Below, piece by piece: positions 1 to 64,000 of a stretch of DNA of 64,000 bases; the stretch's first letter is position 1, and every line of letters begins with the position of its first letter. This stretch comes from Dehalococcoidia bacterium. Lineage in GTDB: Bacteria; Chloroflexota; Dehalococcoidia; Plut-88900. The position numbers were made by a program, and so were the translations under genes. Below the pieces are notes generated by a model. It had not been told where the DNA came from. It saw only the letters and a program-made list of their open reading frames with translations, and did no database searches. The stretch spans positions 2,144,001-2,208,000 of the forward strand of contig OZ240215.1 in NCBI GenBank assembly GCA_965197585.1, in the 5' to 3' direction.

Positions 1-371
1 CCATGAGAGCGGGTGCCGACTCCGCCGGACGCCCGACACCCCCGCTAATCGCTCACGCCGTGGTCTCGGTCCACGAAGACTACGACGATGTCAAAGAGGC
101 TGCCCTGGAAGAGATGGCATACTATCCCACCGCTCCCTTCTACCAGCAGATGTTCGCCCTGGCCGGGTACCCCGAGGCAGAAGAGCTGAATGGCTGGAGC
201 GACCGGATGCTCAAGGAGATCGTGATATCCGGCTCCGAGGATGAGGTCGCACCAAGGCTGGAGCAGTTCTTCGACACAGGCGCCGGAGAGGTGCTGGTCT
301 CCATCATCCCCGCAGGCCCCGACAAGCGAGCCTCGTGGGAGCGGACGGCCAAACTCCTCGCGAGTCTTTAG
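1..371 (+). CDS. LLM-class flavin-dependent oxidoreductase, C-terminal part (truncated by window edge)
   Basis: C-terminal pattern 'IVISGSEDEVAPRLEQFFDTGAGEVLV' typical of luciferase-like monooxygenases. Confidence 0.7.
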   Translation, partial: MRAGADSAGRPTPPLIAHAVVSVHEDYDDVKEAALEEMAYYPTAPFYQQMFALAGYPEAEELNGWSDRMLKEIVISGSEDEVAPRLEQFFDTGAGEVLVSIIPAGPDKRASWERTAKLLASL

Positions 372-1552
372 TCTTCCCAGTAGGGTGTGTAGCCGGCCGT
401 GGTGAGCTGGTCAAGACCCGTGGCCGTAACCTGGTACATGTCCTCGACCTTGACGACTACGGTCTCCCCGTTCACCTCCACCGAGGTCTCAGGCTCCAGG
501 CAGATCACCATTCCCTCTTCAAGCTGCGCGTCAACCATCATCATGTCCGGGCGATAGATGATGGGAAGCTCGCAAGCCCGAAGCCCTGTCCCGTGGCCCA
601 GGGAGTAGGGCGTTGTCGGGTAGCCGGACTTTGCCAGCAGGTCGTTGACTGTGCGGTCCAGGTGGGAGACGCGGACGCCGGGCTTGGCCTCGGCCTCTGT
701 GGCCCGGTGGGACTCCATCAGCACCTTCCATGCCTTCTGCACGGGCGCGGGAGGCTCACCCACGAAGCCCGTCCTGCACATGTCGGATCCGTACCCGCCC
801 TTTACGTAGCACCCCCAGTCAAACGCCATCGTTCCGCCTTCCTCCATCTTGCTCCCCCTCGGAAACCAACCGGCTGTCAGCTGGCTTTCACCCTTGATGC
901 AAACGTTATGGGTGATGAACTCGGCGCCCTGGGCCCGCATCGTACCGTCAATGGCCGACAGCACCTCGAAGTCCAGCGCGCCTTCCTGCATGGCCTTCAG
1001 TCCTGCGTCCCCTCCCATAGATGCAATTTCGGCGCTGGAGCGGATCAGCTTGATCTCCTCCGAGTGCTTCACTTGTCGGGCAAGGGCCAGTGGCATGTAG
1101 GCATCCAGGAACGTGGCCTCCGACATCATGCGTTTCATCCCATCCCACAGCTGGAACGGCATTGCGTCGACCCCCACCCGCCGTGCCCCGAGGCTTCTCA
1201 GCTTGCGCGAAAGGATGTCGACCCAGATCTCGGCCTGGGTGATGCTGGAAACCCACGAGGGAGTGGGTACGAACTCCTTGATCCAGGGCAGGTTGGGCAT
1301 TGGCTTGTCTACCACGCGGTCGACATAGGGAATGTATAGGGAAGCCTCGCCTTCCTGCGTCACAATCGCCGCGAACCAGTCGTAGGATTCGCAGATCAGG
1401 AAGACGCCAAAGTCCGTGGCATATCGGATGTTGTCGTGGCCCATGAGGACGAGGGCGTCAACGTTGGCGTCCTTCATCACCTGGGCAACCCTCTCGGTGC
1501 GGTACTTGCGAAGGCCGTTCCAATCGATATCCGGGTAAGAGTACATGCTCAC
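368..1552 (-). CDS. M24 family Xaa-Pro peptidase/creatinase-like protein
   Basis: Creatinase N-domain 'DALVLMGHDNIRYATDF'; metal-ligand motifs FDWG, SDMCRT, GHGTGL, LEPE, KVED. Confidence 0.85.
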   Translation of the reverse strand: MSMYSYPDIDWNGLRKYRTERVAQVMKDANVDALVLMGHDNIRYATDFGVFLICESYDWFAAIVTQEGEASLYIPYVDRVVDKPMPNLPWIKEFVPTPSWVSSITQAEIWVDILSRKLRSLGARRVGVDAMPFQLWDGMKRMMSEATFLDAYMPLALARQVKHSEEIKLIRSSAEIASMGGDAGLKAMQEGALDFEVLSAIDGTMRAQGAEFITHNVCIKGESQLTAGWFPRGSKMEEGGTMAFDWGCYVKGGYGSDMCRTGFVGEPPAPVQKAWKVLMESHRATEAEAKPGVRVSHLDRTVNDLLAKSGYPTTPYSLGHGTGLRACELPIIYRPDMMMVDAQLEEGMVICLEPETSVEVNGETVVVKVEDMYQVTATGLDQLTTAGYTPYWED

Positions 1553-1670
1553 CTCCCGCCAAGTCTTTCTGCCGCTATTCTAGGGCTTTTCGACGCCGGG
1601 GGGCTAGGCGCGCGGTGATACACTAGCCCCCGAGACCGGTGCGATACCTCAAGCGCTAAGGAGCATCCAA

Positions 1671-2675
1671 TTGAACATGGAGGAGCGGGCCCAGACCATC
1701 TACAACGACGCCATCGCCATCGATGGGCTGAACATCAGCAACTGGGAGAGCCCGGCTGTTTATCAAAGCCTGAGCAACGGCAACCTCACGGCCATCAACG
1801 CCACAATCGCCGTCTGGGAGGGTTTCGAAGAGACTATGGACCACGTGGCAGGCTGGAAGCGCCGCTTTCGTGAGATGCCAGACACCCTATCCCAGGTCCG
1901 GTCGGTCGACGACATTTTGCGCGCCAAGGATGATGGGAAGGTGGGGATAATTCTCGGGTTTCAGAACGCCTCTCCCATCGAGAACAAGCTCGACAGACTG
2001 GAGCTCTTTCACGACCTCGGCGTTAGGGTCATCCAGGTCACCTACAACGAAAGAAACCTGTTAGGTAATGGGTGCTGGGAGCGCACAGATGAGGGCTTGA
2101 GCAACTTTGGGGAAGACGCCGTGCGAGAGATGAACCGCTTAGGCATACTCATCGACCTCTCCCACGTCGGTGATCGTACTACCCTGGAAACGGCAGAGTT
2201 GTCGGATAAGCCGGTTTCGGCCACCCACGCCAATGCCCGCTCCCACTTCGAGCACGTCCGCAACAAGACCGACGACGCCCTCAAGCTCATCGCCGAGAAG
2301 GGTGGCGTTGTCGGGGCCAACGCGTTCCCGCCCTTCCTGCCCAAGAGCTTCGAGTCGACCCTATCCGACTACGTGGACGCAATAGACGACCTCGTGGACA
2401 GAATAGGAATCGACCACGTTGCCATTGGCACCGACTACACCCAGGACCAATCCAACTCCTTCTTCGATTGGCTGTTCTCGCAGCAGGGCACCAAGATTCG
2501 TCCCCGCCCCGTTCCCTACCCCTCACCCCTCCTTCACCCCAAGGGTATGGAAACTCCCGACCGATTCTCCAACATCGCCCTTGAGCTCCTGAACCGGGGA
2601 TACAGCGAAGAGGACATCAGGAAAGTACTGGGTGGTAACTGGGTGCGGTTGCTGCGGGAGGTCTGGGCTGATTAG
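1671..2675 (+). CDS. M19 membrane (renal) dipeptidase family protein
   Basis: 'ILGFQNA', 'QVTYNERN', 'EMNRLGILIDLSH', 'RNKTDD', 'DHVAIGTD', 'VLGGNWVR'; AAGGAG RBS upstream. Confidence 0.9.
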   Translation: MNMEERAQTIYNDAIAIDGLNISNWESPAVYQSLSNGNLTAINATIAVWEGFEETMDHVAGWKRRFREMPDTLSQVRSVDDILRAKDDGKVGIILGFQNASPIENKLDRLELFHDLGVRVIQVTYNERNLLGNGCWERTDEGLSNFGEDAVREMNRLGILIDLSHVGDRTTLETAELSDKPVSATHANARSHFEHVRNKTDDALKLIAEKGGVVGANAFPPFLPKSFESTLSDYVDAIDDLVDRIGIDHVAIGTDYTQDQSNSFFDWLFSQQGTKIRPRPVPYPSPLLHPKGMETPDRFSNIALELLNRGYSEEDIRKVLGGNWVRLLREVWAD

Positions 2676-2845
2676 GCTTTAGTCGGCGGGCTTGACGCGT
2701 TGCGGGCACTGGAGTCCGCGGACACGGACCGCGGAGGGGATTAGGTCCAAATGATTTAAAACTGCCGGTCCAGGCGTAGGCGACGGCAGCAATCTAGTCC
2801 AGACCGGCAAATAAGCCGGCACTATACCTCTTAGGCGGTCAGTCC

Positions 2846-4075
2846 TTGATACAAAACGCTCCACCTACCGGGCGGCGCTTGCTGGTGATAGGCTCCCTCA
2901 CATCGGGCCACGCCATCAGCTTCTCCACAATTATCACCATTGGGCTGCTGCTGCCCTACATGACCGCCGATTTGGACTTGTCTCCATTGGAACAGGGGCT
3001 ATTGGGTGCCTCGGCAACCCTGGCGGTACTATTCCTGAGCATACCCACTGCCTGGGTTGCGTCGCGCTACCGGCCATGGAGAGTCGCTAGCCTGGGATTG
3101 ATCATCGTCTCCGGATTCACGTTGTTGCAGGGCTGGGCCCCGGGCTTCGCTCTCCTCCTCCTGGGAAGGCTCGGCATGTCCATAGCCTTTGCCCAGACGG
3201 AGTCCGCGACCGCGTTGCTTGTCCAGCAATGGTCGACGCGCAAACAGGTCGCACCGACCAACGGCATGATGATCTCAGGCGGTGATGTAGTCATCGGCAT
3301 CGCGCTCCTGCTAACACCCTTTCTCCTCGATTGGCTCGATGGTTGGCGAAACGTCATGTACATGTGGGCTGGCCTTAGCTTTCTAACTGCCATGGCGTGG
3401 GTGGTGCTTGGAGGGGAACGCCAGACCCCCGAGTACCTCGAAAGGTTCCGTTCCCAGCAAAGCAACCCCTTGGCCAGCATTATCAAATACAAGGAGTTGT
3501 GGATTCTGGGTGTGGGTATGGCGGGTGGAGTCGCCATGGAAAACGCTTTCGGCATATTCTGGCCGACCTTCGCACAGCAGGATATGTCAGTCGACCCCAA
3601 GATTGTCGGGCTTGGGATGGCCCTGTACATGTTCGCCGCCGCTCCCGCGGAGCTCTTTGTGGTGTCCCTGTCATTTCTCCAGAAAAGGCAGTTGACAGTG
3701 ATGGTGGTGACAGGAGTCTTTACGATGGCCACCCACATCGCACTCCTCTTCACCGGATCGGAGGTCCTGGTAGTCCTCATCAACATATTCCGGGGTTTCT
3801 CGATCTGCTACTTCCCCGTGATCATCACTATGGTCTACCAGCTGCCCGGCATCCGACCACGAGAGGTAGCCGTAGGGCTGGCGTTCATATATACCGTAAT
3901 GAACGCTGGCGCGGCGCTGGGCCCGCTCGTAGTCGGGGGCATAGTCGAGGTAACTGGAGACCTGCAGGCCGCCCTGTTTGTCACTACGCTCTTCCCACTG
4001 ACGCTCCTGGTAGCGCCGTTGCTCCTTAAACCTAGGATGAACAGTCGCATAGCAGAAGACTCTGCGCCGGCTTAG
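2846..4075 (+). CDS. MFS transporter
   Basis: About 12 hydrophobic segments in 409 aa; 'LLLGRLGM' and 'GAALGPLVVGGIVEVTG' MFS-like motifs. Confidence 0.8.
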   Translation: MIQNAPPTGRRLLVIGSLTSGHAISFSTIITIGLLLPYMTADLDLSPLEQGLLGASATLAVLFLSIPTAWVASRYRPWRVASLGLIIVSGFTLLQGWAPGFALLLLGRLGMSIAFAQTESATALLVQQWSTRKQVAPTNGMMISGGDVVIGIALLLTPFLLDWLDGWRNVMYMWAGLSFLTAMAWVVLGGERQTPEYLERFRSQQSNPLASIIKYKELWILGVGMAGGVAMENAFGIFWPTFAQQDMSVDPKIVGLGMALYMFAAAPAELFVVSLSFLQKRQLTVMVVTGVFTMATHIALLFTGSEVLVVLINIFRGFSICYFPVIITMVYQLPGIRPREVAVGLAFIYTVMNAGAALGPLVVGGIVEVTGDLQAALFVTTLFPLTLLVAPLLLKPRMNSRIAEDSAPA

Positions 4076-4143
4076 GCAATCGGTATCCCCTGCGTGATAT
4101 AGTCCCCCTCATACTTACTTAACTATTCCCTTGGAGGCGCGCA

Positions 4144-4542
4144 ATGAGCGATATCGATAAAGTACTGGAATCTTGCAAGACCGTCGCCATAGTGGGCCTC
4201 TCCCCCCGCCCCGAGCGGGACAGCAACGGAGTAGCAGTATACATCCAAGAAAAGGGATACCGCATCATCCCGGTAAATCCATCGGCCTCGGAGATACTGG
4301 GGGAGAAGTGCTACCCGGACCTAGCCTCAATCCCGGAGCCCGTGGACGTGGTCGACATCTTCCGCCGCTCAGAAGAGGTCCCAACCATCGTCGCCGACGC
4401 AATAAAAATCGGCGCCCGGGCAGTGTGGATGCAAAAAGGCGTGGTCAGCGAAGAAGGCGCTGATCTGGCCCATACCGCAGGGCTCACCGTCGTCATGGAC
4501 GAATGCATGGAATGCGAGGTACGGGCTCGAACAGGGGGTTAG
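4144..4542 (+). CDS. CoA-binding protein (YccU-like)
   Basis: 'TVAIVGLSPRPERDS', 'GYRIIPVNP', 'VDVVDIFR', 'AVWMQKG'; GGAGG RBS. Confidence 0.9.
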   Translation: MSDIDKVLESCKTVAIVGLSPRPERDSNGVAVYIQEKGYRIIPVNPSASEILGEKCYPDLASIPEPVDVVDIFRRSEEVPTIVADAIKIGARAVWMQKGVVSEEGADLAHTAGLTVVMDECMECEVRARTGG

Positions 4543-4587
4543 TTCGGGGCAGGGCACAGTTTACCCTAACTACTTGTACGTATTCAG

Positions 4588-4974
4588 TCAGGCGGGCTCA
4601 ATATCAGTAAGGGCAAAGTCCGAGCCCTTGAATAACAGCGGTTCCCGCGTTGTTTCTGCCAACGCATAAGCGAAACAGTCACCAAAGTTTAAGCCTGCGG
4701 GATGATTCCCCTTGCCGAATCGCCGCCAAGCCCGTCGTGCGGCCTGTGCTTGCTCGGGAGTAACCGACACCACTTCTATTGGCCCTCTGTCTAACAGCAC
4801 GTCCAACTGATGTCCGCCCACCACTCCCGCACGGCTTTCTACAACTATCGTAGATTCCAGTAGGCTAGCAGCTGAGATGCGGCACTGAGGAGCATTGGCT
4901 ATTGCCCTTTCATACCTCCCAGCATCCGGTTCACCAAACAAGATTGCCAGCAGGGCAGATGAATCCACGATCAT
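4588..4974 (-). CDS. vapC: VapC PIN-domain toxin
   Basis: 'MIVDSSALLAIL..EP', 'LNFGDCFAYALA', 'LLFKGSDFALTDI'; overlaps upstream antitoxin by 4 nt. Confidence 0.93.
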   Translation of the reverse strand: MIVDSSALLAILFGEPDAGRYERAIANAPQCRISAASLLESTIVVESRAGVVGGHQLDVLLDRGPIEVVSVTPEQAQAARRAWRRFGKGNHPAGLNFGDCFAYALAETTREPLLFKGSDFALTDIEPA

Positions 4975-5228
4975 TTGGGTAGCCCATGCTCATCGTAGAG
5001 GAAGTCGCCATGCTCTATAGCAGAAGGCCCATCCTTAAGTAGTGCTGCACAGCGTTGCCCGATTGCATGGAGCTCCTTAACTCGTTCCTCGACGCTACGC
5101 TCCCGCGTCTCGCGCTCCAAGCGCTCCTTCAGAGCCACTGTAATCGCCCCCGTCATCGTCTCGCCGGTTAGATGCGCTAACTCACTGGCTAGCCGGCATG
5201 TCTCTTCGTTTTTTATGTTAAGACTCAC
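4971..5228 (-). CDS. vapB: VapB antitoxin (Rv0623-like)
   Basis: 'MSLNIKNEET.RLA.ELA..TGETMT.AI..AL.ERLER' and C-terminal 'LYDEHGLPK'. Confidence 0.9.
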   Translation of the reverse strand: MSLNIKNEETCRLASELAHLTGETMTGAITVALKERLERETRERSVEERVKELHAIGQRCAALLKDGPSAIEHGDFLYDEHGLPK

Positions 5229-5399
5229 GACATTTCCTTTAGGGTAGAAAGCATAGCAATGATTCTACCATATCACCAACCGGTCAACCGAATTCCACTA
5301 TCACCTCTCTCGAATCCCCCTCCCCCCAATTGACACCACCACCCCGCTAAAGGTATGTTTTGTGCCGTTTCCGGCCCGTGCCCTGGGGACGACCTAGCC

Positions 5400-7061
5400 A
5401 TGCCTCAAGCAGACGTCATATTCCATAATGGCCCCATCTTAACCGTCGACGCACAGGACACGGTCTCTCAGGCTGCGGCGGTGACCGGCAACAAGATTTC
5501 TGCCGTAGGTTCTGCGGAAGAAGTGCTGGCGTCCAAGGGTGATGGTACCCACGTCGTAGACTTGGCCGGTCGGGCCCTCGTACCCGGCTTCAACGACGCC
5601 CACACTCACCTGGAACTCACGAGCCTGGGCCTCGGGCTCGCCGTCAGTTGCCACACCCCACCCCACGAGAGTATCGAAGACATCCTCGCCACCCTGAGCG
5701 AGCACGCCGCGGGCGTGCCCAAAGGCGAGTGGATAATCGCCCAGGGCAGCCTCTTTCAGGACATGCGCCTCAGGGAAAAGCGCTACCCCGACCGGCACGA
5801 CCTCGATCGCGTCAGCGTCGATCATCCCATCCTGTTCAAGACCAGCTACCACATGGTGGTAGTCAACAGCAAAGTGCTGGAGATCGCAGGCATAACCTCG
5901 GATACCCCCGACCCTCAGGGAGGCATCATCGAAAGAGACTCCTCCGGCGAGCCCACGGGCCGCATGAAAGACATGTACCACCGACTCCCGGTACCAATGC
6001 CCGACTACGAAACGGTCAAGGGCGCCATCCGGCGCACCGTCCACGACCGTTTCCTGGCCAACGGCGTTACCACGGTCCAGGAGATGTCCGAGACCGTGTC
6101 GGGCCTCGGGGCGATGCGGGAGCTCATAGACTCCGGCGAGATGCCCCTCAGGCTGAGCGTCTATATCCACGTGCCCGGCACCCTGCCCCTGGACAACGTG
6201 CTGAATAACGAGATCGGAGACTTCGAGTTCGACGATGCGTGGCTCAGGCTCGGAGGGGTCAAGCTGTTCATTGACGGCGGGTTTTCCGCAAGGGCCGCCG
6301 CCCTCCGAGACCCCTACGAAGGCTATCCGGATATCACCGGAAAGCTCGGCTACGAAGACCGGGAGCTCAGGAGGATCGTGCGCAAGGTACACCGGGCTGG
6401 GCTCCAGTTGCGTATGCATACCAACGGCGACCGAGCCATCAAGCAGCTCATCGATGCATTTGAGACGGTGTTCGGCATTCCGGCGGGCGTCGGAGAGGAC
6501 TGGCCCTACCGGCACCGCGCCGAGCACGTGGGCAATGTTCTTCTCCGCGATGACTTGACCATCTCGCGGCTGGCAAGCGCCAAGATTCTGCCGGTACCCA
6601 ACCCTGCGTTCATCTACAGCGTCGCCGAGTTTGTTGCCCCATATCTCGGCCCGGAGCGCAGCCATCCTTCATTCCGATTCAGGACCCTTTTGGACGCCGG
6701 TTTCCGAGTTCCGGGCAGCTCGGACTGCACGGGCACCGACCCCTGGCTCGTCAACCCCATGTTCGGCATCTGGTGCATGGTCAACCGTCGCACCTACTCC
6801 GGGGACCTGCTGGAACCCGAGGAGAAGGTCTCCGTCGCCGAGGCCATACGCATTTACACCTACAATTCCGCCTACGCCGAATTCCAGGAAGAGGTCAAAG
6901 GATCCATCGAGGAAGGGAAACTAGCCGACCTAGTGGTGCTGGACCGTGACCCGATCACAGCGCCGGAAGATGAGCTAAAAGACATAAGCGTCGACCAAAC
7001 GTGGGTGGACGGCAAGCTAGTTTTCAGTAGAGATCCTAATAAGGAGAGCAGCAATGGGTGA
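5400..7061 (+). CDS. Amidohydrolase 3 family protein (YtcJ-like)
   Basis: 'VPGFNDAHTH', 'GVKLFIDG', 'MHTNGDRA', 'HRAEH', 'KGSIEEGKLADLVVLD'; ATG at 5400 preferred to 5355. Confidence 0.9.
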   Translation: MPQADVIFHNGPILTVDAQDTVSQAAAVTGNKISAVGSAEEVLASKGDGTHVVDLAGRALVPGFNDAHTHLELTSLGLGLAVSCHTPPHESIEDILATLSEHAAGVPKGEWIIAQGSLFQDMRLREKRYPDRHDLDRVSVDHPILFKTSYHMVVVNSKVLEIAGITSDTPDPQGGIIERDSSGEPTGRMKDMYHRLPVPMPDYETVKGAIRRTVHDRFLANGVTTVQEMSETVSGLGAMRELIDSGEMPLRLSVYIHVPGTLPLDNVLNNEIGDFEFDDAWLRLGGVKLFIDGGFSARAAALRDPYEGYPDITGKLGYEDRELRRIVRKVHRAGLQLRMHTNGDRAIKQLIDAFETVFGIPAGVGEDWPYRHRAEHVGNVLLRDDLTISRLASAKILPVPNPAFIYSVAEFVAPYLGPERSHPSFRFRTLLDAGFRVPGSSDCTGTDPWLVNPMFGIWCMVNRRTYSGDLLEPEEKVSVAEAIRIYTYNSAYAEFQEEVKGSIEEGKLADLVVLDRDPITAPEDELKDISVDQTWVDGKLVFSRDPNKESSNG

Positions 7062-7476
7062 TCAAGAGGAGCGAGGCCCCAACCACATAAAGAATTATGA
7101 GCTCGGGCCCATGCAGCCCTACGGCAACTACCCCCAATCTCTACTGGACACGTTCAGAGTGAAATCGCTCCTGAGCCCCGGCGCTCACCTAAACACGGAG
7201 GACGCTCACGCCGGCCTGCTCGAAATAGCCCCGGGCACCGACTACGCAGCTCACACTCACGCTTGGCCCGAGGCCTATTTCATCATCAAAGGGACCGCGG
7301 ATTGCGTCTGGGGCGAGGACTCCTTCACCGCTGGGCCGGGCACCGTGATTTACGGCGGACCCTTTACATCCCACGCCATGGTCATCACCAGTGAAGAACC
7401 CCTGCTCACCCTGATCTTCAGTTGGGCCCCAGGCGGCGACAGAAGTGTCTTCGATGAAGATGGAAAACTAATCTAA
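7054..7476 (+). CDS. Cupin protein resembling the DMSP-lyase-type cupin family
   Basis: 'LEIAPGTDYAAHTHAWPEAYFIIKG...SHAM...EPLL...W.PGGD'; AAGGAG RBS; overlaps upstream gene. Confidence 0.65.
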   Translation: MGDQEERGPNHIKNYELGPMQPYGNYPQSLLDTFRVKSLLSPGAHLNTEDAHAGLLEIAPGTDYAAHTHAWPEAYFIIKGTADCVWGEDSFTAGPGTVIYGGPFTSHAMVITSEEPLLTLIFSWAPGGDRSVFDEDGKLI

Positions 7477-7500
7477 CCAACCTGGAAAAGTAATCGGCAA

Positions 7501-8520
7501 ATGAAATTCAGCTACTACCTGCCCTGCTACTACACGGACAAGTCCAAGCCCGCCTCCGAGCTCTACGCCGAGGCCGAATACCAGGCCCAATACGCCGAGG
7601 AACTCGGTTACGACGCCATCGTCATACCTGAGCACTATTTTATGAACTACCTGGCCTGCCCGAACTTGCTGATGTTCGCGGTAAGGATCTCGCAGTTGGT
7701 GAAGCTGAGGATCATGTCGGCGGTCATCCCCATCCCCTTGTACCACCCGCTCAGGCTGGCGCAGGACATTGCCTTCGCCGACGTGCTGTCGGGAGGCAGG
7801 CTGGAGATCGGGCTCGGGCGCGGTGCCTTCGTCCACGAGTTTGAGCGGCTGCAAATACCCCGTGACCAGAACCGGGCCATGTTCAACGAATGCCTGGACA
7901 TCATGATCAAGGCCTGGACGTCCGAGCAAGATTTCTCCTACGAAGGAGATTTCTGGCAGTTCCCGGATACCACCGTCCTCCCTCGACCCCTCCAGCAGCC
8001 CCACCCCCCGATCTGGATGTCGGGCCAGTCCGACCTCTCGGTCCAGTACGCGGTGTCCCACGGTTACAAGCTGATGAATACCCCGTTGCGGAGCGGGTTC
8101 GAGGCCCTGGAGGAAACCTACGAAGTCTACTCCGACGCCCTGGACGAGTGGGGCAGAACGGAAGAGGAGTGCCCGCTCCTGATTCTTCGTAACGCCTTCG
8201 TCTCCGAGGACAAGGACGTCCTCGAACGGCAGGCTCAGAACCTGCACCTCAACCACCAGCAGTTTGTTACCGTGTACACGGGCCCGAGCGTTGTAAAGGA
8301 AGGCATGATTGAGCCGCAGAACGTCCCCTACGAACCGTGGGAGGTGTTCGACAACGTCATAAGTGGCACACCCGACGAGGCGATTCAGAAGCTTGAACAG
8401 TATCGAGACCTGGGGATCAAGTATCTCTGCGTGAACATGGGCTTTGGCGGCAGCCACGAAGAAGTGATGGATTCCATGCGCCTCTTCTCCGAGCACGTGA
8501 TGCCCCACTTCCCGGACTAA
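7501..8520 (+). CDS. LLM-class flavin-dependent monooxygenase
   Basis: 'AEELGYD..VIPEHYF', 'HPLRLAQDIAFADVLSGGRLEIGLGRG', 'PRPLQQPHPPIWM'. Confidence 0.92.
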   Translation: MKFSYYLPCYYTDKSKPASELYAEAEYQAQYAEELGYDAIVIPEHYFMNYLACPNLLMFAVRISQLVKLRIMSAVIPIPLYHPLRLAQDIAFADVLSGGRLEIGLGRGAFVHEFERLQIPRDQNRAMFNECLDIMIKAWTSEQDFSYEGDFWQFPDTTVLPRPLQQPHPPIWMSGQSDLSVQYAVSHGYKLMNTPLRSGFEALEETYEVYSDALDEWGRTEEECPLLILRNAFVSEDKDVLERQAQNLHLNHQQFVTVYTGPSVVKEGMIEPQNVPYEPWEVFDNVISGTPDEAIQKLEQYRDLGIKYLCVNMGFGGSHEEVMDSMRLFSEHVMPHFPD

Positions 8521-8990
8521 CCTATCCTAATGCCCTGACCCAACCGTCTAAAGGCGCAATCCCATTACTTCGCCTACGCCCTGGCCGTTCCTCTTGACAA
8601 GGCGATTGGGTTCAGTGGGAAACTACCGACGCAACATGCCCGACGTTCTCCTCGCTAACTCCATAGGAGATGGAGAAGGTGAGTTCCTCTTCTTCAGCCA
8701 TCCCAGCCGCCCGTCTCACGGTCCTCTATCGTCGCCCCGATCACAGATACTCCTAGCGGACCCAACTCCTCGCGGCCTTTCTCATGGGAGGCCAACTGCA
8801 CCCTACCGTAGTAAGGTCACCACTCGCCCCTATAGAACAGCATGGCAATCTAAACTCCGAATCAAGGCCTGAGAAACGGAATGAAATCCAAATCTTAGTA
8901 CAACTTAGTAGTGAGTCTGGTCGTGTATAATGCCCAACGGAAGCCGAGCCCCGGAATGGGTGTATTTCAAGCGTGACGAGGGAGCAGGCC

Positions 8991-10301
8991 ATGACAAATT
9001 TGAAGGTAGTCCACTATCTGAACCAGTTCTTCGCCGGTGTGGGTGGTGAAGAGAAGGCCGACGTTGGCCCCGGAGCCCGGGAAGGCGCAGTCGGACCCGG
9101 CATGGCCCTGAACCAGGCCCTTGGAGACGCCGGTGAGGTCATCGGAACCGTCTACTGCGGCGACAACTACATCTCCGAAAACCCCAAAACGGCGACCCAG
9201 GAGGTCATCGAGCTTATATCTCAGTTCAAACCGGATATCGTGATTGCCGGTCCGGGATTCGGCTCCGGACGCTACGGGTTGGCCTGTGGTCAGGTATGCC
9301 TGGCAGTTAAAGAGAATCTCGAAATCCCTGCCCTTACCGGCGTCCACAAGGACAGCCCTGCCGCTGAGACCTACAAGGGTAAAGTCCTGATGGCCTCGAC
9401 CAAGGACTCGGCTGCCGGTATGTCCGACGCAATGGCCGTAATCGCACGGCTCGCCTCCAAGCTGGTCGACAAAGAAGAGTTGGGTCCGGCCATGGAAGAA
9501 GGCTACTTACCCACCGGTCGACGCGTTAACCGATTCTCTGACAAGACTGCCGCGGAACGGGCCGTAGACATGTTGATGCGCAAACTCCGGGGCGAAGACC
9601 CGAAGACCGAATGGCCCCTCCCCAAGTACGAGCAAGTTGCTCCCGCACAGGCCCTTGCCAGTGCCGGGAACGCCACCATTGCCATCGTCACTGAGGGTGG
9701 AATCGTACACCGTGGCAACCCCGAGAAACTGGAATCGGGCTGGGCCACCAAGTGGGTCAAGTTCGACACGGCGGAAGAGCCGGAGATGACCCCCGACAAG
9801 TTCCAGAGTATCCACGGCGGTTTCGACACCACCACCGCCAGCGCCGAACCCAACCGGATGGTTCCCCTGGACGCAGCCCGAGAGATGGAGTCCGAGGGGG
9901 AAATCGGCAAGCTCCACGACTACGTCTACAGTACCACGGGCAACATGGGGCCAATAGCCAGCTTCAAGCAGTTCGGGGAGGAGATAGCCGCCGAGCTAAC
10001 CTCGGCAGGGGTCCAGGGAGTGATCCTAACCGCAACCTGAGGCACCGGGACGCGTAGCGGCGCTACGCTTCAGAAAGAGCTTGAGAGGGCCGGCCTCCCG
10101 ACCGCTCTCGTAACCACCCTGTTCAATCTCGCAGAGGGAGTCGGGGCCAGCCGTATCGTCAAAGGCAAGGCCATCCCACACCCTCTCGGAGACCCGAGCC
10201 AGACCTACGAGGGCGAAAAGCAACTGCGTAAGGAGATGCTGAAGAAGGCCCTTGAGGCCCTGGAGACCGAGGTCGCATCGCCCACGGTTTTCACTACCTA
10301 G
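8991..10301 (+). CDS. grdB: Glycine/sarcosine/betaine reductase component B selenoprotein; Sec at TGA 10038-10040; 436 aa
   Basis: 'VVHYLNQFFAGVGGEEKAD', 'AGPGFGSGRYGLACG', 'IHGGFD', 'PNRMVPLD'; reading through TGA gives 'ILTAT-U-GTGTRSGATLQKELERAGLP...AIPHPLGDP...KALEALET' to TAG 10299-10301; hairpin downstream of TGA. Confidence 0.93.
10052..10068 (+). promoter_or_regulatory. SECIS-like hairpin of grdB
   Basis: GCGTAGC-GGC-GCTACGC, 7-bp stem starting after an 11-nt spacer from TGA; loop starts with G. Confidence 0.75.
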
Positions 10302-10314
10302 CAACCAAATCTGC

Positions 10315-11799
10315 ATGACTACCCAATCCCCCGCATTCATAAGCAACGGCCAGGGCTTGGCACCGGTTATTAAGGGAGTGGCCTATTGTCTTGCCCACGT
10401 CCCAGACTTGGTGCGGCTCGGGTCCAAGCCATCCCGGGACATACCCATCGAACCCGGCGTTCTGGACATGATTCATCAGCACCTGCGGGACTTCGACGAA
10501 GCTGTGGCCTACCCTCCACACCAGGTGTTCATCGGCAACATGCGCCCCGACGACCTGAAGGATGTCCCCAAGCCGTGGTTCGATAACCTGACCGCCGATG
10601 CCAAAAGGACCGGCCCATTCGGCGAGGTTATGCCCCAGGCCGAGTTCTACGGCTTGATGAAGATGTGCGACCAGTTCGACCTGATGTCACTGGACGAGGG
10701 TTTCCTTGAAGAGGCCCGCACTACAATGTCAGGCCACCCCCTCATCACCAAAGAAGACCTGGACAACCTTGGTAAGTCCACTCCCATCTCCGAGATCGAA
10801 AAGGCCATAAACGAAGAGGACGCCCTCCCCCTTTACATGGATAAGACCCGACTAGTCGGGTGCCTGCAAAGAGGCCACGAGGAGGATAAATCCCTCGTCC
10901 CCGACTTCCTCATCGAAAACCTCGCAGCCAAGGCCTCCGCCGTCCTCGCCCTCAGGCACCTCTGCAACACTGCCACCAATACGCCCCCCGAGAACATTGA
11001 CTACTTGCTTGGCTGCGGCGAAGAGGCCATTGGTGATAGATACAACCGGGGCGGTGGAAACCTCGCCAAGGCCGTCGGAGAGATGTGCCGTTGCATGAAC
11101 GCCACCGGGTCGGACGTCAAGGCATTCTGCTGCGCCCCGAACCACGCCATTATCGTCGGCGGCGCCCTCATCAAGTCGGGCGTGTTCGAAAATGTGGCAG
11201 TAGTGGCTGGCGGCTCCTTCGCCAAGCTGGGTATGAAATACCGGGGCCACGTAACTCATGAAATGCCCGTGCTCGAAGATGTGCTGGCGTCCATTGCAAT
11301 ACTCCTGGGCCCCGACGACGGTGAGAATCCACACGTACGTCTAGATATGATAGGCAAGCACAATATTTCGTCCGGTATGTCAAACCAGGCCATCACGCAG
11401 GCCGTCGTCATAGACCCCTTGAAGAAGCACGGCCTCAAGATCACCGATATCGACCGATTCGCCACCGAGCTGCACAACCCGGAGATCACCGAGCCCCAGG
11501 GCAGCGGCAACACCCCCAGGACCAATTACCGGATGCTGGGCGGCATGGCGGTCAAGGAGTCGGAGATTGAGGCCTCGGAACTGGACCGGTTCGTTGACAA
11601 ACACGGGATGCTCGGCTTCTCTCCGACCCAGGGGCACATAGCCTCGGCAGTTCCTTTCCTAGGCCACGCCCGGGAGATGATCATGGCGGGCGACATCAAC
11701 CGGGCCATGTTCTATGCCAAAGGGAGCCTGTTCCTGGGCCGCATGACCCAGCTCTCCGACGGCATATCCTTCATGATGGAACGCAACGGCGGCCGGTAA
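10315..11799 (+). CDS. grdC: Glycine/sarcosine/betaine reductase component C, large FabH-like subunit
   Basis: 'AYPPHQVFIGN', 'ENLAAKASAVLAL', 'EEAIGDRYNRGGGNLAKA', 'FCCAP', 'AKLGM', 'ELHNPEIT', 'GFSPTQGHI', 'KGSLFLGRMT..DG.SF'. Confidence 0.92.
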   Translation: MTTQSPAFISNGQGLAPVIKGVAYCLAHVPDLVRLGSKPSRDIPIEPGVLDMIHQHLRDFDEAVAYPPHQVFIGNMRPDDLKDVPKPWFDNLTADAKRTGPFGEVMPQAEFYGLMKMCDQFDLMSLDEGFLEEARTTMSGHPLITKEDLDNLGKSTPISEIEKAINEEDALPLYMDKTRLVGCLQRGHEEDKSLVPDFLIENLAAKASAVLALRHLCNTATNTPPENIDYLLGCGEEAIGDRYNRGGGNLAKAVGEMCRCMNATGSDVKAFCCAPNHAIIVGGALIKSGVFENVAVVAGGSFAKLGMKYRGHVTHEMPVLEDVLASIAILLGPDDGENPHVRLDMIGKHNISSGMSNQAITQAVVIDPLKKHGLKITDIDRFATELHNPEITEPQGSGNTPRTNYRMLGGMAVKESEIEASELDRFVDKHGMLGFSPTQGHIASAVPFLGHAREMIMAGDINRAMFYAKGSLFLGRMTQLSDGISFMMERNGGR

Positions 11800-11881
11800 C
11801 CTGTATCCAGTGTAGAATTAGGCCGTTACGACGCTATTTTGAGATTGGTTGGAACGTTTACTGAAACTCAGGAGGTGCGCC

Positions 11882-12340
11882 TTGGATTTTAAAGGTATGA
11901 AGGTGATCGCCATAGGAGAGCGGGATGGCGTCCAGGGCCCGGCTATTGCCGAGGTGGTACGCAGCGCTGGGGCGGAGGTGATCCTGGAACAGACCCAGTG
12001 CTTCGTCTGAACTGCCGCAGGCGCCATGGACCTGGATGGTCAGGCAGAAATTAAGAAGGCTATAGAATCCAACGGCAAGGACAACGTTATAGTCGTCCTC
12101 GGTTCGCCCGACGCTAACAGCGCCGAGCTCTACGCCGAGACCGTGACCCACGGTGACCCGAGCTGGGCCGGCCCCCTGGCAGGCGTTCCTCTGGGACTGC
12201 CGGTTTACCACGTCGTAGAACCCGTGGTCAAAGACGCTGTGGACGCCGGTACGTACGATAAGCAGGTCGGGGTCATGGACGTGGCCCTGGAGAAAGACCT
12301 CATCACCGCCGCCCTGGACAAGGTGCGCAACAAGAGCTAA
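11882..12340 (+). CDS. grdA: Glycine/sarcosine/betaine reductase selenoprotein A; Sec at TGA 12008-12010; 152 aa
   Basis: AGGAGG RBS then TTG; 'KVIAIGERDGVQGPAI...TQCFV-U-TAAGAMDL...AETVTHGDPSWAGPLAGVPLGLPVYHVVEP', classic CxxU motif; weaker hairpin at 12012-12047. Confidence 0.95.
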
Positions 12341-12359
12341 GCCCCGATCAGTGGCCTAC

Positions 12360-12467
12360 CCCTCTGTGCATGGGGAGTCCAGAGGGGTAATACCTCTTTG
12401 GTGGGGGTTTGGGGGTATCCCCCAAACCACTTATATTTTCCCTTCCCTCTTTTGCAAGGAGAAGGGA
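12360..12467. repeat. Intergenic palindromic (REP-like) cluster
   Basis: Consecutive hairpins 'ccagaggggtaatacctctttgg', 'ggtttgggggtatcccccaaacc', 'cccttcc...gagaaggg'. Confidence 0.5.
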
Positions 12468-12510
12468 CGCAGCAGTAAAGAAGTCAATCTCGCCATTCAC
12501 CTAAGGAGGC

Positions 12511-13254
12511 ATGACGATGGAGAACAGGAAGAGAGTCGGAATGATGATGCCCTCGGCGGATGGCACCGCCGAGCCTGACTTTCAGATGGTACTCGCTCCC
12601 AAGGGCGTAGCCGTGCACGGACACCGGCTCTGGCAGGGCGACAACCGCCACGATCCCGAAGAGCACTTCGGTAAAATGAACTCTGAAATCGAGTCCGCTG
12701 CCCGGTACTTGTCCTCCGTCCGCCTGGACGCCATAGCCTACACGTGCACCACCGGCAGCTTTTTCAAGGGACCCGGGTGGGATCAGGAAATGCTGCAGAA
12801 GATTAAGGGTGCGTCGGGGGTGGAGGCATTCGCAACTACTCCTTCGGTCGTGAAGGCCTTGCAGTTCAAGGGGGCCCGCAAGATCTCGGCCATCACTCCC
12901 TATCCTGAGTGGAACAACATAAAGCTCAGGGAATACATGGAGGCCAGGGGCTTCGAAGTCCTGAACGTCGACGCCCACCCCAAGCCGTCCCTGGGCGAGA
13001 TCATGGCCTACGAACAGGAACCCGACGAGATAGTCGAATACGGCATCGAGAAGTGCGACCCCGACGCTGACGTCCTCTTCTGCTCCTGCACAGACTGGCG
13101 GTCCATGGAGGCCGCCGAGCGTCTGGAGAAGGAGACCGGCAAACCGGTCGTCACATCGAACCAGGCCACCATCTGGCTCATCCTCCAGCACCTTAGCATA
13201 GATGAGCCGATAAAGGGCTTCGGCAGTCTGCTGGAGACCCCCGCCCCGGCCTAG
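12511..13254 (+). CDS. Asp/Glu racemase / maleate isomerase family protein
   Basis: 'VGMMMPS', catalytic Cys pair 'YTCTTGS' and 'CSCTDW', 'ITPYP', 'KPVVTSNQA'; TAAGGAGG RBS. Confidence 0.9.
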   Translation: MTMENRKRVGMMMPSADGTAEPDFQMVLAPKGVAVHGHRLWQGDNRHDPEEHFGKMNSEIESAARYLSSVRLDAIAYTCTTGSFFKGPGWDQEMLQKIKGASGVEAFATTPSVVKALQFKGARKISAITPYPEWNNIKLREYMEARGFEVLNVDAHPKPSLGEIMAYEQEPDEIVEYGIEKCDPDADVLFCSCTDWRSMEAAERLEKETGKPVVTSNQATIWLILQHLSIDEPIKGFGSLLETPAPA

Positions 13255-13336
13255 TTACTGGCAGGGGCGCAGCTAAAGTCTTCCTTTTCTTGACTCAAGC
13301 TGCTTAGCCAACGGGTGCGAATCCCGCAATTTGGAC

Positions 13337-13789
13337 TTATCCAATCTCCAGCGGATTCAGGACCGACAGGCCTTCTAGTTGGGCCGCATCGCAAAGGCGA
13401 GCATCTGCGCAGACAAAGGTAACGGGTGGAGGGACACCATGACAGGCAGCCAGACAACCGGCAAGTTGAATGGCATCGTAAGCCTTTAGCGGGTGTCGGT
13501 CTAGCAACCGAGCAGCCTCTTCAATAACCTCAGACCCCGATGGCTGAATCAAGAAGAGCGACGACCTGTCTTCTTCAATCTGCTTTAGTATCAGGCTAGC
13601 GTCCGATCCACTAATGTCCTCCTCCCTCTCGCGTCTGCGAATTGCAGAACGGGCCTCGACCGCGGTGAGGTCCAAAATGATTAAGTGATTGTCCTCGTCA
13701 CCTCGGGCCAAGGACAGCACTTCGGCAGTCCCCTCTTCTTCAACGTAAAGCTTGAGCAGTGCACTCGTGTCAAAGTAGAAGCTCGCCAT
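13337..13789 (-). CDS. vapC: VapC PIN-domain toxin
   Basis: 'FYFDTSALLKLYVEEEG', 'LKAYDAIQLA', 'FVCADARL..AA..EGL.VLNP'. Confidence 0.9.
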   Translation of the reverse strand: MASFYFDTSALLKLYVEEEGTAEVLSLARGDEDNHLIILDLTAVEARSAIRRREREEDISGSDASLILKQIEEDRSSLFLIQPSGSEVIEEAARLLDRHPLKAYDAIQLAGCLAACHGVPPPVTFVCADARLCDAAQLEGLSVLNPLEIG

Positions 13790-13799
13790 CGGTCTGAGA

Positions 13800-14462
13800 T
13801 CAGCGCCTATCGCTGACTACGGTGTCGGAGATGGCGCCGCCTCGGATACGTATCGGCTTGAATGACGTCCTGAGCGAGGGTTTATCCGTTTGAAACCGAG
13901 GATGACGCCGATTAATGCGTATCGCCGTGACTGGGCGCATCGGCTCTTTAGGGTTGGGCACTTGGCTGGTCAGGACCAGGTTCTCGTCCGTGGCTCGGCG
14001 CAGCACCGAGGCTCTATCGCTCGAATATCGCGCCCAGGCATAATCACACTTGGGAAGGAACTGTTCCCGGAACCACTCGAGTCCCACGAAGGGCTGCATC
14101 CGTTCTGCAGTCCTGAGCTCGTCGATAAGCTGGTCCAGTGCCGTTTCACTGTCGAACTCGTGCGTCTCTTCCCCGGACTTAGCGTTTCCGTCTTCCTCTT
14201 CGGAAGGTCCACTCTGCAATTCATCCAGCGGCACGAACCTGATGGACACCTCGCAGGTGTCCGGATCGAAGTAGCTGGCAGACGCATCTTCACGGACCTT
14301 CCTGCCCACCTTCCCGTTAGGAGCTACGTTGCGGATCCCGACTTTAGCTCTGTGGGTATCCAGTGGGAGGTGGCGTAGCCCCTCTAATTCATCTGGAAGC
14401 GGCACTATGGGCAGCTTGGCAAGACTGTCTTCTATCTTCTTCTGTACGTCCCTGACTTGCAC
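13800..14462 (-). CDS. Hypothetical protein with antitoxin-like C-terminal tail
   Basis: Directly upstream of vapC; ends 'FKPIRIRGGAISDTVVSDRR', like PIN-neutralising tails; GGAG RBS. Confidence 0.6.
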   Translation of the reverse strand: MQVRDVQKKIEDSLAKLPIVPLPDELEGLRHLPLDTHRAKVGIRNVAPNGKVGRKVREDASASYFDPDTCEVSIRFVPLDELQSGPSEEEDGNAKSGEETHEFDSETALDQLIDELRTAERMQPFVGLEWFREQFLPKCDYAWARYSSDRASVLRRATDENLVLTSQVPNPKEPMRPVTAIRINRRHPRFQTDKPSLRTSFKPIRIRGGAISDTVVSDRR

Positions 14463-14660
14463 TACTCCACCCCCTGCGTACTGACAAAAGTTAACTCGAT
14501 ATTAACTTAATATTATCTATATATTTGCTCACGGTACGCTTTGTCCGAATTCTTGTCAACTCACTCGCCCCATCCCCCGGATTGCTTTTGTCTGCTATTA
14601 TCCTAACGGGCAAAGTCGAGAGACTGAGCGAGACCCTTGGAAATCTAAGGAGGCACCTCC

Positions 14661-15404
14661 ATGAACCTACGAAGAAGAATTGGATTGATCATGCCGGCCC
14701 AGGACTCGACCAGCGAGCCCGACTTCTCGATGGCCCTGGGCCTGAAGGACTACTCCATCCACGGTCAGCGCATTTGGGACGGCTTCGACATCTCCGGCGC
14801 CGCACGCATGGACAGGATGAACACCGAGATCGAAACCGCTGCCAAGTACCTGACCCAGGCCGAGGTAGATGCCGTAGCCTACTGCTGCACCACCGGCAGT
14901 TTTTACCGGGGCCCGGGCTGGGACGTAGAGATCATCGAAAAGCTGGAGGCCGCATCGGGAGTTCCCGCAGTTGCCACCACGCCCTCCGTTGCCGCCGCCC
15001 TTTCCCACATAGGGGCCAGGAAGATATCCGTAGTCACGCCATACCCACAGTGGAACAACGACAGACTGCGGGAATACTTCACTGCCAAGGGCTTCGAGGT
15101 CCTGAACGTCGACACCCCCGCCGACGCCTCTAATTTCGGCTTCAACATGTGTAACCACGACCCGGAGACCGTCCTCGAATTCGGCGTCGAGCACTGTCTT
15201 CCGGAGGCCGACACCCTCCTGGTCTCCTGCACCGGCTGGCGTTCCCTGGAGGTCGTCGAGGAGCTGGAAGCCCGCACGGGCAAGATGGTGGTGACGGCAA
15301 ACCAGGCCTCCATCTGGTGCCTGTTGAACAAGATGGGCTGGGATGCTTCAATAAGCGGCTGTGGCGAGCTCCTATCAAACAGGGCGCCGGCGGCAGTGGG
15401 GTAG
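14661..15404 (+). CDS. Asp/Glu racemase / maleate isomerase family protein (paralog of 12511..13254)
   Basis: 'YCCTTGSF.RGPGWD', 'VSCTGW', 'VVTANQA'; TAAGGAGG RBS. Confidence 0.9.
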   Translation: MNLRRRIGLIMPAQDSTSEPDFSMALGLKDYSIHGQRIWDGFDISGAARMDRMNTEIETAAKYLTQAEVDAVAYCCTTGSFYRGPGWDVEIIEKLEAASGVPAVATTPSVAAALSHIGARKISVVTPYPQWNNDRLREYFTAKGFEVLNVDTPADASNFGFNMCNHDPETVLEFGVEHCLPEADTLLVSCTGWRSLEVVEELEARTGKMVVTANQASIWCLLNKMGWDASISGCGELLSNRAPAAVG

Positions 15405-15439
15405 ATGCGGAGCTAATTGGCTAACCGGAATCGAGGTGC

Positions 15440-16558
15440 GTGTTGGCGGAATACAAGGTCATCTCAGCAGACTCTCACCTGAACGAGCCCCAGGAGGTCT
15501 ACGACCGCCTCCCCGCCGAGTACCGTGCCCGCGCCCCGCGCATCGAGGTGCGGGACGACCAGCGTTACATCATCGTCGAAGGCCAGGGCCCGGCTCGTAT
15601 CGAGGCGCCCAATCCTCTCAAAGAGGATGATATGAACCGCTACTGGCGGGATGACGAAGAGGTAGGCCGCGTCATGCACCGGGCCGGAGGCACGGATATC
15701 CCTATCCGCCTTGCCGATCAGGAAACCGACGGTGTCAGCGCCGAGGTCATCTATCCCCACGGCACGTTCCACACCTTCTCCTCCAAGGACCCGGGGTTCC
15801 AGCTAGCCCTGTCCAGGGTCTACAACGACTACTACAACGAGGTCTTTGGCCCGCACCCGGACCGCTTCGTAGTCTCCGCGGTCGTCCCAACTTTGGATAT
15901 AGAAAACGCTGTTGAAGAAGCCACCCGGGTGGCCAATATGGGCTTTCGCTCGGCTTCCATACCCATAAGCATGCCCATGCAGCCCTACAACGACTCCGTC
16001 TATGAACCCTTCTGGTCGGCAGTTGCAGATGTGGGAATACCCCTGGCCCTGCACGTCTTCACCGACGGCCCAACCGGCGAAGACGCCCCCACCGAGGTAA
16101 AGCGCTCCCGTCCGGGAGAGGACCTCGCCGGAGAAGTCGTAGAGATGGCCGCTGCCATGAAACCCCTCTGCCTGCTAGTGGCTTCCGGCGTGCTGGAACG
16201 GCACCCGGGCCTGAAGTTCGTGCTGGTCGAGTGCGGTATCGGCTGGCTGGCCTGGGTCCTCCAGACCCTCGACGAAATGCACGAAAAACGACACATGTGG
16301 GTCGAGCCCCGCCTCCCGGACAGGCCCAGCGACTACTTCCGCAGGCAGGGCGGCGCCACCTTCGGAGATGACCTCGTCGGTCTTCGTATGCGAGACGTGA
16401 CGGGTGTGGAGAGCCTGCTCTGGGGCAGCGACTACCCCCATGACGAGGGCACTTTCCCCCACTCCAGGGAGGTTATAGAGCGCACCTTCAAGGACGTCCC
16501 TGAAAATGAAAAGCGGATGATTGTCGGTGGAAACGCCGAGAGAATTTACGGCTTCTAG
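15440..16558 (+). CDS. Amidohydrolase 2 family protein
   Basis: 'ISADSHLNEP', 'YEPFWSA', 'LALHV', 'VECGIGW', 'LWGSDYPHDEGTFP'. Confidence 0.9.
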   Translation: MLAEYKVISADSHLNEPQEVYDRLPAEYRARAPRIEVRDDQRYIIVEGQGPARIEAPNPLKEDDMNRYWRDDEEVGRVMHRAGGTDIPIRLADQETDGVSAEVIYPHGTFHTFSSKDPGFQLALSRVYNDYYNEVFGPHPDRFVVSAVVPTLDIENAVEEATRVANMGFRSASIPISMPMQPYNDSVYEPFWSAVADVGIPLALHVFTDGPTGEDAPTEVKRSRPGEDLAGEVVEMAAAMKPLCLLVASGVLERHPGLKFVLVECGIGWLAWVLQTLDEMHEKRHMWVEPRLPDRPSDYFRRQGGATFGDDLVGLRMRDVTGVESLLWGSDYPHDEGTFPHSREVIERTFKDVPENEKRMIVGGNAERIYGF

Positions 16559-17465
16559 TCTAATACTCCGGCCGCTCCCCTTCCTGACCTTGGCGGTTGC
16601 CCTGCTTCTGCTCCTTGCCTGCCGTCAGCCCCTTGACCCCGGTTTCAAGTTCGTCCTCGTCTCCCAGGAAGTCTCGGTCGACCAGGCCCGATTCACCTTC
16701 GTCCTCCTAGACCAGTCTGAACACGCCATCGAAGATGCCCGTGTCAGCGTCGAATTCCAGCCCCCCGGTGACCACCCTGCACCCCCGATAGCGAATGCCG
16801 TCTACAGAAAGATCGTACTGGAAGACGTACGGATGTCAGCCTCCGAGTGGTATGAAGCCGACGTGGAGCTCCGTGGCATCTACGCCATAGACCGTCCCCC
16901 CTTCAACAGGCCCGGCGAATGGGAGCTGAGAATTTCTATCCTGCATGGCGATAGTAAATCTCCGGTGGAGATAGACGTAGTGGTGCAGGTTTTGGAAGAA
17001 AGTTCGACGCCGAGATTGGGCGAAAGAGTTTCGCCCATCGAGCACAGGACTGCCGCCGACGTTGCAGATATCACCGAGGTCTCCACCAGTCCCGATCCCC
17101 TCCCCGAGATGTATCAGACCTCCGTGGCAAATGCGTTGGCACAAGGTCAGCCCTTCCTGATAATCTTCGCCACCCCCGCATTCTGCCAGAGCCGCATCTG
17201 TGGTCCCGTCGTCGATACGGTAGCTCGGCTCATCCCTGAATACGGAGAAGACATCGCATTCATCCACATCGAGCCCTACGACCTGGATCTCATTCGTGGA
17301 GGCGGCAAGTTTGAGCCTTCTGCGGAGGCCAAGGCCTGGGGTCTGCCCAGCGAGCCCTGGGTCTTTCTGGTCGACGCCTCGGGCCGATTGACGGCCAAGT
17401 TCGAAGGTATTGTCACCCTCGAGGAATTGGACAAGGCTATCCGGGCTACTCTCGACCAAGGCTAG
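16521..17465 (+). CDS. Putative lipoprotein with thioredoxin-like C-terminal domain
   Basis: Lipobox 'LLLAC'; 'IIFATPAFCQSRICGP', 'WGLPSEPWVFLVD..G...AKFEG'; start uncertain. Confidence 0.7.
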   Translation: MSVETPREFTASSLILRPLPFLTLAVALLLLLACRQPLDPGFKFVLVSQEVSVDQARFTFVLLDQSEHAIEDARVSVEFQPPGDHPAPPIANAVYRKIVLEDVRMSASEWYEADVELRGIYAIDRPPFNRPGEWELRISILHGDSKSPVEIDVVVQVLEESSTPRLGERVSPIEHRTAADVADITEVSTSPDPLPEMYQTSVANALAQGQPFLIIFATPAFCQSRICGPVVDTVARLIPEYGEDIAFIHIEPYDLDLIRGGGKFEPSAEAKAWGLPSEPWVFLVDASGRLTAKFEGIVTLEELDKAIRATLDQG

Positions 17466-17468
17466 GGC

Positions 17469-17663
17469 CTAGTGGAACGGGCAGACCCAGATAGCGGTGT
17501 TCTCGTACCAGTCCGTGTCGTCCCCACTCGACTCTGAATAGTCGTACCCCACAACCGGCTTCCCGCTCAGCGCGTTCTCCGCAACGGCATATGACCCCCC
17601 AAACAGGATCGCCAGCACAATCAACAGGTGTATCGTCGGAAGGATGAGCAGTTTCTTATTCAA
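17469..17663 (-). CDS. Small hypothetical membrane/secreted protein
   Basis: N-terminal hydrophobic segment, ends 'WVCPFH'; fits the gap between genes. Confidence 0.5.
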   Translation of the reverse strand: MNKKLLILPTIHLLIVLAILFGGSYAVAENALSGKPVVGYDYSESSGDDTDWYENTAIWVCPFH

Positions 17664-17754
17664 AGTCCTGCACCAAGTCGCGAGGCACCAACCTTCAGAG
17701 AATCATATCACTTGGTAAGGAGAGTATGAGCAGGCACAATGCACCTGCTTATAG

Positions 17755-18756
17755 TCAGGTTCCCTGGGACGGCGAGGCGGGCTCCAAAGGCGCAGAGCGG
17801 GTGGCGGAGCAGACCACCTTTACTTTCCCGGCCCGAGTCCTCAACGCCTCTTTCAGGTCCAGGGGGTGTAGCACGTACACGTCGTAGGCAAGGCGCAGCT
17901 TGCGCATCAGGTTTATGAGGTACCAGCTTGCGTCGAAATGCCACCACCGTAGACCGTGCTGCGCCGACCGCGGCGAGGCGTGATGGGTGTTGTGCCCCCC
18001 CTCCCCGAATCCCAGCAACCCTATTAGCCAATGGTTAGTGCTCTGGTCATTGGTGTTGAAGGGTCGGGCCCCGAATACGTGGCAAACCGAGTTCACCGAC
18101 CACGTCACGTGATGTGTCAGGAACACCCGGACCAGCCCTGCCCACAGCAGTGCACTCCATCCGCCGATTAGGAAAGGTATCACGAGGCTCAGGGCACACC
18201 AGATCAAACTGGTGCGATGGATGAAGACCATGGCCCGGTCGTTGACCAGGTCTCGGGCCCATCTGTTGTTGTCGGGCCTCTTCGTCCCGAACATCCAGCC
18301 GACCTGCGCATGAACGAACCCCTTCAGCAGATTGCTGCTCAGCTGGGGGCTGTGGACGTCCCCTTCCTGGTCGGAATAGGCGTGGTGCTTCCGGTGAATC
18401 GCCACCCACGAGATTGGCCCCCCCTGCCACGACATCGTTCCCAGGATAACCAGGAGCAGCTTTAGCGGCGTATGGGTCTTGAAGCTCCCGTGGGCCAGGT
18501 ACCGGTGAAACCCAACTGTAACCCCGAGCCCAACCAGGACGTATATTACGAACAGCAGGGTCAAGTCCAGCCAGTCCACCAGGCTGCCCCACGCCGCGTA
18601 TATCGCATATACCGTCGCCGCCAAAGGCACGAACACTAGTATGCTGATGGCCACCTTCTGGTATATGTCCTCAAGGCGGCCCGTTTGCCCAGTGTTGCCC
18701 TGTCGGAACGGGTCTGCCGTAAGTTTCCGGGATATCATCTCCGCTTTTCCGCGCAC
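17755..18756 (-). CDS. Acyl-CoA (delta-9-type) fatty acid desaturase
   Basis: His boxes HRYLAH, HRKHH, HNTHH; 'TWSVNSVCH', 'FGEG'. Confidence 0.93.
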   Translation of the reverse strand: MRGKAEMISRKLTADPFRQGNTGQTGRLEDIYQKVAISILVFVPLAATVYAIYAAWGSLVDWLDLTLLFVIYVLVGLGVTVGFHRYLAHGSFKTHTPLKLLLVILGTMSWQGGPISWVAIHRKHHAYSDQEGDVHSPQLSSNLLKGFVHAQVGWMFGTKRPDNNRWARDLVNDRAMVFIHRTSLIWCALSLVIPFLIGGWSALLWAGLVRVFLTHHVTWSVNSVCHVFGARPFNTNDQSTNHWLIGLLGFGEGGHNTHHASPRSAQHGLRWWHFDASWYLINLMRKLRLAYDVYVLHPLDLKEALRTRAGKVKVVCSATRSAPLEPASPSQGT

Positions 18757-18871
18757 TCCTTCGGGGTTCTAATTACTGGAATTCTACATGCCTATGGGCT
18801 TTAGCCCGAGCGTTCCGGCACACGAGCGAATTCAGTGCCTTAGTCTCAGGACAAGCCCTTACGCTCGTCTC

Positions 18872-19162
18872 TTAGCGGTCCAGTGCTTCGTATACTTCCA
18901 GATCGTAACTGAGCAGGTGGGGCCGCATCTCGGCATCGTCCGTGTAGACCGACGCGGGAATCTCGTCGGCGCCTGCAGGCTTGATTGCGTCCTGCATCCA
19001 TTCGCAATATACAACGTCGGTGTCCCCGCCTAACATGCCGATATAGATGGTGGCCTTGGGCCTGCCATTCTTCTCGTAAGCTGCACAGATCTTGTCCAAA
19101 ACGGCAGCCACGTCCCCAGCCTTGCCCGGTGCTGTCCTGCAAACTCGCCTTACTAAATACAT
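18872..19162 (-). CDS. Small hypothetical protein (dimeric alpha-beta barrel/NIPSNAP-like)
   Basis: AGGAGG RBS before 'MYLVRRVCRTAPGKAGDVA'. Confidence 0.6.
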   Translation of the reverse strand: MYLVRRVCRTAPGKAGDVAAVLDKICAAYEKNGRPKATIYIGMLGGDTDVVYCEWMQDAIKPAGADEIPASVYTDDAEMRPHLLSYDLEVYEALDR

Positions 19163-19241
19163 TGCCGCTCCTCCTGTTGTTCTCTTTAAGTCTTGTCCGA
19201 CTGACATTTATGCTATCACAGTGCCCCCGCCCTCGACTCCC

Positions 19242-20864
19242 CTACAACCCCAGAATGTTTCCCTTTTCATCAACGTCAAGGGCGCGGGGGGAGGCCGGTA
19301 GACCGGGCATCGTGACCATGGTCCCGGCCAGCGGATATATGAATCCCGCCCCCGCCGACGCCCTAACGTCAGATATCTCAAACGTGTACCCGGAGGGCCG
19401 ACCCTTGAGTCTAGCATTGTGGGAGATCGAAAGGTTCGTCTTCGCCATGCACACCGGCCATTTACCCCAGCCCATGTCCTGGTAGGTCTTTAGCCTTCTG
19501 CGGGCGGCCGGGGCCCATGCCACGTCATCGGCGTTGTATACCTTTTGGGCCAGGGCCAATACCTTCTCTTCGGTAGAAGCGTCCTCGGGGTACAGGTACG
19601 AAATCTCCGGTTTGTCACCCGCGCTCGCATCCATGACGGCTCGGGCCAGCTCCAAGCATCCATCTCCGCCCTCGGTGAAGCCCCGGCTCTCGGCAGACCG
19701 AACGCCGTCAAGGCCCGCAACTGCGTTGCGCACGGTGGCTATCTCTTCATCGGTGTCGGCTGGGAAGCGGTTGACGGCAACCACCACCGGCAGATTGAAG
19801 CTGCGTATCATCCCGATAAGGTGAAGCAGATTGGGCATACCGTCGACAACCGCCTTCGGATTGCCCTCGTCTAGCTTGGCCAGGGGGATACCGGCGTGCG
19901 ACTTAAGTGCCTTGACCGACACCACGATCACCGCCGCATGGGGCTCGACGTCGTTGAACCGGGCCTTGATGTGCATGAACTTCTCGAAGCCCAGGTCGGC
20001 CCCGAACCCCGCCTCCGTGACTACGTAGTCCGCCAGCGCAAGGCCCATCCTGTCCGCAATCACCGAGCTGCACCCGTGGGCGATGTTGCCGAAAGGTCCG
20101 GCGTGGACCATCACGGGCTGACCCTCGGCTGTCTGCACGAGGTTGGGCTGTATCGCATAGCGAAGCAGTGACATCATGGACCCGACCGCACCCACGTCAT
20201 CCGCGGTAACCGGCTTCCCGGCCCGCGTGAACCCGACCACTATTCGGGAAACACGATCCCTCAGGTCCTCCAACCCCGAGGCCAGGGCCAGTATGGCCAT
20301 CACCTCTGAGGCGGTCACGATATCGAACCCGGTCTCCCGCACCGGAGCATTGGCCGCTCCACCGATGCCCGTCATTATGGAGCGTAGTGCTCGGTCCTCG
20401 ACGTCCGTGACCCTTCGCCACGTGATGTCCTCAGGCCCGAAGCCCTCGATCTGGCCCCGCTGCACGACGTTGTCCGTGAGGGCGGCCAGCAGGTTGTGCG
20501 CCGAGCCCACGGCGTGGGCATCTCCGGTGAAGTGGATGTTGATCTCGTCATCTGGCATGACTGTAGTCTTGCCGCCGCCCGTGCCGCCGCCCTTGATCCC
20601 GAATATCGGGCCCAGAGACGGCTCCCTCAGGTTGGCGATCACCTTTTCACCCAGCTTTCCCAGGCCTTGGGTCAGACCCACGGTGACCGTGGTCTTTCCC
20701 TCACCTGCTCGAGTCGGGGTGATCCCCGTGACCACTATCATCTTGCCCCTGGACCCCGACGTATCGACGGATTCCAGGGGAATTTTCGCCTTGTAGTGGC
20801 CGTAGGGCACTATCGATTTTTCATCGAGGCCAATGTTGGCCGCGATCTCTTGAATGGGCCGCAT
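19242..20864 (-). CDS. fhs: Formate--tetrahydrofolate ligase
   Basis: 'ITPTRAGEGKTT', 'LREPSLGPIFGIKGG', 'HFTGD.HA', 'HAGPFGNIAHG', 'VTEAGFGADLG.EKF', 'TMPGLP'. Confidence 0.97.
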   Translation of the reverse strand: MRPIQEIAANIGLDEKSIVPYGHYKAKIPLESVDTSGSRGKMIVVTGITPTRAGEGKTTVTVGLTQGLGKLGEKVIANLREPSLGPIFGIKGGGTGGGKTTVMPDDEINIHFTGDAHAVGSAHNLLAALTDNVVQRGQIEGFGPEDITWRRVTDVEDRALRSIMTGIGGAANAPVRETGFDIVTASEVMAILALASGLEDLRDRVSRIVVGFTRAGKPVTADDVGAVGSMMSLLRYAIQPNLVQTAEGQPVMVHAGPFGNIAHGCSSVIADRMGLALADYVVTEAGFGADLGFEKFMHIKARFNDVEPHAAVIVVSVKALKSHAGIPLAKLDEGNPKAVVDGMPNLLHLIGMIRSFNLPVVVAVNRFPADTDEEIATVRNAVAGLDGVRSAESRGFTEGGDGCLELARAVMDASAGDKPEISYLYPEDASTEEKVLALAQKVYNADDVAWAPAARRRLKTYQDMGWGKWPVCMAKTNLSISHNARLKGRPSGYTFEISDVRASAGAGFIYPLAGTMVTMPGLPASPRALDVDEKGNILGL

Positions 20865-20880
20865 TCCTACTTACCTCTGC

Positions 20881-22059
20881 CTACTCCCCGCGTCTGGAGA
20901 CGATTGGGAGCTTGACGTAGGGCTGGTTTTTGGAGCCGTCGATTGGCCGACGCTCCAGGAACGCGGTCCTGCGTTCCATGCACTCTTCGGAGGCCATGTA
21001 GTCGGGTATGTGCCTCTGCACGGGCCCGACATCCGGCAGGATGTGATCGTTGTATTCCAGGAAGGAGATCTTCTGCATCTGCAGGATTACCGGGCTGACG
21101 TTCTTGATCAACTTAATCCACCGGTCAACCTCGGCCCACAGTCCGTCTGGCTCGACCACCTTGTTCACCAGCCCCATGTCGAAGGCTTCCTGGGCCGTGT
21201 ACTGCTGGCAGACCATCCAGATCTCCCGGCCCCTCTTCTGCCCGACCCGCGCGGCCAACTCGGCAACGGAGTGGCCCGCAGCCGGACTCCCGACCCGGGG
21301 CCCGGTCTGCCCGAACCGAGACCGCGTCGTGGCAATTGTGAAGTCCGACTGGTAGGCCAGGATGTTCCCCGACCCTATCGCATAGCCATCCACCGCAGCT
21401 ATGACCGGCATTGGCATCTGCGGCACGACGCTGTGCAGGTCGACTTTGGCCGTCCCGGAGTACATTGCGCTCTCCACGTCGGGGTCGTAGGACTGGTCGT
21501 TGCCGGTGCAGAAGCCATTGGGTCCTGCGCCGGAAATGACCACCACTCGGATCGAGCTGTCGTCGGCAGCGTCAAGCAGAGCTGTGGCAATCTCATCCAT
21601 GGTTATGCCCCGTTTGGCGTTGTAGGTATCGGGGCGGTTTATCAACAGCCAGGCGACGCCGTCATCCTTGTGGTATACGATGTCGTTGTAGGCGTCGGAG
21701 TTGATGATGGGGTCCCTGTAGTTGGTAAACTTCTGGTCGATCATGTCGACGGCCCCGGAGGCAACCTGTAGCAGCTCACCGGCAGAGTAGTCGCCCTGGG
21801 CAGGACCCGTAATGGCGTCGGCGCCCATCTCTGCGTTGACGCCGCCGCGGCCGTTCAACCAACGGGTGTAGCCTCGCATGAAGTCATGGACTGCAGGACA
21901 GGTCTTGTGGCTGAAATCGATCCTGTTCCCCGACGCAAGATCGTCCACAGTCACGGAAAATTCTGCGTTTCGGCTACTGGTGGACTTTAGGCTCAGGTTG
22001 AACCTTACGCCAGCCGGCTGATAGTCGTTGCTGGCCTCGAAATTGATATTAGCGGACAT
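20881..22059 (-). CDS. Crotonase-family enzyme (MenB/BadI-like) with ~120-aa N-terminal extension
   Basis: 'INRPDTYNA', 'FCTGNDQ', 'PVIAAVDGYAIGSGN', 'FGQTGPRVGS', 'VGQKRGREIW', 'MGLVNKVV'. Confidence 0.85.
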   Translation of the reverse strand: MSANINFEASNDYQPAGVRFNLSLKSTSSRNAEFSVTVDDLASGNRIDFSHKTCPAVHDFMRGYTRWLNGRGGVNAEMGADAITGPAQGDYSAGELLQVASGAVDMIDQKFTNYRDPIINSDAYNDIVYHKDDGVAWLLINRPDTYNAKRGITMDEIATALLDAADDSSIRVVVISGAGPNGFCTGNDQSYDPDVESAMYSGTAKVDLHSVVPQMPMPVIAAVDGYAIGSGNILAYQSDFTIATTRSRFGQTGPRVGSPAAGHSVAELAARVGQKRGREIWMVCQQYTAQEAFDMGLVNKVVEPDGLWAEVDRWIKLIKNVSPVILQMQKISFLEYNDHILPDVGPVQRHIPDYMASEECMERRTAFLERRPIDGSKNQPYVKLPIVSRRGE

Positions 22060-22241
22060 ATAGGGCCACCTCCATAAGTTTGACTAGGATTCAGGTGAAA
22101 TCTTCGTGATTTCCTTGCCCGCGATGATACCACACGCACCCTCCGCTACACCCGTCAAGCGGCCTGAGCAGGGCACTCTAATGATGCGACTCCTGCATCC
22201 TCCGGCCGGAGAGGAAGGAGCCCTATTCCCTCTCCCTAGAT

Positions 22242-22471
22242 GAGACTTTTGCATAACCTGTGTTGGCGGGGCGTGGGGCCGCTCGTGCTGAGGCTCTCGA
22301 AGTATGAGCCGGGGGGTGTCCTGTCCCCTCTCCCTTGATGAGACCTTTGCATAACCTGTGCTGGAGGGGCAGGGGCCGCTCGTGCTGAGGCTCTCGAAGT
22401 ATGAGCGGGGGGGGGGAGTTAGGCGATCCGGCTACTATTACAGGTGCAATCCGCAGTTACGCAAAAGTCTC
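22242..22471. mobile_element. MITE (22340-22471) with IS5-like TIRs, preceded by a tandem duplicate of its left part
   Basis: Left ends GAGACYTTTGCATAAC at 22242 and 22340; right end GTTACGCAAAAGTCTC 22456-22471; TTGAT direct repeat at 22335-22339 and 22472-22476. Confidence 0.75.
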
Positions 22472-22525
22472 TTGATGGGAGAGGGTAGGGTGAGGACGAT
22501 TCGCACCTGCTGCTGGGTGCCCCGC

Positions 22526-23662
22526 TCACCCCACCCCCACCCCCATCAACCGCGCCGCCGTCCCCCCGAGAATATCCGCCCGCTGTTCGTCAGTCAAAAA
22601 GTCGCAGTGGCGGCGAAACTGGTCCAGGCACTGGGTGTAGGTGCAGAACCGACCCACCATCGGCATGTCCGTGCCCCATATCAGCCGGTCCGACCCAATG
22701 CGTTCCACGCATTCCTGCAACGCCGTCTCCGCCTCCTTCCACGGGTACTCCCACCTCCGCCCGACCTGTATCACAATCACTATCTGCATATAGCAATTCC
22801 GCGACTGGAACGGCTCCCATATCTCCTCCGGGAATACTATCTTTTCCCCTTCCATGAACGGCATCCAGGGGAAACCGTGCGTAATCATCGTCGTCAGATG
22901 CGGATAACGCTCCATCCAGCGAATCATGATTCGCTGCTGTTCTATATAGGCGTCGGTCCAGGAAGCCTGGTAAGTGCCCCCCGCAGTGCCCCCGATTAAC
23001 GTGAAATAGACCGGCACGTTGCGCTCGGCCAGGGCATCCCAGAAGGGCCGCATGGGGCCGTCGTCCCAAGGCTCATCATGGCCAACCTCTACTCCCCCGG
23101 CAGGGGCGTAGTAGTAGCCGGGGATGAACTGGTACCCGACAACCCCTCCCGCCGCCAGCTCCCTGTCCAGGGCCTTGATCGCGGCGTCCGGGTCGTTGGG
23201 TATGGAGGCTTCTCTCAAGTAGACAGTCCGGCGAAACCGGTCCGGGAACCGGGTGGTCGCATCCCGCAGGTACGCGTTGAGGTGCGTCGGGTGGCCCATC
23301 GTCGGATACGTGTGCAGAACCCCCATGTCTATGCCCGCGTAGTCCATCTCAGCCAGCATCACCTCGGGAGTGCACTCGAGGTTGTGCAGCATGGGCGGCG
23401 TGTGCTGCTTGGCGTAAACTTCGCCCTCGTATTCCCAGGCGATGTTGCCGTTATGCCGGGTCCAGCGAATGTCTCTCAACTCGCCCGTCTCCGGGTCAAC
23501 AAGCACCGAGTTATCAAAAACCTTTCTATCCCTCACCCGCCACACTGGCTGATAGTGCCCCCCGTACTCCGACTGCAGCATCCGCATCTTCTCGTCCAGG
23601 GTGTCATAGCCCTGAGGAAGGTCCATTTGGGGGAAACAATAGTTGTGCCCGTCTATGATCAT
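22526..23662 (-). CDS. Amidohydrolase 2 family protein (atypical 'DGHNY' N-terminus)
   Basis: 'EMDYAGIDMGVL', 'PFWDAL', 'ITHG', 'RLIWGTDMP', 'ILGGTAARL'. Confidence 0.85.
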   Translation of the reverse strand: MIIDGHNYCFPQMDLPQGYDTLDEKMRMLQSEYGGHYQPVWRVRDRKVFDNSVLVDPETGELRDIRWTRHNGNIAWEYEGEVYAKQHTPPMLHNLECTPEVMLAEMDYAGIDMGVLHTYPTMGHPTHLNAYLRDATTRFPDRFRRTVYLREASIPNDPDAAIKALDRELAAGGVVGYQFIPGYYYAPAGGVEVGHDEPWDDGPMRPFWDALAERNVPVYFTLIGGTAGGTYQASWTDAYIEQQRIMIRWMERYPHLTTMITHGFPWMPFMEGEKIVFPEEIWEPFQSRNCYMQIVIVIQVGRRWEYPWKEAETALQECVERIGSDRLIWGTDMPMVGRFCTYTQCLDQFRRHCDFLTDEQRADILGGTAARLMGVGVG

Positions 23663-23729
23663 TGGTTTATCCCCTTTTTCAACGTATTCGAACGGGAGCC
23701 GTGTACTGCCAAAAATGGAGGGAGGGGAT

Positions 23730-24797
23730 TTAAGCCGGCACTCCCAGCAGCTTGTCCCCGATCCCCAGCCGGTCTATGGTAGCCCGCACCCGAGCCCAGG
23801 TCGCGTCCTCTACCTCGATGCCGTTTGCCTCTCGATCTCGACGCATCCGCGCCTCTTTCTCGCCCGGGTAGAGAATCTCATCGAACCCCGACATCAATGG
23901 CGTGTCCTTCACGTAATCGATAGTCCAGTCCACATTTTCAGCCAACCCGGACGGCGACCTCATTTTGCTTATGTCAATCACAATAATCGTCGAGTCCCCT
24001 ACCGACTGCCCAGACCCTTCAAAGGATATCGGCGAGTCCTGTCCCAGCGTCCTGCCCAGCAGGAACACGAACATACTCAGGGCAAATCCCTTGTGCCCCG
24101 TGCTCAGCCCGCCCAGCGGGAGAATTGTGCCTCCGTCAAAATAGTCCTCCGGATTGTCTGAGGGCCGACCCTCCGAGTCCAGCAGCCATTCGCCCGGCAG
24201 CGATTTTGAGCGGGCCTGGTACACCCTTACCTTCCCCACCGCCGTCTCAGAGGTCGCGTAGTCCAACAGGATCGTCCGACCTTCACTGTGAGGAAACGCC
24301 ATCGAAAACGGGTTCGTCCCCAGGCGTCCCTTGGTCCCCCCGAACGGCGCCACCCCGAAGTCATTGTCCAGCTGGTTCCCACCGAACATGATAGCTGCCA
24401 TCCCCTCCTTCGCCGCCATCTCCGGGTACGTTCCAAAACGCCCCGAGTGAGCGATATTGCACATAGTCACCATCCCGATCCCATACTCTCTCGCCAGCCG
24501 TATCGCCGTCTCCGTGGCGAACTTCGCCCCAACCTGCCCGAATACCCCATGACCGTCTACCTTTGCTACCGCCTTCTCTTCATAGGCAATAGTTGGTCGA
24601 GCCTTGGGGTCAACCCGACCTTCTTCTATTCGCTGTACGTAGTCTGGGATGCGGAGCAGGCCGTGAGAGTCGTGACCGGTGAGGTTGGCGTCGGCCAGGT
24701 GAACGGCTACGGTCTCCGCGGCATCATCCGTGGCCCCTACCGCGAGGAGTATCTCGTAGACTACGTCCCTTAGTTGCTGACCTGTGAGTATTGGCAT
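23730..24797 (-). CDS. Ldh_2 family (type 2 malate/L-lactate dehydrogenase-like) oxidoreductase
   Basis: 'ANLTGHDSHG', 'VDGHGVFGQV', 'HSGR.G.Y', 'PFGG...LGTNP', 'LDYATS', 'HKGFAL', 'ILYPGE'. Confidence 0.92.
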   Translation of the reverse strand: MPILTGQQLRDVVYEILLAVGATDDAAETVAVHLADANLTGHDSHGLLRIPDYVQRIEEGRVDPKARPTIAYEEKAVAKVDGHGVFGQVGAKFATETAIRLAREYGIGMVTMCNIAHSGRFGTYPEMAAKEGMAAIMFGGNQLDNDFGVAPFGGTKGRLGTNPFSMAFPHSEGRTILLDYATSETAVGKVRVYQARSKSLPGEWLLDSEGRPSDNPEDYFDGGTILPLGGLSTGHKGFALSMFVFLLGRTLGQDSPISFEGSGQSVGDSTIIVIDISKMRSPSGLAENVDWTIDYVKDTPLMSGFDEILYPGEKEARMRRDREANGIEVEDATWARVRATIDRLGIGDKLLGVPA

Positions 24798-24949
24798 CGG
24801 TTGCGCTCCCGTTTTCTCGGGTCCAGATGGCCGGTATTGTACACGCCCGCCCCCTGCCGACGAAAATTAAGTAGAATGCCGTTGGCATTTACCGTCACCC
24901 GGATTCCTTACAATCGAAGTCGTCAAGACACTACGTCAGGAGGCACCAA

Positions 24950-25558
24950 GTGACTACCGAGGAAAAGCTAACCATGTCTTTGGGAGAGGCGATGTTCTCC
25001 CAGAGGGCCATAAGACGCTTCAAACCCGACCCCATCCCCGATGAAGACCTACACGCTGCCCTTGAAGCCGCCACCAAGGCCCCGAGTGGTTCCAACCTTC
25101 AGCCCTGGCGCTTCATCGTGATCCGGGACCCCGAGTTGAAAGAGAAGTTCGGAAAGCTCTACCACGAGGCCTGGTGGGCCAAACGCCGGGACCAGGGCAT
25201 CTTTCCCAAGGACATTCCGCCGGGCAAGGGCACCATTCAGTCGGCCAAGCAATTGGCCGACGAGATAGGCCAAGCCCCCGTCATTGTTCTCGTCTGCGCT
25301 ACCTCCCAGGACCCCGCTTCCATGGCCTCAGTCATACCCGCCGCGCAGAACCTGCTCCTCGCCGCCCGGGGCCAGGGTATCGGAGGTGTCCTGACGACCC
25401 TCCACCCGGATGTCGACGAGCGTGTCCAACAGTTGCTCAACATGCCCGCCGAGGCCCAGGTGGTCTACTGCGTCCCCCTCGGCTACCCAAGAGGCCGCTT
25501 CGGCCCGACCCAACGCAAACCCCTCTCCGAAGTCGTCGCCTACGACGGCTGGAACTAG
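24950..25558 (+). CDS. Nitroreductase family protein
   Basis: 'QRAIRRFKPDPIP', 'APSGSNLQPWRFIVI', 'QNLLLAAR', 'PLGYP'; AGGAGG RBS. Confidence 0.92.
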   Translation: MTTEEKLTMSLGEAMFSQRAIRRFKPDPIPDEDLHAALEAATKAPSGSNLQPWRFIVIRDPELKEKFGKLYHEAWWAKRRDQGIFPKDIPPGKGTIQSAKQLADEIGQAPVIVLVCATSQDPASMASVIPAAQNLLLAARGQGIGGVLTTLHPDVDERVQQLLNMPAEAQVVYCVPLGYPRGRFGPTQRKPLSEVVAYDGWN

Positions 25559-25701
25559 CCCCTCCCCATCCCCAACCCCCCATGTCATCCCGAGGCTCCG
25601 CGAGGGATCTGGGGTGGGGTCCCATCCCCTCTCCTTTGACGGGTCGTAGATGCGCCATGGCGTGAGAGAGCTAGGATGAGGGTGATCCCTTCTCCCCCAC
25701 T

Positions 25702-25865
25702 GAGACCTTTGCATAACCGTCATTTCCGCGTAGGCATGCTCCCGAACTACAACCTTCCCATTCCTAGGGGCAGGGTATTCCGTTCGCCCTGAGCGGAGTC
25801 GAAGGGTTAACCGAACGGAATGGGAGGGGGTCCCGGCCCCCATGCCTGAGTTACGCAAATGTCCC
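25702..25865. mobile_element. Second MITE with the same TIR family
   Basis: GAGACCTTTGCATAAC at 25702 and GTTACGCAAATGTCCC at 25850-25865; interior unrelated except for a REP-like unit. Confidence 0.65.
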
Positions 25866-25981
25866 TCGACGTGAGAGGGCTAGGACCGTAGGCTCGCTGG
25901 GGAGAGTCGAAGACTCGCTGAGGAGAGTGAGGGTGATCCTCTAAAGCACGAGGGGCACAACTATGACGCCGTACAAATCCC

Positions 25982-26902
25982 TTAGTGCGAAGGGGCGGGG
26001 CTGGCTGCCCCCATCCCCTCATCCGCCGCAACAGCGCCCTTGAGCGCAGCAATCGCTACCTCTATCTGGCTGTCGTCGGGGCGTCGAGTGGTCAGCATCT
26101 GGAGCAGCAACCCCGGACCTAGCAGCACCTTCAGAAACCGGTTCGCCGAGTATCGACCATGAATCCGCAAGACTTCGTAGGAGATACCCGCAATTACCGG
26201 CAAAAGCGCTATCCGGGACACGATCCTTATCCACAACGGCGGATGCCCCAGGGCCAGGAACACGAGAATCGCGATCAGCACCACCAGAAGAAGGAACGCC
26301 GTACCGCATCTCGGATGCAGGGTGGTGTACTTCCGCACGTTGTCGACGCTCAGCTCCTCGTCATGTTCCATGGCGTGGATCGACATGTGCTCAGCGCCGT
26401 GGTAGGCGAATACCCGCTGGATATCCTTCATCCTGCCAATCAGGAGGATGTATCCGAGAAACAGGCCCAGCCGCACCCCGCCTTCTATCACATTTAGCAG
26501 AGCCGCCGAGCTTATTCGGTCGTCAAGCCACTCGTTGAGAAAGACCGGCCCGACAAAGAACACAGCGATCCCAAAAGCGAGGCCTACTGCCAGGGTGATC
26601 CACAGCATCACGTCGGTCCCCGTGCCTCTCTCCTCCCCCTCTCCACCTTCCAGCTCATCGATAGCGACCTGGGCCGAGTACATCAGGGCCCGGGTCCCGA
26701 TGACCATTACCTCTAAGAGTGTAATGAATCCCCGAACCAATGGGACCTTCTTCAGCGTGCCCGTAAAGAGGCTTTGTATCGGGTCGGTCTTGAGCTGAAT
26801 CTCGTTGTCCGGGCGGCGCACCGCTATGGCGATGTTGCTCTTGCCCCGGATCATTACCCCTTCAATGACGGCCTGACCGCCGTAGGGGACCCGTTTTGCC
26901 AA
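25982..26902 (-). CDS. DUF1385 (YqhQ-like) membrane protein
   Basis: 'YGGQAVIEGVMIRG', 'VFAYHGAEH', 'HPRCGTAF', 'LQMLTTRRPDDSQIEVAI'; usual neighbour of rpmE. Confidence 0.92.
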   Translation of the reverse strand: MAKRVPYGGQAVIEGVMIRGKSNIAIAVRRPDNEIQLKTDPIQSLFTGTLKKVPLVRGFITLLEVMVIGTRALMYSAQVAIDELEGGEGEERGTGTDVMLWITLAVGLAFGIAVFFVGPVFLNEWLDDRISSAALLNVIEGGVRLGLFLGYILLIGRMKDIQRVFAYHGAEHMSIHAMEHDEELSVDNVRKYTTLHPRCGTAFLLLVVLIAILVFLALGHPPLWIRIVSRIALLPVIAGISYEVLRIHGRYSANRFLKVLLGPGLLLQMLTTRRPDDSQIEVAIAALKGAVAADEGMGAASPAPSH

Positions 26903-26916
26903 CTCTTCTCCTTAAA

Positions 26917-26944
26917 TCAAAAGAGGGAGCACATAAGCTCCCTC
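26917..26944 (-). terminator. Intrinsic terminator after rpmE
   Basis: GAGGGAGC-TTATGT-GCTCCCTC followed by TTTTGATT on the minus strand. Confidence 0.7.
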
Positions 26945-26966
26945 AAGTGGTCGGACAGGACTAAGG

Positions 26967-27170
26967 TTACTTGATCCCGTACCTTCTATTGAACTGCTCG
27001 ACCCTGCCGCCGCTGTCTATAATCCGCTGCTGGCCGGTGAAGAAGGGGTGGCACTTGCTGCAAAGCTCCAGCCTGATCTCCGACTTGGTGGATCCGGTCT
27101 CGAAGACAGTGCCGCAGCTTCCGCAGGTCACGGTGCAGAGTTGGTACGTCGGGTGTAACTCAGTTTTCAT
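26967..27170 (-). CDS. rpmE: 50S ribosomal protein L31 (Zn-ribbon type)
   Basis: 'MKTELHPTY..CTVTCGSCG..FETGST...LCSKCHPFFTG.QR.IDSGGRVEQF'. Confidence 0.98.
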   Translation of the reverse strand: MKTELHPTYQLCTVTCGSCGTVFETGSTKSEIRLELCSKCHPFFTGQQRIIDSGGRVEQFNRRYGIK

Positions 27171-27172
27171 TG

Positions 27173-27436
27173 TTAAGCATCCTGGACCGGGTTGATGCTG
27201 ACTTTCTTCCGATACTTGGAATGCCGCTGAAACTCGACCTTGCCGTCTTTAAGGGCGAACAGGGTGTGGTCTCTCCCGACACCCACGTTGGTCCCGGGAT
27301 GGATCTTCGTTCCCCGCTGCCTCACGATGATGGAGCCCGCAGTCACGAGCTCTCCGCCGTACCGCTTCACCCCGAGCCTCTGGCCCTGGCTGTCCCGGCC
27401 GTTTCTGCTGCTGCCGCCGCCCTTCTTATGAGCCAT
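27173..27436 (-). CDS. rpmA: 50S ribosomal protein L27
   Basis: '[32 protein letters not shown]'. Confidence 0.99.
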
Positions 27437-27819
27437 TACGCTTCACTTTCGACATTCGCAGGCTGCTTGGCAACCCTGGATCTCGGGGCTCGGCCTGCGT
27501 TTATTCTTTCTATAGCGACTTTGGTGTGGTCCTGGCGGTGTCCCGTCTTCCGGCGGTAACGCACCTTTGATTTGTACTTGAAGACGATGACCTTCTTGTC
27601 ACGGCCCTGCTCCAGCACCCGGGCCTTGACCTTGGCCCCGGACACCGTCGGCGCCCCGACTTTAACGGCGCCGCCTTTGGAGACGAGCAGCACTCGGTCG
27701 AATTCCACAGCGCTGCCCGGTTCAAGCGCCAGTTTGTCGAGCACGACAGTGTCGCCCACTGAGGCTCTGTATTGTCGGCTCCCCGACTGGAATATTGCGT
27801 AGTCTTTTATTTCATTCAC
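27436..27819 (-). CDS. rplU: 50S ribosomal protein L21
   Basis: '[11 protein letters not shown]', '[20 protein letters not shown]'. Confidence 0.97.
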
Positions 27820-27924
27820 AACCCTCGAATTCTACTTCAATGACTAATCGCCTGTCAAAGCGGGTGCTTTGCTATACTTTCCCCCGTCAAACATAAGGTA
27901 CGTCCATGCCGCGGAAAGACTCTA

Positions 27925-28878
27925 TTGCCCAACCTCAGCATTCCCTCCAAGTCCGCCCTTCTTAAGATAATCTTAGTCCTTCTGTTCCTGGCCATTGGGG
28001 GAACTGCCGGAACATTCAGTTATCTGGGATTCGTAGAACTGCAACAGCTCAATGAGTCCATCACTCAGGACCGAGACCGCCTGACCCTGCTAGAAAACGC
28101 CCCCACCCCCACCCCCCAGCCGACCGCAACCCCCCAACCCGCCCCCCAGCCCATCCCCACCCCGATAACTTTGCCGCCCACTGTCACCCCTATAAGCCTG
28201 CCCCCATCCCCCACTCCCGTACCCATGTGGAACGATCTGTACACGCAAATCAGGTGCTCCGTAGTGAAGGTGGAAACTACCGGAGGCAGCGGGACCGGTT
28301 GGGTTTATGAAGAGGGATGGCTGGTCACGGCAGCCCATGTCGTCAAGGGTTACAGGACTGTGACTGTTCACTATCAAGATTCGGAAGGTCAAGAGAAGTC
28401 CGCCATGGTAAACGTGCTGGGCAGAGACCGGCTCCATGATGTCGCAGCCATCGAGCTAAAGGACATAGACCTCCCGCCCATCCCTGGCCGGCGAGATGTG
28501 GAAGCCAAGGATGGCGGCGAGGCTGTTATGACTGTAGGCTACTCATCCGACCCACCGATAGGATGGCCGAGCACAAGGGTTGGCATCCTTACTACCGTCT
28601 CCGAATTACCTTGGTTCGAAAACCTTAAGGCCATCGAGACCGACGCCGCATTTGACCCGGGTGATTCAGGAGGTCCAATTCTGGATCTCAACGGCAACGT
28701 CATAGGCATAGCCCAGGCCACCGTCATAAGGTCAGGCTCACAACGGATACAGGGCAGACAACTCGCCGTGGGAATACGAGAGGTCGAAGCCGTATGGGAG
28801 CAACTCAAGCGTAATGAGCGCCTGAACCAGGGCTCCGACTACTGGATATACCGCCGCTTTGAAGGCCCCGACGAGTAG
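27925..28878 (+). CDS. Membrane-anchored trypsin-like (S1C) serine protease with Pro/Thr linker
   Basis: N-terminal TM, PT repeats, triad 'TAAHVV' / 'DVAAI' / 'PGDSGGP'. Confidence 0.88.
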   Translation: MPNLSIPSKSALLKIILVLLFLAIGGTAGTFSYLGFVELQQLNESITQDRDRLTLLENAPTPTPQPTATPQPAPQPIPTPITLPPTVTPISLPPSPTPVPMWNDLYTQIRCSVVKVETTGGSGTGWVYEEGWLVTAAHVVKGYRTVTVHYQDSEGQEKSAMVNVLGRDRLHDVAAIELKDIDLPPIPGRRDVEAKDGGEAVMTVGYSSDPPIGWPSTRVGILTTVSELPWFENLKAIETDAAFDPGDSGGPILDLNGNVIGIAQATVIRSGSQRIQGRQLAVGIREVEAVWEQLKRNERLNQGSDYWIYRRFEGPDE

Positions 28879-28975
28879 ATTGGCCTCCCTCCCGCGAAGT
28901 TCTGCGACATGGCTTAATCTCTCGTCCATATAGCCTGTAACCAAACCTACCTGTTCTCTCAAGGAGTACCCAATA

Positions 28976-29740
28976 ATGTCTAACACCCTAACCGGAAAGG
29001 TCGCCATAGTTACCGGAGGTGGCTCGGGCATAGGTAAGTCGGCTGTCATGCTGCTGGCCCGAGAAGGCGCCAAGGTCATGATCGCCGACATCGACGAGCA
29101 GGCTGGGCAAGAAACGGCCGCGCTTATCAGGTCTCAAGGCGGAGAGTCCGGCTTCGTTCGAACGGACGTCTCTCGGGAGTCGGATGTCGAGGCGATGGTC
29201 GCCCGCACCATCGAGACTTTCGGCAGGCTGGACTGCGCCTTCAACAATGCCGGCATCCTCGAAGAGGGCAGCCCCGACGTAACCGGCTACTCACTGGACC
29301 TCTGGAACCGGGTCATAAGCATCAACCTGACCGGCACTTGGCTGTGCATGAAGTACGAGATCCCGGAGATGCTCAAGCAGGGCGGCGGTGCCATCGTCAA
29401 CAACGCATCGGTCGCCAGCTTCGTCGGTATCCCCGGTGCGACCGCCCTCGTGGCCAGCAAACACGGCGGCGTCGGCCTGACTAAGAATGCGGCCCTCGAA
29501 TACGCCGAGCGCGGAATCCGGGTGAACGCCGTGTGCCCGAGCTTCATCAAGACCCCGATACTCGAGCCCTACTTCGCCGCCCACCCCGAGGAAGAGATGG
29601 AGATGATTCGCAAAGAGCCGATCGGCAGGATGGGCGCCCCCGAGGAGGTCGCCGAGGCCGCAGTCTGGCTCCTATCAGACGCCGCATCTTTCGTCACCGG
29701 CCACTCGATGGTCGTAGACGGCGGCTACACCGCTATGTAG
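28976..29740 (+). CDS. SDR family oxidoreductase (catalytic Tyr replaced by Leu)
   Basis: 'VTGGGSGIG', 'AFNNAG', 'LVASKHG' in place of YxxxK, 'IRVNAVCP', 'VDGG'. Confidence 0.92.
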   Translation: MSNTLTGKVAIVTGGGSGIGKSAVMLLAREGAKVMIADIDEQAGQETAALIRSQGGESGFVRTDVSRESDVEAMVARTIETFGRLDCAFNNAGILEEGSPDVTGYSLDLWNRVISINLTGTWLCMKYEIPEMLKQGGGAIVNNASVASFVGIPGATALVASKHGGVGLTKNAALEYAERGIRVNAVCPSFIKTPILEPYFAAHPEEEMEMIRKEPIGRMGAPEEVAEAAVWLLSDAASFVTGHSMVVDGGYTAM

Positions 29741-29800
29741 ACTGCACGGTGGATGTGATCCTTGCCCAGCCCAAATCCGTGGACTAGGGAATGGGCCAGT

Positions 29801-29945
29801 TCCCTCTCCCTCGTCGAGAGTTGTGCATTACCGTCATTCCTACGAAGGCAGGAATCCAGGGGTAATGTGGGGTGGGGTAGGGTCCGATCCTCAGGAGCCG
29901 GGCCGCTCATCCTGAGGTGACTCGAAGGGTCGAGCGGGGGGAGGC
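29801..29945. repeat. Composite REP-like cluster
   Basis: 'gtcattcctacgaaggcaggaatcc' and 'ggccgctcatcctgag...tcgaagggtcgagcgggggg', the latter repeated at 31118-31163. Confidence 0.65.
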
Positions 29946-30000
29946 CACGCCCTGCAAATCCGTCGCGAACAGTTAATAAACATTCTACGGAGGCGACCCT

Positions 30001-30996
30001 ATGCTGCGATCCAAATGGACTTCTAAAGGCATGGTCATGGAAGACATCGACCCCGGCCCCCTTGCCCCGGGCCGAGTCAGAATCAACGTAACCGCCTGCG
30101 GCATCTGCGGTTCGGACCTCCACGTCTACGGAGGCCGCAGCCCCAGAAAACACGACGTAATCATGGGTCACGAGATCGTCGGGACTATTATCGACGGAAG
30201 CTCCGGCCTCCCCGACACCCTCTACGCCATCGAGCCCCTGGACGCGTGCCTGGACTGCAACTACTGTGCCGCGGGCGCCACTAATATCTGCCCCAACATG
30301 AGATTCATCGGCATCAATGAGCCTGGCGGCCTCGCCGAGTCCATCGACGTCCCCGCCCACACCCTCCACCCCGTCCCAAACTCCCTGTCCCCGCTTCTAG
30401 CCTCTATGGTCGAGCCCATGGCCTGCTCCTACCGGGGCATTGCCCTGGGCCGGCTGAAGATCGAAAGTCGGGTGCTTGTCCTGGGCGCCGGCACCATCGG
30501 CCTCTTTGCCGGCCTCCTCGCCCGGGACCGCGCCGCCGAGGTCGCCATCACCGCCCGGCACCCTCAGCAGATCGAAGCTGCACGAAAACTCGGCCTGACT
30601 CCCCTCGGCGAGAACGATTGGGAAGACTGGGCCAAGGACCGCGGCCCCGACGTGGTCATCGAGACCGTAGGCGGTGAGGCAGACACCATAAACGACGCCA
30701 TAAAAGCCGCCCAGCCCGAGGCCCGCATCGTCATAGTCGGCATCTTCACCGCCCCGTCCCAGGTCGACGGATTGGCTCTGGTCGTGAAAGAGGTGGACAT
30801 CGTGGGGTCGAGCATGTACGGTGTCGGAGCACACGGCCGTGAATTCGCCTCCACCATCGATTCCCTCGCCCGCTACTCCTCCGAAGTCGGCTTCATGCAG
30901 ACCCACCAGTACCCCCTCACCTCCGTAACCGAGGCCTTCGACACCGCCCTCGACAAGTCCACCGGAGCCATAAAAGTCACCGTCCTCCCCCAATAA
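30001..30996 (+). CDS. Zinc-binding (MDR) alcohol dehydrogenase
   Basis: 'CGICGSDLH', 'GHEIVG', structural Zn 'CLDCNYC...C', 'LGAGTIG'. Confidence 0.93.
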   Translation: MLRSKWTSKGMVMEDIDPGPLAPGRVRINVTACGICGSDLHVYGGRSPRKHDVIMGHEIVGTIIDGSSGLPDTLYAIEPLDACLDCNYCAAGATNICPNMRFIGINEPGGLAESIDVPAHTLHPVPNSLSPLLASMVEPMACSYRGIALGRLKIESRVLVLGAGTIGLFAGLLARDRAAEVAITARHPQQIEAARKLGLTPLGENDWEDWAKDRGPDVVIETVGGEADTINDAIKAAQPEARIVIVGIFTAPSQVDGLALVVKEVDIVGSSMYGVGAHGREFASTIDSLARYSSEVGFMQTHQYPLTSVTEAFDTALDKSTGAIKVTVLPQ

Positions 30997-31019
30997 CCCT
31001 CCTTCCCCCGATGGGAGCC

Positions 31020-31240
31020 TGTCCGCCTCTGGCGGATCATTCCCGACCCCGTTCGGGTCACAGAGGCGCCGTGCTGAAAGTCCGCCTTTGGCGGAGCGTC
31101 AATCCATCCCCATGAGGGGCCGCTCACCCTGAGCGCCGTCGAAGGGTCGAGCGGGGGGAGGCCCACCCACCGCCAATCCGTCTCCTCTGCCATCCCCAAC
31201 CCTCGTTCGCCTTGTCTTCCCGAGGCCCCGCGAGGGATCT
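31020..31240. repeat. Composite REP-like cluster
   Basis: Two 'tccgcctYtggcgga' hairpins, 'ccgctcaccctgag..tcgaagggtcgagcgg', and 'gtcttcccgaggccccgcgagggatct' (related copies at 25584-25610 and 63366-63392). Confidence 0.65.
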
Positions 31241-31263
31241 CAAGCGTCAATGTCCCCACCCCC

Positions 31264-32478
31264 CTAGAGTACCCCTGCAAGCCCCTTAATCCTGCTCCCC
31301 AACCCGCTCACCCGTTCAAGTATGTCATCAAAACTGCCTGAAAGGTCCAGCGTGGTTACATGCAGCTCCTTCCCAGAATTTCGTACCGTGTAGGTGATCT
31401 CGTCAGTCTCCCCCTTAGCGTAAATGAGCATTCCGTTTTGCAATTTAAGGGATGTCATATATGCCAGCATCTGGTACACATCAGCATTTGGAAAGTGGTC
31501 ATCCTTGATGTATTTGTACTTTGCGTCCCCTACAAACACGCATCTTGAACTGACTCGCCATACTAAATCGGGCCTCAGACCAATCTTGCTCTTCCTACCG
31601 ACTTCCGGAACGTCAAGTGACAGAATGTCGATTTCACCAAACTCCTTCTCCGACACCCCCAGGGCCTCCCTCAACGCAACCGTCAAGAACTCCTGGAAGA
31701 CCACGTTCATGTCCATCAAGAACCCTTGCGCCCTAACCTCCCCCCGCCCCGACTCAAAAGCCCCGTGTCGCAGAATCAACCGCGCCAATGCCACCACCGA
31801 CCTATAGTGCTCGTTCAACCTGTCAAACTTAACTTCTGGCACGTCCTTGGGCCGATAGTCCACTAGCGACACGTTGTCCAGCATCGCCCACGCCCACCCG
31901 AGACCCGTTCGCGCCTTCTGCGACCGCAGCCGTAAGCCACCAAGCCGAGCCACCGCCGCCTTCACCAACCGGTTCTCCTTGATGTCGTCCGTGAATTCGT
32001 CGTATCGCACCTCCACCGGCAGCGGTATCCCGAACCTGCGCCGTATCTGATCATTGAACCGGATCCGACCCCGCACTGTCTGCAACGCCTCTTCCTTCAC
32101 CAAGTACCCATGCAGCAACCCCCTACCGAACGCCCGCCTTGCTGTCACTGATAACGCGAGAGCCAACGCATCCGGCAATGCCTTTTCTTCCCTTAGGTCT
32201 ACATCCGTATCCTGAAACTTAACCTTGCCTATGGCATAGCACGCCAAAGATATCAACTGGGCTATCCCAATCTTCGGCTCTATTACCACAGATAGATCGC
32301 CCACCTTCACCGCCCCAACCGTCGATCCGGGAGTCAAGTCGTAACTGCCTTCTTCTGTTGGATTCGGGCTGAGGGCAAGGTTAAGTCTATTGCTCTCACC
32401 CATTAGCGTCTTCAACTCAGAAGGTGAGAGTAGGACGTCTTCAGTCCTTTGGTGTTCTTTAAGATTCAGGTTGCGCAT
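31264..32478 (-). CDS. mcrC: McrC family restriction endonuclease subunit
   Basis: 'DEFTDDIKENRLVK', 'FLMDMN.VFQEF', PD-(D/E)xK 'LRPDL...VGDAKYK', 'DVYQMLAY'. Confidence 0.92.
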   Translation of the reverse strand: MRNLNLKEHQRTEDVLLSPSELKTLMGESNRLNLALSPNPTEEGSYDLTPGSTVGAVKVGDLSVVIEPKIGIAQLISLACYAIGKVKFQDTDVDLREEKALPDALALALSVTARRAFGRGLLHGYLVKEEALQTVRGRIRFNDQIRRRFGIPLPVEVRYDEFTDDIKENRLVKAAVARLGGLRLRSQKARTGLGWAWAMLDNVSLVDYRPKDVPEVKFDRLNEHYRSVVALARLILRHGAFESGRGEVRAQGFLMDMNVVFQEFLTVALREALGVSEKEFGEIDILSLDVPEVGRKSKIGLRPDLVWRVSSRCVFVGDAKYKYIKDDHFPNADVYQMLAYMTSLKLQNGMLIYAKGETDEITYTVRNSGKELHVTTLDLSGSFDDILERVSGLGSRIKGLAGVL

Positions 32479-34840
32479 TGCCGTTCACGTTGTCTTGTCC
32501 TCCACCGTTCTCCTGGGAATCAGTCGCGGGTTCCTTCTTCAGCAACGTATTTAGGTCGAATTCCTGGCTTCCTTCTTCCCCACCAAATCTGCGCTCTTCG
32601 ATATACGGCAGCACGCTATGTTTCCAAATACGTTCGACTGCAACCGTATCTAGCCCTTCTTTCATAAAGTAGCTCGGCCCTATGGCTGCGTGTCGGTCAT
32701 CCTTCAGCTTTTCGTTTACTTTCTCAACCGCGTCCGCGACCCACTCCATCCCCTCAGCGTTTTCTTGCAGCCACTTGCGCAGCACACTTCTTACAGGTTT
32801 ATGGTCTGGATGAAATTCCACAAAATAAAACCGTCGCCGCAGTGCCATGTCCACCAAAGCAATGGATCGGTCAGCAGTGTTCATAGTCCCGATGATGTAC
32901 AGATTCTTGGGAAGCCTGAACTCTCCGTCACTGTATTGGAGCGTTGCGGGCGCATCTCTGTATTCAAGGAGGAAATACAACTCTCCTAGCACCTTTGCTA
33001 AGTTTCCCCTATTGATTTCGTCAATGATTAGATAGTGTTTCTCATCCGAAACCCTCGCCTTCTCTGCAATTTCCAGCAATGGCCCATTCCTCAGTTTGTA
33101 TACGAGATTCCCATTCTCTATGCTCGGACGAAAACCCTGCACAAAGTCCTCGTAGGCATAGGAGGGATGAAACTGGACCAATGTGACCCGATCTCCCGAC
33201 CCGGCTAGGCACCCCGCTATCTTCTGTGCAATAAACGTCTTCCCCGTCCCCGGCGGCCCTTGGAAGATGACCTGCTTTTTCTCCTCAAGCAGCGTTTGGA
33301 TTTCCTCTAGGAAAGAGACGGGCAGGAAGGTCTGCTCAGCAAGGTCATCTAGAGTTGTAGAGCTTATGGGAGGCTGTGTGTCACTCTCATCTTCCGGCCG
33401 CTCAACTCGGCCTGTCACTATTGCCCAAGCCACAGATTGCGCGTCAAGCCGATGGCGTAAGTTAACCTTCCGTTTATTTCCTTCTTCAATAAACTGGTCC
33501 AGGAATCCAAGGGCATGTTCGTACAGCACCTCCTCACTGGCGTCCTTGTCTGGTTTGTCATACCCGACTTGCTCATAGGTTCTATTAAATATGTTGACTC
33601 TAAAGGGTGGATAGTGTTCTGCATTAAGCCCCATCAATAACACGGATACAACATTAATGCGCGTTCCAGTTCCACCTATTACTTCAGTTGGGAACCGTTG
33701 GCAAAAAGCGTGTATGCGATCTGAGACCGAAGTCTCCTCTTGTGCCCAAAGTGCCTCTAGAGCTTCTTGCACCGTAACAGGAGACTCATTAATCCAATCC
33801 TGTAACTTTGACAAAGTTACATAGTGTATTAGGTTATTGTCGCTGTTTGTGAGTGCTTGCTTCAACAATAGTGGCCAATCATCCGCTCCCCTAGACATAG
33901 CATCCCGCGCTACAGCTAATTTTCCGCCTATTGCAAGCTTATAATCTATCTCTTCCTCTTCCAATGTCCCTGCATCTATATACTCCTTGGCCAGTGTTAC
34001 AAACTTATCCCAAGTGTTGGCACTCACCTTCTTGCTGTCCCTCCACTTGTAGCTAATAGCGTCCTCGTAGAAGTGGAAATCCCTTCCTAATTTCTTCTCC
34101 AGACCTGCGCGAATTTGCTGCAATTTGCGATCTACATCATCTGTCGGTTGAGTGACTAGCGTACTAAAGGCGTCGGCAACTGCACTCTTGTGGTCTTCAC
34201 TGACAATGCCTTCAAACGTGTCAGGGTGGACTAGGTGAAGTAATGCTTGTCGTTGAATGCGTGACGCATTCTGATATTTGCTAACTAGCAGGCTGCGAGG
34301 TCTAAAATCCATCAGAAATCGTTTGAATTCCCACGGAGCATCTATTATGCGTACGAGTTCACTGGGATCCTCTTGTTTCAGGCGCTCCACAAACTCGATT
34401 AGGAGACCGACTTGAAATGGACGGAATGTGTGATACGCCGTTCCAGGAGTCGCTATTCCCGGAGTTAGAGCAGCAATAAGTTCCGTTGGGATCTCTACGG
34501 GTGATGTTGACCATCCGAGAACCGTTTCAATTACGTTTCTCTCATCCGTCACACTCTTGGTGTGCACTATTAGGAAGTAGAAGTAAAGGGCCTCTCCCAT
34601 GAGTTGGTATACCTCTGGTGGGCTGTTCTCTAACTGTTTTCCCAACTTGTCCAGAAAGCTCCCATCCGTTTCGTCCGGGCTGTTCAGGAACTTCTCGTGC
34701 AAGACACCCAAATTCCTTATCGTCCAAATTGCTTTTCCCGGCGTGAACAACGACCCCTCCGACCTCAGCGCGCAATCAACCCATTCCTGAGCCGCATCGT
34801 AGACCTTCTCTACACCGTTTCCAGCCCTCCTACTTCCCAT
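32459..34840 (-). CDS. mcrB: McrB family AAA+ GTPase with long N-terminal recognition region
   Basis: 'QGPPGTGKT', 'VQFHPSYAYEDFVQG', 'IIDEINRGN', 'IGTMNTADRSIALVD.ALRRRF'. Confidence 0.94.
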   Translation of the reverse strand: MGSRRAGNGVEKVYDAAQEWVDCALRSEGSLFTPGKAIWTIRNLGVLHEKFLNSPDETDGSFLDKLGKQLENSPPEVYQLMGEALYFYFLIVHTKSVTDERNVIETVLGWSTSPVEIPTELIAALTPGIATPGTAYHTFRPFQVGLLIEFVERLKQEDPSELVRIIDAPWEFKRFLMDFRPRSLLVSKYQNASRIQRQALLHLVHPDTFEGIVSEDHKSAVADAFSTLVTQPTDDVDRKLQQIRAGLEKKLGRDFHFYEDAISYKWRDSKKVSANTWDKFVTLAKEYIDAGTLEEEEIDYKLAIGGKLAVARDAMSRGADDWPLLLKQALTNSDNNLIHYVTLSKLQDWINESPVTVQEALEALWAQEETSVSDRIHAFCQRFPTEVIGGTGTRINVVSVLLMGLNAEHYPPFRVNIFNRTYEQVGYDKPDKDASEEVLYEHALGFLDQFIEEGNKRKVNLRHRLDAQSVAWAIVTGRVERPEDESDTQPPISSTTLDDLAEQTFLPVSFLEEIQTLLEEKKQVIFQGPPGTGKTFIAQKIAGCLAGSGDRVTLVQFHPSYAYEDFVQGFRPSIENGNLVYKLRNGPLLEIAEKARVSDEKHYLIIDEINRGNLAKVLGELYFLLEYRDAPATLQYSDGEFRLPKNLYIIGTMNTADRSIALVDMALRRRFYFVEFHPDHKPVRSVLRKWLQENAEGMEWVADAVEKVNEKLKDDRHAAIGPSYFMKEGLDTVAVERIWKHSVLPYIEERRFGGEEGSQEFDLNTLLKKEPATDSQENGGGQDNVNGNAQPES

Positions 34841-34916
34841 CGAGCCCCTCCTAGTCGATATGTTTCGGCCCCAATCTTACACCCTTTACACTCCTCCCCC
34901 ATCCACCCCCACCCCC

Positions 34917-34945
34917 TTGACCCATACAAACATATGTGCTATATT
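34917..34945 (+). promoter_or_regulatory. Sigma70-type promoter of structured element A, with LexA-box-like spacer
   Basis: TTGACC-17 nt-TATATT with extended TG; spacer contains AAAC-ATAT-GTGC. Confidence 0.65.
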
Positions 34946-34950
34946 CGCCA

Positions 34951-35716
34951 CAGTCTAGACCCGACACCCACCTTAAGGAGGAACCAAAACACCAGGGAAG
35001 CCCCCGAGACCCACCCGAGGACTCAACGCCCTAGCCCATCCCAACGGCCCTCGCGCAGGCCCGAGGCTCAAGCAACAGACGCCATCTCCTCTCACCAGGG
35101 TCCCGGCTATCCCTTCCAGCATCAGGCGATGGGAGGTTCCCGGCATCCATCCGGCTAGCCAGCTCCCTATCAGCGCCCCCGTCGGGGGGCAAACCTACAT
35201 AACCGGCATAGACCTTGCCGGCCAGTCCGAACAGTCGGAATAGCGCCGACTCAAAACCAACGCACCCTTTAGGGATTCCACCGTCGTCACCGCCGGCAAG
35301 CTCCGGTCTACAAACGGCGGTCTCGGGTCCCCGCTCCCATCCCTTGGGATGGTCGAGCACTTCTGGTGGACGGGACTGCCCCACACCGAGAATATCTCGG
35401 GTCCCGCCACATCCTCTCAGAAGTCAGTGGCAAGGATTCCACCGTCGTCACCATCGGCAAGCTCCGGTCTACGAACGGCGGTCTCGGGTCCCCGCTCCCA
35501 TCCCTTGGGATGGTCGAGCACTTCTGGTGTACGGGACTGCCCCACACCGAGAAATCCTCGGGTCTCGTCCACATCCTCTCAGAAGTCAGGGGCTGTCGCA
35601 GAGAAATAGTCGACCCAACGGGTATCGACACAGGCGTCCCCGCCATCCTGCGCAAACGTCCGGGAACCTCCATCGCCGACCCTCCAAAACAAACAAAACA
35701 AACCGAAACCCCACAA
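34951..35716 (+). ncRNA. Candidate large structured non-coding element, copy A
   Basis: Colinear conserved blocks shared with 40178-40809; 18-bp enclosing stem 35125-35143/35660-35677; no conserved ORF. Confidence 0.55.
35273..35589 (+). repeat. Tandem duplication of a ~155-nt structured unit
   Basis: 35273-35427 and 35434-35589 are near-identical, period 161 nt. Confidence 0.92.
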
Positions 35717-35785
35717 GTGAACACCATCCCCCATGTATAATCCCCAAGGTCGAAGATCCGCCTAGGGCGGAAGGAGCACCCGACC

Positions 35786-36895
35786 ATGCGAGAACATCCA
35801 CTAGTCGACGTCGACAGCCACGTCCTTGAACCCATGTCCGTCTGGCAGGACTACCTCGAACCCGACCTCAGGCCCCGCGCCATACGATGGTCCACCGACG
35901 ACAACGGCCGAGAGCTCATGCTCATCGATGGCAAGCCCGCACGCCAGTTCATGCTCCGCAACGGCTGGATGGGCAACCCCGAGGTCCCCGGCGGTCGTGC
36001 CTTCGAAGACCGCGTCACCACCTCCCTAGGCGCGGCCAACGGCCCCGACCGCGTCCAGCTCCTAGACAACGAGGGCATCGACATCACCCTCCTCTACCCC
36101 ACCCTCGGCATCCAGTGGGAGCCCGAGTTCGAGGACTACAAGCTCGCCGCCGCTCACGCCCGCGCCTACAACTCCTGGATCACCGACCTCTGCAAACCCC
36201 ACTCAGACCGTCTCATTCCCGTCGCCCACGTCGTCGCTTCCGACGTCGATGAAGGAGCGGCGGAGCTGGAGCGGGCCGCGGGGCTTGGCGCACGGGGCGG
36301 CATGGTCAGCGGCAGGCCCATCAACGGCATCCCCTACGGAGACCCCTACTATGACCCCCTCTGGGGGCAGGCATCGGAATCCCGCATCCCTCTCGCCCTT
36401 CACGTCATGGGCTACCCCAGACACCTCGGCTATGACATGTACCCGGACACCAGCCCCAAAATCGCCTGGTGGGGCTTCGTCACCCTCGGCCTGGAGGTCA
36501 TCATCGGCCTCACGACACTGTTCCAGGGAGCTGTCTTCGAAAGATTCCCGGACCTGCGCCTCGTCGTGCTGGAAGCCGGGTCGGGCTGGCTGCCCTACTG
36601 GCTCGACAGGATGGACGAATACACCGAGCTCTTCACCTACGCTACATCGCTATCGATGAAGCCGACCGAGTATTTCAAACGACAGTGCTGGATATCCTTC
36701 GAACCCAGCGAAGAAATGATGCCCGAGACCATGGACTTCATCGGCGTCGACAAATTCATGTGGGCCGCCGACTACCCCCACACCGACTCCGTCGCCGAAC
36801 CCGTACGCCTCCTCACCAAGATGCTCGCTCCCCTATCCCAGGAAGACCGATGGAAAGTCCTCGGCGACACCGCCGTCAAGCTCTACGGCCTCTAG
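35786..36895 (+). CDS. Amidohydrolase 2 family protein
   Basis: 'VDVDSHVLEP', 'LLYPT.G', 'YDPLW', 'LALH', 'LEAGSGWLP', 'MWAADYPH'. Confidence 0.9.
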   Translation: MREHPLVDVDSHVLEPMSVWQDYLEPDLRPRAIRWSTDDNGRELMLIDGKPARQFMLRNGWMGNPEVPGGRAFEDRVTTSLGAANGPDRVQLLDNEGIDITLLYPTLGIQWEPEFEDYKLAAAHARAYNSWITDLCKPHSDRLIPVAHVVASDVDEGAAELERAAGLGARGGMVSGRPINGIPYGDPYYDPLWGQASESRIPLALHVMGYPRHLGYDMYPDTSPKIAWWGFVTLGLEVIIGLTTLFQGAVFERFPDLRLVVLEAGSGWLPYWLDRMDEYTELFTYATSLSMKPTEYFKRQCWISFEPSEEMMPETMDFIGVDKFMWAADYPHTDSVAEPVRLLTKMLAPLSQEDRWKVLGDTAVKLYGL

Positions 36896-36954
36896 CCAAC
36901 CCTCCATGGGACCCCTTGCCCATTCCTTCTTCTGGCCCGCGGGGGTGGTCTTAT

Positions 36955-36999
36955 CCCCTCTCCCTCGATGGGAGAGGGCTAGGGTGAGGGTGAGGGTGA
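36955..36999. repeat. REP-like palindrome CCCTCTCCC-N5-GGGAGAGGG-ctagggtgaggg
   Basis: Intact copy of the palindrome family that hosts the MITE at 22340; related copies near 25627 and 60410. Confidence 0.7.
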
Positions 37000-37106
37000 T
37001 CCTAGTCCTCTTATTGCGAGCTATTGCAACAGCAACATGTCGCATGTATAATTCCCCCAAGGCTTAAACGCCACCATAGAAATCGGCGCAGAGAAAGGAA
37101 AACCCA

Positions 37107-37517
37107 ATGGTAAAGATCTACAACGTCCACAAAGCTATTGAAAACCTGACCCCCATAGTCAACCGAGGCGAGAATACCCCCGAAGAAGTAGTAGTCGCAG
37201 GCTTCGAGATTCTCGGCAGAGGTGACTTCCACGACGCGGCCATCAACCTCGGCACCTTCAACGGCGACGCCGGTTGGGAGAGGCATTCCCAGGGTGACGA
37301 GATCGTACACATCGTGGCCGGCGAGACCGCAATCCAGATGCTCGTGGACGGGGAACGGCAGACCATCCAAGTAAGCGCGGGCGACCTGCTGGTCGTGCCA
37401 CAGGGCACTTGGCATCGACTGCAGTCCGAAAAGGGAGTGACCGTCCTCACCGCAACCCCCGAGGGCCACGAAGACCACGCCTTCGTAGATGACCCAAGGA
37501 CCCTCTACCCCTGCTAA
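37107..37517 (+). CDS. Cupin domain protein
   Basis: 'WERHSQGDEIVHIVAGE', 'AGDLLVVPQGTWHR'. Confidence 0.85.
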   Translation: MVKIYNVHKAIENLTPIVNRGENTPEEVVVAGFEILGRGDFHDAAINLGTFNGDAGWERHSQGDEIVHIVAGETAIQMLVDGERQTIQVSAGDLLVVPQGTWHRLQSEKGVTVLTATPEGHEDHAFVDDPRTLYPC

Positions 37518-37544
37518 CGACGGTTGAGGATAGCAAATCTGATC

Positions 37545-37575
37545 GAGGGGCTGGCGCTTTTGCCAGCCCCTCTTC
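37545..37575 (+). terminator. Intrinsic terminator-like hairpin
   Basis: GAGGGGCTGGC-GCTTTT-GCCAGCCCCTC after the cupin stop. Confidence 0.6.
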
Positions 37576-37604
37576 ACTCACCCCCGTGCTACACTCCACT
37601 CCAC

Positions 37605-38348
37605 ATGTCCATCATCTTCCTCGCATGTATACTTGCGCTTATGACAGTTCTTTCAGCGTGCGGGGGTGAAGCCCCCGTCGAATGGGGCTACACCGGCCCC
37701 GGCGCCCCCGAGAACTGGGCCTCCCTCTCCCCCGACTTCGCAGCCTGCGCCAACGGCAAACAACAGTCCCCCATCGACATCACCGGCTACCAGGCAGGCG
37801 GCCCCGGCCCGATATCCTTCTCTTACACCACCGCCGAGACAACCCTCCGCAACGATGGCAGACAGGTCCACGTGGACTACGCCCCTGGCAACACTGCCAT
37901 GCTTGGGGGTCGTGCCTTTGAACTGAAGTCGGCGCACTTTCATTCGCCCTCGGAGCACTTGGTGGACGGCGAGAGCTTTGCCGCCGAGCTTCACATGGTC
38001 CACGCCGACTCCAACGGCCGCCTGGCAGTGGTCGGACTCCTGTTCACGCTTGGTGAGCCCAGCCCCGTGGCACAGTCGATTCTCGACGCCGCCCCACCCC
38101 CCGACGGAACCGCCAACGCCTTTATCCCGCTCGCCGACTCCCTCCCCACCGATTTCTCCTACTACCGCTACGACGGCTCCAAGACCACTCCCCCCTGCGA
38201 TGAGCCCGTCGACTGGCACGTCCTTCGCCAACACGTGATCATATCCCAAGAACAGGTGGAAGGTTTGCTTTCGCTTAGTGGCGGCCCCAATAACCGGCCC
38301 GTCCAGCCAGTCGGCGACCGCGTCATTACAATCGGCGGCGCGCCTTAG
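37605..38348 (+). CDS. Alpha-class carbonic anhydrase, lipoprotein
   Basis: 'LSAC' lipobox; 'WGYTG..APENW', 'QQSPIDI', Zn ligands 'HFHSPSEH' and 'ELHMVH', 'YDGSKTTPPCDE.V.W', 'NNRPVQP'. Confidence 0.93.
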   Translation: MSIIFLACILALMTVLSACGGEAPVEWGYTGPGAPENWASLSPDFAACANGKQQSPIDITGYQAGGPGPISFSYTTAETTLRNDGRQVHVDYAPGNTAMLGGRAFELKSAHFHSPSEHLVDGESFAAELHMVHADSNGRLAVVGLLFTLGEPSPVAQSILDAAPPPDGTANAFIPLADSLPTDFSYYRYDGSKTTPPCDEPVDWHVLRQHVIISQEQVEGLLSLSGGPNNRPVQPVGDRVITIGGAP

Positions 38349-38382
38349 TAAGGGGCTAAGAGAGTGGGGGTTGTACGACCCC

Positions 38383-39552
38383 CTACGGAATCACGTTGCC
38401 GGCAATAAGAGTGCTGGCTGCGGCAAACATGCCACCCGGCCCGTGAGCGATCCCGACCTTGGCGTCCTTCACCTGCCGCTCACCGCATTCTCCTCTAAGC
38501 TGACGCGTCAGCTCGATCAGCGTGAATATCCCGTACATCCCGGAGTGGGTGTAGGACAGGCCGCCGCCGTTGGTGTTCATCGGGAACTCGCCGCCCGGGG
38601 CAGTCCTCTGCCCCTCGACGAAAGGCCCGCTCTCCCCAGGCCCGACAAAGCCCAGGTCCTCCAGCGCCAGCATCGGGGTGAAGGAGAACGCGTCGTACAG
38701 CTCTGCAACATCAATGTCCGAGTGCTTCACCCCGGCCATCTCAAACGCCGCCTTCCCTGACTTCCGTGCGCAGTCCGAGGTCGTCATGTCCCTCATCATG
38801 CTCACCCGCTCGTGGGATACCGCCTCACCCGTCCCGAGAACGTAGACCGGCTTGTGCTTCAGGTCCTTGGCCCGGTCCGCGGTGGTGAGCACTATCGCTC
38901 CTCCTGCATCGGTGACAAGGCAGCACATTAGCAGCGTGAAGGGCCAGCAGATCATGCGGGCATCCATCACGTCCTGGATGGTGATTGGGTCCTTCATCCG
39001 GGCCTTGGGATGCATCATTGCCCACTTCCGTGTCGCCACCGACACCTCCGCCAGCTGCTCCCGCGTCGTGCCGTACTTGTGCATGTGCCGGGTCACGGGT
39101 ATCGAGAAGGTGGTCGTCGGCCCAAACGTCCCGAACGGGTCTTCGAACTGGCCGTTGTGAGTCGCGCTTTCATCTGCGAAACCGGGCAGGCCCATGCGGG
39201 AGCGGCCGCTTTCGCCGTGACTGATGACAGCCGTGTTGATCAGGCCCGCGCTCAGGGCCAGCATCGCGTGCTCCACGTGCATGATGAAGGAGCACCCCCC
39301 GACAATCGTGCTGTCCGCGTACCGGGGCACGACACCTAGGTACTCGCACAGGTCGTTCACCGTCGTCTCCGGCGAGCCCCCGGCCATGAACAGCCCATCC
39401 ACGTCGCCCAGGCCCAGGCCCGCGTCATCGAGGGCGTTTCGTATCGACTCGGCATGCAGCGTGAGCACCGACTTATCGGGCAGTTTGCCCATCTCGTCAG
39501 ACTCGGACGCTCCGACTATGGCGACCTTACCGCGCAAATCTTTCGGGGCCAT
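38383..39552 (-). CDS. Thiolase-like protein (SCP-x/Ltp type)
   Basis: 'VGGCS', 'CCLVTDAGGA', 'AELYDAFS', 'MNTNGGGLSYTH.G', 'QLRGECGERQV'. Confidence 0.92.
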   Translation of the reverse strand: MAPKDLRGKVAIVGASESDEMGKLPDKSVLTLHAESIRNALDDAGLGLGDVDGLFMAGGSPETTVNDLCEYLGVVPRYADSTIVGGCSFIMHVEHAMLALSAGLINTAVISHGESGRSRMGLPGFADESATHNGQFEDPFGTFGPTTTFSIPVTRHMHKYGTTREQLAEVSVATRKWAMMHPKARMKDPITIQDVMDARMICWPFTLLMCCLVTDAGGAIVLTTADRAKDLKHKPVYVLGTGEAVSHERVSMMRDMTTSDCARKSGKAAFEMAGVKHSDIDVAELYDAFSFTPMLALEDLGFVGPGESGPFVEGQRTAPGGEFPMNTNGGGLSYTHSGMYGIFTLIELTRQLRGECGERQVKDAKVGIAHGPGGMFAAASTLIAGNVIP

Positions 39553-39579
39553 TTCAGTCTCCTTATAGCGTCAAAAGGC

Positions 39580-40008
39580 TCATGCGGGCCGGAACTGCGG
39601 CAGCGTCACTTCGCCGGTCACGTCCAGGTAGGCGATCTCGACGGCCATGTCGCAGTGCACCTTATCAGGGTCGGCATCGATGTCGATGAGATTGCTCATC
39701 ATCCGCGGCCCCTCTTCCAACTCAACTACCGCTATGACGTAGGGGTCGGGCCCGAACCCCGGGGCCGGCCTGTGGTTTATCACAAACGAGTAGAGGGTTC
39801 CCTTTCCGCTCGCCTCGAACCACTCCACGTTCTTCGAAAAGCAGAGGGGGCAGAAGGGCCGGGGATAGAAATACGCCTTATCGCAGTCAGTGCAGCGCTG
39901 GATGAGGAGCTTGTGCTCCCTTAGCGCGTCCCAATAGGGCTGGGTCTCGGGGGTTGGTGAGGGCAGGGGACGATTAGTATCCGCCAATGGGGCCACCTCC
40001 CTGGGCAT
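39580..40008 (-). CDS. Zn-ribbon/OB-fold protein (DUF35, ChsH2-like)
   Basis: 'IQRCTDC...FYPR.FCPLC', 'ASGKGTLYSF', 'VELEEGPRMMSN'; usual partner of the thiolase-like gene. Confidence 0.92.
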   Translation of the reverse strand: MPREVAPLADTNRPLPSPTPETQPYWDALREHKLLIQRCTDCDKAYFYPRPFCPLCFSKNVEWFEASGKGTLYSFVINHRPAPGFGPDPYVIAVVELEEGPRMMSNLIDIDADPDKVHCDMAVEIAYLDVTGEVTLPQFRPA

Positions 40009-40177
40009 CCGTTGGGAATTCCGACGCCGCCTATCCTATCGCCCACCCGTTCCCGGTGTCAATCTGATGTACTCGTCCGGTAGGTCAGTGACACACTGGA
40101 GTTTTCTTCAGTCCTCCTGAGGCGGATCCTCCAGAGGCGGATGTTCCCCGCCTACGACGGACTTGCAGCATCTTCGA

Positions 40178-40809
40178 TTGTGGGGTTTGGGTTTCCGTTC
40201 TGTCTGTTGGGTTTTGGGTTGACGATGGAAGACGCTTGCCGGATTCGGCTCCCTATTTTTAGATAATGCGAGCTTGGAGGCGTCCCGGGAACGTGGGGAC
40301 GGGGCTCCGCCGCCGCCTAGACCTGGAAGTATGATAGGACATACGGGTCCGTCATCCGTCATAGGCTCCAATAAGGGTTGGCTGCGCTGTCCGCCGGAGG
40401 CGGATGCAGGAAGGGGAAAGTCCAGGGTCAGTTCCCCTCGCAGGAGTACGGGGTATCCGGTTCGCCGCCTGTATCCAGGAACCCGGAGTGGCGGGCGGCC
40501 CAGTTTCATTTGATGAAGCGGACGGAGAGCCGAGCGGTCCTCGGCTACGGGCTGCCCCGTTCCGCTCCATAGGTCGGGTTGCTCCGTGAGGAGACTTTTA
40601 TGTACGGTCCAGGGCGTCTTCCATCGCCTGATGGTCAGGGTAAGGGATAGCCGGGGGCCCTTGGCAGAGGAGATGGCGGCGTTCGCTTGTGCCGTGGGGC
40701 GGCGTGTAGGCCGCCCTTTGGGATGGGCTTGGACGTTGAGTCCTCGGGGGCCGGGTGGGCTTCCCTGGGTTGTGGTTACCTCCTTAAGGTGGGTGTCGGG
40801 TCTAGACTG
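40178..40809 (-). ncRNA. Candidate large structured non-coding element, copy B
   Basis: First 31 nt identical to copy A; shared downstream blocks; 15-bp enclosing stem 40614-40628/40221-40235; same A/C-rich tail ending CCCCACAA. Confidence 0.55.
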
Positions 40810-40814
40810 GCCCA

Positions 40815-40843
40815 ATAATAGAACATGTGTCTTATGAAGTCAA
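40815..40843 (-). promoter_or_regulatory. Sigma70-type promoter of structured element B, with LexA-box-like spacer
   Basis: TTGACT-17 nt-TATTAT; spacer contains AGAC-ACAT-GTTC(T). Confidence 0.65.
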
Positions 40844-40955
40844 GGGGTGGATGTCACACTTTTGGGGGGGGCACCGCCCCGGCCCTTCCGGGGAACCCTC
40901 ACCCCCTTGGTCCCCCTCTCCCTTAGGGCCTTCAAGGGAGAGGGGGAGATAAGAA

Positions 40956-40996
40956 TAGAGGCCCATGTGCGTGCAGAGCACGCACATGGGCCTCTA
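40956..40996. repeat. Perfect 19-bp-arm inverted repeat
   Basis: TAGAGGCCCATGTGCGTGC-AGA-GCACGCACATGGGCCTCTA. Confidence 0.85.
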
Positions 40997-41054
40997 ATTC
41001 AGTACTGGGGAGAGGGGAGGGATGGATTCCGGCTCGGGGTGGGAATGAGGGTAG

Positions 41055-42602
41055 GGTGAGGAGATCACCCAGCCGGTTGTCGGGGAATACCTAAACGCTG
41101 CCCTGGTTGCCGATGACCCGACCGGCATGACGTGGCAGTGGGCCCGCTCCCAAGATGGAGAGAGCGGCTGGGAGGACATCGAGGCTGCAACCTCTACGAA
41201 GTACATCCCCACCAGTGATGACGCAGGACACTACCTCCGGGCAACCGTCTCCTATACCGATGGGGACGGCAACACCCAGAGTGCGGATGCAATCACCACC
41301 GATCAGGTGGCGCTAGTGAGGAGTGGTGTCCGCTGCCCACACTGCGAGCCTGAGCCGATATGGACGCCGACCCCGGACCCTGCTGTAACACCTACCGCTA
41401 CGACTATGCCAACCGCTACCTCTGAACCCTGCGACGGCCGGCGACATGCCCACGATTGTCACCCGGACTACGAGACTCCAACCCCCGTTCCCACCAACAC
41501 GCCCGTGCCTCCATCCCCGACGCCCGTGCCTCCATCCCCGACGCCCGTGACGCCATCCCCGACGCCCGTGACGCCATCGCCAACGCCCGTGCCTCCTACA
41601 CCCACGGCCACACCCCTACCGCATTCGGACTGCGACGCATTGTGTCGAGACCCATCGGCGTGTTGCCCCACCCCAGTTCCCATGCCAACATCCACCCCCA
41701 CCCCCACGCCAACTCCGACGCCTACCCCCACGCCAACTCCGACGCCCACCCCCACACCCGACCTGGGCGGGCCCACCCCCACCCCCACACCGACGCCCAC
41801 GGCGCACCCAAAACCTACTCCGTTAGCAGAGGGGGTGGAGAACATAGGCCGGCAACGAGACAGACTTGCGCAATTCGTCTTTGACATGGAAGGGTGCTTG
41901 GCAAGCTACACGAAGAGCGAGTGCGATACAGTCCGTCAGGGCATCATCAGTGGGGCTGCTGCACTAAACCTAGCGATGAAGCAGGAGTTTGATGAGCCGG
42001 GCAAGCTCGGCGCATTGGTGTGCGAAAAGACCACCGACCCGAATGTGGGACACGACCATGTGTGTCCAACGGGCAACGAGCATGACCCGAACCTGGATGA
42101 CGGCTATGTTGTCACCATCAAGGTAGCGGCCCCAAATGACGGGGAGTTTGTCGATAATTGTAAACCCAATTCCCTTGCTTGCGTATTCCCAACTAATGAG
42201 TATGAAGGAGAGCCGGGAGACGAATTCATAGGCGACCGCACAATACTCTTCACGATGGGACAAGGGTTTCAATTTGATGGAAAACCCGGACTATCGCCCG
42301 TCGAATGGACAAACGACCCTCACCTTCATGGCGAGCCAACGGAAGATGTAGAAGGTAATCCCCAAGGTTTATTTTACATTGACAAGACCGCAATGCACGA
42401 ATTCTTGCACGTGCTGGGGGGTCCTGACGGGGATGACACGAGCAACCCCGAGCAATTCGACGATACCCTGTTGGGATGGGATAAGGATGTATGGAACGAA
42501 AAACTCCAGCAGTGCAGAATCGAAGAGACCGTTGCGCTGGTGTATTGCCTACAAGAAGAGTTTAGGACGGGGGACTCCCAGACTTTCGGGGGCATATACT
42601 AG
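41055..42602 (+). CDS. Probably 5'-truncated surface protein: Ig-like domain, PT linker, Cys-rich metzincin-like protease domain
   Basis: 'TWQWARS...[31 protein letters not shown]'; long PT repeats; '[13 protein letters not shown]'; frame open from 41055, first ATG 41127, no signal peptide or RBS. Confidence 0.65.
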
Positions 42603-42649
42603 AGAGAGGGTGTATCCAGCCGGGCGTGCAACTGGCAACAAGGTGAATC

Positions 42650-44641
42650 ATGCGAACGTTGTATAGAAGTCGATTGCGGGTGTTGCAGGTCATGGGTATG
42701 GCCCTACTGGTTCTTGTGCTCCTTGCGATGGGCTGTGGTGATGCCGACAACGGGGTGGAGACCACACAGGGCAATGGCAATAGTTCGGCATCGGGTGGGA
42801 TGTCCAGCGGCGTTGCCTACACAGGCGAGACCTCGATGGAGGAGGCGTTGGCATACGCAGATGCGGTGGCCCGAGTTAGGTACAGGTCCGCCAGGCAGAC
42901 CATCGAGGAAATCAGGCTGCAAATCCGCAATGCCGACTGGCATCACACTTTTTATGCCAACTCCATCGAGATTACCTTCGAGGTCCTCGAATATCTCAGG
43001 GGAAGCGGAGGCGATGAAATCAAAGCGGTGTTGTACGACCAGGACGGATGGCAGGAGACCCGTGCGGAGGTGGAAGCCCTCAATGAGAACCTGTTGCCCT
43101 TGCGCAACACCCAATGGGACGAGAGGGAAGCCATCGTGTTTCTACGTTCGAGTGACCATGTGGTCAGCACGTACAACGACCCCGACCGCTATTGGTTGAC
43201 CTCCTTCCGCAACAACGGAGAGGACGGCTACACGGTCGGCAGCAGATGGGTAAAGGCGTGGCTCCCCGATGCCGCCGCACCGGGGGCTAGGGGCAGGGCA
43301 TCGGGCGGAGATCAGCGGTTCTTGATAAATCTGCCGGGTGGATCCCAAGGCGCGAGCGGACAGAGGAGCACCCAAGGTGAGTCGATGACAATCAGTGATT
43401 TGAAGGCCCTGGTCACCAGGATAGGGGATGAGCTTGCCGCCGGCGGTACGGAAGCCTACGCAGAGTGTGTGAAAGACAAATACAGCTCGGCAGGATATGA
43501 CCAATATCTCAAGAACCATCGTGAGACCGTATGGGGCGTAGAGTACAACGAACAGCACGTGAAAGTAATAACATCGGGTGCACCAGCCGGAACCGAAGTG
43601 TACGTCGATAGAGCGTCTGCACATAAAAATGTGGACGAAATACCCGATTCGCTCGATATTGATGATGTGATATTGCACACCGGTCAGGATGCGGACTTGT
43701 TTGACAAGGCATGGCCAGGCAACGCCGTTACGGCCCGACCACTCCCTCAAGGCACGTACCGGTTCTATTGGGCCTCCCAGCCCAAAAATTTCGCCTTGTG
43801 TGATGCTATATCGGAACTCCGCAAGAACAGGCACGAGGTAATCGTTACGGTGACGCCTCCCGAGAACACCCTTCACGAAGCCTTCTTTGATCCTGTTACC
43901 ATCGGCACTGGGGTGGGAGCGGACTCTTCAAACGGTGTGCTCAAGCCGGCTGGGTTCACGGTGGATGGGACCTCAACCTCTATCACAAGTCTGAAGTATG
44001 ACAACAGCAAAGTCGTGTTGACCCTGTCTACCCATGTATCCCTCACAGGGCAAAAGGTGGAGTTTATAGAGCTGGACGGGTCGGTGGGGTTGGCGCTGGA
44101 GGTCTCATCTGCCACGGAGGACAGCACGGCGGGGACCCTTACGTGGTCGGTATCAGAGGAGCCGTGGGAGGACGGGGATGAGCTGATGGTGCAGATAGCC
44201 GCATCCACAGCCGGCCCTACCGCCACTGCCACCCCAGAACCTACGGCCACACCTGCTCCTACTCCTACCCCAGAACCTACGGCCACACCTGCTCTTACTC
44301 CTACCCCAGAACCCGCATCCGCTGTCACCGTCACCCTCAACCCTCGCGTAACCACCTACGTTACCCACACCGACATCACAGTCGACTGGACCGACTCCCT
44401 CTCCTGCCAGGGCAGCTACTTTGTAGCCGTGTTTGACAGCTCTGCCAGCGCAGTCAGAATTCTCGGCTTCCCCTCCGCCCCAGCCACCACCACCCTCACC
44501 GCCGACCTCGGCCTTCACTGGGATACCGTCCCCAACTTTGACTGGACCGTTGGCGTCAGGTGCGATCCTTCAGATTACTCTATCAATTCGTGGATGGTAG
44601 GTGAGGTGGCCCTTCAGTCGGGCTTGCCGACTACCCCGTAG
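42650..44641 (+). CDS. Large hypothetical lipoprotein with PT repeats and beta-rich C-terminal domains
   Basis: Signal peptide ending 'LAMGC'; 663-aa ORF; 'TPEPTATPA' repeats. Confidence 0.75.
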   Translation: MRTLYRSRLRVLQVMGMALLVLVLLAMGCGDADNGVETTQGNGNSSASGGMSSGVAYTGETSMEEALAYADAVARVRYRSARQTIEEIRLQIRNADWHHTFYANSIEITFEVLEYLRGSGGDEIKAVLYDQDGWQETRAEVEALNENLLPLRNTQWDEREAIVFLRSSDHVVSTYNDPDRYWLTSFRNNGEDGYTVGSRWVKAWLPDAAAPGARGRASGGDQRFLINLPGGSQGASGQRSTQGESMTISDLKALVTRIGDELAAGGTEAYAECVKDKYSSAGYDQYLKNHRETVWGVEYNEQHVKVITSGAPAGTEVYVDRASAHKNVDEIPDSLDIDDVILHTGQDADLFDKAWPGNAVTARPLPQGTYRFYWASQPKNFALCDAISELRKNRHEVIVTVTPPENTLHEAFFDPVTIGTGVGADSSNGVLKPAGFTVDGTSTSITSLKYDNSKVVLTLSTHVSLTGQKVEFIELDGSVGLALEVSSATEDSTAGTLTWSVSEEPWEDGDELMVQIAASTAGPTATATPEPTATPAPTPTPEPTATPALTPTPEPASAVTVTLNPRVTTYVTHTDITVDWTDSLSCQGSYFVAVFDSSASAVRILGFPSAPATTTLTADLGLHWDTVPNFDWTVGVRCDPSDYSINSWMVGEVALQSGLPTTP

Positions 44642-44816
44642 CCTACCCCTCACCTCCAACAACTCCGTATTTTCCATTCATCTTTCCCGTACTCCTACAC
44701 GGGTAACCCCGCCCCCCCACCTAACTTTCCACCCTCTCGTGCGTTTACTCACATGAACGCACCAATCTTGCTACCTCACCCTCTTATGGCTAACATAGCG
44801 CTCGAACGGAGACTCT

Positions 44817-46619
44817 ATGCCCATGCGCAATGCTATGAACAAAAAGACTGGCCGATTGACCCTTCTCACAGTCCTCGCACTTGCCCTCATCGCGCTCCTG
44901 GTCGCCGCCGCCTGCGGCTCGAGCAGCGAGGACGGCCCCACCCTCCAGCCCACCTCCACCCCCGTCCCCACCGCCCCGGCCACGCTTGCCACCGCCACCC
45001 CTGTCCCGGACTCGCCGGTAGGTACGGGTGGTGAGTTTACACGACTCTTCTCCGATCCCCCCACCCTGGACCCCGCCCTAACCTCTGACACCAGCTCTGC
45101 ATTTGTTGTCATTGAGGTCTTCAGCGGCCTCGTCACCATTGATGCCGACCTCAACATCGTCCCCGACATCGCCACCAGGTGGGACCTCAGCAACGACGAG
45201 CGGACCTTCACCTTCTACATCAGAAACGACGTCAAGTTCCACGACGGCAAGCCCGTAACCGCCCACGACTTCAAATTCTCGATGGAGCGGGCCCTGGACC
45301 CCCGTACCGAATCCACCGTCGCCGATTTATACCTGAACGACATCGTAGGCGCTTCCGCCAAGCTCAAAGGCACGGCCAACAGCGTCAGCGGAATACGCGT
45401 CCTTGACGACTATACCCTCGAAATAACCATCGACGCCCCGAAGCCCTATTTCCTCGCCAAGCTGACCTACTCCACAGCCTTCGTCGTAGACCAAGAGAAC
45501 GTCGAGTCGGGCCCCGACTGGACTTCCCGGCCCAACGGCACCGGCGCCTTCCGCCTCGCCGAGTGGGAAATCGGCGAGCGCATCCGGCTCGAAAGGAACG
45601 ACCTTTACTATAAAGAGCCCGCCCACCTGGACGCCGTAAACCTCCTCCTGAGCGGCGGCGTCGGCATGACCATGTACGAGAACAACGAGATCGACTTCAC
45701 GGGCGTCGGCCTCGCCGACATAGACCGGGTCCTCGACCCCACGGAGGAGATCAACCGGGACCTTCAAATCACTCCCCCCGACTACAGCGTCAGCTACTTC
45801 GGTCTCAATACCCAGATGGCCCCCTTCGACGACATCAAAGTACGTAAGGCCCTGGCCCTCGCCATTAACAAAGAGCTTATCGCCGAGGCCGTACTGTCGA
45901 ACCTGGTAGTACCCGCCTATGGCATCCTGCCCCCGGGCTTCCCGGGCCACAACCAGAACCTGCAGGGCATCCGCTTCGACATCGAAGAAGCCATGAGGTC
46001 CCTGGCCGAGTCTAGCTACGGCCGCGGAGACACCGCAATCGCCGAGCTCCTCATGCATGCCGACACCGCCCTCGACGACGAGTCCCGCATCACCGCCCTC
46101 AGCGAGGCTTCCAGGATGGCCGCCGCAAAGTTGCCGACCATAATCCTGTCCGTCCCCGGCGGCGGTGGGGCCGTGGGTCTCGATACCGAGGTTGTCCTGG
46201 CCATCTGGCAGGAGCTCCTCGGGGTCAACGTCGAGGTCCAGCAGTCCGAGTTCGCCACTTTCCTTAACGACGTGGACCGTCGCCGTTACCAGATGTTCAC
46301 CCTTGGCTGGGTCGCCGACTACCCCGACCCCCAGAACTTCCTGGACATCCTCTTCCACTCCGAAAGCGCCAACAACCACACCGGCTTCACAAACCCGGAG
46401 GTCGACAGGCTGCTGGAACAGGCCCGAACCGAGAAGGACGTCGAGACTCGCATCTCTCTCTACCAGCAGGCCGAGCAGCTCATAGTCAACGACGTGCCCT
46501 GGATCCCACGCTGGTACGAAGGCGACCGCTACATCCTCATCAAGCCCCACGTCAAGGGCTACGTCCTCTCCCCCCTCCCCATCCCCAAGCTCAGGTTCAT
46601 CTACATAGAGCCTGAATAG
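44817..46619 (+). CDS. oppA: Peptide ABC transporter substrate-binding lipoprotein
   Basis: 'AAAC' lipobox; 'PPTLDPA', 'VKFHDGKPVTAHDFKFS.ERA', 'NGTGAFRL', 'PFDDIKVRKAL', 'GWVADYPDP'. Confidence 0.9.
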   Translation: MPMRNAMNKKTGRLTLLTVLALALIALLVAAACGSSSEDGPTLQPTSTPVPTAPATLATATPVPDSPVGTGGEFTRLFSDPPTLDPALTSDTSSAFVVIEVFSGLVTIDADLNIVPDIATRWDLSNDERTFTFYIRNDVKFHDGKPVTAHDFKFSMERALDPRTESTVADLYLNDIVGASAKLKGTANSVSGIRVLDDYTLEITIDAPKPYFLAKLTYSTAFVVDQENVESGPDWTSRPNGTGAFRLAEWEIGERIRLERNDLYYKEPAHLDAVNLLLSGGVGMTMYENNEIDFTGVGLADIDRVLDPTEEINRDLQITPPDYSVSYFGLNTQMAPFDDIKVRKALALAINKELIAEAVLSNLVVPAYGILPPGFPGHNQNLQGIRFDIEEAMRSLAESSYGRGDTAIAELLMHADTALDDESRITALSEASRMAAAKLPTIILSVPGGGGAVGLDTEVVLAIWQELLGVNVEVQQSEFATFLNDVDRRRYQMFTLGWVADYPDPQNFLDILFHSESANNHTGFTNPEVDRLLEQARTEKDVETRISLYQQAEQLIVNDVPWIPRWYEGDRYILIKPHVKGYVLSPLPIPKLRFIYIEPE

Positions 46620-46635
46620 GCAAGAGCAATTGGAC

Positions 46636-46669
46636 CCCTACCGTGTGGTATCCTTTCCACACGGTAGGG
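46636..46669 (+). terminator. 13-bp-stem hairpin after oppA
   Basis: CCCTACCGTGTGG-TATCCTTT-CCACACGGTAGGG; U-tract weak. Confidence 0.55.
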
Positions 46670-46699
46670 TGTTGGTCGGGAGAGCCAAAGAGGACTGCT

Positions 46700-47107
46700 T
46701 TGCGTTCACGCACAGCTAAGAACTTGGATGAAGGGTCAGGGGAACTCCCGCGAGACCTCGCAGACGCCCTCGCTGACCTTGCAGACGCAAGCGAAGAGGC
46801 CCGGGAGGACGGACTCCCCATCCCAGACCAGCAATTACTTGATGCCTCTGAGCAAATCCTGAGAAAGCTCTACGATATATGGCCCCACCGCTTCGAAGTC
46901 TACCCCGACCAGGATGGAGCGATTGCTATCGATGCACGTAATGACCGTGGGTCTGCGGTCTTGGTCTTGTGCGAACCCGGAGGGGAGGTGCTTTGCTTGG
47001 TGCACACTCACGGCGAGCAGCAGAGCAACAGGTACCCCTCGACTGAAGACCTTCCGGATGATTTTCTGTCTGGAGCCTTTTCCTCTCTGGAGTTAGCGTC
47101 CGGCTAG
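46700..47107 (+). CDS. Small acidic hypothetical protein (possible antitoxin)
   Basis: AGAGGA RBS then TTG; 'EVYPDQDGAIAID'; tightly coupled to the next gene. Confidence 0.6.
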   Translation: MRSRTAKNLDEGSGELPRDLADALADLADASEEAREDGLPIPDQQLLDASEQILRKLYDIWPHRFEVYPDQDGAIAIDARNDRGSAVLVLCEPGGEVLCLVHTHGEQQSNRYPSTEDLPDDFLSGAFSSLELASG

Positions 47108-47112
47108 CTCCT

Positions 47113-47532
47113 ATGCCAGACCCCGAAACCATCGCCGAATGGGAAAATCTAGGTCGGGGAATCTATTCGAGAAGCACCGCCAAACGTGCCAGCAGAAACC
47201 GCACACCATACAACGTGTTTCTGCCCCCGTCAGGGGGAATGAGCATTTCGGTCGACAGATTAAGTGTTGCTCCGCTTGAAGAAGCTATTACGATAGCCAA
47301 GCAACGGGCTGCAAACCGAGAAGGCGAGTTTCGGGGATGGGCGACTGTTACGGCTGATGCGGCCTGTAAAGAGGGTCGCACGGTAATTGCCTCTCCTATA
47401 GAAGGCGAAAATCCCTATCACTCGGACATTGTTTTGCCTGCCGCTGTTGCCAATGACCGCAAAATGCAGAAGCACCACGCTCTAGCACTCGCAAGGCGCT
47501 CCAGTTGGCGCGAAGGCCCGAATCCCGTCTAA
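47113..47532 (+). CDS. Hypothetical protein, possible ADP-ribosyltransferase-like fold
   Basis: 'E.LGRGI', 'ISVDR', 'NPYHSDIVLP' give an R-S-H-like arrangement. Confidence 0.55.
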   Translation: MPDPETIAEWENLGRGIYSRSTAKRASRNRTPYNVFLPPSGGMSISVDRLSVAPLEEAITIAKQRAANREGEFRGWATVTADAACKEGRTVIASPIEGENPYHSDIVLPAAVANDRKMQKHHALALARRSSWREGPNPV

Positions 47533-47593
47533 GATAGATGCTAAGTTCTTCGCACTATGAAAAGACCACACTAGCCAACCCCCGGAGGCGTAG

Positions 47594-48523
47594 ATGAAGG
47601 CCTACATCCTTCGCAGGATGCTCTGGGTCCCAGTAGTCCTTCTCGTCGTGTCCTTCGTCACCTTTGCCCTCGGCAACTATGGCCCGGGCGACCCCGTTTC
47701 CGTTCTCGCCGGGCAGCACCGAGACCCCGATGTCATCGCCCGCATCAAGGAACAGCGCGGTCTGGATGACCCATTCTTCGTACAGTATGGCCGTTACGTA
47801 TGGAACGCCGTGCAGGGAGACCTCGGAGAGAGCTTCACATTCCGCGGCGAACCCGTCTCCAGTCTTATCACCGGCAAGATATGGGTGTCAGCCCAGCTGG
47901 GCATCGCAGCGACGATAATTTCTGTGTTTGGAGGTGTGCCCCTGGGCTTGACCGCCGCCCTGAACCAGGGCCGCTGGACGGACCCGGTCATCGTCGCCAC
48001 CACACTCCTCTTTATCTCGGTCCCCGTCCTGGTAACCGCGCCCCTGCTCGCCCTCATATTTGTCGTATGGCTGGACATATTGCCCAGCGGCGGATGGGGC
48101 GGCTTCTTCGACATACGCATACTCATGCCCGCCTTCGTCATGGGAGTACCGGGCATCGCCATAATGACCCGGCTGATGAGGGCCAGCACCCTGGATGTCC
48201 TGGGCCAGGACTACATACGCACCGCCCGAGCCAAGGGCCTGCGCGAATGGACCGTCCGCCGCCGACACATCGCCCGAAACTCCATCATCCCCATCGTCAC
48301 CGTCATTGGCCTCTCTCTGGGCGACCTTGTGACCGGCGCATTCATTACCGAGCAACTGTACGGCATCCCGGGTATCGGCAAGCTGGCCATCGACTCCATA
48401 TTCAACCGGGACTTTCCGGTCATCATGGCCCTCGTGCTGATCATTGCCGTGTCCTTTGTCCTTGCCAACCTGCTGGTCGACGTTCTCTATGCCTTCCTCG
48501 ACCCCCGGATCAAGTATGACTAA
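47594..48523 (+). CDS. oppB: Peptide ABC transporter permease
   Basis: 'YILRRML', 'PGDP', 'GLDDP..VQY', 'QDYIRTARAKGL', 'IPGIG', 'LYAFLDPRIKY'. Confidence 0.93.
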   Translation: MKAYILRRMLWVPVVLLVVSFVTFALGNYGPGDPVSVLAGQHRDPDVIARIKEQRGLDDPFFVQYGRYVWNAVQGDLGESFTFRGEPVSSLITGKIWVSAQLGIAATIISVFGGVPLGLTAALNQGRWTDPVIVATTLLFISVPVLVTAPLLALIFVVWLDILPSGGWGGFFDIRILMPAFVMGVPGIAIMTRLMRASTLDVLGQDYIRTARAKGLREWTVRRRHIARNSIIPIVTVIGLSLGDLVTGAFITEQLYGIPGIGKLAIDSIFNRDFPVIMALVLIIAVSFVLANLLVDVLYAFLDPRIKYD

Positions 48524-50567
48524 CCCGCTGCAGCTCCTGAGCGGACTGGGTCGCCGACTCCTCAAAAGGGACTCCATCAACGCAAGGCCGGAAGCCCCTG
48601 CCTCCACCACCGAGGGGCGCGGCGGTCCCTGGGCACAGGCATGGACCCGGCTGCGCCACAAGAAGGTCGCACTGGGGGCGCTCATCATTGTCGTCATTCT
48701 CTATGGGGTGGGCGCCTTAGCCCCTCTAACCGCCCCCCGAGACTACCGGGAGACTCCGTCAACTAACCTGGAAGAACTGCCTGGCTTCCAGGGCCTCGTC
48801 ATGTCTCCTAACTGGTCAGATGACTCGACTTTGTACAACTACACCCCCGTGGGCGTTTTTCGCTCCGAAAACGCAGGAGGCAGCTGGACTCAGGTAGTTT
48901 CAGGACTGGGCGCCGTCAACGTGGACGTGCTGGTGCCGGTCCCGTCCGAAGGGCCTGAAGAGGTGGTCTACGCCGGTACGCCTCAGGGAGTTTTTGTCTC
49001 CCGGGACGGCGCCTCTTCCTGGGCCCCTGCGAACGTCGGCCTCCCGGACAATCTCGGCATCAATCACATCGCCGTCTCACCCGTCTTCCACGCGGACGGG
49101 ACCCTGATTGCCGCCTTGTCCGGCGGCCTGTTCAGGAGCGCAGACCGGGGCACGACCTGGACAAACGTCAGCAATGGCTTCCAAGGCGACTCCCCTGCCG
49201 CATCCCACGTCGTCTTCTCCCCCGCCTTCGCCATTGACGCCACGGTCTTCGCCACCGTTACCGAGCGCAAGACAGGCTCCTTCCGCTCCGTCGAGGAGAT
49301 CTACCGCTCGACAGACGGCGGGGTGACCTGGACCCAGGCCTACGAGGGCAGAGCGGGCACGTCCCGGGAAACCAGGATGGCCATATCGCCGGCCTTCGCC
49401 CGAGACGGCACCCTGTACGTGTCCACCTCCCAGGGTTTGCTCCGCTCTCGGGACAGGGGGCAAACATGGGATGTGATTGACGAAAGTTTGGGCAGCCACC
49501 AGGTAATCTCCCTCCTTATCTCCCCCGATTTCGGGTCCGACAACACCATATTTGCCAACACCAGCAGCCTCGGTATCTATCGCTCCGTCGATGGAGGTGA
49601 GTCCTGGGACATAGTAACCACAGGCCTGAGCATCACCAAGGCCGAAGGCCTCGCCGTCTCACCCGACTTCGGAAACGACGCCACACTCTTTGCCGGCACC
49701 GTGGACGGCGGCCTATTCATCTCCACAAACGGAGGCGACCTCTGGACCGAGCTCGCCTCCACGGACCTTATCGAGGGGCCGTCCATTTTTAATTGGCCCC
49801 CGAGCTTCGAGCATCCCCTTGGCACCGACAGGATTGGCCGCGACATGCTGAGCCGGGTAATCTACGGCATCCGCACCACGGTGATCATCACCTTGGCCTC
49901 GGTGCTTACGGGATCGCTGCTAATTGGTGTGTTCATGGGCGCCGCCGCGGGTTATTTCGGCCGCCGCGTCGATACCATAATCATGCGCACCGGCGATATA
50001 TTTCTCGCATTCCCCGGCATCCTGCTGATCATACTTATTGCGGCCACGGTCAAGCCGAGGGTCGTGGAATGGACGAGGGGATTTGAAGACTGGTCCGGCA
50101 TCGACGGGATAGTAAGGTCGGGGGCCGTGGACTACTTTGTAGTGTTCGCGTCGCTGACCCTGTTCAGCTGGGTCGGCATGGCCCGGCTGGTCAGAGGCCA
50201 GGTGCTGTCGCTGAAGGAGAGCCAGTACGTGGAGGCGGCTAGGGCCATGGGCGCCTCGAACCTGCGCATCGTCTTCCGGCACCTGCTCCCGAACGCTATC
50301 AGCCCGGTAATCGTATCGGTTTCGATGGGCATGGGCGCCGTGGCGGGATCGGAAGTGGTACTGAGTTGGCTCGGGATCGGTATCCAGCCCCCGAACCCTA
50401 GCCTCGGGCGCATGATCCTCGAAAACTTCGGAATATCCAACCTCTCCATCCTCCGCGACGACCCCCACCTCCTCCTCGTCCCTGCCGTCACCATCGCCAT
50501 CCTCATCTACGCCTGGAACCTCCTCGGAGATGGCCTCAACGACGTTCTGAACCCGAGGACACGGTAG
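48516..50567 (+). CDS. oppC: Peptide ABC permease with inserted BNR/Asp-box beta-propeller
   Basis: OppC N-terminus 'W.RLRHKKVALGALII', seven 'xSxDxGxxW' repeats, then 'HPLGTDRIGRDMLSR', 'YVEAARAMGAS..RI.FRHLLPN', 'LGDGLND.LNPR'. Confidence 0.88.
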   Translation: MTNPLQLLSGLGRRLLKRDSINARPEAPASTTEGRGGPWAQAWTRLRHKKVALGALIIVVILYGVGALAPLTAPRDYRETPSTNLEELPGFQGLVMSPNWSDDSTLYNYTPVGVFRSENAGGSWTQVVSGLGAVNVDVLVPVPSEGPEEVVYAGTPQGVFVSRDGASSWAPANVGLPDNLGINHIAVSPVFHADGTLIAALSGGLFRSADRGTTWTNVSNGFQGDSPAASHVVFSPAFAIDATVFATVTERKTGSFRSVEEIYRSTDGGVTWTQAYEGRAGTSRETRMAISPAFARDGTLYVSTSQGLLRSRDRGQTWDVIDESLGSHQVISLLISPDFGSDNTIFANTSSLGIYRSVDGGESWDIVTTGLSITKAEGLAVSPDFGNDATLFAGTVDGGLFISTNGGDLWTELASTDLIEGPSIFNWPPSFEHPLGTDRIGRDMLSRVIYGIRTTVIITLASVLTGSLLIGVFMGAAAGYFGRRVDTIIMRTGDIFLAFPGILLIILIAATVKPRVVEWTRGFEDWSGIDGIVRSGAVDYFVVFASLTLFSWVGMARLVRGQVLSLKESQYVEAARAMGASNLRIVFRHLLPNAISPVIVSVSMGMGAVAGSEVVLSWLGIGIQPPNPSLGRMILENFGISNLSILRDDPHLLLVPAVTIAILIYAWNLLGDGLNDVLNPRTR

Positions 50568-50645
50568 TGGAAATTTGCAGGCCCACACGATTCTCAGTAT
50601 AATGTAGCCACTTCAGTAGATGTAATATGACTACGTTGGAGACAT

Positions 50646-50930
50646 TTGGTGACCACTTATAGCGTACGCGAGTTCAAAGCCAAAGTAAGCGAGATACTTC
50701 GCGACCTGAAAGAAGGTGAGGAAGTAATAATCACACGGCGTGGTCAGCCATGCGGCAGACTAACACCCGTACCTCCCTCGGACAGCGAAAAGCCTTCACT
50801 GGCCACTCTTCGCGGCGCCTTTTCTTCAGCCCTCCCGGATGCAACCTATCAGGACTTCCTAGACATCAAGGCAATATGGAATCCCCGCAGCCAACTAGTA
50901 GACGAGGCCGAAGCCCGTCGTGCTCGATAG
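50646..50930 (+). CDS. Phd/YefM family antitoxin
   Basis: 'SVREFKAKVSEILR...GEEVIITRRGQP..RLTP'. Confidence 0.88.
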   Translation: MVTTYSVREFKAKVSEILRDLKEGEEVIITRRGQPCGRLTPVPPSDSEKPSLATLRGAFSSALPDATYQDFLDIKAIWNPRSQLVDEAEARRAR

Positions 50931-51324
50931 CAATACCCGGTTCTTGGTCGACACCCACGCTCTCTGGTGGTACCTCCACTCCCCTGACCACCTCTCCCCG
51001 GCGGCTTCCGCAATCTTCCGATTGGCTGAGACCGGCAATGCCGACATCGTAGTTCCAGCCATTGTAGTCGCCGAATTCCACTTTCTTTCTGTAAAGTTTG
51101 GCCGAGCCCTAGCTCCCACTGTCCTTCTTGATACTTTCGAAAGTGTGGCTGGCATTCGGATGTCGGAGCTGGGAAGAGCGCAAATTGAGCGGGTCGCTGA
51201 CTTTCCAGAGATTCCCGATATCCACGACCGCCTAATCGCCGCAGAATCAGCTGCGTTTGACATACCCCTCGTAACAAAGGACGTCATCTTATCGGGTACA
51301 GCTCAGATTGAGACCATCTGGTAG
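50920..51324 (+). CDS. vapC: PIN-domain (VapC) toxin
   Basis: 'LVDTHALWWYL...LS', 'DIHDRLIAA', 'PLVTKD'. Confidence 0.9.
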   Translation: MLDSNTRFLVDTHALWWYLHSPDHLSPAASAIFRLAETGNADIVVPAIVVAEFHFLSVKFGRALAPTVLLDTFESVAGIRMSELGRAQIERVADFPEIPDIHDRLIAAESAAFDIPLVTKDVILSGTAQIETIW

Positions 51325-51353
51325 CCGAGACGCCCTGGCCGAGCAGGTTGCCC

Positions 51354-51869
51354 CTACAAATTCACAAACGCCGGACTGGACGCAATCAACGGCACATCTT
51401 GCTGGGACTCGTCCGCAAGCCCGACCCGGTACACCGTTAGCCCGTGCTCTCCGGCTGGAGCGTCGTCCAAAACCCTGAATGTCAGCGTTGCGAGAGTCCC
51501 GGCATCTGTCGGGGCTGAGGTTTCTCCCCTCCGAGCCAGGGCGAAAATTAGCTGTCCAATCTCTTGGTCCGCCGACTCCACTCCCACCAGCGGCGAAGCC
51601 CCGAGCAGTTCACCTGCCGACATCCCCTCGTAAGCGAACACCCGGGTGTCGAAGTTTATGATCACTTCAGCCGCGCTAATTCCCTGACCCTTGGGATCCA
51701 CTCCCACGTCAACCGTGAAGCTCTTTCCCGACTCGGCGTCTATGCTGGACGGCGTAAGGGTGACGATTACCGCGCCGTCATCTCCGCCCCCGCACCCAGA
51801 GACCACGATCAGGACAACCAGCGCTCCGAGTATTGCTGCCGTCAACGATATTTTGGCTATTCTCTTCAT
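51354..51869 (-). CDS. Cohesin-domain lipoprotein
   Basis: Lipobox 'IVVSGC'; 'G.SFTVDV.V...ISAAEV.INFD..VF.Y..M.AG.LL...GTLATLTFRV...A.AG' cohesin pattern. Confidence 0.75.
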   Translation of the reverse strand: MKRIAKISLTAAILGALVVLIVVSGCGGGDDGAVIVTLTPSSIDAESGKSFTVDVGVDPKGQGISAAEVIINFDTRVFAYEGMSAGELLGASPLVGVESADQEIGQLIFALARRGETSAPTDAGTLATLTFRVLDDAPAGEHGLTVYRVGLADESQQDVPLIASSPAFVNL

Positions 51870-51879
51870 ATCGTGTTGC

Positions 51880-53280
51880 TCACGGTGAGGGTAGCTGTGC
51901 ACCGAGGATCGCCAGGTCCAGGTAGTTGACTACGTTGTCATTGTTCAGGTCCGCCGTTGCATCGAAACCCGCCTCTCCGGAAATTGTCCCGTAGGCTTGG
52001 CGCAACTGCACTAAGGCCAGTTCCCCATTTTCAATCTCGATCTCGCCGGTCGAGTCTGGAGAAGGCGTCGCCGTTGGAGCGCCCAGAGGGGCCCGGGTGG
52101 GGATGGGAGTGGGCGTCGTCGAATCGGGGCGGTTGCCTATTCTCTCCATCGACACCGGAGGCACACCTATGCTCTCTCTCCACATGTTGTCGAGAGTAAT
52201 CAGGTCAATTCCATATACCTTCTCCAGCGTGTCCTCGAAATTGAGCTGGCCATCCCGAAACTCCCTGAGTAGTTCGCTCATCTTTGCCGTCCCGAAGGTC
52301 CTTACCATGAAGTCCACAACCTGACGGGAGTGGCCGTAAAATACGATAACGGCATCCGGCTCTCCGGGCCGGTTGGCAAGCTGGACCAAGGGGTAGAGGG
52401 TGTCCGTCCTGACGGCTCTGAGCACCGCCAGATCGTATGAGAAGCCCGGCTCGATGTTGCCGTACTCGGCGAGCCCCTCGTTCAGCCAGTCCGGGACCCG
52501 TTTCCCCGGCCCCTCCGCCGCTTGTGCAATGAGAAGGTGCGTCACTTCATGGGATACGATTCCCTTGATCTGGCTGTCGAACCCGTTTATCAGAAGGACT
52601 CCCTCTTTTCCGTGGGCCTGCCCCTGGGTCACCAGGCCACTGGAGCTGGTCCGGCTGATAAATGGCAGGGCATCCTTCATCTGCACCGGGTTGCTGTACA
52701 TCACTATGTTGACGTTTCGAGTCAGTGGAGTCTCCAGCAGCCGACCCACGTTGCTCAAGGTCTCCACTGAAGTGTCCAGCACCGTTTCGGCCCGCGTCTT
52801 CACGGGCCCGTTGTAGTAGACGGTCACGTTCTCCCGGGACACGGTGTTCCACTCGAAACGGGTGTCGGTGTACACAAATTCGGTAGCGTCCATCTCCGCA
52901 GAGTTGCCGTCCTCGTCCTCCAGAATCCACTTGTATGAGATGACGGCGCCGGGAGGTATATAGGTGCTGCTCCCGCCCCGAGTCCTGAGCGTGAACTCTG
53001 CAGTCGAAGGATTGCCGTCCTCGAACTCTACGGGTTCTACCCTCCTCGAGTCCTGTCCCACTATCAGGAATGTCAGGTTGACGCGGGCCACGGGCCTATC
53101 TGTGGAGAACTCCAGGGAAAAGGTCATGTCATCCGGGAAGTTCGTCTCGACCGACTGCTCCCCGAACTCAACCCAGTGGTTGTCGGCCGAAGCTCCTGCG
53201 CTTAGTCCGGCCCACAACACTCCCGCAGCTATGGTAACCGCCACTGCTATCCAAATATGGCTGTATCTTAGTTGTGCCAT
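51880..53280 (-). CDS. Secreted clan MA (gluzincin) metallopeptidase with C-terminal dockerin-like module
   Basis: 'SHEVTH...PDWLNEGLAEY'; PT linker; 'AYG...ADLNNDNVVNYLDLAIL'. Confidence 0.82.
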   Translation of the reverse strand: MAQLRYSHIWIAVAVTIAAGVLWAGLSAGASADNHWVEFGEQSVETNFPDDMTFSLEFSTDRPVARVNLTFLIVGQDSRRVEPVEFEDGNPSTAEFTLRTRGGSSTYIPPGAVISYKWILEDEDGNSAEMDATEFVYTDTRFEWNTVSRENVTVYYNGPVKTRAETVLDTSVETLSNVGRLLETPLTRNVNIVMYSNPVQMKDALPFISRTSSSGLVTQGQAHGKEGVLLINGFDSQIKGIVSHEVTHLLIAQAAEGPGKRVPDWLNEGLAEYGNIEPGFSYDLAVLRAVRTDTLYPLVQLANRPGEPDAVIVFYGHSRQVVDFMVRTFGTAKMSELLREFRDGQLNFEDTLEKVYGIDLITLDNMWRESIGVPPVSMERIGNRPDSTTPTPIPTRAPLGAPTATPSPDSTGEIEIENGELALVQLRQAYGTISGEAGFDATADLNNDNVVNYLDLAILGAQLPSP

Positions 53281-53301
53281 CGGTCCGTTAACGTCCCGCC
53301 A

Positions 53302-54666
53302 TTAGGGGCTTGCCATGCTTCGTATCAGGGCTATGGCAAGGTTTACGACATCACCCAACAGGCCCGAGTCAACGAATTCCAGGGTGTCCTCGGCGGTGTT
53401 GACCCGGGAAAGGTCGTCTGCGAAGAATAACACCACGGGTATCTCCACCGACTGGAAGACAACGTGGTCACTGATCAGTCCCTCGGGCTCTCGGCCCGGG
53501 GTGATCGTGACTCCAAGATCCGTACCCAGCCGCAAGGCCTCCAGCTGAAGCGCCGGCTCTCCGGCGATGATGGCCCTTTCACCGCTCCCCACATCATCCA
53601 GGTTGATCATCGCAAGCACGCTGCCCGTGTTATCACCTATGACGTTCGAAACGTATCGCTGGCTGCCTATAAGGCCGACCTCCTCCCCGCCGAAGGCCAC
53701 GAATGTCACGTCCACGGCAAGGTCGTCGTCCTTTAGGGCTCGGGCGATGGTGAGCAAGGCTGCCGTCCCCGACGCATTGTCGTTCGCCCCGACCGACTCA
53801 GTGTCAGTATCGTAGTGGGCCCCGATAATGATGGTCGGCGCCCCGGTTATGGAGCCCTTCTTGGTCGCCACTACGTTGCGGCTCTCCCTGTCGTCCGTCT
53901 CCACTTTCACCCGCACCGTCACCTCACCCGACTCCATCATAGCCAAAAGGGCTTGACCGTCTTCCTGGCTTATTGAAAGCGCCGGTATCTGGCCGGCAGT
54001 TTGAAGGGTGCCTGCGAAGTTCTCCGGCTCGCTGTTGTAGATTATGACCGCCGAAGCGCCTGCTTCCCGAGCGTTACTGGCTTTGATTTCAAAGTCGATC
54101 TCTCCCCGCCCGATCAACGCCACGGCCCCGTCCAACCCATCCTCGGGGAAATCTACCGCCCTGCCTAGACCTGCGTGTACCAGTCTCCCTTCCACGTCCC
54201 CGAAACCCGTCCGGTACATAAACAGCGATTCAATAACTTGCTCTTCCTCGCCCGTGACCCTCAGCCAGGGTTCATCATCGCTTATTAGTCTCAGGTCGAA
54301 GCCATTAACTTCTGCCTCGTATCCAAAACTGCTAAGCTCGGCGGCAATGAATTCCGCGGCCGCAAGCTCTCCGTCCGTCGTAGCATTTCGTTCCGGGTAA
54401 TCAGAGACGATGGTTTCCACGTATCCATAGGCGATATCAGCCAACTCAGGCGCGAAGGAAACGGCAGTGGGCACGTTAACGCCCGGGGCGGAGATGGGGG
54501 TGGAGGTAGGAATCGCGATGGTGGGGGTCGGCGTGCCTGTTGTATCAATTGCCTGGGGGGTGAGTGCCTGCGCCTCAGTAGTTGCAGTGGCATCCCCGCC
54601 GCCACCACATGCGGCCGCAACCAGTACTGCCAGGATTGTAGCGGCCAAGAGTTTCAATTTGATCAT
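53302..54666 (-). CDS. M28 aminopeptidase lipoprotein with PA domain
   Basis: 'AAAC' lipobox; PA domain 'VALIGRG..F..KA.NA..AGASAVIIYN'; 'GAHYD', 'GANDNASG', 'GEEVGLIGS', 'INLD', 'SDH'. Confidence 0.92.
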   Translation of the reverse strand: MIKLKLLAATILAVLVAAACGGGGDATATTEAQALTPQAIDTTGTPTPTIAIPTSTPISAPGVNVPTAVSFAPELADIAYGYVETIVSDYPERNATTDGELAAAEFIAAELSSFGYEAEVNGFDLRLISDDEPWLRVTGEEEQVIESLFMYRTGFGDVEGRLVHAGLGRAVDFPEDGLDGAVALIGRGEIDFEIKASNAREAGASAVIIYNSEPENFAGTLQTAGQIPALSISQEDGQALLAMMESGEVTVRVKVETDDRESRNVVATKKGSITGAPTIIIGAHYDTDTESVGANDNASGTAALLTIARALKDDDLAVDVTFVAFGGEEVGLIGSQRYVSNVIGDNTGSVLAMINLDDVGSGERAIIAGEPALQLEALRLGTDLGVTITPGREPEGLISDHVVFQSVEIPVVLFFADDLSRVNTAEDTLEFVDSGLLGDVVNLAIALIRSMASP

Positions 54667-54777
54667 CTAAACCTACGTCCTGTGTTCTCGGTAGACACAG
54701 TGGAGTTTGGGACTAGAGGGGCTCATCAAACAATAACGCACGTAGAGTCATTTAGTTGCGCCCCCTCAGCGTACAAC

Positions 54778-54806
54778 AATGGGAAACTGCGCTGCAGTTT
54801 CCCATT
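54778..54806 (-). terminator. Terminator-like perfect hairpin downstream of the FTR-like gene
   Basis: AATGGGAAACTGC-GCT-GCAGTTTCCCATT, 13-bp stem, 25 nt past the TAG at 54831-54833. Confidence 0.65.
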
Positions 54807-54830
54807 ATTTACCTTGCATAAGTTAGGGAA

Positions 54831-55262
54831 CTATTCCCTCCGAGTTGCCGGCCCCCGAGCCGACTTCTTAGGCGCTCCGGTGTATTTTTCATCCGGGAAC
54901 AGATCCTCACCGGGAGCCCCGCCCTCGCCGGCCACCGTGCTCATCGGCTCCTCGCCCGCTTCCATCTTGCGAAGAAACTCTTCGCTCACGAAGAACATTC
55001 ATATACAGAACCCGTCTCGGGCTATGTCTTCGTGGTGCCTCTCGCAGGGGCAGATCTTCATGCGATCCAGATCCGGATCGCCATCTACGATCATTCAGGG
55101 ACAGTAGCGGTAGCCGAATTTCACCTCGTTCTTGGCCAGCCCCTTCTGCACTTCGTCGACGATCTCCGGGTCGGAGTAGAACTCGTAGGGTCCCTTCTCC
55201 ACGTACTTCTCGGACATCTTCACTGCGCCCTTCAGGGCCTGCTCGAAGGTCTTCTTCTTCAA
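54831..55262 (-). CDS. Ferredoxin-thioredoxin reductase catalytic-subunit homolog with two selenocysteines (TGA 55095-55097 and 54999-55001); 143 aa
   Basis: AGGAGG RBS then TTG; read-through gives 'GLAKNEVKFGYRYCP-U-MIVDGDPDLDRMKICPCERHHEDIARDGFCI-U-MFFVS', matching the FTR CPC/CPC/CxC pattern; two SECIS-like hairpins. Confidence 0.88.
54969..54985 (-). promoter_or_regulatory. SECIS-like hairpin for second TGA
   Basis: GCGAAGA-GTT-TCTTCGC after a 13-nt spacer from TGA. Confidence 0.75.
55062..55081 (-). promoter_or_regulatory. SECIS-like hairpin for first TGA
   Basis: GCGATCCG-GATC-TGGATCGC after a 13-nt spacer from TGA. Confidence 0.75.
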
Positions 55263-55353
55263 CCTCGTTCCTCCTTTGCGCTGGGGCCTATGGTTCAATT
55301 ATACCCCACCGCCCGGCCCATTCCTTCGCATTGTCTGTTAACGCTCATCCTAA

Positions 55354-57540
55354 TCAGGGTTCGCAGATAGACACTTCACTTCCGTCCCGACGCGTTATTT
55401 CATCCAAGGACTCGGGAATGCAGCCGTGTAGATTCGTGTAGCTAATGTCAAGCCTGGATAGCTGCTGCAGATTGCCTATTTGCGGCAAGATTGCCCCCTT
55501 AATACGAGTGTAGGCCAGATCTAGTTCGCGCAATTCCGTAAGGTCGTACAGCTCCGCAGGCAAGGAACCGCTGATACCGGTCCCCCTGAGATCTAGGATT
55601 CTCAACTGTTGTAGTGATCCCAATTCTGGAGGCAATGTTCCTGAGATAGTCGGAGACGACAGATCGAGTGTCTCTAACTGCTTCAGGTTGCCAAGCCCCG
55701 AAGGAATCGATCCACTAATTCGATTGCCGCCCAAACGTAATACTTTAAGGTTGGATAGCATGCCAAGTTCCTTTGGTATCGCCCCTAAAAGGCCATTCCT
55801 GTTTACGTTCAGCTCGACCAGCTCAGACAATTCACTAAGCTCTGTCGGAATATGTCCGTCAAGCTTGTTCGATGACAAGTCCAGATATTCCAGCGCGCTC
55901 AATTCCCCAATCTCCGCAGGGATTGTCCCGCTAAGATCGTGCTCAGGAAGGGACAGCCTGCGAACCCGGAGCGGTAACTTATCGTCTGGGGATTCAGCAT
56001 CCGATGTTTCTGCTGACAGAGGGTCAAGATGGACTCCCTCCCAATCAGATAGTGCCGTTTGCGCATCCCAATTCAACTCGCCGGCACCCGTCAGCTGGTC
56101 TCTGATCCGCAACAGCACCTCGCAATCCCGTACCAGACCAAAGTTGTTTTGTGGATCCTCCACTAGGCTTCCCAGCGAGCAGGAAACCGGACCGGATACA
56201 CCCTCTGCGATTGCGGCCTCTGCAGACAGCAATACCCCATTACGAGAAAGCGCGGTCAACGCACGCTTCCCGCCAGTCTCTATCGTTACCACGTGCAAGC
56301 CGCCCTCCATGCTGGCAAACATTGTCCCGTCAGGTGACCAAGCCCCACAGGAGCTTCCTTCAAATGAGCGCAAGTTAGACCCGTCCGCATTTACTATGAA
56401 TGTTGATCCCGGCAAACCATGTACGGAGAACATTATTTGAGATCCATCCGGTGACCAGCTTGGCCAGCAGAAAGTGTCATATTGCGGCACGTAGTCGAGT
56501 CGGACATTTACAATCTCACTAAATTGCCTCCCGTCCCTATCTACAGTGAACAGCTTAGTCCACCCTTTTTCATAGCTTAGAAAGGCTATGCTTTGTCCAT
56601 CTGGTGTCCATGCTGGTGGGCCTAGGATAGAACCGTAGGTGACTCCATCTGTTCTAGCTTCGAAACCTAATACTCTCTTAGAGGGGGCCCCGTCGGTATT
56701 CGATATGTAGATACCTGGTCGCAGTCTTCGCGTCTGGCTGTAGGTTGAGTCAAATTCTTCTTTGTAGTAATACACTGTTGCCAAATAAGCGATTTCACGA
56801 CTGTCGGGAGACCATGTGAAACCGCCGAAAGCGTATACATCCTCTTTTATGGAGTAGTTTGCTGGTACACCGGGAGCTCTTGTTTCTTCCAGGTCTTCAG
56901 GTGAAGGCGGTACTGCCAGCATCTGGATATCCTTGCCATCTGTACCCATTACGAATAGTCCTGAATCCGCCCCGCCATGTCCTTTGCAAAAGTCGGCGTC
57001 ACGCTTGAAGGCAATCAGTGAACCGTCAGGTGACCATGACGGAGAGGAATCCAAGGCCGTAGAGGGAGTGAGCCTTTTTCTGTCCGCACCATCAAGAGCG
57101 ACTGTTTCGATCTCGTGAAAGTACTTTCCTTCGCCTGCATCTCTGTATGCTACGTAGACGATACGATCTTGCTCCGGAGAGAAATCGAGGGAGCGGACAA
57201 CTAGCGATTTATCATCTAGCATTCGCCTTAGGGTAGTGCCGTCAGGCGAAATTGTGTAAATCTGCGAAACATAAGAATGTCCAGGCAAACGAGCGTTAAA
57301 CACTATCGAACTACCATCAGGTGTCCATTGTGGTGTTGTTTTTGGCCAGGAATAGTCTTTGTCCGTGGGTATCGGTATAGGTGTTGGAGTGGCAAACGCA
57401 CCAGAGGCAAAGGGCCTAAAGGAGCCACAACGGATGCTATTGTTGATGCTGTTTACGCAAAATCCTACTCCAGTGAGCAGGAGTCCCACCGTAGCAAACA
57501 GTACGACCCATTTCTTGTGCTTCAGAATGTATCCACCCAT
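55354..57540 (-). CDS. Membrane-anchored TolB/PD40 propeller plus plant-type leucine-rich-repeat protein
   Basis: Repeated 'P.WSPDG..I.F'; about 7 LRRs 'L.G.IP.ELG.L..L..L.L..N'; cap 'DCEVLL.IRD.L..LNW...SDWEGV'. Confidence 0.88.
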   Translation of the reverse strand: MGGYILKHKKWVVLFATVGLLLTGVGFCVNSINNSIRCGSFRPFASGAFATPTPIPIPTDKDYSWPKTTPQWTPDGSSIVFNARLPGHSYVSQIYTISPDGTTLRRMLDDKSLVVRSLDFSPEQDRIVYVAYRDAGEGKYFHEIETVALDGADRKRLTPSTALDSSPSWSPDGSLIAFKRDADFCKGHGGADSGLFVMGTDGKDIQMLAVPPSPEDLEETRAPGVPANYSIKEDVYAFGGFTWSPDSREIAYLATVYYYKEEFDSTYSQTRRLRPGIYISNTDGAPSKRVLGFEARTDGVTYGSILGPPAWTPDGQSIAFLSYEKGWTKLFTVDRDGRQFSEIVNVRLDYVPQYDTFCWPSWSPDGSQIMFSVHGLPGSTFIVNADGSNLRSFEGSSCGAWSPDGTMFASMEGGLHVVTIETGGKRALTALSRNGVLLSAEAAIAEGVSGPVSCSLGSLVEDPQNNFGLVRDCEVLLRIRDQLTGAGELNWDAQTALSDWEGVHLDPLSAETSDAESPDDKLPLRVRRLSLPEHDLSGTIPAEIGELSALEYLDLSSNKLDGHIPTELSELSELVELNVNRNGLLGAIPKELGMLSNLKVLRLGGNRISGSIPSGLGNLKQLETLDLSSPTISGTLPPELGSLQQLRILDLRGTGISGSLPAELYDLTELRELDLAYTRIKGAILPQIGNLQQLSRLDISYTNLHGCIPESLDEITRRDGSEVSICEP

Positions 57541-57799
57541 ACCTAAGCCTCTCGTTCATCAATTATGGACTTGCGCGTACATAGAAAACGATCTTATTCA
57601 ATAACGATAGTACAGGGATTTTAGAGCACCGTGGAACGTTCGGTGCTTGTTCATTCTGTAGTTCTCATTGATTATAGAACGACCATCGGCGACAAAAAGT
57701 TCCACCTGCTCTTATCGAACGTACTTACCCACCCCCCTCCCCAAAACCCGTATAATCGGGGCACGTGCCACTCCATCCAATCAAAAACTGGAGGCATCC

Positions 57800-58675
57800 A
57801 TGGCAAAATCCAATCTCTCCAACTGGGGCCGCTGGGGCCCCGACGACCAGATCGGCGTCCTGAACCTTCTGCAGGGCCGAGACAATGTTCTGAAAGCCTT
57901 TAGCATGGTCAAGGAAGGGAAGATATACAGCCTGGCCGTGCCCCTTGAGAAGGACGGGCCCCAGATGCCCACCTTCCACAAGACCTGGCGCGTCTCCCAC
58001 GTCGCCGAGCGTAAGGACCCCGACCTATCCATCATCGACGACGTCATTGTCATGGAGACCCACTCCGGCACCCATATCGACGCCATAGGCCACGTCTGGG
58101 CCGACGGCCAGTTCTACAACGGCTTCTCCTCCGACGAGTTCGCCAGCAGCCGGGGCGTCGAGCGGACGGGCATTGAGAACGTGCGCCACATCATCGGGCG
58201 CGGCATCATGCTGGACGTGGCCGCCTACCGGGGAGTCGACCACCTCCAGGAGGCTGAGGCCATCACCCCGGAAGACCTGAACGGCGCAGCCAAGGCTCAG
58301 GGGATCACCCTGGAACCCGGAGACGTGGTCATGATCCGCACCGGCTGGTACACCCTCTTCGAAAAGGACCGTGCCCGATGGGGCACCTCCTTCCCCGGCC
58401 CCGACGCCTCCGTCCTACCCTGGCTCAAGGAGCACGACGTCTGCGCCATCGGCACCGATCATCCAACCTGCGAGCGTAGGATCAAGGTTGGCAGCCCCGA
58501 GGGTGGTCTTCCACTCCACCGTTACGCTCTCAGGGACCTTGGAGTCTACATACTCGAAAACCTGGACCTGGAGGCACTAGCCCGGGACAAAGTCTACGAG
58601 TTTCTGTTCATCGGCGCACCCCTTCGCCTGACCCACGCCACAGGCTCTCCCTGGAACCCGTTGGCCATCATCTAG
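57800..58675 (+). CDS. Cyclase (kynurenine formamidase-like) family protein
   Basis: '[14 protein letters not shown]', 'HSGTHIDA.GH', 'GRGIMLDV', 'GD...IRTGW', 'ILENLDL', 'TGSP.NP'; GGAGG RBS. Confidence 0.92.
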   Translation: MAKSNLSNWGRWGPDDQIGVLNLLQGRDNVLKAFSMVKEGKIYSLAVPLEKDGPQMPTFHKTWRVSHVAERKDPDLSIIDDVIVMETHSGTHIDAIGHVWADGQFYNGFSSDEFASSRGVERTGIENVRHIIGRGIMLDVAAYRGVDHLQEAEAITPEDLNGAAKAQGITLEPGDVVMIRTGWYTLFEKDRARWGTSFPGPDASVLPWLKEHDVCAIGTDHPTCERRIKVGSPEGGLPLHRYALRDLGVYILENLDLEALARDKVYEFLFIGAPLRLTHATGSPWNPLAII

Positions 58676-58686
58676 AGAGGACTGCT

Positions 58687-59559
58687 ATGACTACTGAAAA
58701 ACTTTCAAACTGGGGCCGCTGGGGCCCCGACGACCAAATTGGCGTCCTGAACCTGCTCCAGAACACTTCCTCCGTACTCGAAGCCATAAAGCTGGTTAAG
58801 AAGGGGGACGTTTACAGCCTCGCCGTGCCACTGGAGAAAGACGGGCCACAGTTTCCCCTCTTCCACAAGACTTGGCGCGTCTCCCACTGGCAGCATCTCT
58901 ACGACCCCGACCTCGACATCATCGACGACGTAATTGCGATGGAGACCCACTCCGGCTCTCACATCGACGGCCTTGGCCATTCCTGGCACGAGGGGCAGTT
59001 CTACAACGGCTTCTCTTCCGACAAATACGCCAGTAGTCGGGGCGTCGAGCGCCTTGGCATCGAGAACGTGAAACACATATTTGGCCGCGGCGTAATGCTC
59101 GACGTCGCAGCCTATAAGGGTGTCGACCACCTCGGCCCCTCCGAGCCCGTCACCGCCGACGACCTTGACCGGGTCGCCGACTCCCAGGGCGTCGACCTAA
59201 AGCCCGGCGACGTGGTATTGGTCCGCACAGGCTGGTACACCCTCTTCGGTAAGGACCGAGCCCGGTGGGCTACATCATTCCCAGGCCCCGACGCCTCCGT
59301 GCTTCCCTGGCTCAAAGAGCACGACGTGGTAGCCATAGGCACCGACCATCCCGCCTGTGAGCTTTTCGAAAACTTGGAAGACCCCGGAGATATGCCTCTC
59401 CACCGGCACGGCCTCCGAGACCTGGGTGTATACCTGCTCGAAAACATGGACCTGGAGGAACTGGCCCGGGACAAAGTCTACGAATTCCTCTTCGTCGGTA
59501 CTCCACTGCGAATCACCCATGGCACAGGCTCACCCTGGAACCCCTTGGCAATAGCATGA
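58687..59559 (+). CDS. Cyclase family protein, tandem paralog
   Basis: '[11 protein letters not shown]'; colinear with and highly similar to the upstream gene. Confidence 0.92.
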
Positions 59560-60404
59560 GTGTCTCGTCCACAAAGCGGGTGCCCCGGGCCATGACCATA
59601 GCCGGCTCCGACTCCGGAGGCGGCGCTGGCATCCAGGCCGACCTCAAGACCTTCGCCGCGCTTGGCGTTTACGGCACATCTGTAATCACGGCGGTCACCG
59701 CACAGAACACCCTCGCCGTAAACGGCATCGCCGAAATTCCGGCGGATATGGTATCTGCCCAGATAGACACGGTAATGTCCGACATAGGTACCGACGCCGT
59801 GAAGACCGGCATGCTCGCCCACAGCGGGATCATCGACGCCGTCGCCGAGCGCATCCAGGCCCTCGACATGCCCAACGTAGTCGTAGACCCCGTGATGGTT
59901 GCCAAGAGCGGGGACCGGCTCCTCCGGGAAGAAGCGGTGGACGCCTACCGCACCCGGCTTATACCCAGGGCCATGGTCGTCACTCCCAACATTCCAGAGG
60001 CAGAGGCCCTGGTCGGCTTCACAATCGAGACCGATGACGACGTTCACCGTGCCGCCAGGACCATCGCGGATATGGGAGCCAGCAACATAGTCATCAAGGG
60101 CGGTCACCGGGAAGGTCCGGTCACGGACGTTCTTTACTCGGAGGGCCAGTTCCACGAATTCACATCGGTCAGGATAGAGTCGAAGAACACCCACGGCACG
60201 GGCTGCACTTTCGCCTCGGCTATCGCCGCTCACTTGGCCCGGGGCTGCACCGTCGAGGAGTCCGTGTTTCACGCAAAGGAATATGTCTCGGCCGCCATAG
60301 AATCCGCGTTTCCTATTGGCCAGGGACACGGACCCCTGAACCACTTCCACGCTCTGTGGGGCCCTTTGCAAAACGCTCGTCCCGTAGAGCGAAGTATGAG
60401 GTAG
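59556..60404 (+). CDS. thiD: Hydroxymethylpyrimidine/phosphomethylpyrimidine kinase
   Basis: '[20 protein letters not shown]', 'TAVTAQNT', 'VKTGML', '[10 protein letters not shown]', 'TPNIPEAE', 'THGTGCTF', '[10 protein letters not shown]'. Confidence 0.97.
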
Positions 60405-60512
60405 GTTTCCCTCTCTGCTGGGGATAGGGCTAGGGCCGTAGCCTCGCTGAGGAGAACGTGGGGGAAAGATATTCCTTCATTGTTTGACTAACCCGTATCG
60501 AGGTGGTGGAAG

Positions 60513-61583
60513 ATGATTATCGACAACCACATCCACATATTCCCAGATCAGGCCGGCCCGGACACGGGCCCCGACCCCACACGACACGTTGCCCAACTCC
60601 AAAAGAGCGTCGCCGATTTCTGGGGCAGGATGGTCTCAAGTCACACCGACCCCAAGTTCATTCCCGAGCCCGAGGAAGACGTCGGCTTCACAGTCGGAAA
60701 ACACGGTCGCTACTACTGGCGTAAACTCGGCGAGGGTTGCTGGCTCCAGCGAGGCCCCGCATTCATGGCCAGAATGGAGTCTACACCTGAGCAGATCATC
60801 GCCCACATGGACGCCGTCGGCGTGGACATGGCTGTTATACAGGCCGACTACGACTACGTAGACTTCGACACCGGACGCGAGGGCTATTTCCTAGACGCCG
60901 TGAGGTCACGCCCCGATCGCTTCTTTGCCACTGCCGCCGTCGACTACCGGCTCTCTCACTCCGACGACTTCCTCCAGGGTCAAATCGCCAACCTAACCCA
61001 CGCAGTGGAGGACTACAGGTTCCGAGCCCTGTTCCTCGGCGGAGAAGCCATCCCCGACCCTCTCGACGACCCTCGCTGCGACCCCTTATGGCAGGAAACG
61101 GTCCGCCTCGGAGTACCGGCCTACGTCAATACTGGCTTCTGTTCCAAGGCAAAATATCTGGAGCAGCTCAGGGGCCTCAAATCTGTCCTGGACCGCTTCC
61201 CTGACCTGAATGTCATCGACTCCCACGTCGGCGGCAACCTTCTCCACCCCTCCAGCCCCGAGTACGTGGAAACTCCCGCCGAGCTCTTCTCGCTACTGGA
61301 GACCGGTCAATTCTACCTGGAGGTCGGCTATGTCCTAGCCTATGAGGACTACCAAATCTGGGGCCCCGACTCCCTCTACCCCTACGCCCAACACTCTAAA
61401 ATCATCCAGAAAGTCTACAAGCGCTTCGGGCCCATGATGGTCTGGGGGTCGGACCTGCCGTGGTGCTACCGCACCTGCACCTACCAGCAGAACCTGGACC
61501 TCATCCGCCTCCACACCCCCTACATGACCGACAAAGACCGGGATCTTGTCCTCGGAGGCAACCTCTCCCGGCTGCTAGCCTGA
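60513..61583 (+). CDS. Amidohydrolase 2 family protein
   Basis: 'IIDNHIH', 'HMDAVGVDMAV', 'SHVGG', 'VWGSDLP', 'VLGGN'. Confidence 0.88.
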   Translation: MIIDNHIHIFPDQAGPDTGPDPTRHVAQLQKSVADFWGRMVSSHTDPKFIPEPEEDVGFTVGKHGRYYWRKLGEGCWLQRGPAFMARMESTPEQIIAHMDAVGVDMAVIQADYDYVDFDTGREGYFLDAVRSRPDRFFATAAVDYRLSHSDDFLQGQIANLTHAVEDYRFRALFLGGEAIPDPLDDPRCDPLWQETVRLGVPAYVNTGFCSKAKYLEQLRGLKSVLDRFPDLNVIDSHVGGNLLHPSSPEYVETPAELFSLLETGQFYLEVGYVLAYEDYQIWGPDSLYPYAQHSKIIQKVYKRFGPMMVWGSDLPWCYRTCTYQQNLDLIRLHTPYMTDKDRDLVLGGNLSRLLA

Positions 61584-61638
61584 TCACCAATCCATCCTCC
61601 GTCTCCATCCTCCTTGATTCCCGGAGGGGCGGTTCGCG

Positions 61639-63314
61639 GAGTCTGTTTCAGATGTAGGTTGTGCTTGACGTGGGGAGTTGGCTTGGTCGGGCTGGCTGAT
61701 GGCGGAGCCGCATTAATCGAAGCAGGGGGCTGAGTGTGCCCACGATTGCCGTCTGAAGCGCCCGATAGGCCGAGTATGCGCCCTCGGCTACCCAATGCTT
61801 TGTCCAGGTAGCTGCGGCTCGCCGTATCCTCCACAGGGTGCGCAAGTTGAAGGCTGTGGCGAGCAGGCTCCATTCAGCCGAGACGTTGGTTAAGCCACGC
61901 AACAGGAACCTGTGGGCTTGCTGTTGCTCCTTGATGATGCCGAAGACCGGTTCTACCAGTTGCATTCTCTGTTTATACGCACCCTTGGCTTCTTCGGTGG
62001 ACATCCAGGCCCGGTGTCGACGCAACGCAGCGTCGTGGGAACCGATCTCCAGGGCACGCCCATGACGCTTGTCTTTCGTACAGACCCCGAAGGCCGGGCA
62101 GGCCCGGCACACGGCCCCTGATGCCCGGTAGAGCCGCATTGCTGTGTTGCGAGTGCGCTTGGTGCGAGTGAAGCGCAGCAACCGGCCCTCGGGGCAACGG
62201 TAGCTGTCGCTCGCCTCGTCGTAGGTGAAACGGTCTTTGTGATACGGGCTCTGCAGCGCCCGGTCCTGCGACTCAGGCATCACCACCCGTTGGCCTCTTA
62301 GGGCGCACTCCTGTAGATTGTTCCCGGAGTGATAGCCCGCATCCGCCAACGTCATCTCCGTCCTTTGTCCCAACGTCTCCTCAGCCTTCTCCATCATCGC
62401 ACCCAGTTGCCGTCTGTCGGATATGTCGTTCACCACATCAACTGCCGTGATCAGCATGCCGGGCGCTTTACCCTCAGCCGCTGCTACCGTAGAGACCATC
62501 GCCTGGGCGTTGTAGGCCACCGCATAACCCTGTCGCGTCTTCATCATCCGGGCGTCCTGATCGGTCAGGTTGATCTGCTTTTGCCCATCCCGATCGGCAA
62601 GTCTGTGCACCGTCTCACGCACCCGCTCACGCAATGTCTTGCGGTCTTGCAACCTCTCCGGCAGATGGCCGATAGCCGACTCCTCCCCAGCCTCGTTCTG
62701 CGCTTCCAACTCGTCTATCGCACCTTCCAAACGGCCCAACAGACGGCGCAACCCAGCGGCGTCGTAGGTCCGGTCCTTTGCCGCATTCGCTCTAATCTTC
62801 GTCCCGTCCACCGCCTGCACCGCCATCTCCACCAGGTCCATATTAACCGCCGTCTGCACCGTCCGCTTGAGCAGCTTCCTCATACCATCCCGATGCGAGC
62901 TGTAAAACCGCCACAACCTCACGTGGTCCGGGCGCTGGCAGCCCGTCAGCCAAAGGTACGGTATCTGGTCGCAGCAGGCCGCCTCCAGCTTGCGGCTCGA
63001 TCGCACACCGGTCATGAAGCCGTACAGCCACACACCCAACAGCGCACGGGGATGGTAGGCCGGCGCTCCCATCGCCTCCCCGTCTCTATCAATCCCAATC
63101 GCTGCCCAGCCCTCTCCATCCAAGGCATCGACGAACTCAGCAACAAATCGAGCAGAATGACCGGCCCCCAGCATCTCGTCGAGACTCGGCGGCAACATCC
63201 ATACCTGTTCCCGGTTCATCGGTCGATGTGGCATCCCCAGTCACCTCCTTATGACGCTGTCTACCTTGTCCACCATAGCCTACTCCATATGCCTATAACT
63301 TATGAAACAGACTC
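61639..63314 (-). mobile_element. Complete IS1182-family insertion sequence (1676 bp)
   Basis: 12-bp perfect TIR GAGTCTGTTTCA at 61639-61650 and 63303-63314; CGCG duplicated at 61635-61638 and 63315-63318. Confidence 0.9.
61648..63234 (-). CDS. IS1182-family DDE transposase
   Basis: 'GAPAYHP..LL..WLYG..G.RSSRKLE', 'AVDGTKIRANA', 'TDQDAR.M', 'ADAGY', 'Y.CPEG', 'VEPVFG.IK'. Confidence 0.95.
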   Translation of the reverse strand: MPHRPMNREQVWMLPPSLDEMLGAGHSARFVAEFVDALDGEGWAAIGIDRDGEAMGAPAYHPRALLGVWLYGFMTGVRSSRKLEAACCDQIPYLWLTGCQRPDHVRLWRFYSSHRDGMRKLLKRTVQTAVNMDLVEMAVQAVDGTKIRANAAKDRTYDAAGLRRLLGRLEGAIDELEAQNEAGEESAIGHLPERLQDRKTLRERVRETVHRLADRDGQKQINLTDQDARMMKTRQGYAVAYNAQAMVSTVAAAEGKAPGMLITAVDVVNDISDRRQLGAMMEKAEETLGQRTEMTLADAGYHSGNNLQECALRGQRVVMPESQDRALQSPYHKDRFTYDEASDSYRCPEGRLLRFTRTKRTRNTAMRLYRASGAVCRACPAFGVCTKDKRHGRALEIGSHDAALRRHRAWMSTEEAKGAYKQRMQLVEPVFGIIKEQQQAHRFLLRGLTNVSAEWSLLATAFNLRTLWRIRRAAATWTKHWVAEGAYSAYRALQTAIVGTLSPLLRLMRLRHQPARPSQLPTSSTTYI

Positions 63315-63462
63315 CGCGAATCGCCCCGGCCACTCACCCCAATCCCCGCCAACCGACCATTTACCGTCATTCCGAGGCCCCACAAGGAATCTAGGGCTAG
63401 CCCCAGCACCTCTCCTTCCTGGTTCGTTAGGCCCTTCTTTATTGTGATAGCATGACGGTACT

Positions 63463-63846
63463 ATGACCACCACCGCCGACGTAACCCAAGTCTTTGCCGC
63501 CGCTCGAGCAATGTACTCCGCCGCCCTTGCCCGAATGGCCGAGGGTGACATCCGAGACGCATCTGAAAAGGCGTGGTGTGTCGTCAAACGGGCCACCGAC
63601 GCCTTGGTCCTTGCCCGCACTGGCGAATTGCCGGAACGTTCGACGGATACAGGTAGCAGTTTGCGAAGAATCGCGAAATCAGAACCAGCAGCGCGTTCCC
63701 TTAAAGCCCGCTACTACGAACGCCAGGGCACTTTGCACGGAGAATGCTTCTATATCGGCCTCTGTGAACCCACCGAAGATACCGAGCGGCTGATCCGCGA
63801 GACCATAGATTACATCCAGGACGCCGAAGCCCTGGCCCAGGTCTGA
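63463..63846 (+). CDS. PaREP1-like (HEPN-related) protein
   Basis: 'GDIRDASEKAW', 'LHGECFY'. Confidence 0.65.
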   Translation: MTTTADVTQVFAAARAMYSAALARMAEGDIRDASEKAWCVVKRATDALVLARTGELPERSTDTGSSLRRIAKSEPAARSLKARYYERQGTLHGECFYIGLCEPTEDTERLIRETIDYIQDAEALAQV

Positions 63847-63854
63847 CATAACCG

Positions 63855-63955
63855 TCCTCCGTCTCCCTTCCCCTCGATACCCTTAGGGGCGGTTCGCGAA
63901 CCGTCCTTAGGCCACTCACTTCAATCCCTGCCAACCGACCATCTACTGTCATTCC
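63855..63955 (+). repeat. Intact ~100-bp composite repeat with REP palindrome GGGGCGGTTCGCGAACCGTCC
   Basis: Second copy at 61595-61638 plus 63319-63373 is split by the IS. Confidence 0.8.
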
Positions 63956-64000
63956 ACCCCCACCCCGTCTCCCGAAATCCGGCCTATCCATCCCCTCCTC

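Follow-up and report, generated by a model that had tools for sequence, protein, structure and literature searches.

Probable non-autonomous transposable elements with a predicted long non-coding RNA gene as cargo home to promoters in one genus of Dehalococcoidia

Mobile insertion cassettes (MICs) carry protein genes, and MITEs in the strict sense are elements of up to a few hundred bp. The Correia repeat enclosed elements of Neisseria, dispersed intergenic sequences of about 100-160 bp that fold as one hairpin, have inverted ends, contain promoter elements and end up in transcripts. HEARO, one of the large bacterial RNAs, also rides on mobile DNA. Here we describe an element that resembles a MIC or an oversized MITE, whose cargo is a promoter and a predicted non-coding RNA gene instead of a protein gene. 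Two copies reside in the window analysed, i.e. a stretch of 64,000 nucleotides of a Dehalococcoidia bacterium (GCA_965197585.1 OZ240215.1:2144001-2208000). Each copy, about 0.75-0.95 kb long, is probably a transposable DNA element of the non-autonomous kind, carrying a promoter and a predicted long non-coding RNA gene.

The two loci (copies A and B; Table 1) had been noticed in an initial annotation of this DNA, and its anatomical description was largely borne out. Both promoters are present, and the window contains two occurrences of the 31-nt head, which show 0 mismatches (0.00 occurrences expected from 100 shuffles). The pairwise alignment of the copies is nearly unbroken over about 225 columns, which contain all the colinear blocks that had been named, and the sequences diverge thereafter. 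The arms of the closing stem and the lengths that they enclose are as described, the A/C-rich tails of both copies share the ending ...AAACCCCACAA, and no ATG, GTG or TTG is found at start-codon distance from the AAGGAGG sequence. Scans of the region revealed five promoter-like sites (1.7 +/- 1.1 in shuffles) and no intrinsic terminator on the RNA strand. In copy A, a right-end repeat is not recognisable, and an Amidohydro_2 gene starts beyond the tail, at position 35786. In copy B, the 5-bp gap next to the right tip corresponds to the site of the flanking duplication in copies with both ends.

Table 1. Coordinates of the features of copies A and B, counted from the first nucleotide of the window
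Feature	Position	Strand	Remarks
Copy A, promoter P1	34917..34945	+	TTGACC, 17 nt, TATATT; TG before -10; 10/12 consensus positions
Copy A, leader head	34951..34981	+	AAGGAGG at its 3' end (34975-34981); no start codon downstream
Copy A, conserved 5' domain	34982..35124	+	blocks GAGGACTCAACG, GCCCATCCCAA, CAAGC, GCCATCTCCTC
Copy A, closing stem, 5' arm	35125..35143	+	partner 35660-35677
Copy A, interior domain	35144..35659	+	516 nt; singleton class
Copy A, tandem duplication in interior	35273..35593	+	161-nt duplication
Copy A, closing stem, 3' arm	35660..35677	+	
Copy A, A/C-rich, G-poor tail	35678..35716	+	
Copy B, GTGACA box ahead of promoter P1	40852-40857		
Copy B, promoter P1	40815..40843	-	TTGACT, 17 nt, TATTAT; 10/12 consensus positions
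Copy B, leader head	40779..40809	-	AAGGAGG at its 3' end (40779-40785)
Copy B, conserved 5' domain	40629..40778	-	
Copy B, closing stem, 5' arm	40614..40628	-	
Copy B, interior domain	40236..40613	-	378 nt; class 1, 10 members in genome
Copy B, closing stem, 3' arm	40221..40235	-	
Copy B, A/C-rich, G-poor tail	40178..40220	-	
Copy B, variable post-tail module	40095..40177	-	TCGAAGAT, small hairpin, CCGCCTCNGGAGGA repeats, CTGAAGAAAA
Copy B, right-end inverted repeat (right tip of mobile unit)	40068..40094	-	GTGTCAC...GAGTACA
Copy B, 5-bp gap between element tip and host -35 box	40063..40067	-	
Host promoter of ChsH2-like/thiolase-like genes beside copy B	40033..40062	-	TTGACA, 18 nt, TAGGAT

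The initial annotation spoke of two copies; both are real, but they belong to a far larger family. At least 57 copies were found in the 3.43-Mb genome by BLASTN and 58 by a covariance model, and 62 closing-stem 5' arms with AAGGAGG upstream are present. According to the covariance model, the other eight species of the genus contain 23-69 copies each, which gives about 420 copies in the nine species. The model matched nine of the 12 genomes of the family searched, i.e. all nine of this genus, with 0 matches in the three other genera. In a class-wide sample, six of 151 genomes gave matches, each from the same genus, and the element was not found in the 145 genomes of other genera.

A constant core is shared by these copies. 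A promoter of the P1 type, which is a consensus promoter of the sigma-70 type, and an exact AAGGAGG are present in 57/57 genome copies. The AAGGAGG lies 29-36 nt past the -10 box in 55 of them and about 25 nt into the predicted transcript, with no start codon. The C-rich, conserved 5' domain contains blocks that are invariant in 47 aligned sequences from nine genomes, and a 5' module of about 90 nt is present 0, 1 or 2 times per element. A long closing helix surrounds a hairpin-rich interior domain of 300-530 nt, and tails across the family consist of 43% A, 43% C, 8% G and 6% T. The interiors had been described as differing between the two copies, yet there is order among them. Across the family, 13 recurrent classes with common sub-modules can be distinguished, copy B belonging to class 1 and copy A being a singleton.

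The initial annotation had proposed an undescribed large non-coding RNA family or a non-autonomous mobile element, and both halves of this reading apply. Mobility is supported by inverted ends, flanking duplications and presence/absence polymorphism between species. The imperfect ends of about 27 nt (left, TGATCCCGTTC...GTGACA; right, TGTCAC...GAACGAGTACA) have consensus sequences that, when aligned with a 1-nt gap, agree at 18 of 28 positions. Among the 57 copies, we found 28 right and 16 left ends; only 15 copies retain both, and the right end is absent from 29. The paired ends are flanked by direct repeats of 5 bp (6 bp with the tip placed one base further in), whose score is 4.2 for true pairs and 1.12 +/- 0.40 for mismatched ones, with a maximum of 2.6 in 500 shuffles. 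The distance between paired ends is 711-1075 bp, except for one pair (2045 bp) into which an insertion sequence (IS) has inserted. The search for empty sites, which had been suggested as a check, yielded both filled and empty orthologous sites: copy B is absent from G001 and G007, where the host promoter is nonetheless present, and the homology with the empty site in G001 begins just past the right-end repeat, while G000 is empty at a site filled in G007 and G008.

The element homes to promoters: between its right tip and the -35 box of the host promoter downstream lie exactly 5 bp. The best -35-like hexamer lies at offset 5 from the tip at 24 of the 28 right ends; 19 of the 28 match TTGACA at four or more of six positions (background, 3.1%), and 20 have TAnnnT 16-18 nt beyond the hexamer. 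Moreover, the host promoter beside the element is still conserved between orthologues (100% and 90% identity). A different explanation would be a cis-regulatory leader, i.e. a very long, riboswitch- or attenuator-like 5' leader controlling the downstream gene. Of 27 copies with a right end, 20 are followed first by a co-oriented ORF, as judged by a crude ORF score, and AAGGAGG could pair with the conserved CUCCUC block. We nevertheless regard this explanation as very improbable: a separate host promoter lies between element and gene, and this promoter occurs in G001 in the absence of the element and is still conserved; what lies downstream is unrelated from copy to copy (tRNAs, aminoacyl-tRNA synthetases, amidohydrolases and others); and Rfam leader or riboswitch models gave no match. 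All three checked copies without a right end are faced by a convergent gene and so cannot act on a downstream one.

No transposase was detected inside the element, which contains neither a conserved frame nor similarity to the IS481-like gene residing elsewhere in the genome. About 21 copies of this IS (1.06-1.1 kb, most 96-99% identical) are present in G000. Its transposase scores best with the NCBIfam IS481 model (184 bits, below the cut-off of 224 bits), and it has terminal repeats and a 5-bp duplication. The consensus of the right end of the element and the terminal repeat of the IS agree at 18 of 28 positions; among random genomic 28-mers, agreement at 17 or more has a frequency of 3.5e-5. 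On the basis of these end sequences and of the 5-bp duplications of both, the resident IS481-family IS is a possible mobiliser, whose transposase would move the element in trans. The insertions of the IS itself lie within a REP-like hairpin and not at promoters. An IS481-like transposase (E <= 1e-30) occurs in only five of the nine genomes of the genus, one copy being broken; G004-G007, which are without it, nevertheless contain 41-69 elements each.

Other mobile systems were considered. An element with an omega-RNA (IS200/IS605) or a bridge RNA (IS110) finds no support: a search for TnpB-type domains revealed none in the genome, and the nine IS110-family matches have a common IS unit that stops before the element, only two of them adjoining one. 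A retroelement (retron, group II intron or SINE-like) is at odds with the 0 matches to the reverse transcriptase model PF00078 in the genome; moreover, the promoter lies upstream of the predicted start, and an RNA copy would therefore be devoid of it.

A protein-coding gene with an unusual start is, for practical purposes, refuted. Copy B does contain an ORF of 235 codons that is open through the element (40108-40815, minus strand), and a frame spanning the whole element is found in eight of the 57 copies; but the remaining 49 have stops in every frame, and the frame of copy B would need a start inside the -10 box. Substitutions are flat over codon phase (in class 1, for instance, 48/46/47), and 118 of the 126 indel runs of class 1 have lengths not divisible by three. 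Thus neither frame openness, codon phase nor indel lengths give a coding signal, and a reading frame conserved across copies, which the initial annotation had named as a finding that would speak against it, was looked for and is absent.

Another alternative is that the element acts as DNA only, i.e. a promoter-carrying MITE-like element with an interior of nested palindromic (REP-like) repeats and a functionless RNA, if any. Conservation within it would then reflect recent spread, gene conversion and gene flow and not selection on RNA. We consider this unlikely. In four orthologous pairs, the interiors are 91-96% identical, third codon positions of the flanking genes 75-87% (95.5% in one flank), and in three of these pairs the right end with the post-tail module 69-74%. 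For copy B, the interior is 94.1% identical to its orthologue in G002 and 91.0% in G003, with 74% and 71% for the post-tail module and right end, which is about the synonymous rate. We infer that the RNA part is held by selection. Promoter and AAGGAGG persist even in copies lacking one or both inverted ends, and the invariant blocks of the 5' domain are not palindromic and adjoin columns that vary. On the other side, interior classes are exchanged between loci: the class differs at two of five orthologous filled loci, and one interior of G005 shares 99.8% identity with that of a copy in G000 which occupies another locus. Interior conservation could also arise from gene flow or gene conversion. 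In addition, a REP-like hairpin (GTCATTCC...GGAATCC) of class-0 interiors occurs also outside the elements.

The evidence for structure at the RNA level is mixed. For the predicted fold of copy B, the z-score is -3.9 when the promoter strand is folded and -0.25 for its complement. The inner arms of the closing stem differ between classes and keep their complementarity, and interior helix beta is 98.8% paired, with two of its seven pairs changing on both sides, in an alignment fitted to the model and with 16-21 of 500 shuffles attaining its scores. Covariation is otherwise sparse (none of the 22 pairs predicted for the 5' domain and 2 of 147 in class 1). In the closing stem, mismatches do read as G-U pairs on the promoter strand alone, as initially noticed (about 18 copies with G-U vs 3 with A-C), and helix beta likewise admits G-U far more than A-C. 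This pattern fails over all predicted helices (266 G-U vs 323 A-C cells), and among stricter, Watson-Crick-defined helices (82 vs 63 cells) 19 lean to G-U and 19 to A-C, a balance expected for DNA palindromes or neutral change. In agreement with the initial annotation, no known RNA class was recognised: in the window, Rfam covariance models gave 0 matches at the gathering score, and the matches obtained at E up to 10 were all weak and at chance level, while 15 loci spanning all 13 interior classes gave a single match, on a flanking hairpin. Parts of both copies are covered by contigs from all four RNA libraries examined, which can also contain DNA, and the contigs show no strand, start or end.

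The RNA might alternatively belong to a domesticated gene family, i.e. 40-70 dispersed genes for a trans-acting non-coding RNA that benefits the host as a protein-binding scaffold or sponge, the mobile ends having been a mere vehicle of spread. Such a family would account for the retention of promoter and RNA part in all copies, even those with decayed ends, for conservation of the RNA part above the synonymous rate, for the varying number of 5' modules, as might be expected of binding modules, and for the three checked copies without a right end, which are directed towards the 3' end of a convergent gene. We judge it improbable all the same, as there is no known partner (searches of the genome revealed neither CsrA nor Hfq), the family is limited to one genus among those searched, precise homing to promoters is a property of an element and not of an RNA gene, and the evidence on RNA structure is mixed.

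Returning to a transposable element with an RNA gene as cargo, our best guess is that the RNA would serve the persistence of the element at promoters rather than the downstream gene. The element promoter would produce an RNA of 0.65-0.8 kb. By analogy with the STAB-SD of Bacillus thuringiensis cry3A, a 5' mRNA stabiliser resembling a Shine-Dalgarno sequence without a translation start (PMC4113751), a 30S subunit bound at AAGGAGG would shield the 5' end from RNase J. Again by analogy, Rho would load on the unstructured C-rich tail and end transcription ahead of the adjacent host promoter; insertions would thereby be tolerated, which fits the intact host promoter. Both proteins are encoded in the genome (RNase J by TIGR00649, 565 bits, above the cut-off). 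It seems rather doubtful that the RNA, as a working cargo under selection, acts at the landing site or itself helps to choose promoter targets. In the former case, the unit would be a mobile "promoter companion", whose transcript, made a few hundred bp upstream of the host -35 box, alters the use of the promoter by RNA polymerase, Rho or a transposase-derived DNA-binding protein; in the latter, it would be an RNA-assisted DDE transposon.

If the proposed nature of the element is correct, a single genus of uncultured Dehalococcoidia contains about 420 copies of a promoter-homing transposable element that carries a non-coding RNA, and these form a large test set for mobile elements with functional RNA genes. 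The homing would provide a natural system in which to examine promoter recognition by bacterial transposition machinery. The cargo would be a strongly promoted RNA, spread by the element and kept better than its ends, and a candidate new class of large bacterial RNA. Through these elements, dozens of unrelated genes also receive a consensus promoter on their upstream side, and masking or annotation of the elements in these genomes is advisable.

The element shares with MITEs and MICs its inverted ends, short flanking duplications, lack of a transposase, many copies, differences between species and a resident IS with similar ends. It is, however, too large for the strict definition of a MITE and, unlike MICs, carries a promoter and a predicted long non-coding RNA in place of protein genes; it differs from both in inserting at a fixed 5-bp distance from -35 boxes and in having a core more conserved than its ends. 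Correia elements are likewise dispersed intergenic repeats with inverted ends and a promoter, but the element described here is 5-8 times longer and has a complete, inward-directed internal promoter and a conserved, non-palindromic 5' domain. Its similarity to IS481-family ISs comprises tips starting with TGT/TGA, the matching terminal positions and the 5-bp duplication; in contrast, it has neither a transposase nor any internal similarity to the IS, which targets a REP-like hairpin instead of promoters and is missing from four of the nine element-bearing genomes. With STAB-SD it has in common a strong Shine-Dalgarno-like sequence near the 5' end without a translation start, in an organism with RNase J; STAB-SD is located in the leader of a protein gene, whereas this AAGGAGG heads a predicted non-coding RNA. 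Finally, OLE, ROOL, GOLLD, HEARO and raiA are also promoter-driven, hairpin-rich orphan RNAs of several hundred nt. The present family matches no Rfam model and resides in a genome without a TnpB-type gene; its inverted ends and flanking duplications, together with the tens of copies that a genome contains, set it further apart from these RNAs.

In the single-contig genome of 3.43 Mb (G000), BLASTN with the 195-nt 5' part of the element detected 57 copies, so the two copies reported in the initial annotation belong to a whole family. A covariance model built on the 5' domain gave 58 matches, and 62 closing-stem 5' arms with AAGGAGG upstream were counted, including one variant with a minimal 5' domain. 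All 57 copies carry TTGAY followed after 16-18 nt by TAnnnT, as well as an exact AAGGAGG, which is placed 29-36 nt past the -10 box in 55 of them. A script located the partner closing arm 325-530 nt downstream in 55/57 copies, while the remaining two closing stems (that of copy A and that of a copy whose 5' arm bears a 1-nt insertion) were read by eye. The tail that follows the 3' arm (A 43%, C 43%, G 8%, T 6%) leads either to a variable module and a conserved 27-nt end, or to a short CTGAATAA form.

The architecture first described for copies A and B was confirmed in its main points. A TTGAC-type promoter was found by scanning in front of each copy (5 promoter-like sites in the region against 1.7 +/- 1.1 in shuffles), and the identical 31-nt head has exactly two occurrences in the window, against zero expected by chance. 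The two copies align nearly gap-free over about 225 columns and diverge thereafter, and the closing-stem arms are as originally drawn, with 516 nt (copy A) and 378 nt (copy B) between them. Within the first 12 nt or so after the -10 box the leader of all copies falls into three subfamilies, each with its own short palindrome at the predicted transcript start (GTCTAGAC, GTTCGAAC or GACTGGCCAGTC-like). Since the shorter of these palindromes are below the length of an RNA hairpin, they may be protein-binding sites.

Features of the window and of genome G000 (its contig, C1) discussed in the text
Feature	Position	Strand	Remarks
Copy A promoter, TTGACC-17-TATATT	34917-34945	+	promoter scan, 10/12 consensus positions
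Copy A	34951-35716	+	
Leader, copy A	34952-34961	+	
161-nt tandem duplication	35273-35593		within copy A interior
REP-like hairpin and tail, 41 nt	36953-36993		CCCCTCTCCC...GGGAGAGGG, then CTAGGGTGAGGGTGA; directly 3' of amidohydrolase gene
Carbonic anhydrase-domain gene, eukaryotic type	37524-38345	+	PF00194, 118 bits; between copies A and B
Third promoter, TTGACA-18-TAGGAT	40062-40033	-	just past copy B 3' end; promoter scan, 10/12 consensus positions
Copy B	40178-40809	-	
Leader, copy B	40799-40808	-	
Copy B promoter, TTGACT-17-TATTAT	40843-40815	-	promoter scan, 10/12 consensus positions
Terminator-like hairpin	40956-40996	-	19 pairs, then T-rich run; upstream of copy B promoter
Distant cousins (two)	G000:C1:683860-684282; 1591084-1591479		
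IS481-like IS	G000:C1:1223046-1224005		locus L073; about 20 other loci
IS110-family transposase match	G000:C1:1396256-1396699		one of nine
'Mini' copy	G000:C1:3315490-3316210		
Orphan left end	G000:C1:3404961-3405000		directly upstream of groES promoter (TTGCGA...TTAAAAT) and CIRCE operator

The view of the interior as swappable holds only in part: interiors do differ between copies, but they are not arbitrary, forming 13 classes with common sub-modules. Copy B belongs to class 1 (10 members) and the interior of copy A is a singleton. The possibility that the closing stem and interior form a separate inner MITE is unsupported, as the arms occur together with the shell; elsewhere they turned up only as chance hits within genes, in a distinct GGGGATGGAAGGTCCCGG repeat and in two distant cousins. 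These cousins have a similar closing stem and C-rich tail, with a different 5' region in which GCCTCCTCCC takes the place of AAGGAGG. Modularity is also seen in the 5' domain, where a unit of about 90 nt (GAGGACTCAACG...GCCATCTCCTC) is tandemly duplicated in one copy (locus L039) of G008, another species of the genus, and missing from the 'mini' copy.

The family was found within a single genus. BLASTN detected it in 9 of 41 genomes (9/9 of the genus, 0/32 of other genera), and the covariance model matched 9 of 12 genomes at family level (9/9 of the genus, with 23-69 matches each, and 0/3 of other genera) and 6 of 151 in a class-wide sample, every one of the genus; these searches are samples, and absence elsewhere means that the element was not found among the genomes searched.

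A protein-coding function was rejected. No conserved reading frame was seen among the 57 copies: a frame is open across the element in only 8, substitutions are spread evenly over the three codon phases (96/90/100 in class 0 and 48/46/47 in class 1), and most indel runs are not multiples of three (293/325 and 118/126, respectively). A leader peptide (MEHPPLED...) considered in the post-tail module was rejected by eye, its ATG being absent in many copies and its frame shifted in copy B by a 22-nt insertion, and a 438-aa rve gene within the left end of one copy is an unrelated IS insertion. In agreement with the original remark that no known RNA class was recognizable, the element belongs to no Rfam family. 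The whole window gave zero gathering-score matches, scanning of 34800-41000 at E values up to 10 gave nothing credible, and 15 loci covering each interior class yielded one microRNA-model match only, on a flanking hairpin. Within the region, the terminator-like hairpin upstream of copy B was the sole source of matches, to microRNA models and by chance. A role as a CsrA or Hfq sponge was rejected because neither protein was found in the genome, and a retroelement or TnpB guide RNA because neither reverse transcriptase nor TnpB was found there. Our literature search found no paper describing the element.

Several observations concern the structure of the predicted RNA. The fold of copy B is more stable than that of shuffled sequences on the promoter strand (z = -3.9) and not on the other (z = -0.25). 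The inner arms of the closing stem are class-specific yet complementary, with deviations that read as G-U in about 18 copies and as A-C in 3, and the stems of a 5'-domain hairpin past CCCAUCCCAA vary between copies, each remaining self-complementary. A small covariance model gathered 82 loci of an interior helix, beta (CCGUCGU/GCGACGG), which is 98.8% paired over 25 distinct sequences, with UA, UG and CG variants at one position and both sides changing in 2/7 pairs, in an alignment that was fitted to the model and whose scores are equalled by 16-21 of 500 shuffles. RNAalifold detected covariation at 2/147 pairs in class 1 and at 0/22 pairs in the 5' domain. The strand asymmetry of G-U pairs noted initially is a property of the closing stem and does not extend across helices: those defined by Watson-Crick pairing only contain 266 G-U and 323 A-C cells, and 62 stricter helices contain 82 and 63, with 19 leaning each way. 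Taking into account this mixed evidence from folding, covariation and strand, a structured RNA is plausible, not established.

Nine metatranscriptome runs contain 5-9% of the words sampled from the 6-kb stretch. Contigs span parts of copies A and B in all four runs examined, and summed depth over the copy B 5' domain exceeds that of neighbouring genes in two runs; such contigs represent multi-copy sequence and carry no strand, start, end or level. No contig joins the element to a downstream gene, which is neutral given that the contigs lack ends and strand. Summed contig depth over the REP-like hairpin of the window reaches 26,459 and is very high in 4/4 RNA libraries, with many differing flanks; relatives of this hairpin were found upstream of many elements.

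Comparison of orthologous copies demonstrated that the interior and the promoter change more slowly than the synonymous sites of flanking genes; the 5' domain as a whole is not clearly slower, and it contains blocks invariant in 47 sequences (AAGGAGG, GAGGACTCAACG, GCCCATCCCAA, CAAGC, GCCATCTCCTC and CAGGCGATGG). The interior class differs between species at 2 of 5 orthologous filled loci, and one interior of G005 matches a G000 copy from a different locus at 99.8% identity. Because interiors are exchanged in this way among loci and species, the identities of orthologues may be inflated by gene conversion and gene flow.

Identity (%) between orthologous copies and at third codon positions of the two flanking genes; values for the element may be inflated by gene conversion and gene flow
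Pair	Interior	5' domain	Promoter	Right end and post-tail	Flanking genes
Copy B vs G002	94.1	94.6	94.1	74.2	78.7, 77.6
Copy B vs G003	91.0	85.9	92.2	71.1	77.7, 74.8
Third pair, G000 vs G002	95.8	87.3	93.3	94.0	82.3, 82.1
Fourth pair, G000 vs G005	96.3	83.9	94.7	69.2	95.5, 86.9

The element is mobile. In one subfamily the left end begins with TGATCCCGTTCACATAGAGGGGTGACAT, followed after 7 nt by the element's own -35 box, and many copies finish with GTGTCACTAAYCTACCGAACGAGTACA; read from the tips, the two ends have 18/28 positions in common, with one gap. The 15 copies that retain both ends are flanked by short direct repeats (e.g. CCCCC, CAGGG, GAGGC), and the repeat score of true left-right pairs (4.2) compares with 1.12 +/- 0.40 for mismatched pairs, a value of 4.2 being reached by 0/500 shuffles. 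Empty sites, whose existence the initial annotation proposed to check, were found. The copy B locus is filled in three other species (G002, G003, G005) and empty in G001 and G007, which have the ChsH2-like gene with its promoter and in which homology restarts at CAGATTGACACC. The copy A locus is occupied by an element of a different subfamily in G002 and G003, gave no element by BLASTN in G001 and G005, and shows only a weak interior-like match in G007. G000 is empty at a site where G007 carries an element in front of a tRNA gene, and at another site that is filled in G008.

Insertions are placed at a fixed distance from host promoters. The best TTGACA-like hexamer begins 5 nt past the last base of the element in 24 of 28 right ends, matching at >=4/6 positions in 19 (background 3.1%) and at >=5/6 positions in 14 (background 0.4%), and TAnnnT lies 16-18 nt beyond it in 20. 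The 5 bp separating the right tip from the -35 box are the duplicated bases, and the empty site in G001 indicates that this box is the host's own. The genes downstream are unrelated (tRNAs, apparent aminoacyl-tRNA synthetase starts, an amidohydrolase, ChsH2-like and thiolase-like genes, and others). A crude ORF scoring of downstream genes gives a rough count only, as it mis-called some loci, e.g. a tRNA copy and an apparent aminoacyl-tRNA synthetase copy, for which an opposite-strand ORF was scored first. The three checked copies without a right end all aim at the 3' end of a gene in convergent orientation (NAD synthase, luciferase-like monooxygenase and DUF6295), which argues that the RNA is not, in general, a leader of the downstream gene. 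The orphan left end at groES has the same register to that promoter as left ends have to the element's own.

A candidate mobilizer is an IS481-like insertion sequence, with about 21 copies of 1.06-1.1 kb in the genome, most of them 96-99% identical. The best model for its 320-aa transposase is NCBIfam IS481 (184 bits, below the 224-bit cut-off), its terminal repeats begin TGTAAGTGTTAGG...TTGACAGA, and its insertion generates a 5-bp duplication (ATTCC) within a REP-like hairpin (GTCATTCC...GGAATGAC). As a test for a cognate IS, the right-end consensus of the element was compared with the IS left terminal repeat, and 18/28 ungapped positions were alike (random genomic 28-mers score >=17/28 at a frequency of 3.5e-5). 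No internal likeness to the element was found, the target of the IS is the hairpin, not promoters, and the IS was found in only 5/9 element-bearing genomes. We give trans-mobilization by this IS or a relative roughly an even chance. A TGACA target motif common to the two is speculative, as their offsets are 2 nt apart. A connection with IS110 was rejected: two of the nine IS110-family transposase matches lie directly upstream of an element, co-oriented and beside the same REP-like hairpin, but the shared IS unit stops short of the element.

These features suggest a model in which an IS481-like transposase would move the unit, which lands with 5 bp between it and a -35 box downstream, and the element's promoter would then produce a stable RNA shielded at its 5' end. 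A similar arrangement is that of STAB-SD stabilizers, in which, as set out in PMC4113751, RNase J1 is blocked by the binding of a 30S subunit; here too an exact Shine-Dalgarno-like sequence lies near the predicted 5' end without a start codon. Both RNase J and Rho are encoded in the genome, and the latter would terminate the transcript at the tail, which is unstructured, C-rich and G-poor. Rho requires such RNA for loading, and a scan of the region found no intrinsic terminator on the RNA strand. The host promoter adjoining copy B has retained 100% and 90% identity between orthologues, a conservation that fits element transcripts ending ahead of the host promoter and not replacing it.

Genome searches found no links to TnpB, IS110 or reverse transcriptase. 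The closest mobile units are MITEs and mobile insertion cassettes, with which the element agrees in its ends, flanking duplications, lack of a transposase and filled or empty sites but not in small size, while its cognate IS is a candidate only. The feature is real and represents a variant form of an already known type of mobile element, with a predicted RNA cargo. Unlike MITEs and mobile insertion cassettes, it carries a promoter and a predicted long non-coding RNA, keeps a constant spacing to -35 boxes, and has a core that is better preserved than its ends.

Follow-up and report, generated by a model that had tools for sequence, protein, structure and literature searches.

The stretch of DNA analysed here (the window, 64,000 nucleotides of a Dehalococcoidia genome) very probably holds, at positions 54,831 to 55,262 of its minus strand, one gene for an iron-sulfur disulfide reductase of the ferredoxin-thioredoxin reductase (FTR) and ferredoxin-dependent disulfide reductase (FDR) fold, in which both residues of the redox pair are selenocysteine (Sec), with the decoding and chemistry set out below. 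The double-Sec FTR-like family is already known, as a prediction and as a curated model, and the window gene is an ordinary member of it.

Reading frame, family and fold

Under translation table 11 one open reading frame at the locus (55,095-55,298, minus strand) terminates with '...GYRYCP*', and a second (54,831-54,998, minus strand) opens with 'MFFVSEEFLRK...' and closes at the TAG at 54,833-54,831. Reading TGA as Sec (U) gives a single, complete frame of 143 residues from a TTG start at 55,262-55,260 to the same TAG, with Sec at codon 56 (55,095-55,097), the third position of the first CPC motif, and at codon 88 (54,999-55,001), the last position of the third motif, C-I-U, the two TGAs lying 96 nt apart. 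A Shine-Dalgarno-like AAGGAGG can be read from the sequence at 55,270-55,276 on the same strand, 7 nt 5' of the TTG, and AAAGGAGG 5' of the TTG is retained in 10 of 14 distinct orthologous genes. The read-through protein carries the motif CPU-x14-CPC-x12-CIU, with the core YCP-U-MIVDGDPDLDRMKI-CPC-ERHHEDIARDGF-CI-U, and a 13-bp hairpin (54,778-54,806) follows the stop. An earlier note on this DNA, made from the letters alone, had described a frame running on from 'YRYCP*' through two TGAs to the TAG, its three motifs, the 96-nt spacing of the SECIS-like elements behind the TGAs, and the hairpin beyond the stop; all of its descriptive sequence statements are confirmed.

A six-frame search of the genome with NF041072, the NCBIfam equivalog model 'FtrB_double_U, FtrB family double-selenoprotein' (cut-off 160 bits), matched the locus at 202 bits with two TGAs inside. 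The protein itself scored 212.3 bits, positions 1-121 of the 121 in the model falling on residues 2-123, and its in-frame TGAs supply the U of CxU in motif 1 and again in motif 3, as is usual for this family. The match to FeThRed_B that the earlier note had proposed as a check was also obtained (PF02943, 74.4 bits against a gathering threshold of 22, residues 13-108); it is the sole domain found in the read-through protein, with no fused rubredoxin or glutaredoxin.

In alignments to solved FTR and FDR chains, U56 coincides with the closing Cys of CPC and U88 with that of CYC or CHC, in agreement with the earlier note's assignment of the TGAs to the redox pair. The other four cysteines of the motifs, Cys54 (codon 55,101-55,103, first residue of motif 1), Cys71 and Cys73 (Cys71-Pro-Cys73 of motif 2, 55,044-55,052) and Cys86 (codon 55,005-55,007, first residue of motif 3), all on the minus strand, are invariant in an alignment of 13 homologues (A1), in which the six Cys/Sec columns are the sole invariant cysteine positions. 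By homology with FTR and its crystal structures, we take these four to be the ligands of a [4Fe-4S] cluster; the earlier claim that four presumed ligands remain Cys holds in these columns. Its reading of the third motif as a CHC whose His has become Ile calls for a shift of emphasis: Ile is present, but CHC belongs to a more distant branch and the nearest relatives, 4TPU and 7PWE, carry CYC, the FDR-type relatives having Tyr, Asp, Arg or Glu at this middle residue.

A sequence search against solved structures returned 7pwe_A (E 2.1e-12) and 4tpu_A (E 3.2e-12), with classical FTR chains (7bzk, 1dj7 and 2pvo among them) at about 3e-4. An AlphaFold2 model built from the 13-sequence alignment has a mean pLDDT of 82.1, with residues 1-100 at 90 or above and the tail, residues 111-143, at 47-64. 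Foldseek against the PDB placed this model first on 7pwe, the glutaredoxin/FDR fusion of Desulfotalea psychrophila (E 1.8e-6, rmsd 1.8 Å, 91 columns), second on 4tpu, the ferredoxin-dependent disulfide reductase of Methanosarcina acetivorans (3.6e-5), and then on classical FTR chains (about 3e-4); the 12 matches listed among ranks 1-13 (all but rank 11) were without exception FDR or FTR chains, with probability 1.00. Because the x14/x12 spacing and the best sequence and fold matches all lead to 4tpu and 7pwe, the protein is placed with the FDR-type members of the FTR superfamily, and its description as an FTR-catalytic-chain homologue, of FDR type rather than plant-type FTR, is supported. The C-terminal tail of some 30-40 residues is of low complexity and low model confidence, and is nevertheless under selection.

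Predicted selenocysteine decoding and the hairpins

The genome holding the window (G000; other genomes are labelled G0xx, loci L0xx and protein-database clusters P00xx) is a single contig of 3.43 Mb, 91.9% complete, and contains the sel machinery for which the earlier note had proposed to look: a tRNA-Sec with anticodon tca at c[3198932,3199030], together with selA (542.7 bits), selB (369.6 bits) and selD (385.4 bits), all above curated cut-offs. The selD gene (G000:C1:3357253-3358176; L014) has one in-frame TGA of its own, and selenophosphate synthetase is therefore itself a selenoprotein in this genome. About 115 nt upstream of the tRNA-Sec and on the same strand lies a thioredoxin gene (3,199,146-3,199,436, minus strand; G000:C1:3198932-3199436, L057), and the two possibly form a trx-selC unit.

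Each TGA is followed by a SECIS-like hairpin. Hairpin 1 (55,062-55,081, minus strand) has a 7-bp stem, GCGATCC/GGATCGC, with the loop GGATCT, 13 nt 3' of TGA 56; hairpin 2 (54,969-54,985, minus strand) has a 7-bp stem, GCGAAGA/TCTTCGC, with the loop GTT, 13 nt 3' of TGA 88. Both stems are perfect and both loops begin with G, much as the earlier note had read them (exactly 13 nt, then a stem starting GCG and a G-initial loop), and a stem-loop with an apical-loop G shortly 3' of each UGA, kept in orthologues, is the arrangement of bacterial selenoproteins. A perfect 7-bp Watson-Crick stem at offset 13 occurs behind 98 of the 95,359 TGA triplets of the genome (0.10%), and at offsets 9-18 behind 561 (0.59%); as the exact geometry is found at 0.10% of triplets, paired hairpins in one gene are beyond chance. 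Folding energies of 60-nt pieces (z -0.6 for hairpin 1, -1.3 for hairpin 2) are unremarkable alone, and a search of 54,700-55,400 at a permissive threshold gave no Rfam family match, rpfG at E 9.8 being at chance level and Rfam being without a usable bacterial SECIS model.

Variation among the 14 distinct genes bears on the hairpins in several ways. The codons of the hairpin 1 stem arms, GGC, GAT and CGC, are one codon each in all 14; Gly and Arg columns outside these arms use 3-5 codons. At stem position 5 of hairpin 1 a C/T change turns a pair into a 1-nt bulge in nine of the genes. Hairpin 2 is identical in 13, and the fourteenth (L030) has SSEFAR for SEEFLR, in other codons, yet again forms a 7-bp hairpin in the same place. 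Of the degenerate columns with an invariant residue, those restricted to one codon make up 4 of 9 within the hairpins and 8 of 48 outside them, an excess that is only suggestive (Fisher p=0.08, from related sequences). A G-D...D-R motif is encoded in part of hairpin 1 and is shared in part by Cys homologues; protein constraint therefore contributes to the conservation of this hairpin.

The TGA codons themselves are found again in contigs from other public runs, aligned to 54,700-55,400 of the window. Both are spanned by DNA contigs (X1 record 3, 54,981-55,136, 0 differences; X3 record 30, 54,981-55,291) and by one contig from an RNA library (X15 record 15, 54,984-55,215), a second such contig covering the first TGA (X16 record 22, 55,034-55,263), although contigs from RNA libraries do not prove transcription. 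No variant at either TGA was seen in the DNA or RNA-library contigs of these runs, and the TGC or TGT for which the earlier note would have had the reads searched did not appear in them. In two DNA runs, the summed contig depth rises from about 40-160 to 1000-1900 over positions 54,964-55,011, which hold CI-TGA and hairpin 2, with loose ends on both sides; this 48-nt stretch would seem to be nearly letter-identical across many diverged relatives in the same communities.

Distribution, selection and Cys/Sec pairing

A search with NF041072 of 41 genomes (G000 and 40 relatives) placed 13 above the cut-off, each with exactly two TGAs inside. The window's own family contributes 12 of these, all of its genomes in the set, and a different family of the class contributes the thirteenth. 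Adding 9 loci from records titled 'MAG: Dehalococcoidia bacterium' brings the number of loci to 22, which represent 14 distinct coding sequences; codons 56 and 88 are TGA in all of them, and none contains a further internal stop. In an even sample of 401 genomes across the phylum, G000 included, the double-Sec form was above the cut-off in none of the 400 others, and single-TGA forms below it (91.5 and 85.4 bits) were present in two genomes of one other family. Within this set of genomes, double Sec is a fixed trait of one Dehalococcoidia family and is rare in the rest of the phylum; database matches at 57-66% identity represent further lineages in metagenomes. The sole double-Sec genome outside the window's family among the 41 (G040) also has a weak Cys-type FTR-like match (29.7 bits, minus strand), divergent from its double-Sec gene and about 250 nt from it (G040:C120:22465-23382; L030).

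Nei-Gojobori dN/dS over all pairs is 0.13 before the first Sec codon, 0.08 between the Sec codons and 0.22 after the second; within the family alone the three values are 0.08, 0.04 and 0.12. The values of 0.08 and 0.22 therefore indicate purifying selection on the protein downstream of each TGA, and the scattered stops and relaxed selection that the earlier note had named as evidence against its reading are absent from the orthologues. Proportions of synonymous differences (pS) are 0.46 between the Sec codons and 0.38 over the first 20 codons after the second, against 0.55 before the first and 0.59 in the rest of the tail, synonymous divergence being lowest in the two segments that bear hairpins.

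Relatives of these genes have Cys at one or both of the Sec columns, the Cys/TGA pairing that had been suggested as a check. The 14 distinct genes are U/U. A U/C state is found in L047:1483-1779 (G087; CPU...CRC, in an x14/x12 branch), a C/U state in L037:1504-1794 (G032; CPC...CHU, in a branch with the classical x16/x8 spacing) and in P0011 and P0012 (CPC...CI, then the end of the called protein), and a C/C state in L032-L036 and in P0013, which has CEC. Judged by their sequences, L037 and L047 are natural half-way forms between Cys/Cys and Sec/Sec. One further relative, L031:1480-1660 (G035, minus strand), keeps the first TGA and hairpin 1, has CSC for CPC, is without the N-terminal part and is unrelated after 'ERHH'; to judge from these letters it looks like a decayed remnant of a double-Sec gene.

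A protein-database search gave 19 proteins at E <=0.001 among 45 candidates, and 17 of them were examined. Five of these end at YCP; the remainder show W at both columns (nine), C/U (two) or C/C (one). Such records bear on two readings in which there is no Sec at all. If the TGAs were genuine stops, one would be looking at a decayed gene or a set of three short ORFs, with a 55-residue N-terminal piece as the only product; this is how table-11 callers present it, ending at YRYCP*, the five database calls ending at YCP agree with them, and L031 of G035, with its CSC and missing N-terminus, resembles the decayed gene that this would imply. It is nevertheless a scarcely credible account of the window gene: none of the 14 distinct genes lacks either TGA or contains any other stop, dN/dS downstream is 0.08 and 0.22, the NF041072 model spans both TGAs, and essential cluster cysteines are located 3' of the first. 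The pseudogene reading was rejected on the retention of the TGAs and the purifying selection downstream of them.

Equally improbable is that TGA is read as Trp (code 4/25), or by near-cognate suppression, so that W or C is inserted instead of Sec. Nine clusters of close homologues (P0002-P0010, 57-66% identity, up to 196 member sequences) do carry W at both Sec columns, as calling under code 4/25 would print, and this W most likely reflects TGA translated under that code by gene callers on short contigs. Against such a reading, TGA is in use as a stop: it ends the upstream gene (55,354-57,540, minus strand), and three of the 14 orthologues (L018, L030 and L046) close with TGA after their two internal ones. 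Moreover, tRNA-Sec(tca) is the only tRNA reading UGA, tRNA-Trp being cca, and Trp would be chemically senseless at two catalytic columns where homologues have Cys. Code 4/25 was rejected on the stops elsewhere and on the cca anticodon of tRNA-Trp.

Proposed chemistry and known systems

With Sec at both positions, the locus would be a single monocistronic gene for a 143-residue cytoplasmic iron-sulfur disulfide reductase of the FTR-catalytic-chain/FDR fold. SelB and Sec-tRNA(Sec) would bind each hairpin in turn, inserting Sec at UGA 56 and at UGA 88; Cys54, Cys71, Cys73 and Cys86 would ligate the [4Fe-4S] cluster, and Sec56 and Sec88, if homology is a guide, would sit next to it, joined as a diselenide in the oxidised state. 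Reduced ferredoxin would pass on two electrons, one at a time, by way of the cluster; following the FTR model, Sec88 would bond a cluster iron in the one-electron intermediate, leaving Sec56 free to attack a substrate disulfide, possibly that of a thioredoxin-fold protein and possibly another, and the enzyme would work without the FTR variable subunit. The template is the FTR mechanism that reportedly comes from the crystal structures of Dai et al. On balance we lean slightly towards a catalytic diselenide in van der Waals contact with the [4Fe-4S] cluster, passing through an Fe-Se one-electron intermediate, with the double-Sec form fixed and lineage-defining in a Dehalococcoidia group. If this is true, use of a diselenide would for the first time be demonstrated in a prokaryotic enzyme, as would selenium-to-cluster chemistry of such a type. 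In FTR itself the redox-active disulfide is formed by two Cys, as the account of these selenoproteins in PMC2398784 has it.

The surroundings of the gene give no clue to electron donor or substrate. The hairpin after the stop lies in the 164-nt spacer to the next same-strand gene and is terminator-like for the plus strand only, its tail being T-poor on the gene's strand, and a scan for sigma-70 promoters returned 0 sites. Same-strand neighbours in 51,354-57,540 are predicted secreted or surface proteins: a 728-aa PD40 beta-propeller and LRR protein, an M28/PA peptidase, a Peptidase_MA_2 protein and a cohesin-domain protein, the M28 peptidase being likewise 3' of the gene in G009 (L018). Elsewhere in the genome there is a TrxB-like flavoprotein, which at 288 bits falls short of the 343-bit cut-off, and the double-Sec enzyme therefore need not be the thioredoxin reductase.

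It is possible, though rather unlikely, that the protein is a real double selenoprotein and yet not a ferredoxin-driven, thioredoxin-reducing diselenide enzyme, acting instead on another disulfide, on an Se/S compound or with a glutaredoxin-like partner. Its nearest relatives of solved structure are two FDRs, one with a glutaredoxin and the other with a rubredoxin fusion, and the physiological substrates of FDRs are unsettled; the third motif is without the His of CHC; the neighbourhood contains no gene for thioredoxin or ferredoxin; and the 91.9% complete genome has 0 matches to the FTR variable subunit (PF02941), for which a Synechococcus control was positive. Set against these points, the active-site geometry is conserved with FTR, and the genome has a canonical thioredoxin (130.5 bits), the gene at 3,199,146-3,199,436 on the minus strand beside the tRNA-Sec.

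Whilst the earlier note could not say whether a double-Sec form had been described, it had, as both the literature and the curated NCBI model NF041072 attest. Zhang & Gladyshev (2008) list two FTR selenoprotein sequences in GOS data, and in the part of that paper dealing with them an FTR homologue whose two Sec stand precisely in place of the redox-active Cys pair is predicted from ocean metagenomes (PMC2398784), in keeping with the note's statement that Sec-containing FTR homologues had been predicted from metagenomes. A table in a 2022 review has the entry 'Ferredoxin-thioredoxin reductase, COG4802, CxU' (PMC9312934), and one in a 2026 review gives NF041072, CxU, with 2 Sec. Little is therefore added as discovery, in view of the 2008 publication, these two review tables and a gene that the NCBI equivalog model names automatically. 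The literature searched, main texts largely from outside the subscription journals, yielded no experimental study or protein-level evidence.

One known system with a comparable pair is SelL, a selenoprotein of eukaryotes whose UxxU motif reportedly forms a diselenide (a description credited to Shchedrina et al., 2007). Like the window protein, it has two Sec in place of a redox Cys pair; unlike it, SelL has a thioredoxin fold with an adjacent UxxU and no Fe-S cluster, and its sequence is unrelated. With the catalytic subunit of classical FTR (FTRB/FtrC; 1DJ7, 2PVO, 7BZK) the window protein has the fold and the six-Cys active-site scheme in common, but classical FTR has CPC-x16-CPC-x8-CHC (seen in 7bzk and L035-L037) where the window protein has x14/x12 and Ile, and it is a heterodimer with a variable subunit, whereas the window's genome gave no PF02941 match. 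Closer in sequence and fold are the FDRs 4TPU (Methanosarcina acetivorans) and 7PWE (Desulfotalea psychrophila), which have the same CPC-x14-CPC-x12-CxC spacing and a third motif without His. In them the redox pair is Cys/Cys, the middle residue of the third motif is Tyr, and a rubredoxin or glutaredoxin domain is fused on; in the window protein the pair is Sec/Sec, the middle residue is Ile, and the chain ends in a 40-residue low-complexity tail without any such domain.

From the family of NF041072 and Zhang & Gladyshev (2008), as far as that paper's treatment of it extends, the window gene differs in nothing essential: it is the same family, with Sec at both redox-active positions and SECIS hairpins behind them. 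What is added to the family record is a whole-genome Dehalococcoidia context with full sel machinery and statistics on selection. The value that is left lies in the FDR-type rather than plant-type assignment, in a candidate diselenide/Fe-S chemistry and in correcting annotation, since default gene callers split the gene or print W for Sec and annotations at this locus in these genomes are therefore wrong. Complete genomes, 14 natural variants and relatives in the U/C, C/U and C/C states, which could serve as natural controls, would together make the design of a biochemical study straightforward.
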